Shown here: one piece after another, positions 1 through 64,000 of the stretch | Position numbering within the stretch: position 1 is the stretch's first letter | How the letters are laid out: every line of letters begins with the position of its first letter | NCBI GenBank assembly: GCA_049412325.1 | Contig: JBMSEL010000002.1 | Span: 14,523 to 78,522, forward strand | Source: Poseidonia sp. | Lineage (GTDB): Archaea; Thermoplasmatota; Poseidoniia; Poseidoniales; Poseidoniaceae | Reading direction: 5' to 3' | DNA: 64,000 nucleotides | Position numbers and translations under genes: made by a program | Notes under the pieces: generated by a model | Database searches by the model: none | Told to the model about the DNA's origin: nothing | What the model saw: only the letters and a program-made list of their open reading frames with translations

Positions 1-252
1 GCTGTCGAATCCATTCCCGTGCAGCACATTGACCGTGTTCGCGGCGAAAACAACTCGCTTCTCCAACGCATGCGTGATGCATGCGATTGCCGAATGATGG
101 TCGGGGAAAACGGCCGCGTTTGGATCGACGGGTCCCCCGAAGGTATCTCATGGGCTCGTTCAGCGCTTCAGCGTCTGGTAAGCGAAGGTCACACGAAGGC
201 CTTTGAAACAATTCTCAGTGAAATGGAAGAAAAATCGAAAGGTGATGCATGA
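1..252 (+). CDS. rrp4: Exosome RNA-binding subunit Rrp4, C-terminal fragment (5' end outside window)
   Basis: Frame-1 ORF is open to the window edge. It has a KH-like C-terminal segment (GENGRVWIDG). Its stop overlaps the Rrp41 start (ATGA), in the canonical rrp4-rrp41-rrp42 order. Confidence 0.75.
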   Translation, partial: AVESIPVQHIDRVRGENNSLLQRMRDACDCRMMVGENGRVWIDGSPEGISWARSALQRLVSEGHTKAFETILSEMEEKSKGDA

Positions 253-980
253 TGGGTGGATATGGAGATGTACAATTGCTCAACGACGACGGTAGTCGTC
301 TTGATGGACGAAAAGTGGATGAAATGCGACCGGTGAGTATTGAAGCCGGCGTGCTTCCTGCAGCCGATGGTTCAGCCATGGTCACTCACGGCCTGAACGT
401 CGCTGTCGCTGCTGTTTACGGCCCGATGGAAGCCCATCCTCGCAAGATTCAGCGTCAAGACCGCGCTGTCATTGATGTGCGATACAACATGGCCCCCTTC
501 TCAACCTCTGACCGCATTCGACCTGGTTTCAACCGTCGGTCTCGAGAGATTTCGAAGGTCACGGCAGAAGCCCTCGAATCCGTGGTGCTTGTTGAGCTCT
601 ACCCACGTTCGAAAATCCGTGTCGAGATTGAAATCCTCGCTGCTGAAGCCGGTACCCGCTGTGCTGGCATCACCGCCGCAGCCGTGGCACTGGCCGATGC
701 GGGCATTCCCATGCGAGACATGATTGTCGGTGTAGCGTCCGGTAAGATCGAAGACACCGTCGTTCTCGATCTCGACAAAGCCGAGGATAACTACGGCCAG
801 GCCGACCTCCCTGTAGGCATCTTGCCCAACACCGGCGAAATCGCCTTCTTGCAAATGGACGGCGACCTGTCCCCCGCTGAGTACGAACTTGCCATGGAAT
901 ACAATTTCAAGGCAGCAAGGGAGATTCACGACATTATGGTCGACGCTCTTCAGCGACGCTACGAAGGAGGTGAGGCTTGA
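249..980 (+). CDS. rrp41: Exosome RNase PH subunit Rrp41
   Basis: 243 aa RNase PH-type sequence (RLDGRKVDEMRP, ADGSAMV, GTRCAGITAAAVALADAG), flanked by rrp4 and rrp42. Confidence 0.9.
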   Translation: MMGGYGDVQLLNDDGSRLDGRKVDEMRPVSIEAGVLPAADGSAMVTHGLNVAVAAVYGPMEAHPRKIQRQDRAVIDVRYNMAPFSTSDRIRPGFNRRSREISKVTAEALESVVLVELYPRSKIRVEIEILAAEAGTRCAGITAAAVALADAGIPMRDMIVGVASGKIEDTVVLDLDKAEDNYGQADLPVGILPNTGEIAFLQMDGDLSPAEYELAMEYNFKAAREIHDIMVDALQRRYEGGEA

Positions 981-1765
981 TGGTCGAACTTGTTCCTGCC
1001 CTGCTTCGTCAAGAACTTGCCCGCCTCGCCGAGGATGATCAACGGATTGACGGACGTGGCCGCTGGGATTCTCGCGATGTTTCTCTTGAGACCGACTGCC
1101 TCTACAACGCTGAAGGCTCAGCCAAGGTCGTCATCGGTGGAACGGTGGTTTACGCCGGCGTGAAGTTTGAACTCAGAACGCCCTGGCCCGACCGACCCAC
1201 GCAGGGTTCCCTGATGTGCGGTGCAGAACTCCGTCCTGTTGCCGGCCGAAAGTACGAGCCAGGCCCACCCTCTCCAGAATCGATTGAACTCAGCCGCGTG
1301 GTTGACCGTGGCATTCGCGAGTCCGGTTGCATTGACATGGAAAGCCTCTGCATCGTTCCCGGAGAGAAAGTCTGGGGAGTCATGATCGACATTCACGTTC
1401 TCTCCGACCAGGGCAACATTTTCGATGCTTGCGGCTTGGCGGCCATCGCCGCTTTGCGAACGGCCGTGGTTCCTGCTGAGCGCTTCGACGTCGGCGAGGA
1501 CCACACCTTGCAGGTGAACGGCACTCCCATCATGGCGTCCTTCACACGTGTTGGAGGCCGCTTCGTCCTCGACGCCAACGAGCAAGAAGAGTTGGGTGGC
1601 GACGAGCGCATTCACATCACCCTCGGCGATGAAGGGCATCTCCACTCCTTACAGAAGGGGCTAAAAGGGGTGTTCACTCCCGCCGAGTTTGCCGAGATCT
1701 TCGATGTGGCACAAAAGCGATGCGTAGAACTTCGAAAACTTGTAGCAGAAAAGGAGGGGAACTGA
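980..1765 (+). CDS. rrp42: Exosome RNase PH-like subunit Rrp42
   Basis: RIDGRGRWDSRDVSLET and EGSAKV motifs. SD AAGGAGG lies upstream. ATG980 overlaps the rrp41 stop (TGATG); alternative start TTG977. Confidence 0.9.
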   Translation: MVELVPALLRQELARLAEDDQRIDGRGRWDSRDVSLETDCLYNAEGSAKVVIGGTVVYAGVKFELRTPWPDRPTQGSLMCGAELRPVAGRKYEPGPPSPESIELSRVVDRGIRESGCIDMESLCIVPGEKVWGVMIDIHVLSDQGNIFDACGLAAIAALRTAVVPAERFDVGEDHTLQVNGTPIMASFTRVGGRFVLDANEQEELGGDERIHITLGDEGHLHSLQKGLKGVFTPAEFAEIFDVAQKRCVELRKLVAEKEGN

Positions 1766-2128
1766 TTGGCAAAGAGAACCCAAAAAGCAGGCGCAACCGC
1801 ACGATTTGGAGCACGCTACGGTGTTTCCGTCCGACGAAACGCCGGCTCGGCCATGGCCAAGCGATCCCGCAAGTACACTTGTCCTGTTTGCCAGTACCAG
1901 AAGGTTGAGCGAAAATCCGTCGGCATTTGGGCGTGCAAGAAGTGTGATCACACCTTCGCCGGTGGCGCATGGGAGCCGTTCACGCGTGCCTCCGATGCCA
2001 ACAACCGTATCCTTCGTCGTTCCGTCGACGGTGCTACCACCGCAGACATGGCCTTCATCGCTCAAGAAGCGGCCATGAACTACGAGCGAGAATTGGCCAA
2101 CCGTCCAGCCCTCGAAGAAGAAGAGTGA
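1766..2128 (+). CDS. rpl37ae: Ribosomal protein L37Ae (eL43), with acidic C-terminal extension
   Basis: N-terminus AKRTQKAGATARFGARYG and zinc ribbon CPVC...CKKC. TTG start follows directly after the rrp42 stop, with AAGGAGGGG upstream. Confidence 0.9.
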   Translation: MAKRTQKAGATARFGARYGVSVRRNAGSAMAKRSRKYTCPVCQYQKVERKSVGIWACKKCDHTFAGGAWEPFTRASDANNRILRRSVDGATTADMAFIAQEAAMNYERELANRPALEEEE

Positions 2129-2138
2129 ACGCACCTCG

Positions 2139-2372
2139 GTGTTGGTCATGTGGGCGTTGACGCTTCTCGTTCAATCCCGTAGCCAGACCGATACCAAGGC
2201 ACTGGCTGCCTGTTTGGCAACCGACTGCGAGACCACGTGGGAAGATGACCACTCGTTTTCCATTGAACTCAACGAAGCCGCTTGCAAAGACCTCCGGGCC
2301 ATGTGGAACACCCGTCTGCGTGGCCTCATTGCAACCGATTCCGTCCTGCAGGTCTTCGGAAAGCATTCTTGA
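2139..2372 (+). CDS. pcc1: KEOPS subunit Pcc1-like small protein
   Basis: 77 aa. The C-terminal pattern A..C.DLRAMWNTRLRGL resembles the Pcc1 A.D..LRA..NS.LR motif as I remember it. Its position between rpl37ae and pfdB fits the exosome superoperon. Start is GTG2139 or ATG2148. Confidence 0.5.
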   Translation: MLVMWALTLLVQSRSQTDTKALAACLATDCETTWEDDHSFSIELNEAACKDLRAMWNTRLRGLIATDSVLQVFGKHS

Positions 2373-2404
2373 ACCTCGGGCCGTGACCATCCAATGGTGA
2401 GCCC

Positions 2405-2722
2405 GTGACACAACTTGACCAACTTCAACTCGTCGTCGCAGAAGTACAAGCTGCTCGCCAGCAAGTGAGCAGTGTTCGTGCTCAAGTTCAGGAACTCGAG
2501 GGCACCATCGCCGCCGTTGAGTCACAACCTGATGACATGGCACTCCACCGACAAATGGGTGGTGTTCTCATCGAAGTGGCTGATCGAGTCGCTCTCCTTG
2601 GCGACCTCAACGAAACATTGGCATCCCTCAAGGTTCACCTCCAACGCTTCACAGAACGTGAGCAACAGTTGATCAAGACTTACGACGAACTCAAACAATC
2701 TCTGCAGGGTGCACAGGAATGA
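2405..2722 (+). CDS. pfdB: Prefoldin beta subunit
   Basis: 105 aa with two coiled-coil arms flanking a central beta region (ALHRQMGGVLIEV). GTG start, in the superoperon position. Confidence 0.85.
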   Translation: MTQLDQLQLVVAEVQAARQQVSSVRAQVQELEGTIAAVESQPDDMALHRQMGGVLIEVADRVALLGDLNETLASLKVHLQRFTEREQQLIKTYDELKQSLQGAQE

Positions 2723-3729
2723 GCACATCTCCTGTCGCCATGGAAGACGACCTCCAACGGCTTCATGCTTGGCTTCTCCATCACACGAGCCAGGGCCCCG
2801 TTGCTGTGATCACGGGGAAAAACGGCGACATGGACACCGTTGGGTCTGCCATCGCGCTCGCTGCAACCCACCCCAACATGCTGGCTTGTGGCTTGCACAT
2901 CGGCCGAATGGCTGGGCGGTATGTCGCGAAGCACCAAGCACCGTTTCGAATCATGAAAGAGGGCCATCCATTTTGGCCGAAACAACTGGCAGCCGCCGTG
3001 GTCGTTGACGCTGCTGCTCCAGACCAGACCGGTCTTCCTCTTCCTGAGGTCCCGTTGTGTGTGATTGACCACCATGCGACCGATGCATGGGAATTGGGAG
3101 AGGGGGATCTCTGTTTGAAATGGGATGCTCGTTCCACAACCGAAGTGGTGGCTGCCTACCTTGAAAAGCACGCAACCTCGGCTCTGAGCCCACCGGTTTG
3201 TGAATTTCTCCTCGCAGGCCTCGTGACCGACACCGCTCGATTCCGTCATGCCAATGGACGATCGTTCAGCACCGCCTCACGGCTGATTGAACACGGCGGT
3301 TTGGACTATCAGGCCTTCATTCAAGAGTTGGAAGATGCACCGACCACCCCCAGCGATCGTGGGGCCATTTTGCGAGGCCTTCAACGGGCTGAAACCACGG
3401 AGGCAGGACCTTGGACCATTCTCAGGACAACAGCCGGAACACTCGAAGGACGGGTGGCTTCCATGCTCAATGGTCTTGGGGCCGATGCCGTGGTCGTGAC
3501 CCGCTCACGAAACGGAACCACCCGACTCACGGTTCGTGCACCCCGCTCAAGTGTGCTTGCAGGTCTTCACATGGGCCATCTCATGGAGGAGGTCGCCCAA
3601 ACTCTTGGAGGCGAGGGCGGTGGCCATGACGGTGCGGCGGGCTGGTCGGGCGATGCTCATCCCATCGCTGCCGAAACCGCCTTTATTGACGCCGTGGCCC
3701 GAACAGCAAGGACGGAGTTGAATCCATGA
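2719..3729 (+). CDS. DHH/DHHA1 family phosphoesterase (NrnA/RecJ-like)
   Basis: Motifs GKNGDMDTVGSAIAL, VIDHHATD (DHH) and GGEGGGHDGAAG (DHHA1 GGGH). ATGA overlap with the pfdB stop. Confidence 0.8.
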   Translation: MSTSPVAMEDDLQRLHAWLLHHTSQGPVAVITGKNGDMDTVGSAIALAATHPNMLACGLHIGRMAGRYVAKHQAPFRIMKEGHPFWPKQLAAAVVVDAAAPDQTGLPLPEVPLCVIDHHATDAWELGEGDLCLKWDARSTTEVVAAYLEKHATSALSPPVCEFLLAGLVTDTARFRHANGRSFSTASRLIEHGGLDYQAFIQELEDAPTTPSDRGAILRGLQRAETTEAGPWTILRTTAGTLEGRVASMLNGLGADAVVVTRSRNGTTRLTVRAPRSSVLAGLHMGHLMEEVAQTLGGEGGGHDGAAGWSGDAHPIAAETAFIDAVARTARTELNP

Positions 3730-4790
3730 CCATCATTGAACCGCCAAAAGGCCCGGGCCATTTCATCTCTCGTTGGCGCACAGAAGGACCCGTTGATTCG
3801 GCTACATTATCGGTCTGGAAAGAGGAACTGGCGTGGCCATCTTGGCTCTCGTTGGCAGAGGCTGCCTTGTTCATGGATGCACCAGAACTGCTTGAGGCCA
3901 TGCATGTTCATCTGAGTCCAGGAGAAGAAGCAGTTCTCGGTTTGGTTCGGCGACGTTGGCTTGGTGATACACATCTCGAAGAGGCGATTGAATCTGCTCT
4001 CACGGTGGTTCGCACTCCGGAAACGCGAGACCTCGCCCTGGAAGGTCGTTTGCGCATGGAGCGGGGATTGGTTCGTTTTGAAGCAGGTGATGCCCAAGGA
4101 GCTGAGGAGGATTTGACCTGGGCAGAAACTCGCCTCAAATCCGTTGCCAAAGCAAGTCGCGACCATGATCTTTCACTGTTAAACAAAGCCGCATATCACA
4201 TGGCGCAAGGAGAGGCTTTGATGGCTCTACAGGTGTACGGGGACATCTCGAGAACCGCAGGACACGCTCACGAAACCATTGCCATTTCTCGGCTCGGCGC
4301 CAGTCGAATTCGCCATGCATTGGGGCACCTCTTCCATGCCGGCCGCCACGCATGGAATGCGCACAAACACGCAATACTGGCATCCCAGCACCAAATGGCC
4401 ATTGAGGCAGGATCAATGTTCCTCGATTTGGCCATTGACTACCAATCGACGGATGCGAAACCCATGCACGTTCAGGTAGAGGAAGCACAACCGCTTGACC
4501 TTGAGCAAGAGCCTCCGGTCCTTGCCGTTCATCCCGATGACATTCATGGTGTCTTTGACTGGTGTGTGGATCATCTCGAGAAAGGATGGGGTGGCCCGGA
4601 ACGTCCAGCGGTTCGTGCGATGCTGACGATCGCCCACCGGCTTCACAAGATGGAACGCTTCGGTGAACTGATGGCCTCGCCGGATGCCGTGGAAGACCCG
4701 ATGTTGGCAGCCGTGGCACAAGCATGCGCTTCAACACCCGAAGAAACGGCATTGTGGGGTAAGCGCTTGGGCGAACTCACCATGCTCTGA
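3726..4790 (+). CDS. Hypothetical helical-repeat protein
   Basis: 354-aa ORF whose start overlaps the DHH stop (ATGA). It looks alpha-helical and TPR-like, with no diagnostic motif. Confidence 0.5.
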   Translation: MTIIEPPKGPGHFISRWRTEGPVDSATLSVWKEELAWPSWLSLAEAALFMDAPELLEAMHVHLSPGEEAVLGLVRRRWLGDTHLEEAIESALTVVRTPETRDLALEGRLRMERGLVRFEAGDAQGAEEDLTWAETRLKSVAKASRDHDLSLLNKAAYHMAQGEALMALQVYGDISRTAGHAHETIAISRLGASRIRHALGHLFHAGRHAWNAHKHAILASQHQMAIEAGSMFLDLAIDYQSTDAKPMHVQVEEAQPLDLEQEPPVLAVHPDDIHGVFDWCVDHLEKGWGGPERPAVRAMLTIAHRLHKMERFGELMASPDAVEDPMLAAVAQACASTPEETALWGKRLGELTML

Positions 4791-4819
4791 ACCCGGTCGC
4801 TACTTGTTCAGAACCCTCA

Positions 4820-5218
4820 TCAACGGGAAAAGAAGACAGCCAATTCCTCAAACTCCTCAACCGTCCAAGCCTTGACGGGAGGTACGGTCTTCCACCATTG
4901 AACAGCGTGGACACTTTCGTCATCAACGGTCCATGTTCGCCTGCTTTCAATCGGCACGACCATGTGGGCAACCCATCCTTCGGGATAGTAATCCTTGTTC
5001 CATGAAACGAGGGTTCCGGTCAATCCTGTCTCCTCAAGCAATTCTCGGTGGAGGGCCTCTTCCGGCCGTTCCCCCTTTTCAACATGGCCGCCAGGAATTT
5101 CCCACCCCCTTTCAGGATGTTCAACAAACAGCACACTGCCGCCTTCCCCCATCCTCGTGCAGGGCTCACCCTCACGGGTGACCCACGCCAAGACAAACCT
5201 GGGCTTGGAGGACGTCAT
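4820..5218 (-). CDS. NUDIX hydrolase
   Basis: Complete Nudix box GGHVEKGERPEEALHRELLEETG. Confidence 0.85.
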   Translation of the reverse strand: MTSSKPRFVLAWVTREGEPCTRMGEGGSVLFVEHPERGWEIPGGHVEKGERPEEALHRELLEETGLTGTLVSWNKDYYPEGWVAHMVVPIESRRTWTVDDESVHAVQWWKTVPPVKAWTVEEFEELAVFFSR

Positions 5219-5222
5219 GGAA

Positions 5223-6224
5223 TCACTTCATGTCGGATTGGATTCGTTCAAGCCAGGGTTCTGCCCAAGCCTCACCCGACGCAAGCAATCGCCGTGCAAG
5301 GAAGAATGCAGACTGTACATCGCCTTGCTCAAGCAAGGTTTCCAGTGTATGCTCGTCAGGATGACGCTGAGGTGTATCCTCTTCAGCCTCCACCGTGGAT
5401 GGCGTAGGTTCGGGGGTTGAAATTCTGGCAGTGAGTGAACGCATCCCTTCAAGGAAAGCCTCACGGTGTTGTACAGAGGGTCCAGACCACGGCTGCTTTT
5501 GTTCGCCATCCATCTCGCCTTTGAGGCGCTGTAAGAAACGGTCTCGCTCGTTGAGATGGGGCCGAAGTTGCTGCACCTGGTCATAACACGACCACGCGTC
5601 GTCCATCTCCTCTCGACGTTCGTGTAACCGCCCCATTTCCAACCACAATTCGTGGTTGATGGGCCGGTGAGCCAACAAGTGCCGTGCAAGGTCAATGAAA
5701 ACCTCCTCATGGCCGGCTTTACGCAACCGTTCCAACCTTCGACCGAACACAATGTTGGCTCGCTGATCACGAAAATCCAGTCGACGGCACCTGGTTGAAA
5801 ATTCTTCAAGTCCCCCCTCTACTCCCGCATCTACCAATTCGTTCCACCACGCATCAGGGTCGAGTGGGTCTTTGGCAAATGCCGCTTCAAGAAGTTCTCT
5901 TCCTACTTTCAAATAATCAATGCCGACGAGTTGTTCGAGGTTGTCTGGGTCTCGTCCCAGCACAATAAACACATCTTCGAGGACCGCCTGAAGGCCTCCT
6001 GCATCGGCGTTGATGGCCTTGAGTTCCGCAAGGAAGCGCCAATTTCGTTCATCGGTGAAATCATGGAGAATGGCTTGACGAGCATTTTGCTCGGCCCAGC
6101 CCATGTTTTCCTTTGCACGTTCAGGGTCAGCTTTGGCCAGCTTGGCAAACTTTTGTGCCGTTGAGCGGTACCTGTTCCCCAAGTTCCTGCGCGGGTGTTG
6201 CAGGAGATCTTGGCTTTCTGACAT
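5223..6224 (-). CDS. Hypothetical helical-repeat (TPR-like) protein
   Basis: 333-aa ORF packed between the UbiD-family gene and the Nudix gene, with 4-9 nt spacers. No diagnostic motif. Confidence 0.55.
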   Translation of the reverse strand: MSESQDLLQHPRRNLGNRYRSTAQKFAKLAKADPERAKENMGWAEQNARQAILHDFTDERNWRFLAELKAINADAGGLQAVLEDVFIVLGRDPDNLEQLVGIDYLKVGRELLEAAFAKDPLDPDAWWNELVDAGVEGGLEEFSTRCRRLDFRDQRANIVFGRRLERLRKAGHEEVFIDLARHLLAHRPINHELWLEMGRLHERREEMDDAWSCYDQVQQLRPHLNERDRFLQRLKGEMDGEQKQPWSGPSVQHREAFLEGMRSLTARISTPEPTPSTVEAEEDTPQRHPDEHTLETLLEQGDVQSAFFLARRLLASGEAWAEPWLERIQSDMK

Positions 6225-6233
6225 TCCTCTCCC

Positions 6234-7568
6234 TCACTGCACGGACATGAAGCCGGATTTGTCAACGCCGAAATCGATGGTGGCGTCATAACCAATTTTC
6301 GAGGTTTTGCCATCATCATATCGGGATGGGTCGAGGGAACTGCCGCGTTGGTCACTCAAAATCAATGTGTCCTTATCGGGTTGCCAACGTGTCATCATCG
6401 CCCATTCGACACGGACCGGGTCGGTGATGTCAATGTCTTCGTCCACAACGGTGACGATCTTCATGCTTTTATGGCCATCAAAGGCTGCCTTGATGGCTTT
6501 CATGCCGTCATCGGCGTTCATCTTGCGAATCTTCAAAACCGCACCGAGCCATCCACAACCGCCCTCGGTCATGTGAACATCAAGACACTCAACGACATCG
6601 TTCACAGCGGCTTTGATGGTCGGTGCCCGGGGCAAACCCATGAGGGTCTTGTGTTCGGCTTCACCAGGAATCAGAGCGTGAAATATCGGGTTGTTGCGGT
6701 GCGTGAGGCCGTCAATGGCGATCACCGGTTCTTGCCTCACATCATCCACGGTCCCCGTGATGTCGACGTAGGGGCCTTCATCGTCGTCTTCGAGCGTGAT
6801 GCGTCCCCACCAAACGTACTCGGCATCGGCAGGAACATGGACGCCGTTGGGTACTTCCACGAGGTTGAGTGATGTACCGTACAACTTTTCATGAAGGGCA
6901 GCGGCGATGGTCAACTCGTCAATGTTTTCGTTGAACGACATCGCAGCGGCGAGCAGCACCACCGGGTCGGGCGCATTCACAATCGCCACGTTGACTTCCC
7001 GACCTTCCTCACGTGCGTTCATGACCATCGTTCGGAGGTGTCGTGGAACGAGCCGGACCACGAGGTGATTTTCATCACGTAGGAACTGACGGTGGAACGA
7101 GACATTTCGGATGCCGTTATCTTGGGCGATAATGATGCTCGCCGAGGAGTAACGACCTCGGTCTTGAGGCCAATGGTGAGGAATCGGGATGGTTCGCAAA
7201 TCAACATCCTCTGCGATGTTTTCGAAGCACGGTGCCTCGTCCTTGGAAACAAGCACGGGTTCACTAGGATGGTCCATGGCCCATCCGAGCGTGTCAATGT
7301 ACGCCTCCGGTTCAATACCAATCGCCGCACACAGACGGTCTCGAGTCAGCATGTTGACGGCTGCACGATGGCCTGGGCATTCTGGGATGTTGGAGTAGAT
7401 GGTCATGGCGTGGCCGCTTGCCTGCGAGTGCTCCAACATGCCGTGAATCAGGCTGACCTCGGCGGATTCTTCGGTCGCTGCGCCGAGGTGGTCGCGGAAG
7501 GCCATATTGGACCCAGCGGTCGCCGTTGTTTCAATGTTGTTCATGGATGAAAGTGCCGTCATTTTCAT
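6234..7568 (-). CDS. UbiD-family (prenyl-FMN dependent) decarboxylase
   Basis: End-to-end UbiD-like sequence (RGRYSSASIIIAQD, VSFHRQ, EGPYVDITG, WLGAVLKI, VVDEDIDITD). ATG7568 chosen; the ORF extends to TTG7580. Confidence 0.85.
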   Translation of the reverse strand: MKMTALSSMNNIETTATAGSNMAFRDHLGAATEESAEVSLIHGMLEHSQASGHAMTIYSNIPECPGHRAAVNMLTRDRLCAAIGIEPEAYIDTLGWAMDHPSEPVLVSKDEAPCFENIAEDVDLRTIPIPHHWPQDRGRYSSASIIIAQDNGIRNVSFHRQFLRDENHLVVRLVPRHLRTMVMNAREEGREVNVAIVNAPDPVVLLAAAMSFNENIDELTIAAALHEKLYGTSLNLVEVPNGVHVPADAEYVWWGRITLEDDDEGPYVDITGTVDDVRQEPVIAIDGLTHRNNPIFHALIPGEAEHKTLMGLPRAPTIKAAVNDVVECLDVHMTEGGCGWLGAVLKIRKMNADDGMKAIKAAFDGHKSMKIVTVVDEDIDITDPVRVEWAMMTRWQPDKDTLILSDQRGSSLDPSRYDDGKTSKIGYDATIDFGVDKSGFMSVQ

Positions 7569-7613
7569 GATGCAAATCAAACGACGCCGCCCATGGTGAG
7601 CACGCTTAGAGGG

Positions 7614-7627
7614 ATTTGATTAAATAG
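7614..7627. promoter_or_regulatory. Candidate shared TATA-like element in divergent UbiD / S12 intergenic region
   Basis: This near-palindromic AT-rich TTTGATTAAATAGG is the only AT-rich element in the ~95-nt spacer. It lies about 40-50 nt from both start codons. Confidence 0.3.
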
Positions 7628-7664
7628 GGGCGGCAAGTCGGCGAAGTGCTTCAATGAGGTGAAC

Positions 7665-8096
7665 ATGATGGGCAGAGGACTCTTCGCAGGTGCCAAGATG
7701 GCCAAAGACCGACAGAAATTCCGTTGGTCAGACCGCCGATACAAGAAGCGCATGCTCAAATCTCGCGCCAAGCACGACCCGCTTGCAGGATCCACTCAAG
7801 CCAAGGGCATCGTGGTCGAAAAGGTCGGCATCGAAGCCAAACAACCCAACTCGGGTATCCGAAAGGCCGTGAAGATCTCTCTCATCAAGAACGGCAACAA
7901 GTTGACCGCCTTCGCCCCCGGCGACGGTGCCATCAACTTCATCGACGAGCACGACGAAGTCATGGTCGAAGGTATCGGCGGGCGCATGGGTCGTTCGTAC
8001 GGTGATATTCCCGGTGTCCGCTACAAGGTCATTCAAGTGAACGGCGTTTCTCTGGATGAGATGGTTCGAGGCCGAAAGGAGAAGCCAGTTCGCTGA
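7665..8096 (+). CDS. rps12: Ribosomal protein S12 (uS12)
   Basis: Motifs [19 protein letters not shown] and [18 protein letters not shown]7665 chosen; the track ORF begins at GTG7659. Confidence 0.93.
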
Positions 8097-8100
8097 GGTG

Positions 8101-8724
8101 ATGATGATGAGCGATGCAGATTCAGATTCAGATGTTGTTGAAGTCAAGCCCATTGCTGGCATTGGCACCAAAGTGTTCGGTAAGTGGGACGCTTCGGAAG
8201 TCACGTGTCGAGACCCCGGTCTTGCTCCTTACATCAACCTCACCACCGTCGGTGTTCCCCATACCGGTGGTCGACACGCCAACGCTTGGTTTGGTAAGGC
8301 CAAACTCTCCGTTGTTGAGCGCTACATCAACAAGCTCATGCGAACCGGTTCCTACACCGGCAAGAAAATGGGCGCCATGAAAGCGTTCGAGGGTGCTTTG
8401 GACCAAATCGCAGAGCGCTCCGGCAACAACCCCCTCCAGGTGTTCGTCGATGCCATTTGCTCCGCCGCACCAATGGAAGAGATCACCCGCATCAAGTTCG
8501 GTGCTGTCTCACAGCCTAAGGCTGTTGATTCATCCCCGTCCCGTCGTCTGGACCTCGCTTTGGCCAACCTGGCCAAAGGTGCTCAGCAAGGCACACACAA
8601 GTCCAAGCGCACGCTCAAGAACTGCATCATTAATGAACTGACCAAAGCCAGTGAAGGTGATGTCACATCCTATGCCGTTGGCAAGAAGGAAGAACTTGAG
8701 CGCATCGCTGCCTCTGCTCGTTGA
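8101..8724 (+). CDS. rps7: Ribosomal protein S7 (uS7), acidic N-terminal extension
   Basis: Motifs VERYINKLMRTG and NPLQVFVDAI. ATG lies 5 nt after the S12 stop. Confidence 0.93.
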   Translation: MMMSDADSDSDVVEVKPIAGIGTKVFGKWDASEVTCRDPGLAPYINLTTVGVPHTGGRHANAWFGKAKLSVVERYINKLMRTGSYTGKKMGAMKAFEGALDQIAERSGNNPLQVFVDAICSAAPMEEITRIKFGAVSQPKAVDSSPSRRLDLALANLAKGAQQGTHKSKRTLKNCIINELTKASEGDVTSYAVGKKEELERIAASAR

Positions 8725-8790
8725 GGCTGACGGTCTTCTTGGCCGCAGTTTCTGGACAACGTTCTTTTCCCGTCGGTTCTACCGTCCAAC

Positions 8791-9180
8791 ATGGTCAAGA
8801 AGATCTTCGTCAAGTTTGTATCCGACCCCGCTCACGACCGAATGAAATCCATTGTTGGCCTCGCTTGTGCCGCTCAGGCCGTGAACGACGGCCACGACGT
8901 CAGTGTTTTCTTTGCTGCGGCTGGCGTTCGCTTGCTCGATGGGAATTTTTTGAATGAACTTGAATCTGAGATGGGACCTGATTCAACCATCGTTCATGGC
9001 TTCATGGACGCGTTGCTTGAGGGTGCTGACCTGCACTGTTCATTCGCATCGGTCAAAGCAACCCTCGGGCATTCAGAGGGCGACGGAGCGCTTCACGTTC
9101 CGGATGACAACATCACTTGGAGCGGACCCCCCGGCGTTGTCGCGCTGTCAACGGCTTCTGACGTGCAACTCATCTACTGA
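8791..9180 (+). CDS. DsrE/DsrF-like (sulfur-relay fold) family protein
   Basis: 129 aa. The N-terminal beta-alpha pattern KIFVKFVSDPAHD...GLACAAQAVNDGHDVSVFFAAAGV and the conserved-position Cys (DLHCSFASVKATLG) resemble DsrE-like proteins. Confidence 0.6.
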   Translation: MVKKIFVKFVSDPAHDRMKSIVGLACAAQAVNDGHDVSVFFAAAGVRLLDGNFLNELESEMGPDSTIVHGFMDALLEGADLHCSFASVKATLGHSEGDGALHVPDDNITWSGPPGVVALSTASDVQLIY

Positions 9181-9252
9181 TTCACCCCTTGCCTGCGAGG
9201 CACTTAAGAACCCCTTTTCAGTGGGCGAAGCAACGAGAACACGGTGGTTACC

Positions 9253-11460
9253 ATGGGACGCAAAGAAGACAACATCAAGAAGGCCACAGAAGTCATGCAC
9301 GTTCTTCCTCAAATCAGGAACTTGTGCATCGCAGCTCACATTGACCACGGCAAGACCACGCTCTCGGACAACCTCATCGCAGGTGCAGGTATGATGTCCA
9401 ACGAACTTGCTGGTGCTGCTCGTGTCCTTGATTTTGACGAGCAAGAATCGGCTCGTGGTATCACCATCAACGCTGCATCCGCTTCCATGGTGCACGCTGT
9501 GGAAGGCACAGACTACCTCATCAACCTCATCGACACTCCCGGTCACGTTGACTTCGGTGGCGACGTCACCCGTGCCATGCGTGCCGTTGACGGTTGTTTC
9601 ATCCTCGCTTGTGCGGTTGAAGGCCCCATGCCCCAAACCGAAACCGTGGTTCGCCAAGCCCTGAAGGAGAAGGTGAAGCCGGTTCTCTTCATCAACAAGG
9701 TTGACCGTCTCATCAACGAGTTGCAGGTCACTCCTGAAGACATGATGGCTCGCTTTACAGAGACCATCAAGAAGGTCAACAAGCTCATCAAGCAGTTTGC
9801 TCCCGAAGGCATGGGCAAGGCATGGCAAGTTTCCGTCCAAGACGGTACGGTCGCCTTTGGTTCGGCTTATCACAACTGGGGAATCACCGTCCCTTACATG
9901 GCCAAGTCCGGGATTTCATTCAAGGAAATTTTCGAGTACTGTAACAACGAAGACCAGAAGACCCTCGCCCAGAAGGCTCCCGTTCACGAAGTGCTTCTGG
10001 ACATGGCGGTCACCAAACTACCCGGCCCCATCGACGCCCAGAAGTATCGTATCCCCAACATCTGGACGGGCGACCTTGAGTCCGATATTGGTCAAGCGAT
10101 GATGAACTGCGATCCGGAAGCAGAACTGGCCATGATGGTCACCAAGATTTGGATGGACCCTCACGCTGGTGAAGTGGCCGTTGGCCGTGTGTACTCCGGT
10201 TCCATCAATCAGGGTGAATCGGTCTACGCCATCGGCGCGGCCAAACCAGAGCGTGTCCAACAAGTGGCCATGATGGTTGGTGGAGACCGTATCACCGTGC
10301 CGAAGGTCGTTGCTGGCAACATCGCCGCCGTCACCGGTATTCGCTCTGCCGCAGCCGGTGTGACCCTGTCTCGCAACAAGGACTTCACGCCGTTTGAAGC
10401 CATCCGCCACTACTCCGACCCGGTCGTTACCGTTGCTGTTGAGCCCAAGAGCATGAAGGACTTGCCCAAGTTCATCGACGCCCTACGCTCGCTTGCCAAG
10501 GCCGATGCTTCGCTCCAAGTCACCACCAACCAAGAAACGGGTGAAGCGCTGCTCGCTGGAATGGGTGAGCTTCACTTGGAGATCACCGTTTACCGAATTG
10601 AGGAAGAACAGAACATCAAGGTCAAGGTCAGCCCGCCCATCGTCGTTTACCGAGAGGGCATCCAGGGGTCCAACCGTGGCAACTCGTTCGAAGGCAAGTC
10701 GCCCAACCGGCACAACCGATTCATGTTTGAGATTGAAGCCCTCCCAACTGAGGTTGTTGCCGCTTTGCGAGCAGGTGAACTTGGCGATGGCCCTGTCCGC
10801 AGCAGCGATGCCAAGGAAGTTGGAAACAAGTTCGGTGAATACGGCATGGACAAAGACATCATGCGCAAAATCTACGCCATCAAGGGAACCAACGTCCTTG
10901 TCAACGACACCAAGGGTATTCAGAACCTTCACGAAACCCGTGAACTCATCATTGAAGCCTTCAACGAAGTGTGCGTGAAGGGCCCCGTCGCTGATGAACC
11001 TGTACAAGGCATGTACGTCCGTTTGGTCGATGCAAAACTCCACGAAGACGCCATTCACCGTGGCCCTGCTCAAACCATTCCTGCTGTCCGAAACGGCATC
11101 AAGGGTGCGATGATGCGAGCCAAGACCGTTCTGCTCGAACCCATGCAAAAGGCGTTCATTTCGGTACCTAACGATTGGCTTGGCCAGGTGACCCGTGAGG
11201 TCACCACTCGCCGTGGGATCATCGAAGACATGCCCTCGGAAGGCGCTGTCACCACCGTTGTCGGTGTGATTCCCATCGCCGAGACCTTCGGTTTCTCCAA
11301 CGATATTCGGGCTGCCTCGCAAGGACGAGCCGTATGGAACACCGAGAATCTTGGTTTTGAGATCCTCCCGCCTCAACTCTTCGACAAGGTTGTTGGAGAA
11401 ATTCGTCAGCGCAAGGGCCTGAAGCCTGAGCCCAACCCCGAATCCTACTACGCCGATTGA
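9253..11460 (+). CDS. fusA: Translation elongation factor aEF-2
   Basis: G1 motif AHIDHGKTT and DTPGHVDF. Diphthamide-site region HEDAIHRGPAQ. Length is about 735 aa. Confidence 0.95.
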   Translation: MGRKEDNIKKATEVMHVLPQIRNLCIAAHIDHGKTTLSDNLIAGAGMMSNELAGAARVLDFDEQESARGITINAASASMVHAVEGTDYLINLIDTPGHVDFGGDVTRAMRAVDGCFILACAVEGPMPQTETVVRQALKEKVKPVLFINKVDRLINELQVTPEDMMARFTETIKKVNKLIKQFAPEGMGKAWQVSVQDGTVAFGSAYHNWGITVPYMAKSGISFKEIFEYCNNEDQKTLAQKAPVHEVLLDMAVTKLPGPIDAQKYRIPNIWTGDLESDIGQAMMNCDPEAELAMMVTKIWMDPHAGEVAVGRVYSGSINQGESVYAIGAAKPERVQQVAMMVGGDRITVPKVVAGNIAAVTGIRSAAAGVTLSRNKDFTPFEAIRHYSDPVVTVAVEPKSMKDLPKFIDALRSLAKADASLQVTTNQETGEALLAGMGELHLEITVYRIEEEQNIKVKVSPPIVVYREGIQGSNRGNSFEGKSPNRHNRFMFEIEALPTEVVAALRAGELGDGPVRSSDAKEVGNKFGEYGMDKDIMRKIYAIKGTNVLVNDTKGIQNLHETRELIIEAFNEVCVKGPVADEPVQGMYVRLVDAKLHEDAIHRGPAQTIPAVRNGIKGAMMRAKTVLLEPMQKAFISVPNDWLGQVTREVTTRRGIIEDMPSEGAVTTVVGVIPIAETFGFSNDIRAASQGRAVWNTENLGFEILPPQLFDKVVGEIRQRKGLKPEPNPESYYAD

Positions 11461-11469
11461 GGTCGCCAG

Positions 11470-11958
11470 ATGACTGGGGTCGTTCTTGGGCTCCATGTGA
11501 ACCCCAACGGGGGTGTTCCGAAGCATCATGTGGATACGTTGACCGTTCATCAAGAAGGATGCGTAGGCGACAAACAGAACGACCGAAAGCATCACGGTGG
11601 TCCACTCAAGGCTGTTTCAATACTTGAACAACATGTACTGGAACATCTTCAGTCAGAAGGCCATCCGATTTCACCGGGAAGCACCGGAGAAAATGTGTTG
11701 CTCGGTGGTACGGGGGCGGGTGAGATCAGAATTGGGTCGCAACTTGAATTTGGAGAGGTACGCCTGTGCATCACCAGCGATGCCCCTCCCTGCAAGACCA
11801 TCCAAGCCTCGTTTCAAAAAGGGAACTTCAATCATCTGAGCCATCGAAAAATACAGGGGCAAACTCGCTGGTATGCCCGTGTGTTGCGTGAAGGCACCAT
11901 CACGGTAGGTGATGAAGTTCTTATCCTCAATGAAGACGGGCCAATTGGAAATCAGTGA
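11470..11958 (+). CDS. MOSC domain protein
   Basis: Typical MOSC/YiiM features: HHGGPLKAVSIL, PGSTGENVLL and the conserved Cys (PPCKTI). Confidence 0.75.
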   Translation: MTGVVLGLHVNPNGGVPKHHVDTLTVHQEGCVGDKQNDRKHHGGPLKAVSILEQHVLEHLQSEGHPISPGSTGENVLLGGTGAGEIRIGSQLEFGEVRLCITSDAPPCKTIQASFQKGNFNHLSHRKIQGQTRWYARVLREGTITVGDEVLILNEDGPIGNQ

Positions 11959-13678
11959 GTTCTCGTAATGCACGAATGGCAGGATTGTCTTCGAGTCGGT
12001 CCAAGCAAGCGTGCGCCTGCTTGTGGAAGTCTTCCGCCATGGTTCGTGCATAATCGACGGAACCCAATTCTGCAAGGGCCGCCAAACCGTCAGCCAATGC
12101 ATCTGGTTCAACGGACTCACCCTTCCCCAAGACGGCCAGTAAACGCTGCTTAACCGGTCCGTCAGGCTGACGAAGCGCGTGGATAATCATCAACGTCCGC
12201 TTACCTTGTGCGATATCTGATCCAGCTGGTTTGCCAAGGGTTTCGGAATCTGAAAGCACGTCGATCACATCGTCCATGAGTTGGAAGCAGAGGCCGAGAG
12301 CTTTGCCCCAGTCAGCCATCAGTTGGATGACTTCATCATCTGCTCCGGAGATTCTGGCACCGATTTCCGCACAGATCCAGAACATGACCGCCGTTTTTCC
12401 TTCTATCATTTCGAGGTAATCGTCCTCAGAGACTTCCAGTCGGTCCTCAAACTCAATGTCGAGTTGCTGCCCTTCGCTGACTCTGCGCACCATCCAGGCA
12501 ATACGGTTAACCAACGGTGCAACATCATCTGATTCCAGATTTTCTGCCTGAACAAGACGTTCGAAAGCAATGGCGAGCATTGCGTCGCCTGCATTGATGG
12601 CGGTTGGGATGCCATATTCGATGTGGACAGCGTTCCGTCCCCGTCGGAGTTCGTCATCGTCCATGATATCGTCGTGGACCAGCGTAAAATTGTGGACTGT
12701 TTCGATGGCGGCGCCGATGTCAAAGAGTCCTGAGTGTGTGTCCCCTACAGCCTTACCGACCAGCCACGGAAGGGTCGCTCGCATTCGCTTTCCTCCCCCT
12801 TCAATCAGGTGCATCATAGCGTCACCAAGTCGCTCATGCCTGGATGCCCGGAGACTTGATTCAATGCGCTGCTCAATGAGTGGCTTCACCTCCATGATGG
12901 CAGTGAGGAGGTCAGCTCCCTCGGCCCCTGGAAGCATGAAGGTGATGTCACCCATGTCATGGATGAGGTCGTCGGCCAACTCATCTAACGCGTTCTTGTC
13001 GTTGTATGATTCCCACCACGATGGCTGCATCACACGGGTGGCAATGCATCGGAACCATGGAGCGATGGCTTCCTCGGGTGGACGCTCTTCAAGAAGCATC
13101 GCTTCGAGTTGCTCTTGTGAAACCCACATCGTATTGGCGACTTCATTTGGGTTTGGTGTGAGGTTCACATCAGCACACATCACGAGAATGTGGTCGACCT
13201 CTCGTTCAATCCACTCACTGTTCATTCGAGCAGCATAACGCATTTTTGACATGAAGGTCATGTCATCGGTCGATATGGTGGATGGATCGATGCCGAGTTC
13301 TTGCTCAAGTTTACGCACAGCGGCTCGCTTTACGCCCATGGCACCTTCCTCTTCCAATTCTTCAGGACTGTGCAACGGATGTGAGCAACACGCGTTTGCC
13401 CACACACTGGGGAACGTGACTTTGTCAGGTGAACGTTGTTGCAGCAGCATCTCTCCCTTGGTGTTGAACAACAACACGCTGAAGGCTCGGTGAAAATGAC
13501 CCGTTCCTTGATGCGTTTCGAGTTTTGACATCGGACCAATAACCGTGTCGTCTTCGGCTACCTGAATGACGGCCTCTGCCATCAACGAGGCTTGAGCTTC
13601 GTCTGCAGAACGAAGGGCAGCCATCTCGTCTGGGTTGAGTTCGACATGCGGGACGTCACTGATTCCATACCCTGACAT
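11927..13678 (-). CDS. Fusion: type-1 (eukaryote-like) IPP isomerase + short-chain polyprenyl (GGPP-type) synthase
   Basis: N-terminal half has HRAFSVLLFNTKGEMLLQQRSPDKVTFPSVWANACCSHPL and PWFRCIA..WW (IDI1). C-terminal half has FARM VHDDIMDDDELRRGR and SARM FQLMDDVIDV. Confidence 0.85.
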   Translation of the reverse strand: MSGYGISDVPHVELNPDEMAALRSADEAQASLMAEAVIQVAEDDTVIGPMSKLETHQGTGHFHRAFSVLLFNTKGEMLLQQRSPDKVTFPSVWANACCSHPLHSPEELEEEGAMGVKRAAVRKLEQELGIDPSTISTDDMTFMSKMRYAARMNSEWIEREVDHILVMCADVNLTPNPNEVANTMWVSQEQLEAMLLEERPPEEAIAPWFRCIATRVMQPSWWESYNDKNALDELADDLIHDMGDITFMLPGAEGADLLTAIMEVKPLIEQRIESSLRASRHERLGDAMMHLIEGGGKRMRATLPWLVGKAVGDTHSGLFDIGAAIETVHNFTLVHDDIMDDDELRRGRNAVHIEYGIPTAINAGDAMLAIAFERLVQAENLESDDVAPLVNRIAWMVRRVSEGQQLDIEFEDRLEVSEDDYLEMIEGKTAVMFWICAEIGARISGADDEVIQLMADWGKALGLCFQLMDDVIDVLSDSETLGKPAGSDIAQGKRTLMIIHALRQPDGPVKQRLLAVLGKGESVEPDALADGLAALAELGSVDYARTMAEDFHKQAHACLDRLEDNPAIRALRELTDFQLARLH

Positions 13679-13732
13679 GTGTTCACCACGCTGTTGGAGT
13701 CGCGGAGGCTACATGAAGAGTTCTCTGCACCA

Positions 13733-14545
13733 TCAAGGAACCAAAATCGTGCCTCGAACGGGCTCACCGAGGCATGCGTCGCGGACTCGACATTCCAACT
13801 CTCCACTCACAAGATGCACTTCGACGCCATGATTTGCTGCATCAAAGCCCCTGGCGACTTTCAGGCCAATCCCGCCGGTCACGTCCATGTGGGCGGCATG
13901 CTCCCCCTCAAAGGCATCGTCTTTGGACAACGTCGGCAACAGGAGCCCCTCATCATGTTCACCGGTGGGGGGAGAAGCCAGCACGCCCTCAACACCGCCC
14001 ATGGCAAACACCAATCGCTTCACTCCGGGAAGTTCACTCGCAAGCCGGTAGACAAGGTCGTCGCCGGAAAGGATACCGAATTCAGCCTGACCATCGCAGT
14101 CCACCACATCGCCATGCGTGACCATCACGATCCCACGAGGTGCCGCAGCAAACATGGAGAGGTCGCCTTGGAAATCAGGCCCGACGTTTCGTGCCCATTG
14201 ATGGGGAGAGAGAGAGACGGCCGATACGTCGTACTTTGTTAATGCATCAAGCACATGTTGGTTCAGTTCCATCATGTCTTCTCGCACGGCCACCACCGCA
14301 TCATCCTGTGTCATCTCATCGGGTACCGCATCGGGAGAACATCGGCCCTCGGCCAACCGGTAGGCTTTGGCTTTGAGGTGGCCGAACGACCCGGCCCCAT
14401 GAACCAGTACCACGTCCAAGCCCGCAGCCACACAACTTTCGAGTTGGTTGGCGAGGTTATCGATGATGTCATGACGGACAGATTTCATCCGGTCTTTGTG
14501 GGTGATCAGGCCGCCACCCCATTTGACGACGACCCGCTCACGCAT
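13733..14545 (-). CDS. ipk: Isopentenyl phosphate kinase
   Basis: Amino-acid-kinase fold with VVKWGGGLITHK and VLVHGAGSFGH. Lies directly downstream of the IDI-GGPPS gene. Confidence 0.8.
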   Translation of the reverse strand: MRERVVVKWGGGLITHKDRMKSVRHDIIDNLANQLESCVAAGLDVVLVHGAGSFGHLKAKAYRLAEGRCSPDAVPDEMTQDDAVVAVREDMMELNQHVLDALTKYDVSAVSLSPHQWARNVGPDFQGDLSMFAAAPRGIVMVTHGDVVDCDGQAEFGILSGDDLVYRLASELPGVKRLVFAMGGVEGVLASPPTGEHDEGLLLPTLSKDDAFEGEHAAHMDVTGGIGLKVARGFDAANHGVEVHLVSGELECRVRDACLGEPVRGTILVP

Positions 14546-14604
14546 GGTTGCACGAGAGGGCGGTGAATCATGAGTTTACCGTTAGAAGCGGATGGCAAGG
14601 ATTC

Positions 14605-14967
14605 ATGAGGCACGGGTCGCGTGTTGGGGTCATGGGCGAAGAACCAACGGTTGAGGCCTTTATGCGTCATCTCCAAGTTTGTGTTGAGGAAGCCCGCACC
14701 ATCGCCGACCGTAAAGAACGAGAGCAACGACTCTGGCAACTTGAATCGGCCATTCAAGAGGCGATTATTTACAAGAACAGGGTGGAGGAACTTCAGCGTC
14801 ATGGAATCGACCCGATCCGTTTGGTCGAGGCACAATCGCCCATGTCGCAACCCACAGCACCCAAAAAGGTCGAGGCCCTGCTCTCCGGGCACAATCACTG
14901 CAAGACCTGTGCCGCTGTTCTTGAACCGGATTTGCCGTTCTGCCCCGCATGCGGAGCACAGCAGTGA
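14605..14967 (+). CDS. Coiled-coil protein with C-terminal zinc ribbon
   Basis: CKTC...FCPACG at the C-terminus. Alternative start ATG14632; the track ORF from 14548 would overlap the divergent ipk. Confidence 0.5.
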   Translation: MRHGSRVGVMGEEPTVEAFMRHLQVCVEEARTIADRKEREQRLWQLESAIQEAIIYKNRVEELQRHGIDPIRLVEAQSPMSQPTAPKKVEALLSGHNHCKTCAAVLEPDLPFCPACGAQQ

Positions 14968-14971
14968 TGGT

Positions 14972-15661
14972 TCACTCCTCTTCTTCAAGTTCCCACTGCT
15001 CGATGATTTCGAGAATGATCGGATCATCCTCATCAATCTTGTAGAGGTACTCGCCAGGAACTTCGTCCGTCAGGAACACGGTGGTACCTGCACGGTAAAT
15101 TGTATGGCCGTCAGCAATGGCTCGAGAGGTATCAATCTCCAAGATGGTTGGGCGGTCGATCCGAACGTGACCGGCTTCCATGGCATTATGGATGGTTCGA
15201 GAAAGGTGGACATTCTTTCGGTCACCTGCGGTCAAACCAAACTCCAGCAAGGTCTCAACATCATCCGATTCGCAGGGGTAATACAATGCTTCGGGAATGT
15301 CATCGGTGGGGAGGTCGAGGTCCAGTTCAATGGAATGCCCGTAGGTGGCACGAATCATGCCGTTTTCAACTTGATAGCGGCCCTTTTCGTCTGCGTTCGC
15401 AATGGCTTCGAAATGCCATCCTCGCAGCCAGTGGTAATGGCGTCGCTGGTTGCCGATGGCCTCGGAGAGTTCACGGGTGTTGACCCATCCGTTGATGTCC
15501 ATGTCCACGCTGAATTTCTCAGGGGCGTGGCGTAGCACAAGGGCGAGGATACGGCCGAGGGAGTTGGCTTCTCGGTCGCTCATGATGAATTTTCCTTCAT
15601 CGTTGCAAACAGGGCAGTTCGTGCCTGAAAAATGTCCGTGACTTTTGCATTGGCGTAGCAT
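14972..15661 (-). CDS. kptA: RNA 2'-phosphotransferase Tpt1/KptA with N-terminal zinc ribbon
   Basis: Motifs LVLRHAPEKF, GRYQVENGMIRATYGHS and VHLSRT. The N-terminus has C..HG...CPVC. Confidence 0.85.
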   Translation of the reverse strand: MLRQCKSHGHFSGTNCPVCNDEGKFIMSDREANSLGRILALVLRHAPEKFSVDMDINGWVNTRELSEAIGNQRRHYHWLRGWHFEAIANADEKGRYQVENGMIRATYGHSIELDLDLPTDDIPEALYYPCESDDVETLLEFGLTAGDRKNVHLSRTIHNAMEAGHVRIDRPTILEIDTSRAIADGHTIYRAGTTVFLTDEVPGEYLYKIDEDDPIILEIIEQWELEEEE

Positions 15662-15754
15662 GTAGTCTATGCGGGTGCGACCTGTTCAAGAACCCTACGG
15701 GAGGTTGCGGCTTGAAAAGAAGTCCTTTGAATTCAAACTAAGCGCGGGTATGAA

Positions 15755-16951
15755 ATGCCTCGTCTTCCTCCAAGGGTCATGGTGGATGTGGCCGTTGTCG
15801 GTGCTGGGCAAACCAAGTACGGGAATCACGCGCTTGGACTCAAAGGCATGTGGGCTGAGGCAGCTGGGAAGGCCTTTGCGAGCGTTGACGGCGATTTTGA
15901 CCCTTCCATCATTGATGAAGCGTTCATTGGCAGTATTGCGTTTGGCGGCTCCCAACTCGGCAACACGGCGGCCCTCCTGACCGAGCATTCCGCCATGGAC
16001 GGTATTTCGGTTCGACGCGTTGAGAACGCTTGTGCTTCGTCTGGCTTTGCTTTTCGCGATGCTTGGATGGCCATCAAGAGCGGGCAAGCCGATGTTGTGG
16101 TTGCCGGTGGCATTGAGAAAATGAACGACCTGACACCTGAACGCAAACGATACTGGCTGGGGGTTTCTGGAGATACGGAATGGGAACGTCTTGCAGGACT
16201 TACCTTTCCCGGCACCTATGCATTGATGGCTCGACGATACTTTCACGAATTTGATGCAAGCCACGATGATTTAGTTCATGTGAGCGTGAAAAATCATCTC
16301 CACGGCTCCATGAACCCCGATGCCCACATCCAGAAAGAGGTTAGTTTTGAGAAAGCTGCTGGTGGTTTCATGGTCGCCGACCCATTGACGCTCTACGATT
16401 GCTGCCCGACGTCCGATGGGGCCTCTTGTGTGGTTCTTGCTGCCGACCATGTCGCCAAGAAATTCACCGACACGCCGGTTTGGGTGCGTGGCTCGGGCGC
16501 TGCCTCCGACCATTTGGCCCTTCACGACCGACCGACCATCACCCAACTCAAAGCCACGAGGGACGCCTCGAACAAAGCCTACGCCATGGCCGGGATTGAC
16601 GCTCGCCAAATCGATCTGGCCGAAGTCCATGATTGCTTCACCATTGCTGAGGTGTTGGCAACCGAAGACCTCGGTTTTTCAGAAAGAGGTGAGGGGGGAC
16701 TCTTCGCTCGTAACGGTGAAGGCCGTTTGAACGAAGGTCATACCACGGTCAACGCCAGTGGTGGTCTGAAATCAAAAGGCCATCCTCTTGGGGCAACGGG
16801 CACGGGCCAGGTGGTTGAAGTGTTCAAGCAATTGCGTGGACAAGTGGCATCAAGCCGCCAAGTTCGAGATGCTGAAACCGCCTTGACACACAACGTCGGC
16901 GGTTCGGGTGCTACGTGCGCCGTCCACGTCTTTGGGAGGGATCGTCCATGA
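15755..16951 (+). CDS. Archaeal-type acetyl-CoA acetyltransferase (thiolase)
   Basis: Motifs VAVVGAGQTKYG, RVENACASSG (active Cys), HDCFT and NASGGLKSKGHPLGATG. Alternative start ATG15779. Confidence 0.85.
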   Translation: MPRLPPRVMVDVAVVGAGQTKYGNHALGLKGMWAEAAGKAFASVDGDFDPSIIDEAFIGSIAFGGSQLGNTAALLTEHSAMDGISVRRVENACASSGFAFRDAWMAIKSGQADVVVAGGIEKMNDLTPERKRYWLGVSGDTEWERLAGLTFPGTYALMARRYFHEFDASHDDLVHVSVKNHLHGSMNPDAHIQKEVSFEKAAGGFMVADPLTLYDCCPTSDGASCVVLAADHVAKKFTDTPVWVRGSGAASDHLALHDRPTITQLKATRDASNKAYAMAGIDARQIDLAEVHDCFTIAEVLATEDLGFSERGEGGLFARNGEGRLNEGHTTVNASGGLKSKGHPLGATGTGQVVEVFKQLRGQVASSRQVRDAETALTHNVGGSGATCAVHVFGRDRP

Positions 16952-17778
16952 CCGCTGAAGTATGGATGGGCTATCTTGTTGACGCTCACGACGATTTTGT
17001 CATGGTCCAATCGCCCTTTGTCCTCGATGGGTCAAGGGTCTTTGGTGCTGACAGCGATGGAACGACGCTTGCTGTCGCTGGTCTTCTCCACCGACTTCAG
17101 CACGAATCGATTGCATCCATCTCTGTTCCCGATGGCATTGACGGACAAAGTCTCTCAATGGCTACAGGCATTGTATTGCATGACGAAGAAGCGGAAGATG
17201 AAGCGCCGTGGGACGTGCTGATGAGCGACGAAGCGACTGTGGTGATCGCCAAACATGGTGCAGATGTAGAATTGACGACCTTGGACGTTGAGGTCGAGGT
17301 TGATTCGGCGTTCAATGCAGCCCTTGAAGCGGCGTGGGAGGCCGAACTCACGGCCACACATGTAAGTCAAGGGGCCTACGTCTCTCGTGCGCAGTACGAA
17401 GAGGCGGCCAAGTCCAGACTGTCTCTCCTTGGGCAATCGGTACAAGAAGGCGTTGTTTGGCCGCCTCGGTTCACCCATGTCGTGGACGGCTCACCTTCAA
17501 CCGGTCATCTTCTCCAGCGAACTGGCACTGTTCAATCTTGGACAACCCTTTCTGCCGCGGGTGCTCCATCTGAATTTTCGCTACGTGCGCCGCTTCTTGG
17601 TGGTATCAGCACCGTCTACCTCCAACTTGACGACGGTCCACGAGGTGTCTTCTTGACCGTTGACGATGAATCGCCTCATTTCGAAATGGGTCTGTCGATG
17701 GAACTTGTCTTTCGACGCCTTTACGCTCAAGAGGGCTTCATCCGCTATGGACTGAAGGCTCGGGCCATTGATGATTGA
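16948..17778 (+). CDS. DUF35 (OB-fold) family protein, atypical: long acidic N-terminal extension and Cys-less ribbon
   Basis: The C-terminal GTVQSWTTLS...VYLQLDDGPRGVFLTVDD...MGLSMELVFRR pattern matches the DUF35 OB fold. WPPRF is retained but the ribbon cysteines are absent. ATGA overlap with the thiolase stop. Confidence 0.6.
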   Translation: MTAEVWMGYLVDAHDDFVMVQSPFVLDGSRVFGADSDGTTLAVAGLLHRLQHESIASISVPDGIDGQSLSMATGIVLHDEEAEDEAPWDVLMSDEATVVIAKHGADVELTTLDVEVEVDSAFNAALEAAWEAELTATHVSQGAYVSRAQYEEAAKSRLSLLGQSVQEGVVWPPRFTHVVDGSPSTGHLLQRTGTVQSWTTLSAAGAPSEFSLRAPLLGGISTVYLQLDDGPRGVFLTVDDESPHFEMGLSMELVFRRLYAQEGFIRYGLKARAIDD

Positions 17779-18832
17779 CAAAGCATTCATAGAAAGCAAA
17801 GTTCACCCTCCCAGCATGGCGGGTTTTGGTGGCTTGAGAAAGGGCCGAGAAGAAGCACGAGACAACCTCGGTTATACCGAAGGCGGCGATTGCCCTCGGT
17901 GCGGAGGCAGTGCCCAGAATTCAACCATGGCAGGTTACCTGCAATGTGCTTCCTGCGGCCATGAATGGGCAGACCCGAACCACAAGGAGGCCAAGAAGCG
18001 GCCAGCACCCCCGACGCACCATCGGGACGCTGAAATGATTGAACAATTCAAACAAGATATGGCGACGGGTGAGCTCGCCAATGTCCTTGGCATCAAGAAG
18101 AACTTGTCCGGTGAGCAAGAGCAATCTTTGAAGCGACTTGAAGACAAGTGGATGAGCGGTATGCAAGGCCATTACAACGCTGCAGCGGAAGAACGCAAAC
18201 CGCTCATGATCAGTTTTGACGACGATGACAACATCCTCTCAACAGAAGTCGCTGCCATCACGATTGTGTCCAATGGATTTGACGGTGGAGAAGAGATTCG
18301 GCTTGAATACCCTGGTCGTGGAACGGAATTTTATGCTTACAATGAGCGAAGCCCAACAGGATGGAAGCGTGGGCCCAACGCTGAAACGACAGCTCGTTCA
18401 ATTACAAACGTGATCAACCGTTCCTCTCGGTTGGTGTATGCGAACCTCGAAGGCACCCGAATCTCGTTCGAACTCCGAGATGATGACTTGAACGCCGCTT
18501 CATTTGTCATCTTCGTGGACGATCCTGGTGGCACGGACATCGTTGCAGAAAAAGGAGGCGTGGTGTTGGACCATCGCGACTTCTCAACCATTCAGGATTA
18601 TCGCAACGTCGTCGAAATGGTCCTCGAGGATGGCATCATTTCTCCCAGCGAGGATCAACTTCTCTGGGCCATGCGTGAACAATTGAACATTGACGATGCC
18701 TATCACATTCAAATGGTGATGGATATTTGTGGCGAGAACACACTGAAGGAATGCACAAATTGTGGTGGCATGGCTGAATTATATGCTGAACACGCAGCGT
18801 GGTATTGCCATGCCTGTGAAGCATGGTGCTAA
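17771..18832 (+). CDS. Hypothetical protein with N- and C-terminal zinc ribbons
   Basis: CPRCGG...CASCGH at the N-terminus and CTNCGG...CHACEAWC at the C-terminus. The start overlaps the DUF35 gene end by 8 nt. Confidence 0.55.
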   Translation: MIDKAFIESKVHPPSMAGFGGLRKGREEARDNLGYTEGGDCPRCGGSAQNSTMAGYLQCASCGHEWADPNHKEAKKRPAPPTHHRDAEMIEQFKQDMATGELANVLGIKKNLSGEQEQSLKRLEDKWMSGMQGHYNAAAEERKPLMISFDDDDNILSTEVAAITIVSNGFDGGEEIRLEYPGRGTEFYAYNERSPTGWKRGPNAETTARSITNVINRSSRLVYANLEGTRISFELRDDDLNAASFVIFVDDPGGTDIVAEKGGVVLDHRDFSTIQDYRNVVEMVLEDGIISPSEDQLLWAMREQLNIDDAYHIQMVMDICGENTLKECTNCGGMAELYAEHAAWYCHACEAWC

Positions 18833-18945
18833 GGCCTCTATTCAATCGCATGACTATGTTCTATAGATGTAATTATTCACCCATTGCCTTTTTATCTCTA
18901 TCATGAATGTGGGCACTCTTCATAAAGTGAAGCGGTATCCGAAAG

Positions 18946-19983
18946 ATGGTAACGCCTATGGCAAAAGACGTGTTGTATATTGGAATCGACTTGGGAACCT
19001 TCCGCTCGGTGATGGTTTCCTCCGACAGCCACGAAGTGGAAGAATTGACGGTCATTGGCACACCCAAGGACCCCATTGCACGCAACTTCTTGAAGCGAGA
19101 TGTGCTTTTTGGCAACGAGGCTCTCAAGAACCGATTGGCCCTGAACCTTTTCCGTCCGCTCGAACTCGGTGTGATCAAGGATACTCCCGAGGACCGAGAG
19201 TTCATCGCCCACTTCATCACGCACCTCATCGGCCTCTCTGACCCCGAAGAGTACGACCGTGTTGTTGCTGTCATCGGTGCACCTGCTGAAGCCAGCCACG
19301 TCGACAAAACGGCTATTTTTGACGCAGCTGCCGGCTCAGTCAATTCCGCTATGATCATCTCTGAGCCCTTCGCTGTGGCTTATGCTCTCGACATGATCAA
19401 CCACACCTTGGTCATCGATATCGGTGCTGGTACCACTGACCTGTGCCGTGTTTACGGAACCATTCCTGGGCCTGGCGACCAAATGCACACCGGTTACGCT
19501 GGCGACTATGTCGACAACGCCCTCATCAAGGAAATTCAGTCCAAGTACAACGGTGCTCAAATCACCAAGGACATGGCACGACGCTGGAAGGAACAGTTCT
19601 CCTTTGTGTCCACCTCTGCCCCAGACGAGCCGGTGCTGGTTGACTTCTCCATCGATGGCAAGGCCATGACCCTTGACATCACCGACTGCATGCAGCGTGC
19701 ATGCGAGTCCATCGTCGACCCCATTGTTGAGAACGTCAAGAAGCTCATTGCCGAATCCAACCCTGAATACCACGACGAGTTCCGCAAGAACATGGTCCTC
19801 GCCGGTGGCGGTTCCTCCATCAAGGGACTTGGTGCTCTCATCGAGCGCCGCCTCTCCGACATGGGCGACGTCAACGTTCACGTCGTCGACGACCCTGTTC
19901 GCTTGGGCGCCATGGGCGGTCTTCGCTTGGCCATGGAAGTTCCTGAAGAGATGTGGAAGAACCTCACACTCGCTTCTCGCTGA
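18946..19983 (+). CDS. Actin-fold cytoskeletal ATPase, MamK/MreB-like
   Basis: Motifs IGIDLGT (phosphate 1), VIGAPA, SEPFAVAYAL, VIDIGAGTTDLC (phosphate 2), KEQFSFV and LAGGGSSIKGL (adenosine). Alternative start ATG18958. AT-rich spacer upstream. Confidence 0.8.
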   Translation: MVTPMAKDVLYIGIDLGTFRSVMVSSDSHEVEELTVIGTPKDPIARNFLKRDVLFGNEALKNRLALNLFRPLELGVIKDTPEDREFIAHFITHLIGLSDPEEYDRVVAVIGAPAEASHVDKTAIFDAAAGSVNSAMIISEPFAVAYALDMINHTLVIDIGAGTTDLCRVYGTIPGPGDQMHTGYAGDYVDNALIKEIQSKYNGAQITKDMARRWKEQFSFVSTSAPDEPVLVDFSIDGKAMTLDITDCMQRACESIVDPIVENVKKLIAESNPEYHDEFRKNMVLAGGGSSIKGLGALIERRLSDMGDVNVHVVDDPVRLGAMGGLRLAMEVPEEMWKNLTLASR

Positions 19984-20061
19984 AGGGATCTTGCCGTTCA
20001 ATCGGCACCACCGTGTGGCCGGTATGAATCAATAGGAAAGCCCATTAGGCTGTCTGACTGA

Positions 20062-20613
20062 ATGTTCCACATGAGCAAATTGATTACCGGCGCCCCTGCG
20101 CCAGCCCTTGTATTGCCGTCGATCGACGGTTCCCTCTTCGACTTGTCCAAGGTGAAGGGTAAGCGAGTGATTCTCACCTTCTTTCGTTTCTCATCATGCC
20201 CGCTGTGTAACATAAGAATCCGAAGGATTGTTCAGCGGTGGAACGAATTTAGCGAGGACGTTGTGATGGTGGGTGTGTTTGATGCGAGTGTCGACGAATT
20301 GGCCAAGCGGATGAAGAAACACAACGCTCCTTTCACCATTGTTGCCGATGATACCTACGAGCACTTCCTCAACAACGGTGTTCAGAAGTCCTTCGTGAAA
20401 TTCATGGTGGGTGCTGCGAAATCCCCCCTGACCCTTCTCCAAGCAACGCTGCGAGGTTATGTTCCGCTAACGCTCTCGGTTTCGAAACTTTCGACCATTC
20501 CTGCGGACATATTGATCGATGAGTCGGGTACGGTCGTCCAGGCGCATTACTGTAAAGATACAGCCGACCATCTCTCAATCGATGCTTTGGTGGCGTTCTC
20601 TCACGGAAAGTGA
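20062..20613 (+). CDS. AhpC/TSA (thioredoxin-fold) peroxiredoxin-like protein
   Basis: RVILTFFRFSSCPLCN redox motif in a thioredoxin-fold context. Confidence 0.7.
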   Translation: MFHMSKLITGAPAPALVLPSIDGSLFDLSKVKGKRVILTFFRFSSCPLCNIRIRRIVQRWNEFSEDVVMVGVFDASVDELAKRMKKHNAPFTIVADDTYEHFLNNGVQKSFVKFMVGAAKSPLTLLQATLRGYVPLTLSVSKLSTIPADILIDESGTVVQAHYCKDTADHLSIDALVAFSHGK

Positions 20614-20646
20614 GAAGTCCGCTGCAGTTCGAGAGTGCGGCAATGA

Positions 20647-21306
20647 TCAGGCCTTTCCGGCCTTTTCGACCTCAGCCCAATCGCGCATGAAACCTTCGAG
20701 TCCCCGGTCGGTCAGTGGATGACTCATGAGTTGACGGAAGGTCTTGGCGGGCATGGTGGCCGTATGAGCACCGAGTTGAATGCACTGGAGCACATGGGTT
20801 GGATGACGCACGGAGGCAGCGAGGACCTTGGTGTCGAGGTTGTAGTTGGCCCACGTGTTCATGATTTCTGCGATGAGTTCCATACCGTCATGGCCGGTGT
20901 CGTCGATACGTCCGATGAAGGGCGAGACATAGGTGGCCCCAGCCTTGGCCGCCATGAGGGCTTGAGAGGCAGAAAAGATGAGCGTGACATTGGTGTCAAT
21001 GCCGTCTTCAGTCAAAATCTTGGTTGCAGCAAGGCCTTCGGGTGTGCAGGGGATCTTGATGATGACATTATCTGGAAGTTCTGCTTTGAGTGCGCGACCT
21101 TGTTCCACCATACCGGCGGTGTCCATGGCCGTCACTTCGGCTGAAATAGGGCCAGAACAGATGCCGGCGATTTCTCGAACGACTTCTTTGAAATCTCGAC
21201 CGGACTTCTTGATGAGCGAAGGGTTGGTGGTGACACCATCAAGAATACCCCATGCGGCGATTTCTCTGATTTCGTCAACGTCTGCAGTGTCAAGGAAGAA
21301 CTCCAT
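20647..21306 (-). CDS. tal: Transaldolase / fructose-6-phosphate aldolase (short TalC type)
   Basis: Motifs [25 protein letters not shown] (Schiff-base Lys) and [12 protein letters not shown]. Confidence 0.9.
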
Positions 21307-21365
21307 GAGGCTCGGTCGATGAAGAGGTTCTATGAACTCTCCCCTGCGCTAAGAAACGCCAAGTT

Positions 21366-22301
21366 TCACTTCCGCGCGATGGCTCGTTTGGCTGCCTCTG
21401 CGATGTATGGTGCAGAAATTTGCATGACTTCGAGCATTTCGTCTGCCTGGCCGGACTCGCCGAATCGATCTTGAACACCCACGCGCTCAAGCGGTGCGAA
21501 CGTGTTTGACGTCAAGTGCTCGGCGACAGCTCCTCCTAGGCCGCCAATGACACTGTGGTCTTCCGCAGTCACGATGGCGCCGCAATTGGCGACCAATTGG
21601 TCGATCAGGGCACCGTCGAGCGGCTTGAGGGTATGCATGTCAACAACGGTGGCATTGATGCCCTCTGCCGCTAAGGATGCAGCCGCTTCAAGCGATTGAG
21701 AAACCATGACGCCACAAGCAATGATAGCCACGTCTGCACCATCTCGCAGAACGATTCCTTTGCCGATTTGAATCTCGTTCTCCCGACCTTCGTAAAGCAC
21801 AGGGGTTTTGTTGCGGGCCGTGCGCGTGTACGAAGGTGAGCCGCTGGAGGCCAGTTGCATGGTCAAGACCCTGGTGGACACGATATCGCTCGGGTGCATG
21901 ACGATCACGTTAGGCAAGGTTCGGTAGATGGCCAAGTCTTCAATGGACTGGGCCGATGAACCATCTGTCCCGGTGTGGGTACCGCCGTGACTGCCGCATA
22001 CGTGGACGGCCAAATTTGGACGAGCGACCCCGTTTCGCATTTGCTCAAAGGCACGTTCGGTGAAGATGGCAAAGGTGCTCGCAAACGGAATGTAGCCTGA
22101 GGCTGCAAGACCGGCGCCAACGAGCAGCATGTTTTGTTCTCCGATACCGCACGACACCGTGCGCTCGGGATGAGCCTTGCGGAAGTGAAGGGATTTGGTC
22201 GATTTGCCTAGGTCGGCCTCAAGCACCACGACCTTGGGATTGCTGGCCAATTCCAACAGTGCCTCGCCGTAGCCATCGCGGGTAGCTGCCATCTTGGTCA
22301 T
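21366..22301 (-). CDS. tkt: Transketolase, C-terminal (pyrimidine-binding) subunit
   Basis: Motifs RDGYGEAL, CGIGEQNM and GGTHTGTDGSSAQSIEDLA. Start overlaps the N-terminal subunit stop. Confidence 0.9.
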   Translation of the reverse strand: MTKMAATRDGYGEALLELASNPKVVVLEADLGKSTKSLHFRKAHPERTVSCGIGEQNMLLVGAGLAASGYIPFASTFAIFTERAFEQMRNGVARPNLAVHVCGSHGGTHTGTDGSSAQSIEDLAIYRTLPNVIVMHPSDIVSTRVLTMQLASSGSPSYTRTARNKTPVLYEGRENEIQIGKGIVLRDGADVAIIACGVMVSQSLEAAASLAAEGINATVVDMHTLKPLDGALIDQLVANCGAIVTAEDHSVIGGLGGAVAEHLTSNTFAPLERVGVQDRFGESGQADEMLEVMQISAPYIAEAAKRAIARK

Positions 22302-23122
22302 GCCATCACCTCGCCCAATTCAGCCATGGCCTGAGCGTACTGCTCGTCGTTGGGGGCCGCACCGTGGAAGGATGGGTTGTCGGCCATGAAAGAGACGCCG
22401 TGTCCCTTGACCGTGTGAGCGATGAGGATGGATGGGCCGTCGTTGGTCGATGAAAGGAAATTCATACCGTCCACGACCTCTTCCATGCGATGTCCATCAA
22501 TTTCTTTGACATTCCACCCAAACGCCTTCCACTTGGCGGGGATGTCAAACATACGCATTTGCTCCTCGCAGAAATCGTCGTTCTGGATTCGATTTCGGTC
22601 GAGAATGACATTCAGGTTGCCAAGTTCATGGTGGGCAGCAGCCATCGCTGCTTCCCACACACTGCCTTCCTGTATTTCACCGTCGCCGAGCATCACATAG
22701 ACCTGACGTTCGCTGTTCGCCAATCGGCCAGCGATGGCCGACCCGATGCCAAAGGAAAGTCCCATGCCAAGGGAACCTGCTGAGAAGTCAACACCAGGGC
22801 ACCACTTCATGTCCACGTGACCTTGGCAAATTCCACCGAGAACCCGATAAGAGGCGAGGTCGTCCACAGTGATGAATCCCATTTCTGCCAAAATGGCGTA
22901 CATACCCGGAGAGGCATGACCTTTGGACAAAATGAACCGGTCGCGGTCGTCCCAATCGGGATCATCGGGACGCACACGGAGGGTTGTTTTGTACAACCCC
23001 ACGAGCAAGTCAATCTCAGATAGGGAACCCCCAGGATGGCCGGCTTGGGCTCGATACACCATGTTCACGATGTGGACACGACACTTTCTTGCTAGTTCTC
23101 GCAGTTCGTCTGTGTTGCTCAT
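22298..23122 (-). CDS. tkt: Transketolase, N-terminal (TPP-binding) subunit
   Basis: Motifs AGHPGGSLS, LSKGHASP and MLGDGEIQEGSVWEA. ATG23122 chosen; the ORF extends to TTG23140. Confidence 0.9.
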   Translation of the reverse strand: MSNTDELRELARKCRVHIVNMVYRAQAGHPGGSLSEIDLLVGLYKTTLRVRPDDPDWDDRDRFILSKGHASPGMYAILAEMGFITVDDLASYRVLGGICQGHVDMKWCPGVDFSAGSLGMGLSFGIGSAIAGRLANSERQVYVMLGDGEIQEGSVWEAAMAAAHHELGNLNVILDRNRIQNDDFCEEQMRMFDIPAKWKAFGWNVKEIDGHRMEEVVDGMNFLSSTNDGPSILIAHTVKGHGVSFMADNPSFHGAAPNDEQYAQAMAELGEVMA

Positions 23123-23197
23123 GGGTCCACCAACAGACAATTGCCCGTGTGGATGGCCTTTGATGGTTGTGCAGGCATTGTTTGTCCAGTCGGGCCG

Positions 23198-25246
23198 CTA
23201 CTGCTGCTTTTTGGGCTGCAGTGCATCGACGGCGTTTCTCACCGCTTCGGCTGTGATCATGACCGTATCGCCTGCCAAACTACCGCCCTTGGGCAAGGCC
23301 CGTGAGGCAAGCCAAATGAACACGCCAACAAACCAAGCGAAGAACGCTAATGAGAACATATCGTTCAATGTTGAGATGTTAAACATGGCTGGAAGATCGA
23401 TTTTGGCCACGATCAGAACGGCGATGAACACACCCATGATGGATTCACCAGCGATGAAACCTGCACCGATGAGCACACCCCGGCTCTCAACTTCTTTCGC
23501 TGCATCAAGGGCTTTTTGCGAGGGTTCAGCACGGAGAACGCCGTCCACACGGAGGTGTGCGCTTCGCAGCATGACGTGAGAGATGATGCCACCAACCATG
23601 ATGGGGACCGATAGGCCAAGCGGAAGATAGATGCCAATGGCGACGCTCATCACAGGCATTTGGAGCCGGATGAGTGCAACGGCAATGGCCGCCCCAAGGA
23701 CGACCATTTGGATGTTTAAATCACCACCAAACGCGCCCTGAACAATGGCGCCGATGAGCTCTGCTTGAGGGGCGAAGAGCGCCTTTGAGCACGTGGGGTC
23801 GCTCGGTAGTGGGTTCATTTGGCAGGCCGTTTGGGAGATTCGAAACGCATCGTGAAGAAGCGACAAGACAGGCCCGATGACCACCGCTCCGGTCAGGACA
23901 CCAATGATTTCAGCGACCTGTTGCCGTTTCGGCGTTGCTCCGAGCATGTGCCCGGTCTTGAGGTCCTGCATGACGTCGCCCGCGATGGCGGCGCTGGACG
24001 CAACGATGGCCGCGATGAGCAGCGTAGCAAACATGAGGTCTTGCTTGGCCATGCCTAGCATCAGGTCGCCAATGATGTAGACCAAGCCAACTGTGAACAG
24101 AAGTGTGGCAATCGTCATACCTGAAACCGGTGAATTTGAAGAGCCCACCACGCCAGCGATGTATCCGGCAACGGCAGCGAAGAAGAAGGCCACAAAGGCG
24201 AGGAAAAGCGCACCAGCAATGGCGAGCACAAGCGATTCCATGGCCCACCAATAAAAGAAGAAGGTCAGGACGACCAAGATTCCACACACCGTGAACACGC
24301 GATTCATTGGGATGTCTTGTTCCGTGCGGAGGAGCACACCAGCCTGATCATCGTTTTTGACGAAGGCCTTGGAGAGGCCCGTGATGATGGTTTTGCGCAT
24401 GCTCCACAAGGTGTAGATGCCACCAACGACCATGGCGCCGACGCCAACATAGCGAACTTGGGTTGACCAAATGGTGTAGAAACCGTCGACAAGGGTGCCC
24501 CCCACTGGCCATCCGTAGATGAGACCGTACATGGGGACGAGGAGGCCAAAGCCCAACACACCGCCGAAGAAGATGAACGAGGCGATGCGGATCCCAACAA
24601 TGTAGCCAACGGAGAGCAGTGCCACCGAGAGGTCCATGCCAGCGTAGAGCCGGGTCGAAATGAAGGAAACGGCGACTTCAACCGTGTGATGGGTTACTTC
24701 GAATCCCTTGACCATCAAGCCATAAAGTCCACCAATACCGAGCGCATAAAGAATGGCGAGTGCTCCATCGCCGCCCTCTTCCCCGGCAACCAAGACTTCC
24801 CGACATGCAACCCCTTCCGGATAAGGGAGTGCTTCCTCAACGATGAACAAACGACGCAGCGCAATGGTGAACATGGTGCCAAGAAGGCCACCAAGGGTGG
24901 CAATGATGAGCGTCTCCATCCATTGGATGCTGGTCCAAATACTCATCACCAACAAGGCTGGGACGGTAAAAATAACTCCGGCCGCCAGCGATTCACCTGC
25001 TGACGCCATGGTTTGAACAGCGTTGTTTTCGAGAATCGAGACGTCTTTGAACATCGTTCGCAGGATGATCATCGACATGACGGCAGCGGGGATACTCGCT
25101 GAAACTGTCATACCAGCATAGAGGCCCAAATAGGCATTGGCAGCCGTCATTAACACGCCAAGAACGATACCGACAAGGATGACCCGAGTGGTCAATTCGA
25201 GCGGAGATTCATGGGCGGGAATATACGGTTCCTGTGTCCCGCTCAT
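23198..25246 (-). CDS. OPT-family oligopeptide transporter
   Basis: 682 aa, polytopic. The N-terminal ELTTRVILVGIVLGVLMTAANAYLGLYAGMTVSASIPAAV is typical of the OPT superfamily. Confidence 0.85.
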   Translation of the reverse strand: MSGTQEPYIPAHESPLELTTRVILVGIVLGVLMTAANAYLGLYAGMTVSASIPAAVMSMIILRTMFKDVSILENNAVQTMASAGESLAAGVIFTVPALLVMSIWTSIQWMETLIIATLGGLLGTMFTIALRRLFIVEEALPYPEGVACREVLVAGEEGGDGALAILYALGIGGLYGLMVKGFEVTHHTVEVAVSFISTRLYAGMDLSVALLSVGYIVGIRIASFIFFGGVLGFGLLVPMYGLIYGWPVGGTLVDGFYTIWSTQVRYVGVGAMVVGGIYTLWSMRKTIITGLSKAFVKNDDQAGVLLRTEQDIPMNRVFTVCGILVVLTFFFYWWAMESLVLAIAGALFLAFVAFFFAAVAGYIAGVVGSSNSPVSGMTIATLLFTVGLVYIIGDLMLGMAKQDLMFATLLIAAIVASSAAIAGDVMQDLKTGHMLGATPKRQQVAEIIGVLTGAVVIGPVLSLLHDAFRISQTACQMNPLPSDPTCSKALFAPQAELIGAIVQGAFGGDLNIQMVVLGAAIAVALIRLQMPVMSVAIGIYLPLGLSVPIMVGGIISHVMLRSAHLRVDGVLRAEPSQKALDAAKEVESRGVLIGAGFIAGESIMGVFIAVLIVAKIDLPAMFNISTLNDMFSLAFFAWFVGVFIWLASRALPKGGSLAGDTVMITAEAVRNAVDALQPKKQQ

Positions 25247-25396
25247 GACGTCTCCAATCCTTTCCAGTAGGTATAGCCTACGATGGAAGGTTGTGTCTGA
25301 TTCTCAATCCATTCATGTGGGATATTACCCGCCAAAATAATAGGTGTTCCAATGCGCCCACTTACCAACTCAATACTCTATTGAGGGGGTTTTACG

Positions 25397-28294
25397 ATGG
25401 ATGAATATTGGCACAACCTATCTATTGCGGACAGTCTTGTCGCACAACAATCCACCGAACACGGCATTAGCGTGGATGAGGTCGTCGAACGACGGAATCG
25501 TTTTGGGGCCAACAAATTAGACGAACCCGAGAAAACCTCAGCGCTTCTCCGCTTCCTTTCTCAGTACAACGACCCGCTCAACTACCTGCTGATGGGCGCA
25601 GCAGTGGTCGCCTTCATCATTAACCCAAATCACCCTGGAGACGCCATCTTGATTTTCATTGTTCTAACGGCGAACGCCTTCTTTGGATATTGGCAGGAAA
25701 ATCAAGCGGAACAAGCCATGGACTCCTTGAAACAGATGTCCATCTCCAATTGCGTCGTTATACGAGGCGATTTTGAGAGCGAGGTGCCGACTTCCGAGTT
25801 GGTTCCAGGTGATGTTGTTCGGTTGGAGCAGGGTCTGAATGTTCCTGCAGATGTCCGTTTGATTTGGTCGCAGCAATGCAAAATTGATGAGTCTGCCCTG
25901 ACCGGTGAGTCGCTCACGATTCGAAAATCGACCGATGCCTTACCCGCAGACACACTCCTTGCTGACCGAAACAACATGGCCTTCATGGGGACAACGGTTT
26001 CATCCGGCCGTGGACTTGGTTTGGTCGTCGCCACAGGGATGAAGACCGAACTTGGAAAGATTGCCAGCCATATCGCTGAAACTCAGACGCCAAAGACACC
26101 GTTGGAACTGAAACTGGAGAGTCTTGGTAAATTCCTCGGATTCATTGCGCTGATCGTGGCCATTTTACTCGTTTCTCTGAATCTTCTGGTATCCTACGGC
26201 AAACCAGGCGTAGACCTCAAGGAAGTTGTTGTTCAACAATTCATCGTCGCGATTGCCATCTTTGTGGCCATCGTACCCGAGGGCCTGCCCATCATCTTGG
26301 TGATCACGCTCTCTCTCGGTATGCGAAACATGGCTCGGCACAAGGCGATCATACGTCGTATGAAGGCCGTTGAAACCCTTGGCTCGACCACGGTCATTTG
26401 TTCTGATAAAACCGGTACATTGACGAAAAATCAAATGACGGTTCGTCAAATCCAGACGCTAGAACGCACCTTTGATGTGACTGGTGAAGGTTTTCAGCCC
26501 AACGGTACATTGGTGCGAAACGGCGTTGAACTCAGCGATGCCGACCTCCAATCTCGACAGGCAGATTTGAGTTTCAGATTGCTGGGGGCTTGTTTGACGT
26601 TGTGCCACAACTCGAACATCGTCAAGGTCGACGGACGCTGGCAAGCCATCGGCGACCCGACCGATTCTGCATGCGCCGTTGCAGGATGGAAAATTAACGG
26701 AGATGTGAAAAAATTCTCACACCGACACCCTCGTCTCAACGAGTTCTTCTTCGACTCTATTCGGAAGCGAATGAGTGTCGTCCACGAATACGAAGGTGAG
26801 CGATGGGTCTTTGCAAAAGGCAGTGCAGGAGGTTTCAAGGACATTGCAACCACCAAGATTGTGGACAACGAATGTGTTCCTTTGACCGACGAGGATCGCC
26901 TGCACATCTCTTCCATGAACCATGAGATGGGTTCTCAAGCCATGCGGGTTATCGCCCTCCTCGCAAGAAAAGTCAAGGATGAAGAGAAGATTGACAATAT
27001 TGAATCGATTGAATCGGATTTGGTTTTCCTTGGCCTGATCGGTATCATGGACCCACCCCGGCCCGAAGTGAAGGCTGCCATTGAAACGTGCCAACGTGCC
27101 GGAATTAAGGTGAAAATGATTACTGGAGACCAACGAATGACGGCCGCAGCCATCGGTTCGGAACTGAACATAACGTCTGCATCTGGTGATGCGCTTGACG
27201 GGAAGGACCTGGCTGCACTGAGCGATGAAGAATTGGTTGCCGCAACGGGTGATGTGGCGATTTATTCCCGAGTTACACCTGACCAAAAGATGCGAATCGT
27301 CTCCTCGCTTCAGGAACAAGGTGAGATTGTCGCCATGACAGGGGATGGCGTCAATGATGCCCCAGCTCTCTCAGGGGCCAACATTGGCATCGCCATGGGC
27401 ATCGCTGGAACCGACGTTGCGAAGGATGCAGCTGACATGGTCCTGCGAGACGACAACTTTGCCAACATCGTTCATGCTGTCGAGGAAGGTCGAAAAATCT
27501 ATCAAAACATTCGAAATTTCGTGCGGTATCAAGTTTCAACGAATGTAGCGGCTGTGTCGCTGTTGGTTCTTTCTACGTTGTTCTTTGGCGCCGAGGCACT
27601 TCCGCTTACCGCCAGTCAAATTTTGGTCATCAACATCCTGATGGACGGTCCGCCAGCCGTTGCACTGGGGGTGGAAAAGAAACACGGGAATGTCATGGAC
27701 CGCCCGCCGCGTCCAGTTGACGAAGGTCTACCAAACGGTCGAGATATCTCACTGATATTCTACCTTGGTGCTGTGATGGTCATCGGTACCTTACTGGTAT
27801 TCTGGCTCGGTGGAGGCGGACTTGCCAGCGCTGAACCGTGTACATTGCGCACCACAGAGACGAGTACGACAGCCTTTGACATGGAGGCGTGTTTGGCCGG
27901 TGATCAGGCGGCCATCGACGAATGGCAATCCTATGCCGATGGTCATTTCCAACACGCACAAACCATGACGTTCGCTGTGTTTATCGTCTACCAACTGTTC
28001 AATGTTATGAATTGCAGATCGAACGAAGAGAGCGTGTTTGAACTTGGACTCCTCTCAAATCCTGCCATCAATTATGCCCTGCTCATCTCCTCTGGTTTGC
28101 TTTTGTTCTTTGTTCAGCTGGCAGAAATGACCATTCCTGTGGTTGGTATCGAGATCGGTTCTTTGTTGCGAACGACTCCACTCACTCAGAACGATTGGGT
28201 GGTGGTCGCCCTCATCGCATCAAGTGTATTTATCATCGAAGAGTTTAGAAAATTCATCGTTAAGTCGGGAATGTTTGCTATCCGTCAACATTGA
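25397..28294 (+). CDS. P-type ATPase, type II (Ca2+/cation-transporting, SERCA/PMCA-like)
   Basis: Motifs TGES, PEGLP, DKTGTLT, MITGDQ and TGDGVNDAPAL. SD GAGGGGG lies upstream. Confidence 0.92.
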   Translation: MDEYWHNLSIADSLVAQQSTEHGISVDEVVERRNRFGANKLDEPEKTSALLRFLSQYNDPLNYLLMGAAVVAFIINPNHPGDAILIFIVLTANAFFGYWQENQAEQAMDSLKQMSISNCVVIRGDFESEVPTSELVPGDVVRLEQGLNVPADVRLIWSQQCKIDESALTGESLTIRKSTDALPADTLLADRNNMAFMGTTVSSGRGLGLVVATGMKTELGKIASHIAETQTPKTPLELKLESLGKFLGFIALIVAILLVSLNLLVSYGKPGVDLKEVVVQQFIVAIAIFVAIVPEGLPIILVITLSLGMRNMARHKAIIRRMKAVETLGSTTVICSDKTGTLTKNQMTVRQIQTLERTFDVTGEGFQPNGTLVRNGVELSDADLQSRQADLSFRLLGACLTLCHNSNIVKVDGRWQAIGDPTDSACAVAGWKINGDVKKFSHRHPRLNEFFFDSIRKRMSVVHEYEGERWVFAKGSAGGFKDIATTKIVDNECVPLTDEDRLHISSMNHEMGSQAMRVIALLARKVKDEEKIDNIESIESDLVFLGLIGIMDPPRPEVKAAIETCQRAGIKVKMITGDQRMTAAAIGSELNITSASGDALDGKDLAALSDEELVAATGDVAIYSRVTPDQKMRIVSSLQEQGEIVAMTGDGVNDAPALSGANIGIAMGIAGTDVAKDAADMVLRDDNFANIVHAVEEGRKIYQNIRNFVRYQVSTNVAAVSLLVLSTLFFGAEALPLTASQILVINILMDGPPAVALGVEKKHGNVMDRPPRPVDEGLPNGRDISLIFYLGAVMVIGTLLVFWLGGGGLASAEPCTLRTTETSTTAFDMEACLAGDQAAIDEWQSYADGHFQHAQTMTFAVFIVYQLFNVMNCRSNEESVFELGLLSNPAINYALLISSGLLLFFVQLAEMTIPVVGIEIGSLLRTTPLTQNDWVVVALIASSVFIIEEFRKFIVKSGMFAIRQH

Positions 28295-28307
28295 TGATGC
28301 GAAGCAC

Positions 28308-29552
28308 ATGTTCTTGAGGTGGGCATTCAACCCCCTGACCATGGAGGCCGTGATGAGCCCTGCACCCTTAGCCGGGGAACACCACGATTGGCTACCACGG
28401 CTCAGATCATCGCTGGAGCATGTGTCATGGTCACCAGCCTTGGCTCCCATCGCTGAAAAGTTAGCAGCCAACCGTCCACTCAACGTGGAGGATGGTATCG
28501 TCCTCTACGAGCACAGCGACTTGAGCGAGGTTGGAGCATTGGCTGATCTGGTGCGAAAGGCACGCTTTGGTACAAAGGCGTTCTTCAATTCAAACGTGCA
28601 CATTAATCAAACCAACATCTGTGTGTTGGCTTGTCGATTTTGCGCATTCCGCCGGGGCCCCAAGGCCGAGGATGCTTATGCCATGTCGGTTGAGGATTAT
28701 CTCGCTGATTTGGCGACCTACGCCCATGCTGTTGACGAAGTTCATTCGGTTGGTGGTCTTCACCCGGAGTGGGACGTTCAGCATTATGAAACGCTCTTTT
28801 CCAAAGTCGCAGAGGAACACCCGCACATTTCCATCAAAGCGTTGACCGCGGTTGAAATCAAACATTTGGCCCAACGCTCATCCACCTCAACGAAAGAGGT
28901 ACTCAAGCGACTGAAGAACGCTGGCCTCACCTCCCTCCCAGGGGGAGGTGCTGAGATTCTCGATGATGATGTGCGGGCTGTGATTTGTAACGGGAAGGAA
29001 AGTTCGCAAGAGTATCTGCAAATCCACCGCGAAGCTCATGAGGTGGGATTGCCGTCCAATTGCACCATGCTCTTTGGCACGATTGAAACCTTGAAACAGC
29101 GATTGCAGCATATGATTTCTCTGCGAGAATTGAACGCTGAAACGAAAGGGTTCCAGTGCTTTGTTCCCTATCCCTTCCTGCCCGACGACACCCGCCTGCC
29201 TGAAGCTCAACTCGCCAGCGGAACAGAAGTGCTGCGAACCATCGCTGTATCCCGTCTCATGCTCAACAACATTCCACACATCAAGGCCTACCGAATGAAC
29301 ATCGGCGATCACGTTGCCGAACTTGCACTGCAATTTGGTGCTGATGACATCGACGGCACGGTCCAAAAAGAATCCATCATGCACCTCGCTGGCTCAACGG
29401 CTCCGCTCGACCACGATCGAGCCAAGTTGGCACGGTTGATTCACGATGCGGGTTGTGAACCTGTTCAACGAAATACGATCTATTCAACCTTTGAACCTTA
29501 TACGCCACCACCTGTTCAACCACGCCGTCGCCTTCAGATGGCGTCTGATTGA
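28308..29552 (+). CDS. Radical SAM enzyme of the MqnE/MqnC (futalosine pathway) family
   Basis: NICVLACRFCAF (CxxxCxxC), PGGGAEILDD and GFQCFVPYPF. Adjacent to mqnA and mqnD. The track ORF start at 28143 lies inside the ATPase gene. Confidence 0.75.
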   Translation: MFLRWAFNPLTMEAVMSPAPLAGEHHDWLPRLRSSLEHVSWSPALAPIAEKLAANRPLNVEDGIVLYEHSDLSEVGALADLVRKARFGTKAFFNSNVHINQTNICVLACRFCAFRRGPKAEDAYAMSVEDYLADLATYAHAVDEVHSVGGLHPEWDVQHYETLFSKVAEEHPHISIKALTAVEIKHLAQRSSTSTKEVLKRLKNAGLTSLPGGGAEILDDDVRAVICNGKESSQEYLQIHREAHEVGLPSNCTMLFGTIETLKQRLQHMISLRELNAETKGFQCFVPYPFLPDDTRLPEAQLASGTEVLRTIAVSRLMLNNIPHIKAYRMNIGDHVAELALQFGADDIDGTVQKESIMHLAGSTAPLDHDRAKLARLIHDAGCEPVQRNTIYSTFEPYTPPPVQPRRRLQMASD

Positions 29553-29561
29553 GGAATCGAC

Positions 29562-30374
29562 ATGACAGATACATGGGCGTCCACCCTCGGTCGTGTGGCT
29601 TTCATCAATTGCGATCCGCTCTACCATGAGATCCCCGATGAGTGGAATGTTTTGGCCGCACCGCCATCATGGCTGACAGGACACGTGCTTCGTCGAGATT
29701 GCATTCTTGCACCCATTCCAGCCGCCGATTATGCGAAACATCAGAAAGAACTGGTGCTGCTTCCTGACATCGGCATCGGAAGCCAGGGTGAAGTTGGTAG
29801 CGTCTTGTTGTTCGGAGCCGTGCCCATTTCCTCGATGAAGACCATCGCTTTGCCGAGTGATTCTGCAACGTCAGTCGCCCTGCTCAAACATCTGCTTGCC
29901 AAACGGGGTCATACAATGTCGTACGTATCGACCGGCCCGGATTATGATTCTATGATGGCCATGGCAGACGGTGCATTGCTTATTGGAGATCGAGCGCTTG
30001 AAGCCGCTCGAGAGTTTCCTGAAATGGTTCAGTTGGACCTCGGTGAAGCATGGATGCAAGAAGAAGGCCTGCCCATGATTTTCGGTGTCTTTGTCGCCCG
30101 AGCAGACACACCATCTTCTTTGGTTCGGCAAGCCCATGCCGTACTTCTTTCCAACCTCGTCCAATTTGAGAACGATGATGAGAAGCGCGAGCACGTCATT
30201 CGCTGGTCAATGGAAAAATCTGGTCTGACCTACGAACGCCTCGACAAATACTACGGTGAGGTGTTCAACCGATTGAATCAACATCACCTCGATGGGTTGT
30301 TCAAATTCCTTTCTGAAGCGTGCAACATGGAAGATGAACCCCGATTTGCATGGTCTGCAGATACGGTTGTATGA
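29562..30374 (+). CDS. mqnA: Chorismate dehydratase MqnA (futalosine pathway)
   Basis: LGRVAFINCDPLYHEI, GEVGSVLLFG and SDSATSVALLKHLL resemble MqnA. SD GAGGAA lies upstream. Confidence 0.75.
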   Translation: MTDTWASTLGRVAFINCDPLYHEIPDEWNVLAAPPSWLTGHVLRRDCILAPIPAADYAKHQKELVLLPDIGIGSQGEVGSVLLFGAVPISSMKTIALPSDSATSVALLKHLLAKRGHTMSYVSTGPDYDSMMAMADGALLIGDRALEAAREFPEMVQLDLGEAWMQEEGLPMIFGVFVARADTPSSLVRQAHAVLLSNLVQFENDDEKREHVIRWSMEKSGLTYERLDKYYGEVFNRLNQHHLDGLFKFLSEACNMEDEPRFAWSADTVV

Positions 30375-30420
30375 AATTTCAAACGGATGGTTCTTGAAGG
30401 GCACGCAGGTGGGGGAAATC

Positions 30421-31299
30421 ATGGTTGAACTTCCATTGGATGAAGACGGCAACAAAATCGTACGAATCGGCCACAGTCCCGACCCTGATGACGCCTTCAT
30501 GTTTCACGCCATGACCACCAATGCCTTTCCAACGCCCGGGTACAATTTTGTGCACGAACTTCAAGACATTGAGACGCTCAATCATCGAGCCATGAATCAA
30601 GACCTCGAAGTGTCAGCGGTTTCCATTCACGCGTACCCCGACATCGCTGACCACTATGCGCTGATGAATTGTGGTGCCTCCATGGGCGAAGGCTATGGCC
30701 CAATGATTGTCTGTAAGGAGGGGGTATCGGAAGAACAAGCCCGAAACAATGTGATTGCAGTTCCTGGTTTGAAAACCAGTGCCTACCTCGGACTTCGTCT
30801 TGCCTGGGGCGACTGCGAGGTCGCTGTTGTCCCGTTCGATGAAATCATCCCCCGAATATTAGATGGTACCTACCTCAGCGGTTTGATCATCCATGAAGGT
30901 CAACTGACCTATGTTGACCATGATCTCAACGTTCTAATCGACCTCGGAAAGTGGTGGAATGCTCGAACGAACAACTGGCCCATGCCACTGGGCGGTAATG
31001 TCGTGCGCCGAGACCTTGGCGAGGCCGTGATGCAAGACATCACCAAGTACACCAAAATGAGCATCGAATACGCGCTCGCATCACCTGACGAAGCACTTGA
31101 ATTTGCCAAAGCATGGGGTCGTGGAATTGACGACGATACCAACCGAGAGTTTGTCGGCATGTACGTGAATGACCGCACCATCGATTACAAAGAAGAAGGA
31201 CGAGCATCCATCCGCCAGTTCATTTCCGAAGGGCAGGCCATTGGACTCATTCGGGAAGATTTTGACACGAGCGGAATGCGTTTTATCGGAGAACCCTGA
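30421..31299 (+). CDS. mqnD: 1,4-dihydroxy-6-naphthoate synthase MqnD-like
   Basis: IGHSPDPDDAFMFHAM and DIETLN..A...LEVSAVSIHAY resemble MqnD. SD AGGTGGGGG lies before ATG30421. Confidence 0.7.
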   Translation: MVELPLDEDGNKIVRIGHSPDPDDAFMFHAMTTNAFPTPGYNFVHELQDIETLNHRAMNQDLEVSAVSIHAYPDIADHYALMNCGASMGEGYGPMIVCKEGVSEEQARNNVIAVPGLKTSAYLGLRLAWGDCEVAVVPFDEIIPRILDGTYLSGLIIHEGQLTYVDHDLNVLIDLGKWWNARTNNWPMPLGGNVVRRDLGEAVMQDITKYTKMSIEYALASPDEALEFAKAWGRGIDDDTNREFVGMYVNDRTIDYKEEGRASIRQFISEGQAIGLIREDFDTSGMRFIGEP

Positions 31300-31308
31300 G
31301 GGCTGGTC

Positions 31309-31797
31309 ATGAATGCCGAGGGCCGTATTCCCAAGGTGAGTCAATACGGTTCGGTTGACCCTGCACCGCCCTCAAGAGAGACCGTGGTCGCCGAACTCAC
31401 AGAACGTTTGTGCGACGAATCGTTGCCGATGTTTCAACGCATGAGGGCAGTCTTCGGTCTTCGGAACCAACGCACGGATGACGCATGCCTCGCGTTGTGC
31501 CAAGGCTTCAGCAGCGAAAGTGCCCTCCTCCGACACGAAATTGCTTACGTGCTCGGTCAGATGCAAAACGTCGCCGCTCTACCAACACTGATTGAACGAC
31601 TTGAAGATGCGAACGAACATGTCATGGTTCGCCATGAAGCGGCGGAGGCGATGGGCGCCATTGGCGATCGGTCCGTGATTCCATCGCTTGAGAAGTTCAG
31701 TCAAGATCCTCTACCGGAGGTTGCCGAATCATGCATCGTCGCCCTCGATCTTCTTGCATGGGTTGACGGGGCTGAATTCGATGACACCGAATGCTGA
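31309..31797 (+). CDS. Half-length deoxyhypusine hydroxylase (DOHH)-like HEAT-repeat protein with two His-Glu motifs
   Basis: SVDPAPP, MFQRMRAVFGLRN, SALLRHEIAYVLGQMQ, VMVRHEAAEAMGAIGD and EVAESCIVALDL. From memory this is colinear with the C-terminal half of eukaryotic DOHH. Confidence 0.65.
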   Translation: MNAEGRIPKVSQYGSVDPAPPSRETVVAELTERLCDESLPMFQRMRAVFGLRNQRTDDACLALCQGFSSESALLRHEIAYVLGQMQNVAALPTLIERLEDANEHVMVRHEAAEAMGAIGDRSVIPSLEKFSQDPLPEVAESCIVALDLLAWVDGAEFDDTEC

Positions 31798-31850
31798 TAT
31801 CCCTCAAGTTCAAAGACCAGACCACCTACCCCCAAACAGGAAGGACGCAT

Positions 31851-32060
31851 ATGCCACACGACCACATCCAATTGGCTCAAGCCCCCAACGGTGAACTTGG
31901 TCCACGATGCCACAACTGTGGCATGCGCCTCACGTTTGGTAATGCGATGGTGGTCGACAAGTACTACATGTGCTGGGAGCACTATGTCGAAGCCACTGGC
32001 GCAGATACGGCCACCGAAATCTCGGATGCCGACGAGCGCTTCTGGATGAAGCAGGACTGA
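31851..32060 (+). CDS. Small hypothetical protein with CxxC and C..H pair
   Basis: 69 aa from ATG31851, with AGGAAGG upstream. Contains CHNCG...MCWEH. Lies immediately upstream of priS. Confidence 0.35.
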   Translation: MPHDHIQLAQAPNGELGPRCHNCGMRLTFGNAMVVDKYYMCWEHYVEATGADTATEISDADERFWMKQD

Positions 32061-32111
32061 TACGGCTTTCTTCATGAACCCTCAACCATTCGTCATGGAT
32101 GAGGGGCGGGC

Positions 32112-33311
32112 ATGGCAACCGGTTGGGCGAGATTTGCACACCGATTTGGTCAATATTACCAACATGCCCCGTTGTGGTCCCCGCCTCGCATCAAAACGCG
32201 CGAGTGGATGTTCATTCCTTTCGGTGGAGCGCCACCGCTTCGCCATAAATCGTTCTCGAACATCTCCCAAGTACAATCCTTTCTTTCCCAACGGGCCATG
32301 CATTCTTGTTTCTACTCAACGGCGTATTGGCGCCGTCCCTATGAATTGAAAATGGCAGAAAAATTGTGGCAAGGAGCCGATTTGATTTTTGATTTGGATG
32401 GCGACCACTTGCCGGGCGTTACAGACAGAGATTTCCCTGGCATGTTGGCTGTGATTCAAGACCAAGCATGGTCACTTTGGAATGACTTTCTTGAACCGGA
32501 ATTTGGTTTCAAAGAAGACCACTTACAGGTGACGTTTTCAGGACATCGCGGTTTTCACCTGCACTACAGGGATCCTGCTCTCTTCCATCTCGATTCAGAA
32601 GCGAGGAGAGAATTGGTTTCGCACATACGAGGCGAGGGTGTCGACGTCCAGGGCGGCCTTGCACGATACCATGACCAACATGCAAAAGGTTGGACACAGC
32701 GTATTCGAGAGGGAATGGATGAGATGATTGGCACGCTGAGGGAGATTCATCGCGGCACGGAAGGTAGCTCGGCTGAACTTCGCAGGCTGGAGTCTGAACT
32801 CCAAGCGATGCAGGACCGGGAAGGGGCCACATCTCAACGCTCAGCCACTGCCATCCGCCGCCTCGCCGAGCTGATGGACCATGACCAACGCGTCGCACGA
32901 TTAAAGGATGGAAAATTCGAGGTACTGGGGAACTATCAGGCACTTTTCCTGAATTTACTCAAGGCTGATGCTTCGGTTGTTCTGGGTTCTGCTGGAGAAA
33001 CTGATGAAGTGGTCACCATCGATGTGCGACGACAAATTCGCTGGCCCACGTCATTGCACGGTAAATCCGGTATGCGTGTGTCTGAATTCCCATTGAGTCG
33101 ATTGGACCCGGACGGGCACCACCCATACAATCCCCTTCACGAGGCTTTTGTTTTGGGACAGGATCAATCTATTGAGGTGGAATGGACCGTTGACGATGCC
33201 ATCGCCCAATTTGGTGACCGTCGTTTGGAAAGCACGTTGGGGCAACGAATTCAAGTTCATGAATCGGGGGCAACCTTCCTTGTTCTGAAAGGCTGGGCTC
33301 AGTTGGTTTGA
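32112..33311 (+). CDS. priS: DNA primase small (catalytic) subunit PriS
   Basis: DLIFDLDGDH catalytic acidic motif and VTFSGHRGFHLHY. Confidence 0.85.
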   Translation: MATGWARFAHRFGQYYQHAPLWSPPRIKTREWMFIPFGGAPPLRHKSFSNISQVQSFLSQRAMHSCFYSTAYWRRPYELKMAEKLWQGADLIFDLDGDHLPGVTDRDFPGMLAVIQDQAWSLWNDFLEPEFGFKEDHLQVTFSGHRGFHLHYRDPALFHLDSEARRELVSHIRGEGVDVQGGLARYHDQHAKGWTQRIREGMDEMIGTLREIHRGTEGSSAELRRLESELQAMQDREGATSQRSATAIRRLAELMDHDQRVARLKDGKFEVLGNYQALFLNLLKADASVVLGSAGETDEVVTIDVRRQIRWPTSLHGKSGMRVSEFPLSRLDPDGHHPYNPLHEAFVLGQDQSIEVEWTVDDAIAQFGDRRLESTLGQRIQVHESGATFLVLKGWAQLV

Positions 33312-33398
33312 GTCTCATCATTGTCCCGTGAGAACGGCGTGCAATCCGGGACGACGTGCGGTAAGGTTCAAGGCTGGTTTCCCATCCCTTAGGACGAG

Positions 33399-34394
33399 GT
33401 GAGTCCGTTGGGTCTGCGCAGAGGGAAGAAATCCAAGAAGTCGGATGCGTCTCTGCCCATGCCTGATTTGCCCCCACCCGCAGGTCTCCCCGCCCCACTC
33501 CCACTACCCGGTGCAGCACCATTGCCGCCCTTGCCGGGCATGCCTTCTCCGGGAGAGCCCGCCATTCCCGCTCCGTTGCCTGCACCAGCCGCAGTGGCAC
33601 CCGCGCCTGCAACGCCAGTTCCTCTTCCAGCACCCGTCAATGACCCTGAAACGACCCTTTCTGGAATTGCCAAGGAAAGCGGCTACAACGAATTGTGGGC
33701 CAAGCGCTCCGAGAAACCACTCCAGCAGATTTACGGGCATATCGATCGCATCAGCAACAAGGAAGCGGGTTCTCTCCTCGACCGATATGCAGACCGCTTC
33801 GGCCACTCCCTCGACCGGGAAATCATCGTCATGAGAAAGGCAGCCATGGAGGACAAGGTCGCTGAGATTCGTGATGCCCCCACCGTTGAACTTCTTGAGG
33901 ATGAACCTGCTGCACCCTTGAGTGAATTGCAGCAGGTTGAAGATGAACTTCGCGCCCTCAAGCCACTGTATCAAGAAGCCAAGGCACTGGGTGATAAAGA
34001 AACGCTGGCCGAACTCACGCCAACCCTGCAAGCGTTGATGTCGCGCAGAAAAGCCCTCAAGGGCGGCGCTCCTCCTGCCGCTGAAGCCCAAGTTGCGGAT
34101 ACGTCGGACGATGAAGACGATTTGTTTGCACAGTTTGTTTCCATTGTTGATTCTCTGTTGGGTGACCATCTCCCTGAATCCATCGTGAATGATTTCATCG
34201 CAAGTGCGGACTTTGAAATCTACCAAGAGGTCGCTCAATCACCTGCCACGGCAGACGAAGAGACTCGAACTGCCTATTACCGTATGGTTGATGATCAGCT
34301 TGGCAATATGTCCTCGGAATCCATTACAGCATTTGTTGAGTCTGAAGACTTCGCAATCTACCAAGCAATCGGTGAACGATACAAGGATGAGTGA
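33399..34394 (+). CDS. Hypothetical protein: Pro-rich N-terminus, acidic C-terminus with duplicated motif
   Basis: GTG start; the first ATG is at 33459. About 65 aa of PxP-rich sequence. Contains the duplicated motifs DFIASADFEIYQEV and AFVESEDFAIYQAI. Confidence 0.5.
   Translation: MSPLGLRRGKKSKKSDASLPMPDLPPPAGLPAPLPLPGAAPLPPLPGMPSPGEPAIPAPLPAPAAVAPAPATPVPLPAPVNDPETTLSGIAKESGYNELWAKRSEKPLQQIYGHIDRISNKEAGSLLDRYADRFGHSLDREIIVMRKAAMEDKVAEIRDAPTVELLEDEPAAPLSELQQVEDELRALKPLYQEAKALGDKETLAELTPTLQALMSRRKALKGGAPPAAEAQVADTSDDEDDLFAQFVSIVDSLLGDHLPESIVNDFIASADFEIYQEVAQSPATADEETRTAYYRMVDDQLGNMSSESITAFVESEDFAIYQAIGERYKDE
33459..33650 (+). repeat. Proline/alanine-rich low-complexity coding tract
   Basis: Translation: PDLPPPAGLPAPLPLPGAAPLPPLPGMPSPGEPAIPAPLPAPAAVAPAPATPVPLPAP. 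Confidence 0.6.
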
Positions 34395-34399
34395 ACTAC

Positions 34400-35248
34400 A
34401 TGGGACTATTGGACAAAGCAGCAGCCTCAGGAGGCGACGACCCCAAGCCAAAGGCAAAAGCCGTACCGAAAGCAAAAGCTGTGGCCAAGGCCAAGCCTGT
34501 GGCGAAAGCCAAGCCAGTCAAAGCAGCAAAACCGGCCAAGGTGAAAAAGGAGCGTGCACCACGTGCTCGCCCAATGGAACTCTCTGAGGATTATGAACTC
34601 GCTACAAAAATGAATCGCCGTATTTCTTCACTCGTGAACTTCTTCATCAACTTCGGCGTATTGTTTGCTGCGTTATTTATCGCAACATCAGATACAGGCA
34701 TCGTGACCACCATCCTCTTCGCTGTAGGCGGTGCGATCATCATCATTAACGCCATCTTCATTCCAATGAAATTCAGTCGCAATCTCGGACAATTCGTTTC
34801 TCGAACGAAGTTTGTTCGTGGCGATGGCTCAAACCCTTTGTTTTTGCATGGGATTCTGGTGAACACTTCCGGTCTTCTTGCACTCATGGGCTTAATTCTC
34901 GTCGGTACGCAATTCCAAAACCTCTCTGAATCCGACAACACGGGTGCGATCATTTCCTTTGCTTTGGGAACCATTTTCATGATTCTATGGTTTGTTGACC
35001 GCTACCTTCGTAGCGGCAGTGCCATGGGTCAGGGCCTGTATGACTTGGCCTTCAGAGCGTACTTGGTGAAATATATCCCCTCTGAAGAGGAGAAAGCCTC
35101 TGGCATTTGGGCTCGACTTGAGAACATGGGCAACTTTGGCGATCAGTTGGTGAAGCGCCAAGAAGAACGCAAGGCCAAAAAAGAATCAAAGAACGCCGAG
35201 GGCGCTGAAGAAGCCGCTGAAGCAGAGACAACCACTCAAGAAGACTGA
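34400..35248 (+). CDS. RDD-family-like membrane protein with Lys/Ala/Pro-rich N-terminal tail
   Basis: Has about 4 hydrophobic segments. LGQFVSRTKFVRGDGSNP resembles the RDD loop. ATG lies 6 nt after the upstream stop. Confidence 0.6.
   Translation: MGLLDKAAASGGDDPKPKAKAVPKAKAVAKAKPVAKAKPVKAAKPAKVKKERAPRARPMELSEDYELATKMNRRISSLVNFFINFGVLFAALFIATSDTGIVTTILFAVGGAIIIINAIFIPMKFSRNLGQFVSRTKFVRGDGSNPLFLHGILVNTSGLLALMGLILVGTQFQNLSESDNTGAIISFALGTIFMILWFVDRYLRSGSAMGQGLYDLAFRAYLVKYIPSEEEKASGIWARLENMGNFGDQLVKRQEERKAKKESKNAEGAEEAAEAETTTQED
34444..34550 (+). repeat. Imperfect tandem coding repeat (AAG/GCC-rich) encoding KAKAV/KAKPV units
   Basis: Translation: PKPKAKAVPKAKAVAKAKPVAKAKPVKAAKPAKVKK. Confidence 0.6.
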
Positions 35249-35270
35249 CTGCGCAACGTGAGTCGTTCAC

Positions 35271-36281
35271 ATGCTGGATTGGGCCCGCAGACGAAACCAT
35301 GTTCTGCCCGTAATCGTGGGTCTGGTGGGCATTTTCACATCCATCATGGTCTTCATCATGGTCGGTTGGGTTGGCGGGCTGTTGAGTTTCTTCGTATCGC
35401 TGTTCTTCCTGTATCTCGAAGTGGTCACTCAGTGGTCGTTTCGAGCACCCAGGAAAAGGAAACCATCCTTGGAGGAAGATGGTTGGGAGCGGTTGAGCAT
35501 CAATGCAAGTGGCTATGACCTGATGTTCTACCTCCATGCTGGATCACCTGGCGCCCCTTTGGCTTTGGTCTGTCATGGATGGACATCAGGAGCAGTTCGA
35601 ATGGTGCACCGTGCGTCTTCTTTTCTCGAGCGCGGATGGAATGTGGTCATGCTTGACCTCCCAAGCCATGGCGGGTCTCAGTCCTTGCCCAAATGGAGTG
35701 CGGAACAGGCCACCACCCTTCTTATCCAATCCTTGAATGTGCTCCAAAAACAACGAACTGAGCTGTTCGGCAATGAAGTATGCTACTACGGCCATAGCAT
35801 TGGTGCCTTCATAGGTTTGCGAATCAGCAAGCGTCGAGAAGAACTGAACGAACCCGCTCATCCGACGGCCTGGATATTTGAATCACCCATGACAGGATAC
35901 ACGGAAATTCATGAGGAAACGTGCAACATCCTGAAAATTCCTCAACTGCTGAGGTCTTGGGTATTGAACAAGACCCTTCGCCACTTCAATGCTATCAACG
36001 GCCCTGTCCGAGTTGTTTCATCCTTGGCCGATGCCGATATGCCAACATGGGGTGTCACGTCCGAACCGACGCTCATGGTCCAAGCCAATCCTGATGAACG
36101 ACTTGGACCCGTTCACCATCAACGCCTGATGGACGTCATGTCATCTCAAAAGGAAACAGGCCTACTGACAACACATCTTTTGGATGATCTCCGTCATTCA
36201 GGTTCGCATGAATCTGCGTCGAGAAAATCCGTCATCGACCTATGGATCGATGAAACGTTCACTCATTCCTCTTCTGTTTGA
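35271..36281 (+). CDS. Membrane-anchored alpha/beta hydrolase
   Basis: Two N-terminal hydrophobic helices, HG oxyanion region (LVCHGWTSG) and nucleophile elbow GHSIG. Confidence 0.7.
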   Translation: MLDWARRRNHVLPVIVGLVGIFTSIMVFIMVGWVGGLLSFFVSLFFLYLEVVTQWSFRAPRKRKPSLEEDGWERLSINASGYDLMFYLHAGSPGAPLALVCHGWTSGAVRMVHRASSFLERGWNVVMLDLPSHGGSQSLPKWSAEQATTLLIQSLNVLQKQRTELFGNEVCYYGHSIGAFIGLRISKRREELNEPAHPTAWIFESPMTGYTEIHEETCNILKIPQLLRSWVLNKTLRHFNAINGPVRVVSSLADADMPTWGVTSEPTLMVQANPDERLGPVHHQRLMDVMSSQKETGLLTTHLLDDLRHSGSHESASRKSVIDLWIDETFTHSSSV

Positions 36282-37351
36282 GCTGCTTGTTCACGAGCCA
36301 GCTCGCGCATGTCTTCGACCTCATCGAGTTCGTCAACGATTTCCTTACCGAGAAGGGTTTCCATGACATCCTCCATGGTGAGGATTCCCGAAGTACCACC
36401 AAATTCATCTCGAACAAGGGCAAATTGCTGCTTGTTGGTCAAGAACACGTCAAGGGCTTGCTCAATGGTTGACTCTTGTTCGATTTTCAAAATAGGTTTC
36501 ATGATGTCTTTGAGTTGAACATCCCACTCATCTCTGCTTGCAGCCATCAGAATCTCTGACCGAATGACCAAACCGCGTACATTGTCAATCGTTTCATCGT
36601 AAACGGGGATTCGAGAGAACCTCAGAATGGTATTGTCGTCAAGGATTTCTTTGATGGTTTGATGCATTTCAAAGGCCGAAACGACGGTGCGTGGGGTCAT
36701 TTCTTCGTGAACCATCACTTCTCTTAGACCCAAGAGATTGTGAATGATGGTTTCTTCGTTTTCTTCAAGAGCGCCTTCAATTTCACCCAAATCTGCCATG
36801 GCTGCGACATCGTCTCTTGTGACCATGGCGTTCTTCGAGGAAGGCAAGATGGACTTGAGCATCTGGATGGGACCAATAAGGAAAAACAGCGTCTTTGTGA
36901 ACCACGTCAGCAAGTAGGCCGTTGGAGTTGAAAGGCGTTTCCAGTAGGCTGCGCCTAACGTTTTGGGGATGATCTCCGACAAGAAAAGGACGGCTAAGGT
37001 TAGAATGGCCGAAGCAGCGGTCAAGACCTCAACGCCCCATATTTGTTGGACTTGCGAACCCACACCTGCAGCTCCCATCGTGTGTGCAATGGTGTTCAGG
37101 GTGAGGATGGCCGTCAACGGTCGGACGGAATCATCGTCTTTGAGGTGAGCCCACATCTCAGCGGTTCGCTTCTCTTCATTTTGCAAAATGTTCACGTATG
37201 TTTGTGGTGTTGAAAGCACAACGGCCTCGAGGATAGAACACATGAAGGACACGCCGAGGGACAACGTGATGTAGAATATGAGGAGACCCATGTCTCCCTC
37301 GCCCGTGGCGGAGACCGCAACGGTTGCGGCCGCAAAAAGTTCGCTGGTCAT
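36263..37351 (-). CDS. CNNM/CorC-type transporter (DUF21 + CBS pair)
   Basis: N-terminal DUF21-like TM block (FMCSILEAVVLS, SEIIPKTLG) followed by CBS-like repeats. ATG37351 chosen. Confidence 0.8.
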   Translation of the reverse strand: MTSELFAAATVAVSATGEGDMGLLIFYITLSLGVSFMCSILEAVVLSTPQTYVNILQNEEKRTAEMWAHLKDDDSVRPLTAILTLNTIAHTMGAAGVGSQVQQIWGVEVLTAASAILTLAVLFLSEIIPKTLGAAYWKRLSTPTAYLLTWFTKTLFFLIGPIQMLKSILPSSKNAMVTRDDVAAMADLGEIEGALEENEETIIHNLLGLREVMVHEEMTPRTVVSAFEMHQTIKEILDDNTILRFSRIPVYDETIDNVRGLVIRSEILMAASRDEWDVQLKDIMKPILKIEQESTIEQALDVFLTNKQQFALVRDEFGGTSGILTMEDVMETLLGKEIVDELDEVEDMRELAREQAAQTEEE

Positions 37352-37507
37352 GTTGTTTCGAAGACCCCTACCCTTGCGGGTATGTTCCTCCCGACGAGAG
37401 GAGGGTTCTTCAAAATGACGCATCGTTCAAAGGGAACCCAGTTGCCTCTATACCTGATGGGTGAACCTCAAGAAGCATCGGCATCTGGAGGGCACGAGAG
37501 GACCACC

Positions 37508-39757
37508 ATGTCGGGCGAACATGTCTTGATCTGTGTAGCCTGGCCTTACGCCAATGGCCCGCTCCACCTCGGCCACGTAGCCGGTTGCTATCTTCCTCCT
37601 GACATCCAATACAGGTTTGAACGGGCCATGGGCAACCGCGTCCTGATGGTTTCTGGCTCTGATGAGCATGGAACACCCATCACTGTCACCGCAGAGACTC
37701 AGGGCATCACACCTCAAGCCGTGGTTGACCAATACCACGAAATCAATCTCAAAGCATTGCTCGACCTTGGGTGTAGTTGGTCCAATCACCTTGACGCACG
37801 AGGCCCCGAGTTCGGCGGTGCATTGTTCAACAGAACCAGCGATGGCGAACACAAGCGAATGGTGCAAGATAATTTCCGAGCGTTAGAAGCAGGTGGCTTC
37901 TTTGAGCGTAAAACAACGGAACAATATTTCGAACTCCATGAAGATGGCTCTGGCCGATTCCTCCCCGACCGTTATGTTGAGGGTACGTGTCCTGCATGTG
38001 GAGAAGACGGTGCGCGCGGCGACCAATGCGATGCATGCGGGGCAACCTATGAGGCAGTTGAACTCAAGAATCCCGTATCAAAAATGAATCCCAAGGCAAC
38101 GATTGAGATTCGTGAAACCGACCACCTGTTCTACCGTCTGGACTTGTTTCAGGATGTCCTTGAACAACACGCAGTGCACCAACAATCAGTGTGGAAATCC
38201 AATGTGAAAGCCATGACCAAACAATGGCTCGACATGGGGCTAAGGCCGCGTGCGGTCACGCGAGATTTGGAATGGGGTATTTCGGTTCCACTGGAGGGAG
38301 AGGAGTGGTTGGGCAAATGCATCTATGTTTGGTTTGAGGCTGTTCAAGGCTACTCGACATGCGCAAGAATTTGGTCCAAGAACCATGCCGATGCCTTGCC
38401 GGATGGCGAGGACATGTGGAAACGCTGGTGGTGCGTTGCTGCTGATGGAACCGTGCCACGGCATCTGTATTTCCTCGGCAAAGATAACATTCCATTTCAC
38501 ACGGTGATTTGGCCGGCATTGATTCTTGGATTGAATCATGTTCACAACGGTTCAACGGCCAGCCAACCCGTCGCTCTTCCAGGACCAGGTGATTTTGCAC
38601 TGGAGGCCAACGTCCCTGCAATGGAATACCTCATGCTGGCTGGCGGACAATTTTCTAAATCAAGGAAGCACGCAGTTTGGCTTCCTTCTTTCCTTGAACG
38701 GTACGACCCGGATACGTTGCGATACTACCTCAGCATCAACATGCCAGAAAACCATGACACCGATTTTAACTGGCCAGACTTCGTTGAACGCGTCAACAGC
38801 GAACTTATTGCAGCCTATGGAAATTTTGTCCATCGGGTGCTGACACTTGGTGCAAGATTGCCCCATGATGGCGACCAATCACCATTTTCTCGCCATGACG
38901 GACACCCTTCAGTTGTTGCTCATCAAACCCATCTCGAAGAAGCCCTTGTGGAGATCACAACGTCGCTTCAACGACATCGCTACAAAGAAGCACTTCGGGC
39001 CATCATGACCGTTGCACAGTACGGAAATCAGGTTCTTCAGTCGGCTGCGCCGTGGAAGCATCTGAAAGAGCCACAGGACGGGGCTGACGAGAGTCTCGCA
39101 GCCTTAGCCTTTTGTTGGAGAATTGCCCGGTTCTTGGGGATCACGACTCAACCTTTCCTGCCCACCAGTGCGCAACGATTGTGGTCAACACTCGGGTATG
39201 ATGGCGACGTTTCTTCAATGGCATGGCAGGAAGCAGTGAATTGGAACGCACCACTCGCCTGGCTGAACGAGACCCCTCAGCCGCTTTTCCAACGGCTTGA
39301 TTTGGATGAAATTATGGCCTCTGAACAGCATCTCGTTGAACAAGGCCCCGAAAACGATGTCGTCCATGGGGTAAAAGGTGGCAAGAAAAAAGGAGGAAAC
39401 AAAATGAAAGAAGAGATTGAAGGCGTAACCTACCTCGAATTTGATACATTTGTGAAAGTCAACCTTCGTGTTGGCCGAATCACGAGTGTGGAAGACCACC
39501 CAAATGCAGACAAATTGTACGTCGTTCAATTGGACGATGGAACAGAAGATGGGCGAACGATTTGTGCGGGCTTGAAAGCATACTACACGCCAGAAGAGAT
39601 GACGGGTAAATTGGTGGTCTTTGTTGAGAATCTCAAGCCCCGTCCCTTGCGAGGTATCACATCCGAAGGCATGATGCTTGCAGCAGATGACGGTAGCGAC
39701 CACGTTCGATTGGTCACCATTGACGGGGACATCCGTCCGGGAAGTCAAGTGCGCTGA
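37508..39757 (+). CDS. metG: Methionyl-tRNA synthetase with C-terminal tRNA-binding (Trbp111/EMAP-like) domain
   Basis: Motifs PYANGPLHLGH, zinc knuckle CPACGEDGARGDQCDACG and QFSKSRK (KMSKS). C-terminal motif LRVGRITSVEDHPNADKLYV. Confidence 0.93.
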   Translation: MSGEHVLICVAWPYANGPLHLGHVAGCYLPPDIQYRFERAMGNRVLMVSGSDEHGTPITVTAETQGITPQAVVDQYHEINLKALLDLGCSWSNHLDARGPEFGGALFNRTSDGEHKRMVQDNFRALEAGGFFERKTTEQYFELHEDGSGRFLPDRYVEGTCPACGEDGARGDQCDACGATYEAVELKNPVSKMNPKATIEIRETDHLFYRLDLFQDVLEQHAVHQQSVWKSNVKAMTKQWLDMGLRPRAVTRDLEWGISVPLEGEEWLGKCIYVWFEAVQGYSTCARIWSKNHADALPDGEDMWKRWWCVAADGTVPRHLYFLGKDNIPFHTVIWPALILGLNHVHNGSTASQPVALPGPGDFALEANVPAMEYLMLAGGQFSKSRKHAVWLPSFLERYDPDTLRYYLSINMPENHDTDFNWPDFVERVNSELIAAYGNFVHRVLTLGARLPHDGDQSPFSRHDGHPSVVAHQTHLEEALVEITTSLQRHRYKEALRAIMTVAQYGNQVLQSAAPWKHLKEPQDGADESLAALAFCWRIARFLGITTQPFLPTSAQRLWSTLGYDGDVSSMAWQEAVNWNAPLAWLNETPQPLFQRLDLDEIMASEQHLVEQGPENDVVHGVKGGKKKGGNKMKEEIEGVTYLEFDTFVKVNLRVGRITSVEDHPNADKLYVVQLDDGTEDGRTICAGLKAYYTPEEMTGKLVVFVENLKPRPLRGITSEGMMLAADDGSDHVRLVTIDGDIRPGSQVR

Positions 39758-40387
39758 TCATTCACGCATTCGAGCGCGAACCTCTTCCATCACGGCCCTT
39801 GATGCGACTCGTGTCTCTTCACTCACGACCATTGCCTTGGACCTCAATTCTTCAGCCATCTCCTCAGGTAGGCCATCCAAATTGATGTCGACATTGAACA
39901 ATGCGCCCTTGGCGGCTGCACTGGCCAACAGTCCTGCGACACCAACATCCGTGACCGCATTTGCATTACCCAGGCGAGCCAATGAGGGTAATTTCGCGAG
40001 CAAACTCAGGGCCAACGATGCCGTTTCAAACGGTACTTCGGCAGCCCCGTAGGTCGCGGCCCGAATTGCTGAACGCCGGATTTCCTTTTCTTCATCCGTT
40101 GATTTCGCCATTGCAAAGCAAGCCATGACCTTGTCGAAGGCATCGCTGTCCTCAGTCGCAAGAACATTGGAGCGTTCCATCATTGGAATGGCCATTGATT
40201 GAATCTCTTCGGCGATGGCCCATCCATCGGCCCACTTTTCTTTTCCCAGTGTGAGGTCGCAAACCATGATGGAAAGAGCGGCCGCTTGTCCCAAGGCGAC
40301 AGCCGATGCTGTTCCTCCTCCAGGGGTTGGCGATGAAGACGCCAAAGCCGCTTGGAATTCTCTCAAACTCATGGACGCCCAGTTCAT
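39758..40387 (-). CDS. Formimidoyl-tetrahydrofolate cyclodeaminase
   Basis: The FTCD C-domain hallmark SSSPTPGGGTASAVALGQAAAL is present. ATG overlaps the formiminotransferase stop (ATGA). Confidence 0.8.
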   Translation of the reverse strand: MNWASMSLREFQAALASSSPTPGGGTASAVALGQAAALSIMVCDLTLGKEKWADGWAIAEEIQSMAIPMMERSNVLATEDSDAFDKVMACFAMAKSTDEEKEIRRSAIRAATYGAAEVPFETASLALSLLAKLPSLARLGNANAVTDVGVAGLLASAAAKGALFNVDINLDGLPEEMAEELRSKAMVVSEETRVASRAVMEEVRARMRE

Positions 40388-41430
40388 ACGTTGCCCTCCT
40401 GTTCCAAGGCCCATTCTATGATGTGTTGGCCGGGGTCGAAATGATGATGGCGATTCAATCCGAGCCCATCAACAGCTGCTGAAACCAGCGCGTTGTCTGA
40501 TGTGGCATCAGGGGAAAAATATCGACCAGCCTCCAACATGGCTTGGAGGGGGACCAGCCCGACAATTTCACTTCCACATAATGCAGTATCGTGATCCTCG
40601 GCCAAGCTTTCGCATGTCTTGAATGCGAGATGAAGAGGGCACCGTTCGACATCCAAGAGATTCATGGACACTTGGGATATCCCAAGTTCATCCACGGGAA
40701 CACCCATGCCCTGAACGCTGTCCAACATGCCTCGGCTACGTATTTTCCCACCAGCATCTGACTTCAGCAGACGCCCACTGCTGCGAACGATTGAACCAAT
40801 TTTTTTGGCAACGGATGCACCTTGTTCTTCCACATTAACATTGTAGGCAACCAGGATGGAACGAGCACCGACGGTAATCCCGCCTGACCGTGCAACGCTT
40901 TCCGACCAAATCATGGCGCCAGCATCGGGCAATTTGGTTTCATTCGAATGCGTTTGATCACTTCCGTCGAGTCGTGCTTTCAGCCCTTCGTATTCACCGC
41001 GCCTCAGGTGCGAAAGCATGGTTCGCTCTGCGCGTGAGGCTGCTGCACCGTAGAGAAACAACGGGATATCACCATTCTGCGCAAGGCGCTCAACTACGGT
41101 GCGGGCCAATTCGGCGCACTCATCGAGCGTGATGTCCCGCAACGGGACAAAGGGGCATACATCAACCACCCCCAATCTCGGATGTTCTCCTTTGTGATTG
41201 CGCATATCCAGCAACGATACACTCGCCTCAATGAGGGCGATGGCACCTTCGACCACGGATTCAGGTGGTCCTGCAAAGGTGATGACAGTGCGATGATAGT
41301 CAGCATCTGGTTCGACACCCAAAACAGTGCAACCCGGAGTTTGTTTCACGACCTCCACAATGGCATTGATCTTCTCAAGGTCCCTTCCTTCCGAAATGTT
41401 CGGAACGCACTCAACCAACGGAGAAGTCAT
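40384..41430 (-). CDS. Glutamate formimidoyltransferase
   Basis: N-terminal LVECVPNISEGRD hallmark and GEHPRLGVVDVCPFVP. ATG41430 chosen; the upstream ORF extension looks non-coding. Confidence 0.85.
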   Translation of the reverse strand: MTSPLVECVPNISEGRDLEKINAIVEVVKQTPGCTVLGVEPDADYHRTVITFAGPPESVVEGAIALIEASVSLLDMRNHKGEHPRLGVVDVCPFVPLRDITLDECAELARTVVERLAQNGDIPLFLYGAAASRAERTMLSHLRRGEYEGLKARLDGSDQTHSNETKLPDAGAMIWSESVARSGGITVGARSILVAYNVNVEEQGASVAKKIGSIVRSSGRLLKSDAGGKIRSRGMLDSVQGMGVPVDELGISQVSMNLLDVERCPLHLAFKTCESLAEDHDTALCGSEIVGLVPLQAMLEAGRYFSPDATSDNALVSAAVDGLGLNRHHHFDPGQHIIEWALEQEGNV

Positions 41431-41474
41431 GCCGCTTGGCCTGAACCTTGGGTCCTTGAACCTTCGCGCCCATG

Positions 41475-42707
41475 TCACGAGTAGAGGGCTTCCGGTGAGG
41501 TGGTCGTTCGACCCTGCGAACGTTTGTTGTCCAATCGGCTGATGGCGTCCATCATGTCCTGTTGAGTGACGGCAGAACGTCCGTCCCGAATAGCGATCAT
41601 TCCCGCCTCTACACATGTGGCCTTTAGTTCAGCACCAGAGTAGCCATTGGTTCGTTCGACAACTCTTCCGACCACGACTTTCTTGGTGTTCATCGATGCC
41701 AAATGCACCTGGAGAATCGCTTTCCGGGAAGTCTCATCGGGAATGGGGATTTCGATGACACGGTCAAATCGACCTGGCCTCAGTAAGGCATCGTCCAGGA
41801 TATCAGGGCGGTTCGTTGCAGCAATGATTTTGACATCGTGAAGGGCATCAAATCCATCGAGTTCAGCCAACAGCTGCATGAGGGTTCGCTGAACCTCTCG
41901 GTCACCGCTGGTGGAACCATCCAACCGTTTAGCACCAATGGCGTCGATTTCATCGAGGAAAATTACGCTGGGTGCCTTCTCCTTCGCCAATGAGAAGAGT
42001 TCGCGTACCATGCGCCCACCTTCACCAATGTACTTCTGAGCGAGTTCACTCCCCACCATTCGGATGAAGGTGGCGTTGGTGTGATTGGCAACGGCCTTGG
42101 CGAGTAATGTCTTGCCGCAACCCGGTGGGCCAACGAGAAGAACGCCTTTTGGAGGAACAATGCCCACTTTTTCAAACAATTCTGGCTGAACCAGTGGGAG
42201 TTCAATCGCTTCTCGAACAGACTCAACTTGTTCATCCAATCCGGCAACATCTCCGTAAGTGATGGTTGGTTTTTCAACCATTTCAGCACCACTGACCATG
42301 GGGTCCCATGCCTCATGGAGCAATTCCACCACTGAAAGACTGTCTTGATTGAGTGCCACCCTTGTCCCTGGCTTGAGTTTCTCGGGATCCAATCGTTGAT
42401 TTAACGAGACTTGGAAGACGGTCCCGTTTGAGGAGCGAACAATCGCGCGTTCATGGTCAAGCACATCTTGAATGTGGCCGACGATGAGCGGCGGCATCTT
42501 CAACAAATTGACGTTTTCATCCAACCGCTCGATACGTTTCCTCAAGGTTCGCATTTCGGCTTCCAAAGTGGTTCGCTCATTGATGAGTTGCTGCGTTTCG
42601 TCTCGAAGTGAGGCGTAGTCTTCCTCCAGTTTTCGGAGATCGTCCTCGGAGGTGTTGGGCAGAAGGCCTTCGTTTCTATCAACGTCCGTTCCCATGACAC
42701 TCAGCAT
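41475..42707 (-). CDS. pan: Proteasome-activating nucleotidase (PAN)
   Basis: N-terminal coiled coil, Walker A GPPGCGKTLLAKAVA, Walker B FLDEIDA, and AAA second region of homology. Alternative start ATG42695. Confidence 0.92.
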   Translation of the reverse strand: MLSVMGTDVDRNEGLLPNTSEDDLRKLEEDYASLRDETQQLINERTTLEAEMRTLRKRIERLDENVNLLKMPPLIVGHIQDVLDHERAIVRSSNGTVFQVSLNQRLDPEKLKPGTRVALNQDSLSVVELLHEAWDPMVSGAEMVEKPTITYGDVAGLDEQVESVREAIELPLVQPELFEKVGIVPPKGVLLVGPPGCGKTLLAKAVANHTNATFIRMVGSELAQKYIGEGGRMVRELFSLAKEKAPSVIFLDEIDAIGAKRLDGSTSGDREVQRTLMQLLAELDGFDALHDVKIIAATNRPDILDDALLRPGRFDRVIEIPIPDETSRKAILQVHLASMNTKKVVVGRVVERTNGYSGAELKATCVEAGMIAIRDGRSAVTQQDMMDAISRLDNKRSQGRTTTSPEALYS

Positions 42708-42798
42708 GACTATCAGGCGAGGCTTCTTAAGAAATTGGATGGATTTTCTCGACAAACGCTGGTCAAAGGGTTCAAAGAGCGTAACGAGGGAGTTGCAG

Positions 42799-43284
42799 AT
42801 GATGGGCGAATGCGAACTTTGTGGCGCTGTGAAGGTCAGTGTACAACGCGTACGCACTGGGAAAACAGAGGTCGCAGCGTGCAGCCGATGCATCGAGAAG
42901 ATGAATCTCGCTCCAAAGACGGAAGCCCCTGGCATCCAACGGGCTCGAACCTTTGCCGCCTCGCCCTCACCCCGCAAAAAGAAAAATGACATCATGTCCC
43001 GATCAAGCAAGGAATTGGCCGATGATTTTCACAAGAGAATCGCCCAAGCCCGCAATTCGCGGAACTGGACTCAACAACAACTCGCCAAAAAAATGGCCGA
43101 GACGGTGAACATCATCAAATCTGCAGAATCAGGAAAACGACCGACAGACAGTGTCATTCGTAAATTTGAACAGGTCTTGTCCATCGATCTCATGGTGGAG
43201 CGCACAGCCAGTGAAACCCGTCACATCAATGCCGGACCCACTCGCGGAATGACGTTTGGCGATTACCTCGACGATCTTCGGTGA
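42799..43284 (+). CDS. mbf1: Archaeal MBF1 (zinc ribbon + XRE-type HTH)
   Basis: CELCG...CSRC ribbon and HTH RNWTQQQLAKKMAETVNIIKSAESGKR. Divergent from pan. Confidence 0.8.
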   Translation: MMGECELCGAVKVSVQRVRTGKTEVAACSRCIEKMNLAPKTEAPGIQRARTFAASPSPRKKKNDIMSRSSKELADDFHKRIAQARNSRNWTQQQLAKKMAETVNIIKSAESGKRPTDSVIRKFEQVLSIDLMVERTASETRHINAGPTRGMTFGDYLDDLR

Positions 43285-43288
43285 TGTT

Positions 43289-43846
43289 GTGCGCCCCGTT
43301 GCTGTTCACGCGTTATGGCTCGCTCAAGACGACCCAAAAAAGAACACAGCCGTGCTCGCATCGAAACGTGGTGATTTGAAACTTCACAAATCCATACGTT
43401 CAATTCCCAAACGAGGCATCATCCTTGAACCACTTTGTGGGAAGGTGTTTGGCCCAGAAGATCATGAACTCCTCCTTGACCGTGGTGGTGCTCTTGTTGG
43501 GCTCGATTGCAGTTGGGCACAGATAGAAACATCAGTCCAATCGGTGATGAACCGAACCCGACTTCAACCTCGTATGCTCCCGTTGTTGTTGGCCGCTAAT
43601 CCAGTGAACTGGGGAAAACCTGGGCGCTTGACGACAGCAGAAGCCCTCGCTACGGTCCTTTACCTGGTTGGCAGGCAAGAACAAGCCAGAGAGGTCCTCG
43701 GGGCCTTCCGATGGGGGCAACGGTTTTTTGAACTGAATCAAGAACCTCTCGATGCCTATGCTAACGCACAAACAAGTGCAGAATTGGTTGAACTCCAGTT
43801 CGAATTTTTTGACATCCAACGACCTGAATCGGAGGCCATTGAATGA
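43289..43846 (+). CDS. tsr3: 16S rRNA aminocarboxypropyltransferase Tsr3
   Basis: Motifs DDPKKNTA, LDCSW and LLAANPVNWGKPGRLTTAEALA. GTG43289 chosen; alternative TTG43256 would overlap mbf1. Confidence 0.8.
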   Translation: MRPVAVHALWLAQDDPKKNTAVLASKRGDLKLHKSIRSIPKRGIILEPLCGKVFGPEDHELLLDRGGALVGLDCSWAQIETSVQSVMNRTRLQPRMLPLLLAANPVNWGKPGRLTTAEALATVLYLVGRQEQAREVLGAFRWGQRFFELNQEPLDAYANAQTSAELVELQFEFFDIQRPESEAIE

Positions 43847-44631
43847 AAAATGTGCGTACGTTTCCCGTACAACACGCTACATCAAGTGGGCGGGCGTTGA
43901 AGGAAGAATCGATTGCCGAAGAAACACTGATTCGAATTGTCGTCAATGATGTTGCCCTCGTCAATCTCCTTGGTTCCCCTGAACATTCACAGGAATTGGC
44001 CATTGGTCATCTCATGACAGAGCATGGATTGAATCCAGAGCATATCCATTCGGTGGACGTGAACATGATAGAACGAACGGTTGAGGTATGTGTTCTCACC
44101 GACGGTGATTACGTATTCAATGAGCGGAAGGGTGTCGTGACCAGTTCATGTGGAGCATGTGATCAATCAGGATTGAGTGAGTTGACCAAAGGCACTCGGG
44201 TTGTTTCAGATCCTGCTTCCCTCCTCCATGTTGACAACATCATGGAATATCTCCACGCCATGCGAGACCAACAAACAGGTTTTCGTTTGACAGGAGGTAT
44301 GCACGCTGCAGGATTGTATTCCCTTGACGGCCAAACCCACCTCGTTATGGAGGATATTGGTCGGCATAATGCGGTTGACAAGGCGTACGGAGCATGGCAT
44401 CAACATACATCCGAGAAGCCATCCATCCTCCTGCTCTCCGGGAGATGCGGATGGGATATTGTCGCAAAGGCGTCCGCCATGGACACCCCCATCATCGCAT
44501 CTTTTGGGGCCGCATCAAGCTTAGCCGTTGAAACAGCACGGGCCTCCAACATGACACTGATCACGTTTGTCAAAGGAGACAAAGCCGTCATTATTGGGCC
44601 AGTTGAGGGGCGATTTCATCGCAAGCATTGA
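43843..44631 (+). CDS. fdhD: FdhD sulfurtransferase (molybdoenzyme maturation)
   Basis: Motifs SSCGACD, GGMHAAGL and DIGRHNAVDK. ATGA overlap with the tsr3 stop. Confidence 0.85.
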   Translation: MKNVRTFPVQHATSSGRALKEESIAEETLIRIVVNDVALVNLLGSPEHSQELAIGHLMTEHGLNPEHIHSVDVNMIERTVEVCVLTDGDYVFNERKGVVTSSCGACDQSGLSELTKGTRVVSDPASLLHVDNIMEYLHAMRDQQTGFRLTGGMHAAGLYSLDGQTHLVMEDIGRHNAVDKAYGAWHQHTSEKPSILLLSGRCGWDIVAKASAMDTPIIASFGAASSLAVETARASNMTLITFVKGDKAVIIGPVEGRFHRKH

Positions 44632-44668
44632 GAAGTGCACGGCTGCAGCGAGGAACGGGGTAAGGGGT

Positions 44669-46960
44669 ATGCGCAAGCCAGCAAGAGCGCGAACGCCAAC
44701 AGATACGCGTGCGCTCAAACTCAAAAAACCCAAAACCAAGGCGGCCGGCATACCTGCTGTGGTCTCATCCACCAGCCACGGGCTTAGGAAAATGGGTATG
44801 GTCAAAACCATCAAAACGCTCTCTATGGTGAATCAAAAGGAGGGTTTTGATTGTCCAGGGTGTGCATGGCCAGATCCTGAACACCGAACCACGTTCGAAT
44901 TTTGTGAAAACGGAGCAAAGGCCGTGGCCGACGAAGCCATGAAGGCCAATGTTTCGCCGACGTTCTTCTCACGCTACAGCATCCAAGAACTCGCAGAAAT
45001 GAGTGATTACGAGTTGAACATGCAAGGCAGAATTGCTTCACCAGTCGTACTGCGAGAAGGAGAATCACACTATGCCCCCATCTCTTGGGATGAGGCGTTT
45101 GAAATGATTTCATCATCCCTCAAAGCAACGGAATCACCCGACCGTGCCGTATTTTATACCTCGGGAAGAACCAGTAATGAGGCTGCCTTTCTGTATCAGG
45201 CCTTTGTGCGGGCCTACGGGACCAACAACCTCCCTGATTGTTCGAACATGTGCCATGAATCAAGCGGAAAGGGCCTCGGGCAGACCATAGGGATCGGGAA
45301 AGGGACGGTTTCACTTGACGACTTTAATCATGCAGACGTGATCATGGTCATCGGGCAAAATCCTGGCACGAATCACCCACGTATGCTCACGGCGCTACGT
45401 GATGCCAAGCACCGGGGTTCAACCATCATTCATGTGAACCCACTGGCAGAAGCCGGCCTCAATCGGTTCAAACACCCACAAGATTACATGAAAGGACAGA
45501 TGAAAACCACAACCCTCGCTGACCTCCATCTCCAAGTCAAGATTGGTGGTGATGCAGCCTTGATGAAAGGGCTCATCAAATGTCAACTTGAGCATGACGC
45601 CATTGACCGTGAATTCATCCATACCAAGACTGAAGGCTATGACGCCATGGTCGCTGCTGCGCAAGAAACGACATGGGGCCAAATCGTTGCAGACTCCGGT
45701 CTTTCCGAACAAGAAATACGAGAGGCGGGCCATCTTTTGGCATCATCCAACGCCACCATCGCATGTTGGGCCATGGGCCTTACACAACATCGAAACGGCG
45801 TTGCCGTGATTCAAGAAGTGGTCAATTTGTTGCTCATGAACGGACATGTCGGACGGAAAGGGGCTGGATTCTGCCCGGTTCGCGGGCATTCAAACGTGCA
45901 AGGTGATCGCACGGTTGGTATTTGGGAAGCTCCCAGTGCAGCCTTTCTCAAGCAAATGGAAAAGGGCCTGGGTTTCTCCGTACCAACACATCACGGGTAT
46001 GACGTTGTTCATGCCATCCAGGCGATGTTGGATGGAGCAGTCGATGTGTTCATCTGCATGGGTGGGAATTTCCTTTCCGCCACCCCAGACACAGACCTGA
46101 CAGCGCAAGCCTTGGAGAAGGTGGGACTTACCGTTCAAGTTTCGACCAAGTTGAATCGATCCCACCTTGTTACAGGGAGAAATGCGCTCATTCTTCCTTG
46201 TTTAGGGCGTACAGAACGGGATGTCCAAGCATCGGGCGAACAATTCGTCACCGTTGAGAATTCGATGGGGACTGTGCATCGCTCCACTGGTGGTTTGCAA
46301 CCCGCCTCGGCTGATTTGAGAAGTGAACCTTCCATCATCGCCTCAATCGCTGAGATGACGCTTGGGGCCGCCCACCTTGAATGGTCCTCGTTGGTTGAAG
46401 ATTACGATCGAATCCGAGATTTGATGGAAGCATCACTCAAAGGATTCGAGAATTACAATGAACGCGTTCGCCAGCCAAACGGATTTTCACTCCCCAATCC
46501 GCCACGGGACGAACAAATGTTCGATACACCGTCAGGGAAGGCTGCCTTCACATCTCATGATTTGCCGAATGTTCGAATTGCACAAGATCACTATGTCTTG
46601 ATGACACTGCGCAGTCATGACCAATACAACACGACCATTTACGGACTCCATGACCGTTATCGAGGCGTCCATGGAAGGCGCCGTGTGCTGTTCATGAACG
46701 CCAACGACATGACAGAACGAGGGTGGAAATCCCGGCAACGCGTCTCCATTACAAGCCATTTTAACGGAGAAACGCGGCATGCGAGTGATTGGATGTTGAT
46801 TCCTTACGACATACCATCTGGCAACCTTGCGGCTTACTTCCCAGAAGCCAACTGCCTTGTCCCACTTCATTCGACTGCAGATGTTTCAAACACACCTACT
46901 TCCAAGTGGATTGTTTGTTCTCTTTCTGCCGATCCTTCGAATTCATCGGAGGAGGAGTGA
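44669..46960 (+). CDS. FdhF/YdeP-family molybdopterin oxidoreductase
   Basis: GFDCPGCAWPDPEHRTTFEFCENGAKA is the hallmark of the YdeP subgroup, within a molybdopterin dinucleotide-binding architecture. There is no in-frame stop, so no Sec. Confidence 0.85.
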   Translation: MRKPARARTPTDTRALKLKKPKTKAAGIPAVVSSTSHGLRKMGMVKTIKTLSMVNQKEGFDCPGCAWPDPEHRTTFEFCENGAKAVADEAMKANVSPTFFSRYSIQELAEMSDYELNMQGRIASPVVLREGESHYAPISWDEAFEMISSSLKATESPDRAVFYTSGRTSNEAAFLYQAFVRAYGTNNLPDCSNMCHESSGKGLGQTIGIGKGTVSLDDFNHADVIMVIGQNPGTNHPRMLTALRDAKHRGSTIIHVNPLAEAGLNRFKHPQDYMKGQMKTTTLADLHLQVKIGGDAALMKGLIKCQLEHDAIDREFIHTKTEGYDAMVAAAQETTWGQIVADSGLSEQEIREAGHLLASSNATIACWAMGLTQHRNGVAVIQEVVNLLLMNGHVGRKGAGFCPVRGHSNVQGDRTVGIWEAPSAAFLKQMEKGLGFSVPTHHGYDVVHAIQAMLDGAVDVFICMGGNFLSATPDTDLTAQALEKVGLTVQVSTKLNRSHLVTGRNALILPCLGRTERDVQASGEQFVTVENSMGTVHRSTGGLQPASADLRSEPSIIASIAEMTLGAAHLEWSSLVEDYDRIRDLMEASLKGFENYNERVRQPNGFSLPNPPRDEQMFDTPSGKAAFTSHDLPNVRIAQDHYVLMTLRSHDQYNTTIYGLHDRYRGVHGRRRVLFMNANDMTERGWKSRQRVSITSHFNGETRHASDWMLIPYDIPSGNLAAYFPEANCLVPLHSTADVSNTPTSKWIVCSLSADPSNSSEEE

Positions 46961-48216
46961 TGACTTCGCGTTCGTATGTTCAGTTGATTCGTGAGAATCG
47001 CGACTTTCGAAAACTTTGGATTGCAGCCGTCATCTCAATGCTCGGCGAATGGTTCAACACCATCGCGCTCTTTTTCCTCATCCTGGAGTACACTGGAAGT
47101 GAGTTTCTCCTCGGCATGTTGTTTACCGTCCGAATGGCAGGTTTTGCCATTTTACAGCCTTTCATTGGCTTACTTGCAGACCGATTCAACAGAAAAACCC
47201 TCATGGTGGTTTCAAACCTCATGCAAGCAGGTTTTGCCTTGTGTTTCCTTCTCGTCAATGATTCGAGTGATATCGTATGGATGATTGGACTTTCTGGATT
47301 GATGATGGTTCTCCACGGCGTGTACATGACCGCCGAGCGGGCCGCTCTGCCAAATGTCGTATCGGAGGAAGACCTCGCAACAGCCAATGCCCTTGATGCG
47401 GCCTCATGGTCAACTGCTTTGTGCATCGGAGCGATGTTGGGTGGCGTAGTTGTGTCGATTTGGGGGACCAATGCGGCCTTTATCGTAGATTCATTGACCT
47501 TCCTTGTGGGGACGTTGTTCTTGATCAATCTCAAGATTCCGCAGACAATCGATGATTCCATGAAGGGCCCCTTCATCTCGACCGGCATTCAAAACATCAA
47601 ATCAGGATGGAATCGTATTCGCAGCCAACCCGCCCTGTTCAGAATCGTGTTTGCAAAAGCATCATGGAACGTTGCCGGAGGGGGTTTGGCCGGTGTTTAC
47701 CTCGTCCTCATGGGGGCCGATGTCCAAGGCTTCGGCGCTGCCTTTGGATTTGGCTTGTTCTTTTTTGCAAGAGGGGTTGGTACTGGCCTCGGTCCGATTC
47801 TGGCTCGTGCGTTTTTGAAGAACGAAGATGCGTGGCCATCAATGGTGGGTTATCTCATCGTCATCTCTGGTTTGGTGTACTTCATGGTCGGCATCAGTGT
47901 ATCCTACGCGTTATGGATCACAGTTCTCCTGGTGATGATCGCCCACAGTGCAAGCGGAGCCAACTGGGTGTTGTCCACCATCATGATGCAACAATGGGTC
48001 GAGGATGAAGTCCGCGGGCGAGTGTTCTCTACAGACATGTTGATTTTGTCGGTTGCGTTTTCGACATCGACGAGTGTCGCAGGCTATTTGATGGAAAACA
48101 CCAATCTTGGCATTCAACATGGCATCATGTTGTTTTCCAGCGTGATGGTTCTCTCAGGAATCGCTTTTTCTTTGTGGCGGCCAGAATCGCCAAACATCGA
48201 AATTCAGGCTGCTTGA
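46960..48216 (+). CDS. MFS transporter
   Basis: About 12 hydrophobic segments and the MFS motif-A-like GLLADRFNRKT. ATG overlaps the upstream stop (TGATG), with GGAGGAGG upstream. Confidence 0.75.
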   Translation: MTSRSYVQLIRENRDFRKLWIAAVISMLGEWFNTIALFFLILEYTGSEFLLGMLFTVRMAGFAILQPFIGLLADRFNRKTLMVVSNLMQAGFALCFLLVNDSSDIVWMIGLSGLMMVLHGVYMTAERAALPNVVSEEDLATANALDAASWSTALCIGAMLGGVVVSIWGTNAAFIVDSLTFLVGTLFLINLKIPQTIDDSMKGPFISTGIQNIKSGWNRIRSQPALFRIVFAKASWNVAGGGLAGVYLVLMGADVQGFGAAFGFGLFFFARGVGTGLGPILARAFLKNEDAWPSMVGYLIVISGLVYFMVGISVSYALWITVLLVMIAHSASGANWVLSTIMMQQWVEDEVRGRVFSTDMLILSVAFSTSTSVAGYLMENTNLGIQHGIMLFSSVMVLSGIAFSLWRPESPNIEIQAA

Positions 48217-50093
48217 AGACACCGCTCGTGTGTGCAAACGGGTGGCGTGAAGTATCGTCGGTCGTTCGGCTCGAAGGTGTCAAGCTGCAGCGTCGAGGAA
48301 GCGCCCTCTTCAACAAACACAACCGATGAGGTGCTCGCAGGAAGGTAGTCCTCGCCGGTTGACCGGAGACTTAAACGAAGAATATGTCCGGCCGGGACCT
48401 CAGCATCCATGGCAAAGAATTCCATCTTCGCATTGATGGATTGAGCCAGTGGCGTCCACGTTTGGATTTCATCGCCTCCAGCATGATAGCGCAAATCCAT
48501 GATGGCGTGACCAAGATGGATGCAATTGCTTTGATTGTCGCAATCTTCGAGCAAGGCATAGAGTTGGCCACCCAGTGTCGCCGTGGTGACCTCTACATGC
48601 ACCCTCGGCATGCCGGCGATGTGCAGGTTCTCAACAAGTGGTTCGCTTTCCCAGATGGGTCCTGATGAGGCATCTGGGAGCACCGTGGTAGTTCCAGCGA
48701 TGTTGGTCATGCCCGCGCCCAATTCAAACACAAGTTCAGAGGCGTCTGCAGGCGGGTATCGCTCTTCAATTCGCCACGAACCTTGGTTGGATTGAATCTC
48801 AATCCATTGACCAGGTTGGTCTCCAATCCCTTTCAGATAGTAATCAAACCATTCGAGCATATCTTGCATCCAATCAAACCGTATCATTTCTGGGAACGCT
48901 TCACCGCCCCTTCCACCTAAATCTGAGCGGTCATCAAGTTGAACTGGACGGTCAGGATAATCATGGTCCCACTGGCCGAACAATCCCCGTGCTTCAATAC
49001 CCGCATCGATGAGCCGATTAATGGTGGGGACGGCCATGTGTGGGTCAACGTTCCAATCGTGCATGCCTTGAATGAGGTAGACGCTCCCTTTGTAGTTCTC
49101 GAGAACGCGGTCGAGGAAATATCGTTCAGCCCAGTAATCTCCGGCGACCTCTGAACCAAACATGTAGGCACTGACGCCTGTACCTGGTCCAATGATGTAG
49201 TCTGGACACAGGTTTTGGTAATCTTCCTCATCTCCGTCAATACCGTAGGAGCCATACACCCCGTTGTGCATGATGGGGGCTCTTGCTTCGGAAGACCCGT
49301 TTTTCCACATGAGTTCCTTCACACCGATGAGGCCAGAAATGGGAACGATGGTCTTGAGGTAGTCATGTTCTGCTCCAAACATGGCAGCCTGCCATGGTGT
49401 ACTTCCATCGTATGACTTTCCAATCAGGGCCACGGCGCCATTGGACCAGGGTTGTTCAGCGAGCCAACGCACAGCCGCATCGTTGCCCAATTGCTCAGCA
49501 TTCCCCATGAGGTCCATGCAATGGTTGCTTCTGCCAGTTCCCGAAACCGAGATCTGTGCAAAAGCATAGCCATGCGGGAGGATTTGGTCAATGAACATCT
49601 GGCCGAGCCAACTACCGGGGACTTCAATGGAGGGAGTTTCAACGCTTGCCTCTTGGAAATATGGCCCGCTTTCGGCGATGACTGGAACGGTCATTCCATC
49701 TGGTACATCTGGCAACCATACGGCCAAACTGATGAGGCCATTCGGTGCAGCGCCGCCCTCCTCCAGGGGCAGGGTGTATTCTACGAAGTGATGAGTAGAG
49801 TTCCATTCATTTTCAGTTGGTAGCAAAGTGTAGGGGCCAACTTCCAGCGCTACACCAAAATCGCCGTCGGTTTTGTAAGGGAGTGTATAGCGTTCCCAAA
49901 CTGGAACACGGACGCCCAATGTATCTTCATCATCCGCTACGAGGTTGACCAAAGCGTCTCCAAACACGGCGGACAAAAAGAGAAACACCAACGAGATGGC
50001 CAGTGTTGCACCAAGAATCACATTGAATTCTTTTGTAGCCGAGGAATTGGTTGGTTCAATCAATTCCGCGACGATTGGTTCTCCATCGGACAT
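48204..50093 (-). CDS. S15-family (X-Pro dipeptidyl-peptidase / CocE-NonD) hydrolase with N-terminal membrane anchor
   Basis: N-terminal TM LGATLAISLVFLFLSAVF and nucleophile GKSYDGS. The long C-terminal beta domain is typical of the family. ATG50093 chosen. Confidence 0.75.
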   Translation of the reverse strand: MSDGEPIVAELIEPTNSSATKEFNVILGATLAISLVFLFLSAVFGDALVNLVADDEDTLGVRVPVWERYTLPYKTDGDFGVALEVGPYTLLPTENEWNSTHHFVEYTLPLEEGGAAPNGLISLAVWLPDVPDGMTVPVIAESGPYFQEASVETPSIEVPGSWLGQMFIDQILPHGYAFAQISVSGTGRSNHCMDLMGNAEQLGNDAAVRWLAEQPWSNGAVALIGKSYDGSTPWQAAMFGAEHDYLKTIVPISGLIGVKELMWKNGSSEARAPIMHNGVYGSYGIDGDEEDYQNLCPDYIIGPGTGVSAYMFGSEVAGDYWAERYFLDRVLENYKGSVYLIQGMHDWNVDPHMAVPTINRLIDAGIEARGLFGQWDHDYPDRPVQLDDRSDLGGRGGEAFPEMIRFDWMQDMLEWFDYYLKGIGDQPGQWIEIQSNQGSWRIEERYPPADASELVFELGAGMTNIAGTTTVLPDASSGPIWESEPLVENLHIAGMPRVHVEVTTATLGGQLYALLEDCDNQSNCIHLGHAIMDLRYHAGGDEIQTWTPLAQSINAKMEFFAMDAEVPAGHILRLSLRSTGEDYLPASTSSVVFVEEGASSTLQLDTFEPNDRRYFTPPVCTHERCLQAA

Positions 50094-50201
50094 CGTGCTT
50101 CGTTTGGGGGGTCCGAGTTGCCGTTCTTGAACATACGCCCAGCCCGCTTCCTTCGCGTTTTTGAGAACAACCCTCAAAGACATCCTCCCCAAGGTAAGGT
50201 C

Positions 50202-52235
50202 ATGGATGACGATGTGCATGCGATGCAAGCATCCGTCGTGGAGGGTGTCCCGGATGAGCTTCCACCACATCCTGGCTTGGATGATGCCGTTGACCATGCT
50301 CCAAATCGCCGACAGATCTTATCTCCGGCAGAGAAGGTGCTGGCGCTTGAAAACGCTCTCCGGTACATTCCACCAGCGTTTCATCGACAATTAGCGGCAG
50401 AATTCATGGAAGAATTGGACACCTACGGGAGAATTTTGATGCGTCGCTACCGACCCACATCCCATCCAATCAAAGCCTATCCTCTCGATGCCTATCCTGC
50501 CAAATCCTCTCAAGCCGCGGCCATCATGCTGATGATTCACAACAACCTCGATCCTGCCGTTGCTCAATTCCCACAAGAACTCATCACGTACGGCGGAAAC
50601 GGGGCTGTGTTCCAAAATTGGGCCCAATACCGGTTGGTGATGAAATACCTAAGTGAAATGTCCAACGACCAAACACTTGTCATGTATTCAGGCCATCCCT
50701 TGGGCCTCTTCCCATCTCATCCCGATGCACCCAGAGTGGTCGTGACCAATGGCATGGTGATTCCCAACCATTCCAGTCAGGATGATTACGAACGCATGAA
50801 TGCACTTGGCGTGACACAATACGGGCAAATGACTGCGGGCTCCTACATGTACATCGGGCCCCAAGGTATTGTTCACGGCACGACCATCACATTGCTGAAC
50901 GCTGCGAGAATTCACCTCGGACTCAATGACGAGTCCAACCTCGCCGGCGTGACCTTCATCACCAGTGGACTGGGTGGTATGTCTGGTGCTCAGGCAAAAG
51001 CAGCAACCATTGCCGGAGCAGCGTGTATCATTGCAGAAACCAACGCGCATGCAGCGCACAAGCGCCATGAACAGGGTTGGTTGTCCACGGTCACGCATTC
51101 CATCGACGATGCAATTGATCAAATGGTTCAGGCGGCAAACGAAGGTGAGGCCATCTCAATTGGTCTTGTTGGAAACATCGTTGAACTCTGGGAGCGGTGC
51201 GTCGAAAGGAACATCAAGGTCGATTTGGGAAGTGATCAAACAAGCCTCCATAATCCATACCAAGGAGGCTATTTTCCAGCCGGGCGCACCTATGATGAAA
51301 GTGCCACGATGATGTCAGAGAATCCTGATTTGTTCCGCAAAGAAGTCCAAGCAACACTGCGAAGGCATGCAGATGCCATCAATGCCATGGCCTCAAAGGG
51401 CATGTACTTCTGGGATTATGGAAACGCGTTTCTCCTCGAAGCCTCTCGTGTGGGAGCTGACGTGATCAATGAGGACGGCTCCTTTCGATACCCCTCATAC
51501 GTTGAAGACATCATGGGGCCTTTATGTTTCGATTACGGATTCGGCCCTTACAGATGGGTCTGTACCAGCGGTGATCCAGAGGATCTCGCGCGAACCGACG
51601 CCATCGCTGCCGATGTGTTGATGCGAATGCGAGAAGTCGCAACCGAAGATGTCAAACAACAAATCAATGATAATCTGCGCTGGATTCAACAAGCAGGTGA
51701 AAATCAATTGGTCGTTGGTAGCCAAGCACGGATCCTTTACGCCGATGATGTTGGGCGTAGAGAAATCGCCTTGGCCATGAATCGAGCAGTTGCTTCTGGG
51801 GAATTGCGTGGCCCCATTGTCTTGGGACGCGACCACCATGATGTTTCGGGAACGGACAGCCCCTACCGGGAAACAGCCAACATACGTGATGGATCGATGT
51901 TCACGGCTGACATGGCGGTACAGAATGCGATAGGAGATGCATTTCGGGGTGCAACCTGGGTCAGCCTTCACAATGGAGGAGGAGTTGGGTGGGGCGAGGT
52001 CATCAATGGTGGATTTGGTATGCTCCTGGACGGCACTGCCGATGCCGAACGACGACTCCAATCCATGCTTCATTGGGACGTCAACAATGGCGTAGCACGA
52101 CGCGCATGGGCAAGGAACCCCGGTGCAAGAGCAGCGATTCAAAGAGCGATGGAACAGGAACAACATCTCACCGTCACGCTCCCACACCTTGTAGAAACGG
52201 ACCTGTTGGATGATTTTCGGAGTGATGGACGTTGA
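50202..52235 (+). CDS. hutU: Urocanate hydratase, long (eukaryote-like) form
   Basis: Motifs YGGNGAVFQNW, YGQMTAGSYMYIGPQGIVHGT, GLGGMSGAQ, GRDHHDVSGTDSPYRET and WVSLHNGGGVG. 677 aa from ATG50202, with AAGGTAAGG upstream. Confidence 0.9.
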   Translation: MDDDVHAMQASVVEGVPDELPPHPGLDDAVDHAPNRRQILSPAEKVLALENALRYIPPAFHRQLAAEFMEELDTYGRILMRRYRPTSHPIKAYPLDAYPAKSSQAAAIMLMIHNNLDPAVAQFPQELITYGGNGAVFQNWAQYRLVMKYLSEMSNDQTLVMYSGHPLGLFPSHPDAPRVVVTNGMVIPNHSSQDDYERMNALGVTQYGQMTAGSYMYIGPQGIVHGTTITLLNAARIHLGLNDESNLAGVTFITSGLGGMSGAQAKAATIAGAACIIAETNAHAAHKRHEQGWLSTVTHSIDDAIDQMVQAANEGEAISIGLVGNIVELWERCVERNIKVDLGSDQTSLHNPYQGGYFPAGRTYDESATMMSENPDLFRKEVQATLRRHADAINAMASKGMYFWDYGNAFLLEASRVGADVINEDGSFRYPSYVEDIMGPLCFDYGFGPYRWVCTSGDPEDLARTDAIAADVLMRMREVATEDVKQQINDNLRWIQQAGENQLVVGSQARILYADDVGRREIALAMNRAVASGELRGPIVLGRDHHDVSGTDSPYRETANIRDGSMFTADMAVQNAIGDAFRGATWVSLHNGGGVGWGEVINGGFGMLLDGTADAERRLQSMLHWDVNNGVARRAWARNPGARAAIQRAMEQEQHLTVTLPHLVETDLLDDFRSDGR

Positions 52236-53785
52236 CGGTCGAGCCAGTAGTATATGCCGATGGACGGACGCTCACGCCTCAAGAAGTGGCCATGGTTGCC
52301 CAACAAAAAGCTACGGTGGCTGTATCGGAAGATGCCTGGCCAAGCATCCACGCAGCACGTCGCGTGGTGGAGCGCATTGTTGCAGACGGAGAAACGGTTT
52401 ACGGCATTAACACTGGATTTGGAGCCTTGGTTCACGAGCGAATCTCTGTTGATGACCTCGCCCAGCTCCAGCTGAATCTGATTCGTTCACATGCCACGGC
52501 GCTGGGCGATCTGATGGACATTGAAGCGGTTCGTGCCATGATGCTCATTCGACTCAATTCTTTGTGTAAAGGCCACTCTGGTATTCACCCCGATTGCATT
52601 CGCCAACTTGTCCTGTACCTCAACCGGGGCATCCACCCCGCCGTGCCGCGAATAGGAAGTTTGGGGGCGAGTGGGGACCTCGCACCCCTTTCCCATTTGG
52701 CTCTCGCACTCGTTGGTGAGGGGCACGTGCTGGTCGAGGGAAAAAAGCGAGCAACCTCGGAAGTGTTGTTTGAGTCGGGACTGGTCCCCATTGAACTCAC
52801 CGCAAAAGACGGCCTTTCGCTCATCAATGGCACCAGTCAAATGACGGCCTATGCCACCCTTGCTCACCAAGAACTCTCAAACTTGTTGATCATGGCAGAC
52901 TCAGTACTGGCCATGTCCATGGATGCCCGGTCATGCAGCCTCACCCCCTCTCGGCCAGAAATCCATCAAGCCCGGCCGCACCCCGGCCAAGGATTGGTTG
53001 CTGAACGACTCAGGACCTTACTATCCGGGTCCCAGATTCTTGACGGGCATGCCAATTGCGACCGTGTTCAGGACCCGTACTCATTTCGTTGTGCGCCACA
53101 AGTTCACGGAGCCGTTTACGAATCATACCTACGACTTGGCGAGATGGTCACCAAGGAAATGAACAGCGCAACCGATAACCCTCTGATCTTCCCTGAACCG
53201 GACAACCCTGGTCCCCACGAGGTCGTATCGCAAGGAAACTTCCACGGCGAAATTGTAGCGTTGACCTGTGATGCTATGAGTTTGGCCTTGTTTGAATTAG
53301 GTTCGATATCAGAACGCAGGATGGACCAGATGTTAGATCCCGCTCGCAGCAATCTTCCTGCTTTCCTCGCACAAGATTCTGGATTAGAATCTGGTTTGAT
53401 GATTGTGCAATATGTTGCAGGGGCTGCTTTGGCTGAATTGCACGGCCAAGCGACGCCGAGGTCGGCATTTTCAACCACGACCTCCGCAGGTCAAGAAGAC
53501 CATGTCAGCATGGGTGCAACGGCCGCATGGAATCTTCACTTGGGCGTTCGTCGTCTGTCCGAAGTCATTGCGTGTGAAGCATTGATTGCCGCTGAAGCAT
53601 TGGAACACGCAAGTTTACCATCCTCAAATTACGTCAATGGTTTGCATCAATTGATCCGAGGTGTCGCTCCGGCGCTGGAGGGTGATCGCTCAACCTCCGG
53701 GGAATTGATTGAACTCGCATCATGCTTGTCTGAGGGCGGTTGGTTGGCGAGGTTAGAAGCGGAATACGGACGTCTACCGCGTTGA
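52232..53785 (+). CDS. hutH: Histidine ammonia-lyase
   Basis: MIO-forming GASGDLAPLSHL, then NGTSQMTAY and QEDHVSMG. TTG start overlaps the hutU stop. Confidence 0.92.
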   Translation: MTVEPVVYADGRTLTPQEVAMVAQQKATVAVSEDAWPSIHAARRVVERIVADGETVYGINTGFGALVHERISVDDLAQLQLNLIRSHATALGDLMDIEAVRAMMLIRLNSLCKGHSGIHPDCIRQLVLYLNRGIHPAVPRIGSLGASGDLAPLSHLALALVGEGHVLVEGKKRATSEVLFESGLVPIELTAKDGLSLINGTSQMTAYATLAHQELSNLLIMADSVLAMSMDARSCSLTPSRPEIHQARPHPGQGLVAERLRTLLSGSQILDGHANCDRVQDPYSFRCAPQVHGAVYESYLRLGEMVTKEMNSATDNPLIFPEPDNPGPHEVVSQGNFHGEIVALTCDAMSLALFELGSISERRMDQMLDPARSNLPAFLAQDSGLESGLMIVQYVAGAALAELHGQATPRSAFSTTTSAGQEDHVSMGATAAWNLHLGVRRLSEVIACEALIAAEALEHASLPSSNYVNGLHQLIRGVAPALEGDRSTSGELIELASCLSEGGWLARLEAEYGRLPR

Positions 53786-54643
53786 AATCAAATCCTCAAG
53801 ATCTTCGATGTGCTGTTCGACATCCATGAGTGTCATCATTCTGAAATTAAACATCTCTCGTTCGGTTACGCTGAGCTTCTCTCGGTGATGTTCCATCAAC
53901 CTCAAACCATCAATGGCGAGCGTGATCATGGACTCAACGGTAGAATAGAGGGCGTGAACATGGGCGATATCTTTCATTGAGAGGGCAGGTTCCAATGAAG
54001 ACAAATCAAAACCCATCCGTTTCCATTGTAGCATTCGTTTGGACAGAAGTGAGGTGGTAAAACCTTCAACGGGAAGGTTGACCAGATGCGTCAGTCTTCG
54101 CTCATGCCCATGGTCAACCTTCATGTCAGTGGGGGTTTCCAGTTCGATTGCTGTAGGCTCAACGCGCTCCTGAACCACAACTTCGGTTTCCTTGCTCGGC
54201 CATTCAAGGGCTGGTGCGAGGCCTGCTATTCTTCTCCACACCTGGGCCTCCATGCTCAAGGGATCGACAGGTAAAATGACATCCATATCACGCTCAATGG
54301 ACATGCTGTGCAATCGTTGCAACCATGCAAGCGTTGGTTGTGAACCGGTTCTTGAGACCAACCAGTCAATCCCCTCGATGACCAAAAGTTGGGTGGACTC
54401 GTTGAGATGTTGGTTGATATGGGCTTCGAGGACAGGTACATCTGGCTCAACCGAGCGAGCACCATCGTGGTCGGAAATCCACCACATTTCTGCGTTGTTT
54501 GAAGCAACGAAACGAAGCAGTTGTCGCATCGGAAGGCGACTGTAGATGGACACCTTCCCCTCACCTTGCTCAATTTGAGGGGAGAGGAGAGCGTATGTAT
54601 GGGCGGCTGTCCCTGAATCGAGCGTGAACAAGCCTCCCATCAT
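53774..54643 (-). CDS. DUF835-like domain protein with helical C-terminal half
   Basis: The N-terminal half (YSRLP...WWISD...VEP..L..L...I.....LLVIEGIDWLV...G....L.WLQRLHS......MDVILPVDP) matches the DUF835 pattern from memory. The C-terminal half is unassigned. Confidence 0.55.
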   Translation of the reverse strand: MMGGLFTLDSGTAAHTYALLSPQIEQGEGKVSIYSRLPMRQLLRFVASNNAEMWWISDHDGARSVEPDVPVLEAHINQHLNESTQLLVIEGIDWLVSRTGSQPTLAWLQRLHSMSIERDMDVILPVDPLSMEAQVWRRIAGLAPALEWPSKETEVVVQERVEPTAIELETPTDMKVDHGHERRLTHLVNLPVEGFTTSLLSKRMLQWKRMGFDLSSLEPALSMKDIAHVHALYSTVESMITLAIDGLRLMEHHREKLSVTEREMFNFRMMTLMDVEQHIEDLEDLISTR

Positions 54644-54715
54644 CGCCCCTCCTACACCGTGAGTGGGTCAATGACGTTCTAAGGAATTACGCCTCAAACA
54701 TAAAGGAGGTCATCA

Positions 54716-56632
54716 ATGATTATAACGCCGTTCATTGTGGTATTATCAGGTGGCCGAATGAGTGATGATGAACCTGATTCCGTGCCGATGGCTGAATGTG
54801 GTGCTTGCCGAGCCGTTATCCCCATCAATTCTGAGTCATGCCCGGAGTGTGATACGAAGTTTTCTGGCATCTCCGAAGACGCTCTCGGAGAGTGCGGCGG
54901 TTGTCAAGCACTTGTGCCACTCGACTCGACCCGCTGCCCGGAGTGCGGCGTTTTGTTCGTTGCTGATGATGTGGTAGACATCCTGCGGCAGTGGGTCGCA
55001 GACACTGGCATCAACATTCGAAAATTGTTCGATCGTTTTGATGAAAACAGCGATGGAACCATTGATTCTTTAGAACTCAAACAAGGGCTCCTGAGTTTAA
55101 ATTTGGCAGATCTTCCTCCCTCACAAGTTGATCGGCTTGTTGCAGAAATTGATGCCGACGGAAATGGCCTCATCGACCTTGATGAGTTTGATTCGATCTT
55201 AAACGGTGCTGGAGACGAGTCGCCTGAAGATGAAGTATCTGAAGATGAAGCGTCTGAAGTAGACTCCGATGAAGCAGATTCAGCGCTTGTTCCCACATCA
55301 GCCGAAGGCGTTGAGGAAGACGAAGAGGACGCTTCGGAAGAGGCCGCATCTGAAAATCAGCAATCAGAGACTGGCGATGAATACGAAGAGGATCTCGACG
55401 TCGAAGGCGCCTTCGATGACATCGATGATGAAGACTTTGACCTCGAAGATGAAGAAGAGGTTGTGGAAGACGACGAAATTGACCCATCAACCGCGGATGA
55501 TGAGGTCCAAGCCAACGACGAAGATGACGGCGAGGAAGCGACCACGGATGAAGCAGAGGCAGATGCGCCTGTCGAACATCCACTGGCTGCCCTCGCTTCC
55601 ATGATGGACGAGCATGACATCTCGGCTCAGCGGATGTTCAACGAGCTTGACGTGGACGGAAACGGCATGATTTCTCTGGCAGAGTTGCGGACCGCCCTTG
55701 ATGAAAAGTACGGCGAGTTGCTTGAAACTGATGATGTGGACGCCATCATGGAAGCTGTTGATGATGATGGAGATGGAATGATTGACATCACCGAATTTTA
55801 TGACTCGATGGAATCGCTTGAGGATCATGAAGAGGCTGTTGAAGCACACGCTGCGGAGAAGGAATTCCCGAGCGTTTGGCAAAAGCGAATGATGTCAAAA
55901 TCATGGAACGACGCCGTTTGGCCCATCCTCCATGTTGGGTTCGGCATCCTGATTGCACTTGTCCTTGTCAATGCACTTTTCGGACCTGTTGATGGCAGTG
56001 GTGGCAACGTTGCCTATGTGCCAAACGATTCAGGATTGATCCCTGGGGATGGTTTGGTGGAAGGCGACGTCTACAAGTGCGACGAAAAATACCAAGAAGG
56101 AGGATGCCCCAATTCCCTGACGATTATGGGAGGGCCTGATTCTGACTTTTCCATGCCAAAGGGATTCTACCTTGACGGCATCATACTGTTGATGCTTTCC
56201 ACCATCGGGCTCATTGGGTCGTTGTTCTTGCACCTCGTGAAGGCTCCAGAATGGCGTGCTCGAGCCAAGGCCATGAAGGAATTCGGTGAAGACAAAGCCG
56301 ATGCATCCAATGAATCAGAGGATGAGGGAGCAGAAACCGACGAAGATGAATCCGAAGATGGAGACAATGATGCTGAATCAGAATTGGAGGCAGACGCGGA
56401 TGATGATGAGGACCTGGATGAGGAGGAAGATGAGGTCGAAAGTCTCGATGAAGAGGATGATGAGGTCGAAGATGCCATCGACATTGGTTCGCACATTGGG
56501 TTGGTGTTTGATGATGAAGAAATCTTTGGAGTCATTGTTGAATTCGACGATGAGGAAGAGACCGTCACCATTGAAGAAGACGGCACTGGAGACCTGGTGA
56601 CCGGCTACCAAGAGGACATGTTCATTGAGTGA
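54716..56632 (+). CDS. Membrane protein with two zinc ribbons, four EF-hand Ca2+-binding loops and poly-acidic linkers
   Basis: CGAC..CPEC and CGGC..CPEC ribbons. EF loops DENSDGTIDSLE, DADGNGLIDLDE, DVDGNGMISLAE and DDDGDGMIDITE. Two TM helices. Strong SD AAGGAGG lies 6 nt before ATG54716. Confidence 0.75.
   Translation: MIITPFIVVLSGGRMSDDEPDSVPMAECGACRAVIPINSESCPECDTKFSGISEDALGECGGCQALVPLDSTRCPECGVLFVADDVVDILRQWVADTGINIRKLFDRFDENSDGTIDSLELKQGLLSLNLADLPPSQVDRLVAEIDADGNGLIDLDEFDSILNGAGDESPEDEVSEDEASEVDSDEADSALVPTSAEGVEEDEEDASEEAASENQQSETGDEYEEDLDVEGAFDDIDDEDFDLEDEEEVVEDDEIDPSTADDEVQANDEDDGEEATTDEAEADAPVEHPLAALASMMDEHDISAQRMFNELDVDGNGMISLAELRTALDEKYGELLETDDVDAIMEAVDDDGDGMIDITEFYDSMESLEDHEEAVEAHAAEKEFPSVWQKRMMSKSWNDAVWPILHVGFGILIALVLVNALFGPVDGSGGNVAYVPNDSGLIPGDGLVEGDVYKCDEKYQEGGCPNSLTIMGGPDSDFSMPKGFYLDGIILLMLSTIGLIGSLFLHLVKAPEWRARAKAMKEFGEDKADASNESEDEGAETDEDESEDGDNDAESELEADADDDEDLDEEEDEVESLDEEDDEVEDAIDIGSHIGLVFDDEEIFGVIVEFDDEEETVTIEEDGTGDLVTGYQEDMFIE
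55213..55570 (+). repeat. GAA/GAT-rich low-complexity coding tract (poly-Asp/Glu linker)
   Basis: Translation is about 120 aa dominated by D/E (e.g. EDEVSEDEASEVDSDEAD...DIDDEDFDLEDEEEVVEDDE). Confidence 0.6.
56306..56480 (+). repeat. Second poly-acidic low-complexity coding tract
   Basis: Translation: SNESEDEGAETDEDESEDGDNDAESELEADADDDEDLDEEEDEVESLDEEDDEVED. Confidence 0.6.
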
Positions 56633-56636
56633 GCAC

Positions 56637-57011
56637 ATGGGCAAATCAGACCCACTTGAGCGCCTGAACGGCTTGGCTGTTTGTCCAGTCTGTGGTTGTT
56701 TTGATCGAAAAGGAATGTACCGCTGCTCTGAGTGCGGGACGTTTCATGCAGGTGCTATTATGGAAGATCGGGAGCCCCCCACACCTTCTGAACAACAAGC
56801 GATTCAAGATACCGTCTCTCCACCACTTGACCCATCGGTCTATTCCTTGGGACCTAATGCGTCCATTCCAGAGGAATCCTTTGATGAATCAGAGGACGTC
56901 CGCCACTGGGATGGTGGTTCCACAGATTTTACCTTTGACGAAGAGGACGAACCGCCTGTTGCCAAACTGGAATTGCCTAAACCCGAACCCATCGAATCAG
57001 ATGAAGATTGA
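56637..57011 (+). CDS. Small zinc-ribbon protein with acidic tail
   Basis: CPVCGC...CSECG ribbon followed by a P/E/D-rich tail. ATG lies 5 nt after the upstream stop; the track start is TTG56625. Confidence 0.5.
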   Translation: MGKSDPLERLNGLAVCPVCGCFDRKGMYRCSECGTFHAGAIMEDREPPTPSEQQAIQDTVSPPLDPSVYSLGPNASIPEESFDESEDVRHWDGGSTDFTFDEEDEPPVAKLELPKPEPIESDED

Positions 57012-57076
57012 TTAAGAGCCATTGAATGGGCAATTAATCCAAACAATGCAATTAAGATGACTAAACGGTTTTCACA

Positions 57077-57153
57077 TGGTGGGCTCGGAGAGAATCGAAC
57101 TCTCGATCTTTGCCATGTCAAGGCAACGTCATAAACCCCTAGACCACGAGCCC
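57077..57153 (-). tRNA. tRNA-Val (anticodon GAC), CCA encoded
   Basis: The reverse complement folds as a cloverleaf: acceptor GGGCUCG/CGAGCCC, anticodon stem UUGCC/GGCAA with loop UUGACAU, T arm GAGAG-UUCGAUU-CUCUC, discriminator A, then CCA. Confidence 0.9.
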
Positions 57154-57214
57154 TAGGTAAGTTGACCCACCTGACATTTCTATTAAATCAATTCGGTGAG
57201 TCAATGTGTTGAGC

Positions 57215-57367
57215 TTAACCGATGATCTTCGAAATTTTACCTGTGCAGCCGGGCTGAGAGCAAAATCCCGCCATTCGCGTTCGACCATTTGACATGACAA
57301 TCTTTTCACCATTCTTGATGGCCCCGTATTGTTTACACTTCATGCAATAGCCTTGGACTTCGGACAT
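57215..57367 (-). CDS. Small zinc-ribbon protein, DUF5679-like (not in ORF track, 50 aa)
   Basis: Manual translation: MSEVQGYCMKCKQYGAIKNGEKIVMSNGRTRMAGFCSQPGCTGKISKIIG. It fits the pattern YC.KCK...NGR...G.C...C..K. ATG57367, TAA stop at 57215-57217. Confidence 0.55.
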   Translation of the reverse strand: MSEVQGYCMKCKQYGAIKNGEKIVMSNGRTRMAGFCSQPGCTGKISKIIG

Positions 57368-57577
57368 GATGCTCAAACTCGGGGATTCGGTACGGATAAT
57401 GAACGCTTCTGTTCACTATCTCTCAAGATTAGCGATTATTGTGCAAAAAGGAGGGGGTCGAAGGGTAAAATTTGAGAAAAAAGAAGAAACCACCTCCGCA
57501 GCCACACATAAAACGTTGTACTGCGGGCCATTCCTCGTCCAAATCAGCATGAGTTGATGCACCATTCTTTTGCCCTT

Positions 57578-57601
57578 GTCGCATAACTCACATTATGCGA
57601 C
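57578..57601. terminator. Perfect 9-bp stem hairpin downstream of the ABM-like gene
   Basis: GTCGCATAA-CTCACA-TTATGCGAC, 19 nt beyond the stop of the minus-strand ORF at 57620. No clear T-tract, so function is uncertain. Confidence 0.3.
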
Positions 57602-57619
57602 GATACGTGGCATGGAATT

Positions 57620-57952
57620 TCAGTCATTTGAACCGAATTGCAATCCTTGCAACTCCTCATTGGGAATTTCAAAGATCCCAACCAGTGGAGGACCGAGCAA
57701 AAGGCCCTCAATTCCACCATCTTCAACATCGAGGCTCGACTGGATTTCCTTTGAAATTCGCTTCCAATCTGCAGCAGAATGGAATGCTGATTGTACAAGC
57801 ATCATGTCTGGGGAATCAGCTCCCTGGCCCATCCACGCGCCAATGCACCCCGGCTGGCGACGTTTGTACTCCAAACGAGCCCGAAGCATTCGCCGGAGGC
57901 GCGCATCAACCCCTTTTCGACCAGAGCACACAATCGTTTCAACCCACGCCAT
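57620..57952 (-). CDS. Small ABM (antibiotic-biosynthesis-monooxygenase)-like ferredoxin-fold protein
   Basis: 110 aa. The pattern RRQPGCIGAWMGQGADSPDMMLVQSAFHSAADWKRI resembles the ABM domain. Weak assignment. Confidence 0.45.
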   Translation of the reverse strand: MAWVETIVCSGRKGVDARLRRMLRARLEYKRRQPGCIGAWMGQGADSPDMMLVQSAFHSAADWKRISKEIQSSLDVEDGGIEGLLLGPPLVGIFEIPNEELQGLQFGSND

Positions 57953-58021
57953 GATAATCCCTTAATTGCTGTTTGAAAACTATTTCTTATTCTTCGATGC
58001 TAGTAAATAATTGAATGGAAT

Positions 58022-59278
58022 TCAGTGTGGAAGGAATTGCCCCCCCAACACGGTTGCCGCGAAGGGTGTGCCAGAAGGTCGCAAACACATGGCCTCCCAA
58101 TTGGGGCCATCAACGATGTTGAAATTGGCAACAGCACCTTCGGCGATCACACCATGAGGCAGACCACTTGGATGAGGTGTCGTACGGGCAGCAGAAACCG
58201 TGACGGCTTCAATCGCTTTGAGTGGGTGGACCTGACTGCGTTGAACCATCAGGGAACACATGAACGGTAAGCTGAGTGTCTGGCAATTCGGGTTAAAGTC
58301 AGTGGCCAGCGTGAATGGGACTTCCTGATCCACGACCCAATTCATGTTTGGCCATGAATCGCCCATGGCATACGGCGTGCCTGGTAGGAAGCCAGTATTC
58401 ACGCCTACGCGTTTCATTTCTAAGCGGACCTGTTCAGGCGTGTGGTATGCATGATCTGCCGTATCCACACCAAGCTGGCATGCCAATTCACCCCCTCCAC
58501 CGTCGACGAATTCATCGACGTGCATCCTCAGATTCAGGCCTGCTAACTTTGATGCCTTGAGAAGTTCCTCGCTTTCCTCAATGGTAAACCACCCCGGTTC
58601 GCAGAAGACATCCGCTGACCGTGCAATTCCCTGTTCAACAACGGCCGGCAGTTGTTCGCTCAACAATGACTCAACGTACGCTTCATGGGATGAATCAGAA
58701 GGAATATCATGCGCACCCATCCAAGTAGGGTCGATACTCGGTGTATGCTCGATGGTATTGAGGTGGCCCATCACCTTCAGCAATTTAAGTTCAGATTCTG
58801 TGGACAATCCATACCCGCTCTTGGCTTCCATGTGCGTGGTGCCGGTGCGCAGTGCGCTCCGCAGTCTTGCATATCCTGAAGCGAGTAAATCGTCTTCAGA
58901 TGCAGAACGCGTGTGAGATACTGTTGACCGAATGCCGCCACCCAGCGATGCGATCTCAGCGTAGGATTTCCCCTCTTGCCTCCATGCTACCTCACGAGAA
59001 CGGTCCCCCGACCACAACAAATGTGTGTGCCCATCCACCAAGCCTGGTACAACAGCCTGACCGCCGAGATCGTGTATTCGAATCTCCTCAATCGACGGCG
59101 TACTCTCTCCGTGTTGCAGCCCGTATTCATCCGCAACTGTTTGTGAAGATTGAATAGAAGTAATAAGGCCATCTTCTACGATAATTGCCATTCCTTCGTC
59201 ATATGTTAATTCTTCATCATTAGTTTTGCTTGGGTCAAAATGGACCATCCGGCCTGCGTTGAGAAAGATGGTCCGCAC
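58022..59278 (-). CDS. hutI: Imidazolonepropionase
   Basis: Motifs PGLVDGHTHL and GGGIRSTV in an amidohydrolase fold. GTG59278 gives the typical N-terminus (RTIFLNAGRMV); alternative start ATG59248. Confidence 0.88.
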   Translation of the reverse strand: MRTIFLNAGRMVHFDPSKTNDEELTYDEGMAIIVEDGLITSIQSSQTVADEYGLQHGESTPSIEEIRIHDLGGQAVVPGLVDGHTHLLWSGDRSREVAWRQEGKSYAEIASLGGGIRSTVSHTRSASEDDLLASGYARLRSALRTGTTHMEAKSGYGLSTESELKLLKVMGHLNTIEHTPSIDPTWMGAHDIPSDSSHEAYVESLLSEQLPAVVEQGIARSADVFCEPGWFTIEESEELLKASKLAGLNLRMHVDEFVDGGGGELACQLGVDTADHAYHTPEQVRLEMKRVGVNTGFLPGTPYAMGDSWPNMNWVVDQEVPFTLATDFNPNCQTLSLPFMCSLMVQRSQVHPLKAIEAVTVSAARTTPHPSGLPHGVIAEGAVANFNIVDGPNWEAMCLRPSGTPFAATVLGGQFLPH

Positions 59279-59329
59279 ATGCCCATAGACGGGAAGAGGG
59301 TTGAAGAACAATCGGTTGGTGGAGGCATC

Positions 59330-60337
59330 ATGGCTGGATGGACCCTTGGGATTGAAACCACGGCCCACACCTTATCTTTTGGTCTCGTCGATAGCGAGGG
59401 AATCCCCTATCCTGCTGCAAGTGACACCCTCCGTCCGGACCAGGGCGGCATTCACCCTCGGGAAGCTGCTGACCACCACAAAGATGTGGCCGCCATGCTG
59501 TTTGAAAGCATCCTCGAACAACATGAACTATCGCCAAACGACATCAGCGGAGTGGCTTATTCGCAAGGACCGGGCCTTGGCCCGTGCCTCCGAGTTGGTG
59601 CTGCGATTGCCCGGGGACTTGCCACTCGGATGAATGTGCCATTGATCGGCGTCAATCACTGTGTTGCTCACATTGAGATTGGCCGGCAACAGTGCGGGTG
59701 TGATGACCCCGTCTTGCTCTATGTTTCAGGAGGAAACACGCAGGTAATCGCACGTCTGAACGGCCGATATCGCGTTCTCGGTGAAACCTTGGATATCGGT
59801 ATTGGCAACATGCTGGACAAATTTGCTCGCAACCAAGGCATTCCGTTCCCTGGTGGCCCAAAAATTGAACAGCTTGCAAAGCAATACCTTGAACGCGAAC
59901 CAAATCCAGACATGGAAGGTCTTCAACTTCCCTATGCTGTCCGCGGCATGGATTTGGCCTTCTCCGGATTGCTCACCGCAGCACAACGATTGGTAGATCA
60001 TGGAGCACCCTTGGACGCTGTATGTTGGTCTCTCCAAGAACACGCCTTCGCATCGTGTGTTGAAGTGGCTGAACGGGCCATGGCACACACTGGAAAATCT
60101 GAGTTACTGCTCGGCGGCGGTGTTGCTTGCAATCAACGGATTCGAACCATGTGTGAAGCAATGTCCAACGACCGCGAAGGCTCATCACATGCGCCCCCTC
60201 GCATGTATTGCATTGACAATGGGACCATGATTGCACTCCTCGGACATCTTGAACTTCAGAAGCGCACGACCACACTTGAACAGAGCGCCATTGACCAGTA
60301 CCTTCGAACTGACCAAACCCCAATTGTATGGTCCTAA
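59330..60337 (+). CDS. kae1: tRNA N6-adenosine threonylcarbamoyltransferase Kae1 (not fused to Bud32)
   Basis: Motifs GIETTAHT, GGIHPREAADHH, NHCVAHIE and YVSGGNTQV. SD GGTGGAGG lies upstream. Confidence 0.9.
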   Translation: MAGWTLGIETTAHTLSFGLVDSEGIPYPAASDTLRPDQGGIHPREAADHHKDVAAMLFESILEQHELSPNDISGVAYSQGPGLGPCLRVGAAIARGLATRMNVPLIGVNHCVAHIEIGRQQCGCDDPVLLYVSGGNTQVIARLNGRYRVLGETLDIGIGNMLDKFARNQGIPFPGGPKIEQLAKQYLEREPNPDMEGLQLPYAVRGMDLAFSGLLTAAQRLVDHGAPLDAVCWSLQEHAFASCVEVAERAMAHTGKSELLLGGGVACNQRIRTMCEAMSNDREGSSHAPPRMYCIDNGTMIALLGHLELQKRTTTLEQSAIDQYLRTDQTPIVWS

Positions 60338-60365
60338 TGGGTTTCAGGGCATACGGTTTTAACGG

Positions 60366-61250
60366 GTGGTCGTCCGCCTTTCTTTGGGGGTCTTACCAAT
60401 CAACGGTCGTCGTGGTGGCAGAAAGGAGGAGTTCAACCCCTTCGCAAAAGATGCCTCTCAGCAGCATCGACGTCGTCGAGATGAACGCGACCGCCAACAG
60501 ACGCGCCGACCCACGCCCCCCACTGAGCAACCTGCTGAACCTCAAAGGGACATCAAGGCCGACCTTGAGCGGAAGCAACGTGAGGCGATCGAGAAGCTCG
60601 AGCAAAAGGGAGATGTTGTCGCACCTGATGTGACTCCTGCACCCGTTCCTGTGGCTCGAGAATCCTCTCGAACAGACGAAGAAAAGCCAATTGTGCAATC
60701 CCACGAAGATCGATTAGCCGAGCTTCGAAGAAAGTCCGAGGCGACGAAACAAAATGCGTCGCGCATTGAGGCAGCCCCAGATTTGAAGTTGGGTGAGCCA
60801 AAAACCTCGATTTCAGATGATGTGGCCGATGCTGAATACACCATGGATTTGGATGCTATCGAAGGAGATGAACATCCAAAAATCATTAAGGCCAAACAGC
60901 TCAAAAATGTATTTGCTCGAATTGAGACAACGGTCGCACCAAAACAAGACCGTCGCCGTGGACGCCGCAGGATGGACAAAAAAGGCGGTGGCCGGCAAAA
61001 GCAGGAAAAGAAACTCAACCGGCAGAAGTACCTTGAGTACAAGTATGCAGCAAAGGATATTCTTGACAACCCCAACGTACCCGAAGAACACCGCTCAAAT
61101 GTCCTCGGGCAGATTTGGGCCAAGGGAGAACGGCAAGGCATCGATGAATGCCTTGAGTTCATTGAAACGAAAGAAGAAGAATTGATTCTTCCAACAGAGA
61201 TCGGTGAACAATTACGAGAACTTGTCAAGAGAATGACCACCAAGAGATGA
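60366..61250 (+). CDS. Hypothetical highly charged (Arg/Lys/Glu-rich) protein
   Basis: 294-aa ORF with a GTG (or TTG60384) start and no in-frame ATG until about 60840. The basic N-terminus and RRRGRRRMDKKGGGRQKQEKK tract suggest nucleic-acid binding. Confidence 0.5.
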   Translation: MVVRLSLGVLPINGRRGGRKEEFNPFAKDASQQHRRRRDERDRQQTRRPTPPTEQPAEPQRDIKADLERKQREAIEKLEQKGDVVAPDVTPAPVPVARESSRTDEEKPIVQSHEDRLAELRRKSEATKQNASRIEAAPDLKLGEPKTSISDDVADAEYTMDLDAIEGDEHPKIIKAKQLKNVFARIETTVAPKQDRRRGRRRMDKKGGGRQKQEKKLNRQKYLEYKYAAKDILDNPNVPEEHRSNVLGQIWAKGERQGIDECLEFIETKEEELILPTEIGEQLRELVKRMTTKR

Positions 61251-61254
61251 TACC

Positions 61255-61764
61255 ATGACCGATTTGAAAATTGCAAACAACGTTGTCGCACAAGTGCACT
61301 ACACCGGAACACTCCCTGACACGGGTGAAGTCTTTGACTCAAGCGAAGGACGAGATCCACTCACGTTCTTGGTTGGCCACCGACAGATGATTCCAGGTTT
61401 CGAAGAAGAAATGATGGGTGCCGCCAAGGGCGAGCGCAGGGAATTCACACTGGACGCTGCCCGAGCCTACGGTGAGCGTGATGACGAAGCAGTCCTCCAA
61501 ATTCCACGAGACAACTTTGCGCAACTGGAAGAAAGCAGCGGAGAATCCCTTGAGGTCGGCATGCAATTGGTTGCTCAAATGCCCCACGGACCCGCACCGT
61601 TTCTGATTGTGGAATTGACCGATGAAACCGTCACCGCTGATTTTAATCATGCGCTTGCAGGAAAGTCCCTCACGTTCTCCGTTGAAGTGGTCGACCTCCG
61701 CGAGGCTAGCGAAGAAGAAATCAGCCACGGCCATGCTCATGGCCCAGGCGGCCATCATCACTGA
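61255..61764 (+). CDS. slyD: FKBP-type peptidyl-prolyl isomerase SlyD-like with His-rich tail
   Basis: Motifs VHYTGTLPDTGEVFDSS, FLVGHRQMIPGFEE, an IF-insert region, and the C-terminal HGHAHGPGGHHH. Confidence 0.88.
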   Translation: MTDLKIANNVVAQVHYTGTLPDTGEVFDSSEGRDPLTFLVGHRQMIPGFEEEMMGAAKGERREFTLDAARAYGERDDEAVLQIPRDNFAQLEESSGESLEVGMQLVAQMPHGPAPFLIVELTDETVTADFNHALAGKSLTFSVEVVDLREASEEEISHGHAHGPGGHHH

Positions 61765-61806
61765 ATCAAGGCGAGTCTTGATGAAGTGCCTTGCCTTCAC
61801 AAAGGC

Positions 61807-63390
61807 ATGGGCAAGGAGCGAAAACCCGAGTGGCGCACCCTATCCGGCATACCACTGCCCATGACCAGCGAGCCAAGCGATGCGACCGCATCTCTGTCCA
61901 TGCCCGGTGAGGCACCATACACGCGTGGAATTCATGCCACCATGTACCGTTCTCGTCTGTGGACCATGCGCCAATATGCTGGATTTTCAAGTGCCGAGGC
62001 GACCAATGAGCGGTTCAAACTCCTCTTGGAACGAGGCCAAATGGGCCTCTCGGTTGCGTTTGATTTGCCAACCCAACTTGGATTGGACGCCGACGATGAG
62101 TTGGCCTTTGGGGAAGTGGGCAAGGTAGGTGTATCCATTTCTTCGGTTGAAGACATGAAAATTCTCTTTGATGAGATTCCGTTGGGCCAAGTCAGCACTT
62201 CGATGACCATCAATGCGCCAGCCATGGTCCTCCTCGCCATGTACATCGTGGCGGCTGAGGAACAAGGTGCCAAGATGGATGACCTCAAAGGCACCATTCA
62301 AAATGACATTTTGAAAGAGTATATTGCACGAGGGACATATGTTTTCCCTCCAAAAGAAAGCATGCGATTGATCACCGATATTTTCGAATATTGTTCAATC
62401 AACGTCCCCTCATGGAACACCATCTCCATCTCAGGTTATCACATACGGGAAGCTGGCTCAACCGCTGTTCAGGAATTGGCCTTTACCCTTGCAAATGCGC
62501 TCGCCTACGTTGAAGCAGCGATCTCCAAGGGCTTGGACATTGATGCATTCGCTCCTCGATTGTCCTTCTTTTTCAACTGTCATAACGATTTTTTCGAAGA
62601 AATTGCAAAATTTCGTGCAGCGCGTACATTGTGGCACGACTTGATGACTGAACGATATGCACCAACAAACCCCAAGTCCGCCATGCTAAGGTTCCACACG
62701 CAGGTCGCTGGCGTGAGTTTGACCGCGCAACAACCATTGAACAACGTCTCGAGGGTCACGATTCAAGCCCTCGCAGCTGTATTGGGCGGGACCCAAAGCC
62801 TCCACACGAACGCTTACGACGAAGCTCTCGGGCTACCCACAGAGGCCTCGGCCACGGTGGCACTCAGAACTCAGCAAATCATTGCGGAAGAATCCGGCGT
62901 GGCCGACGTGGTTGACCCAATGGCTGGTTCGTGGCACGTGGAACACCTCACAAAGAGAGTCTACGAAGACGCAAAATCGTTGATTCGTGAAATAGAATCC
63001 AAAGGAGGCGCCCTTGCAGCCATTGAAGAGGGTTGGCAACAACAAGAAATCCATCTTTCAGCATATCAATACCTGAATGAAATCGAACAAAATAAACGGA
63101 AGATCGTGGGTGTGAACTACGGTACCATGGAGGAATTGGATGGTATTCCTGTCATGAAGACCGACGCCACACTTGGTGAACGTCAAACCCAACGACTGGC
63201 CAATTTGAGAGGCTCCCGAAACGGGCAGAATGTCGCTGATGCACTCGCTGCCGTGCAAAAGGCGGCTGCAAGCGAAGCCAATCTCTTCCCACCCGTCATT
63301 GAGGCCGTCCGACATCGTGCTACGCTCGGTGAAATCATGAATGTGCTCAAAGACGAGTTTGGGACCTACATGGCGCCGAGCGGATTTTGA
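61807..63390 (+). CDS. mcmA: Methylmalonyl-CoA mutase, large (catalytic) subunit without B12-binding domain
   Basis: Motifs PYTRGIHATMYRSRLWTMRQYAGF, GLSVAFDLPTQLG and NDILKEY. ATG61807 chosen. Confidence 0.92.
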   Translation: MGKERKPEWRTLSGIPLPMTSEPSDATASLSMPGEAPYTRGIHATMYRSRLWTMRQYAGFSSAEATNERFKLLLERGQMGLSVAFDLPTQLGLDADDELAFGEVGKVGVSISSVEDMKILFDEIPLGQVSTSMTINAPAMVLLAMYIVAAEEQGAKMDDLKGTIQNDILKEYIARGTYVFPPKESMRLITDIFEYCSINVPSWNTISISGYHIREAGSTAVQELAFTLANALAYVEAAISKGLDIDAFAPRLSFFFNCHNDFFEEIAKFRAARTLWHDLMTERYAPTNPKSAMLRFHTQVAGVSLTAQQPLNNVSRVTIQALAAVLGGTQSLHTNAYDEALGLPTEASATVALRTQQIIAEESGVADVVDPMAGSWHVEHLTKRVYEDAKSLIREIESKGGALAAIEEGWQQQEIHLSAYQYLNEIEQNKRKIVGVNYGTMEELDGIPVMKTDATLGERQTQRLANLRGSRNGQNVADALAAVQKAAASEANLFPPVIEAVRHRATLGEIMNVLKDEFGTYMAPSGF

Positions 63391-63399
63391 GGTGAAAAC

Positions 63400-63840
63400 A
63401 TGAAATTTGGACCCATCCATCTTGACCATATTGGAATAGCAGCTCATTCTCTCGACGATCATACTTCATTTTGGAATTTAATTGGACTGGTGCAAGGAGC
63501 GTCGGATGAAACGGTAGAAGATCAGGGCGTCACAACCCGTTTTTTCTCAACCTCACCTTCATCCACATCGGCCCCTACTCCCAAGATTGAGTTGTTGCAA
63601 CCGACGGGCGAAGACACACCCATCGGTCGGTTTTTGGCCAAGCGCGGACCAGGTGTTCAACAAGTTTGCTTCTCCGTTGGAAACTTGAAAGGGATGCTTG
63701 ATTTCTTGTCCGAACATGGCGTTCGACTGATCGATAACGAACCACGTATGGGCGCTGGAGGCCACATGATCGCCTTTGTCCATCCAGCATCAACGGGCGG
63801 TGTACTGGTTGAGTTGAGTCAGATGCACCACGAAGAATGA
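63400..63840 (+). CDS. mce: Methylmalonyl-CoA epimerase (VOC/glyoxalase fold)
   Basis: Motifs LDHIGIAAHSLD, IELLQPTGEDTPIGRFL and GVQQVCFSV. Lies 10 nt after the mutase stop. Confidence 0.85.
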   Translation: MKFGPIHLDHIGIAAHSLDDHTSFWNLIGLVQGASDETVEDQGVTTRFFSTSPSSTSAPTPKIELLQPTGEDTPIGRFLAKRGPGVQQVCFSVGNLKGMLDFLSEHGVRLIDNEPRMGAGGHMIAFVHPASTGGVLVELSQMHHEE

Positions 63841-63879
63841 TGCGAACACCTATAATCGTCCTCGTTCAATTTGTTATCG

Positions 63880-64000
63880 ATGAGAACCTGCATTGACCTG
63901 TTGCTCGCCCTTCCTCACATTGATGCACCACGCCTCAAGGGCGAGGTTCACTATTTGGCAGGACAACTGGAACAACTTCGTATGCAGCGCACCATCTCAA
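63880..64000 (+). CDS. Possible 5' fragment of an unidentified CDS running off the window
   Basis: ATG63880 opens a frame (MRTCIDLLLALPHIDAPRLKGEVHYLAGQLEQLRMQRTIS) that stays open to the window end. It is too short to assign. Confidence 0.25.
   Translation, partial: MRTCIDLLLALPHIDAPRLKGEVHYLAGQLEQLRMQRTIS

What the first reader, a model, noticed from the sequence alone, without database searches (positions are those of the whole stretch)
31309..31797. Stand-alone half-length deoxyhypusine-hydroxylase-like His-Glu/HEAT protein in an archaeal genome, appended to the mqn cluster
Seen: a 162-aa ORF starts 10 nt after the mqnD stop. It contains two His-Glu motifs in HEAT-like contexts (SALLRHEIAYVLGQMQ and VMVRHEAAEAMGAIGD), plus SVDPAPP, MFQRMRAVFGLRN and EVAESCIVALDL. 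From memory, these segments are colinear with the C-terminal half of eukaryotic DOHH, including the inter-lobe linker. No N-terminal lobe is encoded upstream, since mqnD ends without HEAT repeats. Established: eukaryotic DOHH is about 300 aa, built of two symmetric 4-HEAT lobes. Each lobe contributes two His-Glu pairs to one diiron site. To my knowledge no DOHH homolog has been reported for archaea, although some archaea carry hypusine on aIF5A. Inference: this could be a homodimerising half-DOHH, either an ancestral-like form or a candidate archaeal hydroxylase. Alternatively it could be a diiron HEAT protein recruited to quinone metabolism, given its apparent co-transcription with mqnE/C-mqnA-mqnD.
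Basis: partly seen in the sequence, partly recalled or inferred. Interest (0 to 1): 0.7.

Follow-up and report, generated by a model that had tools for sequence, protein, structure and literature searches.

The report
Half-size deoxyhypusine hydroxylase in marine archaea
Marine Group II archaea carry a conserved gene for exactly one of the two lobes of the eukaryotic iron enzyme that completes the hypusine modification of translation factor 5A, an enzyme the literature says archaea lack.

Summary

The match is specific to deoxyhypusine hydroxylase (DOHH). Against human DOHH (4d4z) E = 6e-69, with 50% identity to the linker plus C-lobe and 45% to the N-lobe. The next best PDB hits are synthetic HEAT proteins, whose individual repeats score at most 29 bits.

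Both His-Glu pairs, Gly83 and the SVDPAPP segment are invariant in 28 diverse homologues. All half-size homologues that carry a taxon name come from Poseidoniales, in both MGIIa and MGIIb. The gene is under strong purifying selection (dN/dS 0.02-0.04). It sits directly behind mqnD in all 97 loci measured, even where an inversion broke up the rest of the mqn cluster.

In sequence the half lies between the eukaryotic N- and C-lobes. It is closer to each lobe than the lobes are to each other, and it falls outside both crown groups.

Best reading: a homodimeric diiron DOHH that hydroxylates deoxyhypusine on aIF5A. Dimerisation and substrate are inferred. The main rival is a different substrate linked to MqnD. 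I found no published description; only IMG's automatic annotation names it.

The parts
31309..31797 (+). Gene for the 162-aa single-lobe (four HEAT repeats) DOHH homologue
   Evidence: ORF. Human DOHH 4d4z E = 6.4e-69. 2485 homologues; the ~160-aa ones that carry a taxon name are all Poseidoniales. dN/dS 0.018-0.04.
31351..31371 (+). N-terminal arm motif SVDPAPP (residues 15-21), the counterpart of the inter-lobe linker of eukaryotic DOHH
   Evidence: Invariant in 28 halves. The motif is in the linker of 72 of 81 two-lobe DOHHs and in none of their N-termini. C-lobe HMM matches start at profile positions 3-13, N-lobe matches at about 25.
31534..31539 (+). First His-Glu pair (H76-E77), equivalent to human H56-E57 and H207-E208
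   Evidence: Alignment. Invariant. Roles of the human residues from PMC9117371.
31633..31638 (+). Second His-Glu pair (H109-E110), equivalent to human H89-E90 and H240-E241
   Evidence: Alignment. Invariant. Roles of the human residues from PMC9117371.
31297..31308 (+). mqnD stop codon plus the 9-nt spacer carrying a GAGG ribosome-binding-like motif; the junction of the conserved mqnD-half gene pair
   Evidence: Sequence. Spacing runs from -8 to +13 nt in 97 loci.
30421..31299 (+). mqnD (1,4-dihydroxy-6-naphthoate synthase), the constant upstream partner. The longest ORF starts at 30292; gene callers use 30334 or 30421.
   Evidence: Pfam PF02621. PDB TTHA1568/3a3u and AF1704. Upstream of the half on the same strand in every locus that has upstream sequence.
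29562..30374 (+). mqnA (chorismate dehydratase); context only, not part of the conserved pair
   Evidence: PDB 7ahr/2nxo 2e-25. Separated from mqnD-half by an inversion in MGIIb.
28353..29552 (+). MqnE/MqnC-type radical SAM gene; context only
   Evidence: NCBIfam MqnE 420 bits against a cut-off of 434.55, MqnC 342 bits. Called start.

Best explanation
The gene encodes a single-lobe deoxyhypusine hydroxylase. Each 18-kDa chain is one four-HEAT lobe and carries two His-Glu pairs. Two chains are proposed to pair head to head, as the N- and C-lobes do within one eukaryotic DOHH chain. Each chain would then give His76, His109 and Glu110 to one iron of a shared diiron centre. The dimer would use O2 to hydroxylate the deoxyhypusine side chain that deoxyhypusine synthase places on aIF5A, so these aerobic surface-ocean archaea would make true hypusine. 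The invariant N-terminal SVDPAPP arm corresponds to the eukaryotic inter-lobe linker and probably clasps the partner subunit. Shown here: DOHH-specific homology, complete conservation of the metal and substrate residues, the single-lobe architecture, purifying selection, presence in both Poseidoniales families, and operon coupling to mqnD. Inferred: homodimerisation, iron binding, the aIF5A substrate, and the role of the arm. In evolution the half is a third lineage that branches near the split between the two eukaryotic lobes. It is not a recently truncated eukaryotic gene.
For: DOHH-specific similarity: human DOHH 4d4z E = 6.4e-69, with both lobes matched. Identity is 50% to the C-lobe plus linker and 45% to the N-lobe, against 40% between the two human lobes. 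Pfam and NCBIfam return only generic or sub-threshold HEAT hits.

Catalytic and substrate residues: H76, E77, H109, E110, G83, Q84, R108 and E113 are invariant in 28 halves that are 58-80% identical to the window protein. They align with human H56/E57/H89/E90 and H207/E208/H240/E241, the Fe ligands and deoxyhypusine-binding residues listed in PMC9117371.

Real, selected gene: 78 of 107 half-size homologues are exactly 162 aa. dN/dS is 0.018-0.04. The family occurs in MGIIa (Poseidoniaceae) and MGIIb (Thalassarchaeaceae).

Dyad compatibility: a head-to-tail tandem of the half, modelled with an alignment of 58 two-lobe DOHHs, gives pLDDT 92 and pTM 0.90. It superposes on 4d4z at TM 0.94 and rmsd 1.6 A over 293 columns.

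No partner lobe: no second copy in the window or in 104 loci.

Same constraints as DOHH: the half scores 162 bits against an N-lobe profile and 160 bits against a C-lobe profile. C-lobes score 137 bits on the N-lobe profile and N-lobes 124 bits on the C-lobe profile. In 71 of 81 eukaryotic proteins the half is closer to both lobes than those lobes are to each other.

Pathway context, from the literature: DHS homologues are reported in all archaeal genomes (PMC5178350). A DHS-homologue cluster (speDA-speB-speY) is described in Ca. Poseidoniales (PMC10407285).
Against: No biochemical data exist. DHS and aIF5A were not found in the window or in 10 kb beyond each end, so their presence in this genome rests on the literature. 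The confident tandem model borrowed its inter-lobe signal from eukaryotic two-lobe sequences. The gene is always coupled to mqnD, even through an inversion, which could point to a quinone-related role. Cultured Thermoplasmata were reported to hold mainly deoxyhypusine (PMC5178350). Only the best 80 of the 387 GTDB matches could be inspected.
Confidence: 0.6

Rival explanations
1. It is a DOHH-fold diiron oxygenase, still a dimer, that was recruited to another substrate. The most obvious candidate is a naphthoquinone or menaquinone intermediate made by its operon partner MqnD, by analogy with the diiron quinone hydroxylase Coq7.
For: mqnD precedes the half on the same strand in every locus with upstream sequence. 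The spacing is -8 to +13 nt in 97 loci. In MGIIb the mqnD-half pair was inverted as a unit, away from mqnA, mqnE and PriS. Other quinone and isoprenoid genes (UbiD family, polyprenyl synthetase) lie in the window.
Against: From my own knowledge, the futalosine route after MqnD needs prenylation, decarboxylation and methylation but no hydroxylation. Residues that bind the deoxyhypusine chain in human DOHH (E57/E208, E90/E241 and the GQ glycine) and further pocket residues (R108, Q84, E113) are invariant. Overall identity to eukaryotic lobes (44-47%) matches the identity among eukaryotic lobes themselves (42-49%), which is not expected after a switch from a protein to a lipid substrate. The surrounding region is a syntenic mix of unrelated housekeeping genes. 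A horizontally acquired gene inserted at the 3' end of an operon would give the same picture.
Confidence: 0.2
2. The half does not homodimerise. It works either with an unidentified, divergent partner lobe encoded elsewhere in the genome, or as a monomer with a single iron.
For: Whole genomes could not be searched. A divergent N-like paralogue would fall below the listed hits. The dimer itself is only modelled.
Against: No second HEAT or DOHH-like ORF lies in the 64-kb window or within 6-10 kb of the gene in 104 loci. Among the 150 best 50%-identity representatives, the only half-size ones (P0240, P0264) were traced to Poseidoniales lineages of this same family. The half fits both lobe profiles equally well, as expected if it plays both roles. 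DOHH has a symmetric dyad in which each arm supplies one Fe site (PMC8153317).
Confidence: 0.08
3. It is a recent truncated remnant of a eukaryotic DOHH gene picked up from a marine protist, either decaying or kept as a non-catalytic HEAT scaffold.
For: It carries the linker motif that precedes the C-lobe in eukaryotes, as a partial-gene transfer would. Gene exchange between MGII and stramenopiles has been proposed for a polyamine gene (PMC10407285).
Against: dN/dS is 0.02-0.04 and the length is fixed. It occurs in both Poseidoniales families, so it dates at least to their common ancestor. In 3097 of 3160 quartets the C-lobes group together and exclude the half, and no eukaryotic C-lobe groups with it in more than 9 of 79 comparisons. 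It matches the N-lobe profile better than any C-lobe does. At positions that distinguish the lobes its states are a mosaic. All catalytic residues are invariant.
Confidence: 0.03

Closest known systems
Eukaryotic deoxyhypusine hydroxylase (human DOHH, PDB 4d4z; yeast Lia1)
   Same: HEAT-repeat fold; His-Glu iron-binding pairs in HEAT repeats 2 and 3 of a lobe; the GQ(M/L)Q and VRHEAxEALG signatures; the SVDPAPP segment; 45-50% identity to each human lobe.
   Different: One lobe (162 aa) instead of two (~300 aa), and two His-Glu pairs per chain instead of four, so the diiron site can form only between chains. SVDPAPP is an N-terminal arm rather than an internal linker. The host is an archaeon, and the gene sits in an operon behind mqnD. 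The sequence is equidistant from the N- and C-lobes.
PBS-lyase-type HEAT proteins (CpcE, NblB, MTH187, YibA) and synthetic alphaRep proteins
   Same: The generic HEAT_2 / HEAT_PBS repeat; these are the only models Pfam and NCBIfam match.
   Different: Scores are an order of magnitude lower: at most 29 bits per stretch against 106-130 bits per lobe for DOHH, and 23 bits against NCBIfam cut-offs of 300 or more. The consensus of these repeats has no His-Glu pairs.
Coq7 / CLK-1 (diiron quinone hydroxylase)
   Same: Relevant only to the rival reading: an O2-dependent diiron hydroxylase acting in quinone biosynthesis. This comparison rests on my own knowledge.
   Different: An unrelated four-helix-bundle carboxylate-bridged fold with no sequence similarity. 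The futalosine pathway has no known hydroxylation step.

Membership tests
Deoxyhypusine hydroxylase (DOHH/Lia1) | Sequence similarity specific to DOHH rather than to HEAT repeats in general | tested here: met
   4d4z E = 6.4e-69, at 106 and 130 bits for the two lobes. The next hits are synthetic HEAT proteins at no more than 29 bits per stretch. The half scores 160-162 bits against N- and C-lobe profiles.
Deoxyhypusine hydroxylase (DOHH/Lia1) | Iron ligands (human H56, H89, E90 / H207, H240, E241) and deoxyhypusine-binding residues (E57/E208, E90/E241, G63/G214) | tested here: met
   H76, E77, H109, E110 and G83 align to them and are invariant in 28 homologues. Residue roles from PMC9117371.
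Deoxyhypusine hydroxylase (DOHH/Lia1) | Eight HEAT repeats in two symmetric lobes, with four His-Glu pairs, on one polypeptide of about 300 aa | tested here: not met
   The protein is 162 aa with one lobe and two His-Glu pairs. The length is conserved at 157-170 aa in 107 homologues. No second lobe is encoded nearby.
Deoxyhypusine hydroxylase (DOHH/Lia1) | Dyad arrangement of two lobes that brings the His-Glu pairs to one diiron site | tested here: inconclusive
   The tandem of two halves models at pLDDT 92 and TM 0.94 to 4d4z, but the alignment came from two-lobe proteins. The single-sequence run reached only TM 0.53. No true multimer prediction was available, and no coordinates were returned to measure distances.
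Deoxyhypusine hydroxylase (DOHH/Lia1) | Conserved SVDPAPP segment before the C-lobe | tested here: met
   Invariant in the halves. Present in the linker of 72 of 81 two-lobe proteins.
Deoxyhypusine hydroxylase (DOHH/Lia1) | Co-occurrence with deoxyhypusine synthase and (a/e)IF5A in the same genome | not tested
From the literature: DHS is in all archaeal genomes (PMC5178350), and a DHS homologue is reported in Ca. Poseidoniales (PMC10407285).
Deoxyhypusine hydroxylase (DOHH/Lia1) | O2- and Fe-dependent hydroxylation of deoxyhypusine on IF5A | not testable with these tools
   Needs biochemistry or mass spectrometry.
Bilin-lyase / NblB HEAT proteins | Score above the NCBIfam cut-off for CpcE, CpeY or NblB | tested here: not met
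   20-23 bits against cut-offs of 300-600.
Futalosine (Mqn) pathway enzymes | Homology to a known Mqn enzyme, or a known pathway step that needs a diiron oxygenase | tested here: not met
   There is no Mqn family hit; only gene adjacency to mqnD links them. That the pathway has no hydroxylation step rests on my own knowledge.

The most novel reading that the evidence does not exclude
The Poseidoniales protein is a living example of the single-lobe, homodimeric form from which the two-lobe eukaryotic DOHH arose by tandem duplication and fusion. If so, the hydroxylation step of hypusine synthesis is not a purely eukaryotic invention, and one of the most abundant archaeal groups in the ocean makes true hypusine with it.
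Probability: 0.25. Interest if true: 0.85.

Novelty: new variant of a known kind. Interest (0 to 1): 0.78.

Why it matters
Reviews of the hypusine pathway state that archaea have deoxyhypusine synthase but no DOHH orthologue (PMC5178350, 2016; PMC8153317, 2021).

This gene is a clear DOHH homologue found in both families of a globally abundant archaeal order, and it comes in a form not described before: one lobe instead of two. Three things follow if the reading is right.

- It gives a directly testable candidate for hypusine formation in an archaeon.
- It is a natural half-enzyme for studying how a diiron site is built across a HEAT-repeat dyad. At 18 kDa and symmetric, it should be easier to work with than the eukaryotic protein.
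- It anchors the evolutionary history of the eukaryotic enzyme, because the half sits between the N- and C-lobes in sequence.

It does not explain the hypusine reported in Crenarchaeota. Every half-size homologue that carried a taxon name, and all 80 GTDB matches I could inspect, came from Poseidoniales.

Tried and rejected
- Promoter and terminator scans gave no more sites than shuffled sequence, and the models are bacterial.
- The AlphaFold tandem without an alignment was too weak to use (pLDDT 58).
- The neighbour-joining tree recovers halves, N-lobes and C-lobes as three clades, but bootstrap support is low (52%, 16%, 14%). I relied on quartets and profile scores instead.
- No indel in the core separates N-lobes from C-lobes, so indels give no polarity.
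- Motif and Pfam searches for DHS and aIF5A in the window and 10 kb beyond each end found nothing.
- The supplementary files of Rinke et al. do not mention the pathway.
- A scan of viral contigs found no copy.
- I considered that the half evolves unusually slowly. Across the same loci its identity (median 73.5%) is like that of mqnA and mqnE and lower than that of mqnD (86%), so that idea is dropped.
- I considered ascertainment bias, since the eukaryotic set was picked for similarity to the half. The pattern holds in the bottom third of that set and for human DOHH.

Full report
**1. Observation.** Its ATG lies 9 nt after the TGA of the upstream gene, and a GAGG motif overlaps that stop. The upstream gene is MqnD: Pfam PF02621 at 7e-63, and PDB TTHA1568/3a3u at 8.5e-49 and AF1704 at 2e-66. 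Before it come MqnA (chorismate dehydratase 7ahr, 2e-25) and a MqnE/MqnC-type radical SAM gene. Neither MqnD nor anything else in the window carries HEAT repeats.

**2. Is it DOHH-like or just HEAT?** Pfam and NCBIfam see only generic HEAT_2 and HEAT_PBS, or bilin-lyase models far below their cut-offs. Neither library returned a DOHH-specific model.

Against all PDB sequences the top hit is human DOHH (4d4z) at E = 6.4e-69. Residues 4-155 align to the linker plus C-lobe (140-291, 130 bits), and residues 27-153 align to the N-lobe (12-138, 106 bits). The next hits are synthetic alphaRep proteins, whose scores are sums of many stretches of at most 29 bits each. By BLASTP the half is 50% identical to the human C-lobe with linker and 45% to the N-lobe, while the two human lobes are 40% identical to each other.

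H76-E77 and H109-E110 align to the four strictly conserved His-Glu pairs of DOHH. H56, H89, E90, H207, H240 and E241 hold the two irons. E57, E90, E208, E241 and the GQ glycines bind the deoxyhypusine chain (PMC9117371).

**3. The family.** The large protein database holds 2485 relatives. The closest ~100 are 157-177 aa, and 78 of 107 are exactly 162 aa. Those with an NCBI name are called 'HEAT repeat domain-containing protein', 'PBS lyase' or 'hypothetical protein', from Poseidonia, Poseidoniaceae or Poseidoniales. IMG names them 'deoxyhypusine monooxygenase'.

- A 159-aa sub-lineage, 58% identical to the window protein, belongs to Thalassarchaeaceae (MGIIb). A third 50%-identity cluster is Poseidoniaceae again.
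- In species-representative genomes (GTDB), 387 stretches encode a relative. The 80 best all have Marine Group II gene order, including the original MG-II chromosome CM001443.1. One is labelled as a Verrucomicrobiales bin but shows the same synteny.
- Among the 150 best 50%-identity representatives of 1.84 billion proteins, only two are half-size. The rest are ~300-aa two-lobe proteins or giant HEAT arrays. The two-lobe ones that carry names are eukaryotic.
- In 28 diverse halves, H76, E77, H109, E110, G83, Q84, R108, E113 and SVDPAPP are invariant.
- dN/dS against the window gene is 0.018-0.04 in the seven pairs where synonymous sites are not yet saturated.
- No copy is on viral contigs.

This is a real gene under selection. 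It was present in the common ancestor of both Poseidoniales families.

**4. Gene context.** In MGIIa the order is P-type ATPase, mqnE/C, mqnA, mqnD, half, 69-aa zinc ribbon, PriS, all on one strand. The distance from the mqnD stop to the half's start is -8 to +13 nt in 97 loci.

In MGIIb the mqnD-half pair is inverted as a unit. mqnA and mqnE now converge on it, and PriS with the zinc-ribbon gene diverges from it. In one MGIIa lineage a WD40 gene separates mqnA from mqnD, but not mqnD from the half.

The conserved unit is therefore mqnD-half, very probably one transcript. The wider neighbourhood is a syntenic mix of unrelated housekeeping genes.

**5. Relation to the two eukaryotic lobes.** I split 81 two-lobe proteins into N- and C-lobes with a profile built from the halves. 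Mean identities over the core (profile positions 30-152, linker excluded) are:

| Comparison | Mean identity |
|---|---|
| half vs N-lobes | 43.7% |
| half vs C-lobes | 46.6% |
| N-lobes vs C-lobes | 38.0% |
| N-lobes vs N-lobes | 41.7% |
| C-lobes vs C-lobes | 48.7% |

- In 71 of 81 proteins the half is closer to both lobes than those lobes are to each other. This holds in the least similar third of the set and for human DOHH.
- Profile cross-scores agree. Against the N-lobe profile the halves score 162 bits, C-lobes 137 and N-lobes themselves 155. Against the C-lobe profile the halves score 160 bits, N-lobes 124 and C-lobes themselves 173.
- At positions that tell N from C, the half is a mosaic: 3 C-like to 1 N-like under the strict criterion, and 5 C-like, 6 N-like and 1 neither under the loose one.
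- A neighbour-joining tree gives three clades but weak bootstraps. Distance quartets put the half outside the C-lobe crown in 3097 of 3160 cases and outside the N-lobe crown in 2707 of 3160. No single eukaryotic lobe attracts it.
- No indel gives polarity.
- One feature is shared with the C-lobe only: the SVDPAPP segment, found in the linker of 72 of 81 two-lobe proteins and in none of their N-termini.

Two histories fit. The half could be a pre-duplication form whose N-terminal arm became the linker. Or it could be a very early offshoot of the C-lobe with its linker, from before the last eukaryotic common ancestor, kept consensus-like because it must play both roles. A recent truncated transfer from a crown eukaryote does not fit. 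The restriction to Poseidoniales among everything I could inspect suggests a horizontal transfer at some point, but its direction is open. Insertion behind mqnD would be a typical landing site for an acquired gene; that is inference.

**6. Dimer.** DOHH is a symmetric dyad in which each arm supplies one Fe site (PMC8153317). A homodimer of halves would rebuild the site exactly.

No multimer predictor was available, so I modelled a head-to-tail tandem of the window protein. Without an alignment the model is weak: pLDDT 58, and best PDB hit 4d4z at TM 0.53. With an alignment of 58 two-lobe DOHHs it reaches pLDDT 92.2 and pTM 0.90. It then superposes on 4d4z_B at TM 0.94 and rmsd 1.6 A over 293 columns.

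This shows compatibility, not independent proof, because the inter-lobe signal came from eukaryotes. The second SVDPAPP, in the linker position, is modelled at pLDDT about 95. The first, which has no counterpart in the alignment, is not. Its proposed role as an arm that clasps the partner is inference.

**7. Function.** I favour DOHH activity on aIF5A, at 0.6, for these reasons:

- All metal and deoxyhypusine-binding residues are kept.
- Identity to eukaryotic lobes is as high as identity among eukaryotes, which reviewers of the field attribute to the need to dock on eIF5A (PMC9117371).
- Poseidoniales live in oxygen-rich surface water (abstract of PMC10783094), so an O2-dependent enzyme can work there.
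- DHS homologues are reported in all archaeal genomes (PMC5178350), and specifically in Ca. Poseidoniales, next to an arginine decarboxylase and an agmatinase (PMC10407285).

I could not confirm DHS or aIF5A in this genome.

The main rival, at 0.2, is a DOHH-fold oxygenase working on a product of MqnD. The invariant operon coupling supports it. Against it are the lack of a known hydroxylation step in the futalosine route and the unchanged substrate pocket. A hidden partner lobe (0.08) and a decaying or non-catalytic remnant (0.03) are unlikely.

**8. Novelty.** Full-text searches gave no paper describing an archaeal DOHH homologue. I combined DOHH or deoxyhypusine with Marine Group II, Poseidoniales, Thermoplasmatota and Asgard and with archaea in general. 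The papers read state that none is known. Only IMG's automatic KO label points to it.

I rate it a new variant of a known kind: the known enzyme, in a new domain of life and a new single-lobe architecture. It does not account for the hypusine reported in Crenarchaeota.

Noticed in passing
window 31851-32060 (+): A 69-aa CxxC...CxxH zinc-ribbon gene lies between the half-DOHH and PriS. It is conserved in all MGIIa loci. In the MGIIb inversion it stays next to PriS, not next to the half, so it may be a small primase-associated protein. It has no Pfam hit here and a weak YrzR_Zn_ribbon hit in one lineage.
   Followed up: partly
L011 1215-3455 (-), also L012 and L013: In one Poseidoniales lineage a 735-746-aa WD40 beta-propeller gene, which hits eukaryote-type WD40 families, is inserted on the opposite strand between mqnA and mqnD. 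The mqnD-half pair is left intact.
   Followed up: no
window 54716-56632 (+): A 638-aa protein combines a double zinc ribbon with several EF-hand calcium-binding pairs, an unusual architecture for an archaeon.
   Followed up: no
window 33399-34394 (+) and 34391-35248 (+): Two genes with no Pfam match follow PriS and are syntenic across Poseidoniales. One has a Pro/Ala-rich N-terminus. The other has a Lys/Ala-rich repeat (KAKAVPKAKAVAKAKPVAKAK...) followed by hydrophobic segments.
   Followed up: no
L048 (NZEQ01000006.1): This contig is labelled 'Verrucomicrobiales bacterium ARS100' but carries the complete Marine Group II gene order around the half-DOHH. It is probably mis-binned.
   Followed up: partly
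window 6234-7580 (-) and 11927-13678 (-): Further quinone and isoprenoid genes lie in the window: a UbiD-family decarboxylase (a possible late menaquinone step) and a NUDIX-polyprenyl synthetase fusion.
   Followed up: no
window 28143-29552 (+): The radical SAM gene heading the mqn cluster scores 420 bits for MqnE, just under NCBIfam's cut-off of 434.55, and 342 bits for MqnC. Only one such gene is in the cluster, so the second radical SAM step must be encoded elsewhere.
   Followed up: no
window 18946-19983 (+): An MreB/actin-like protein that also hits the archaeal Salactin and Volactin families.
   Followed up: no
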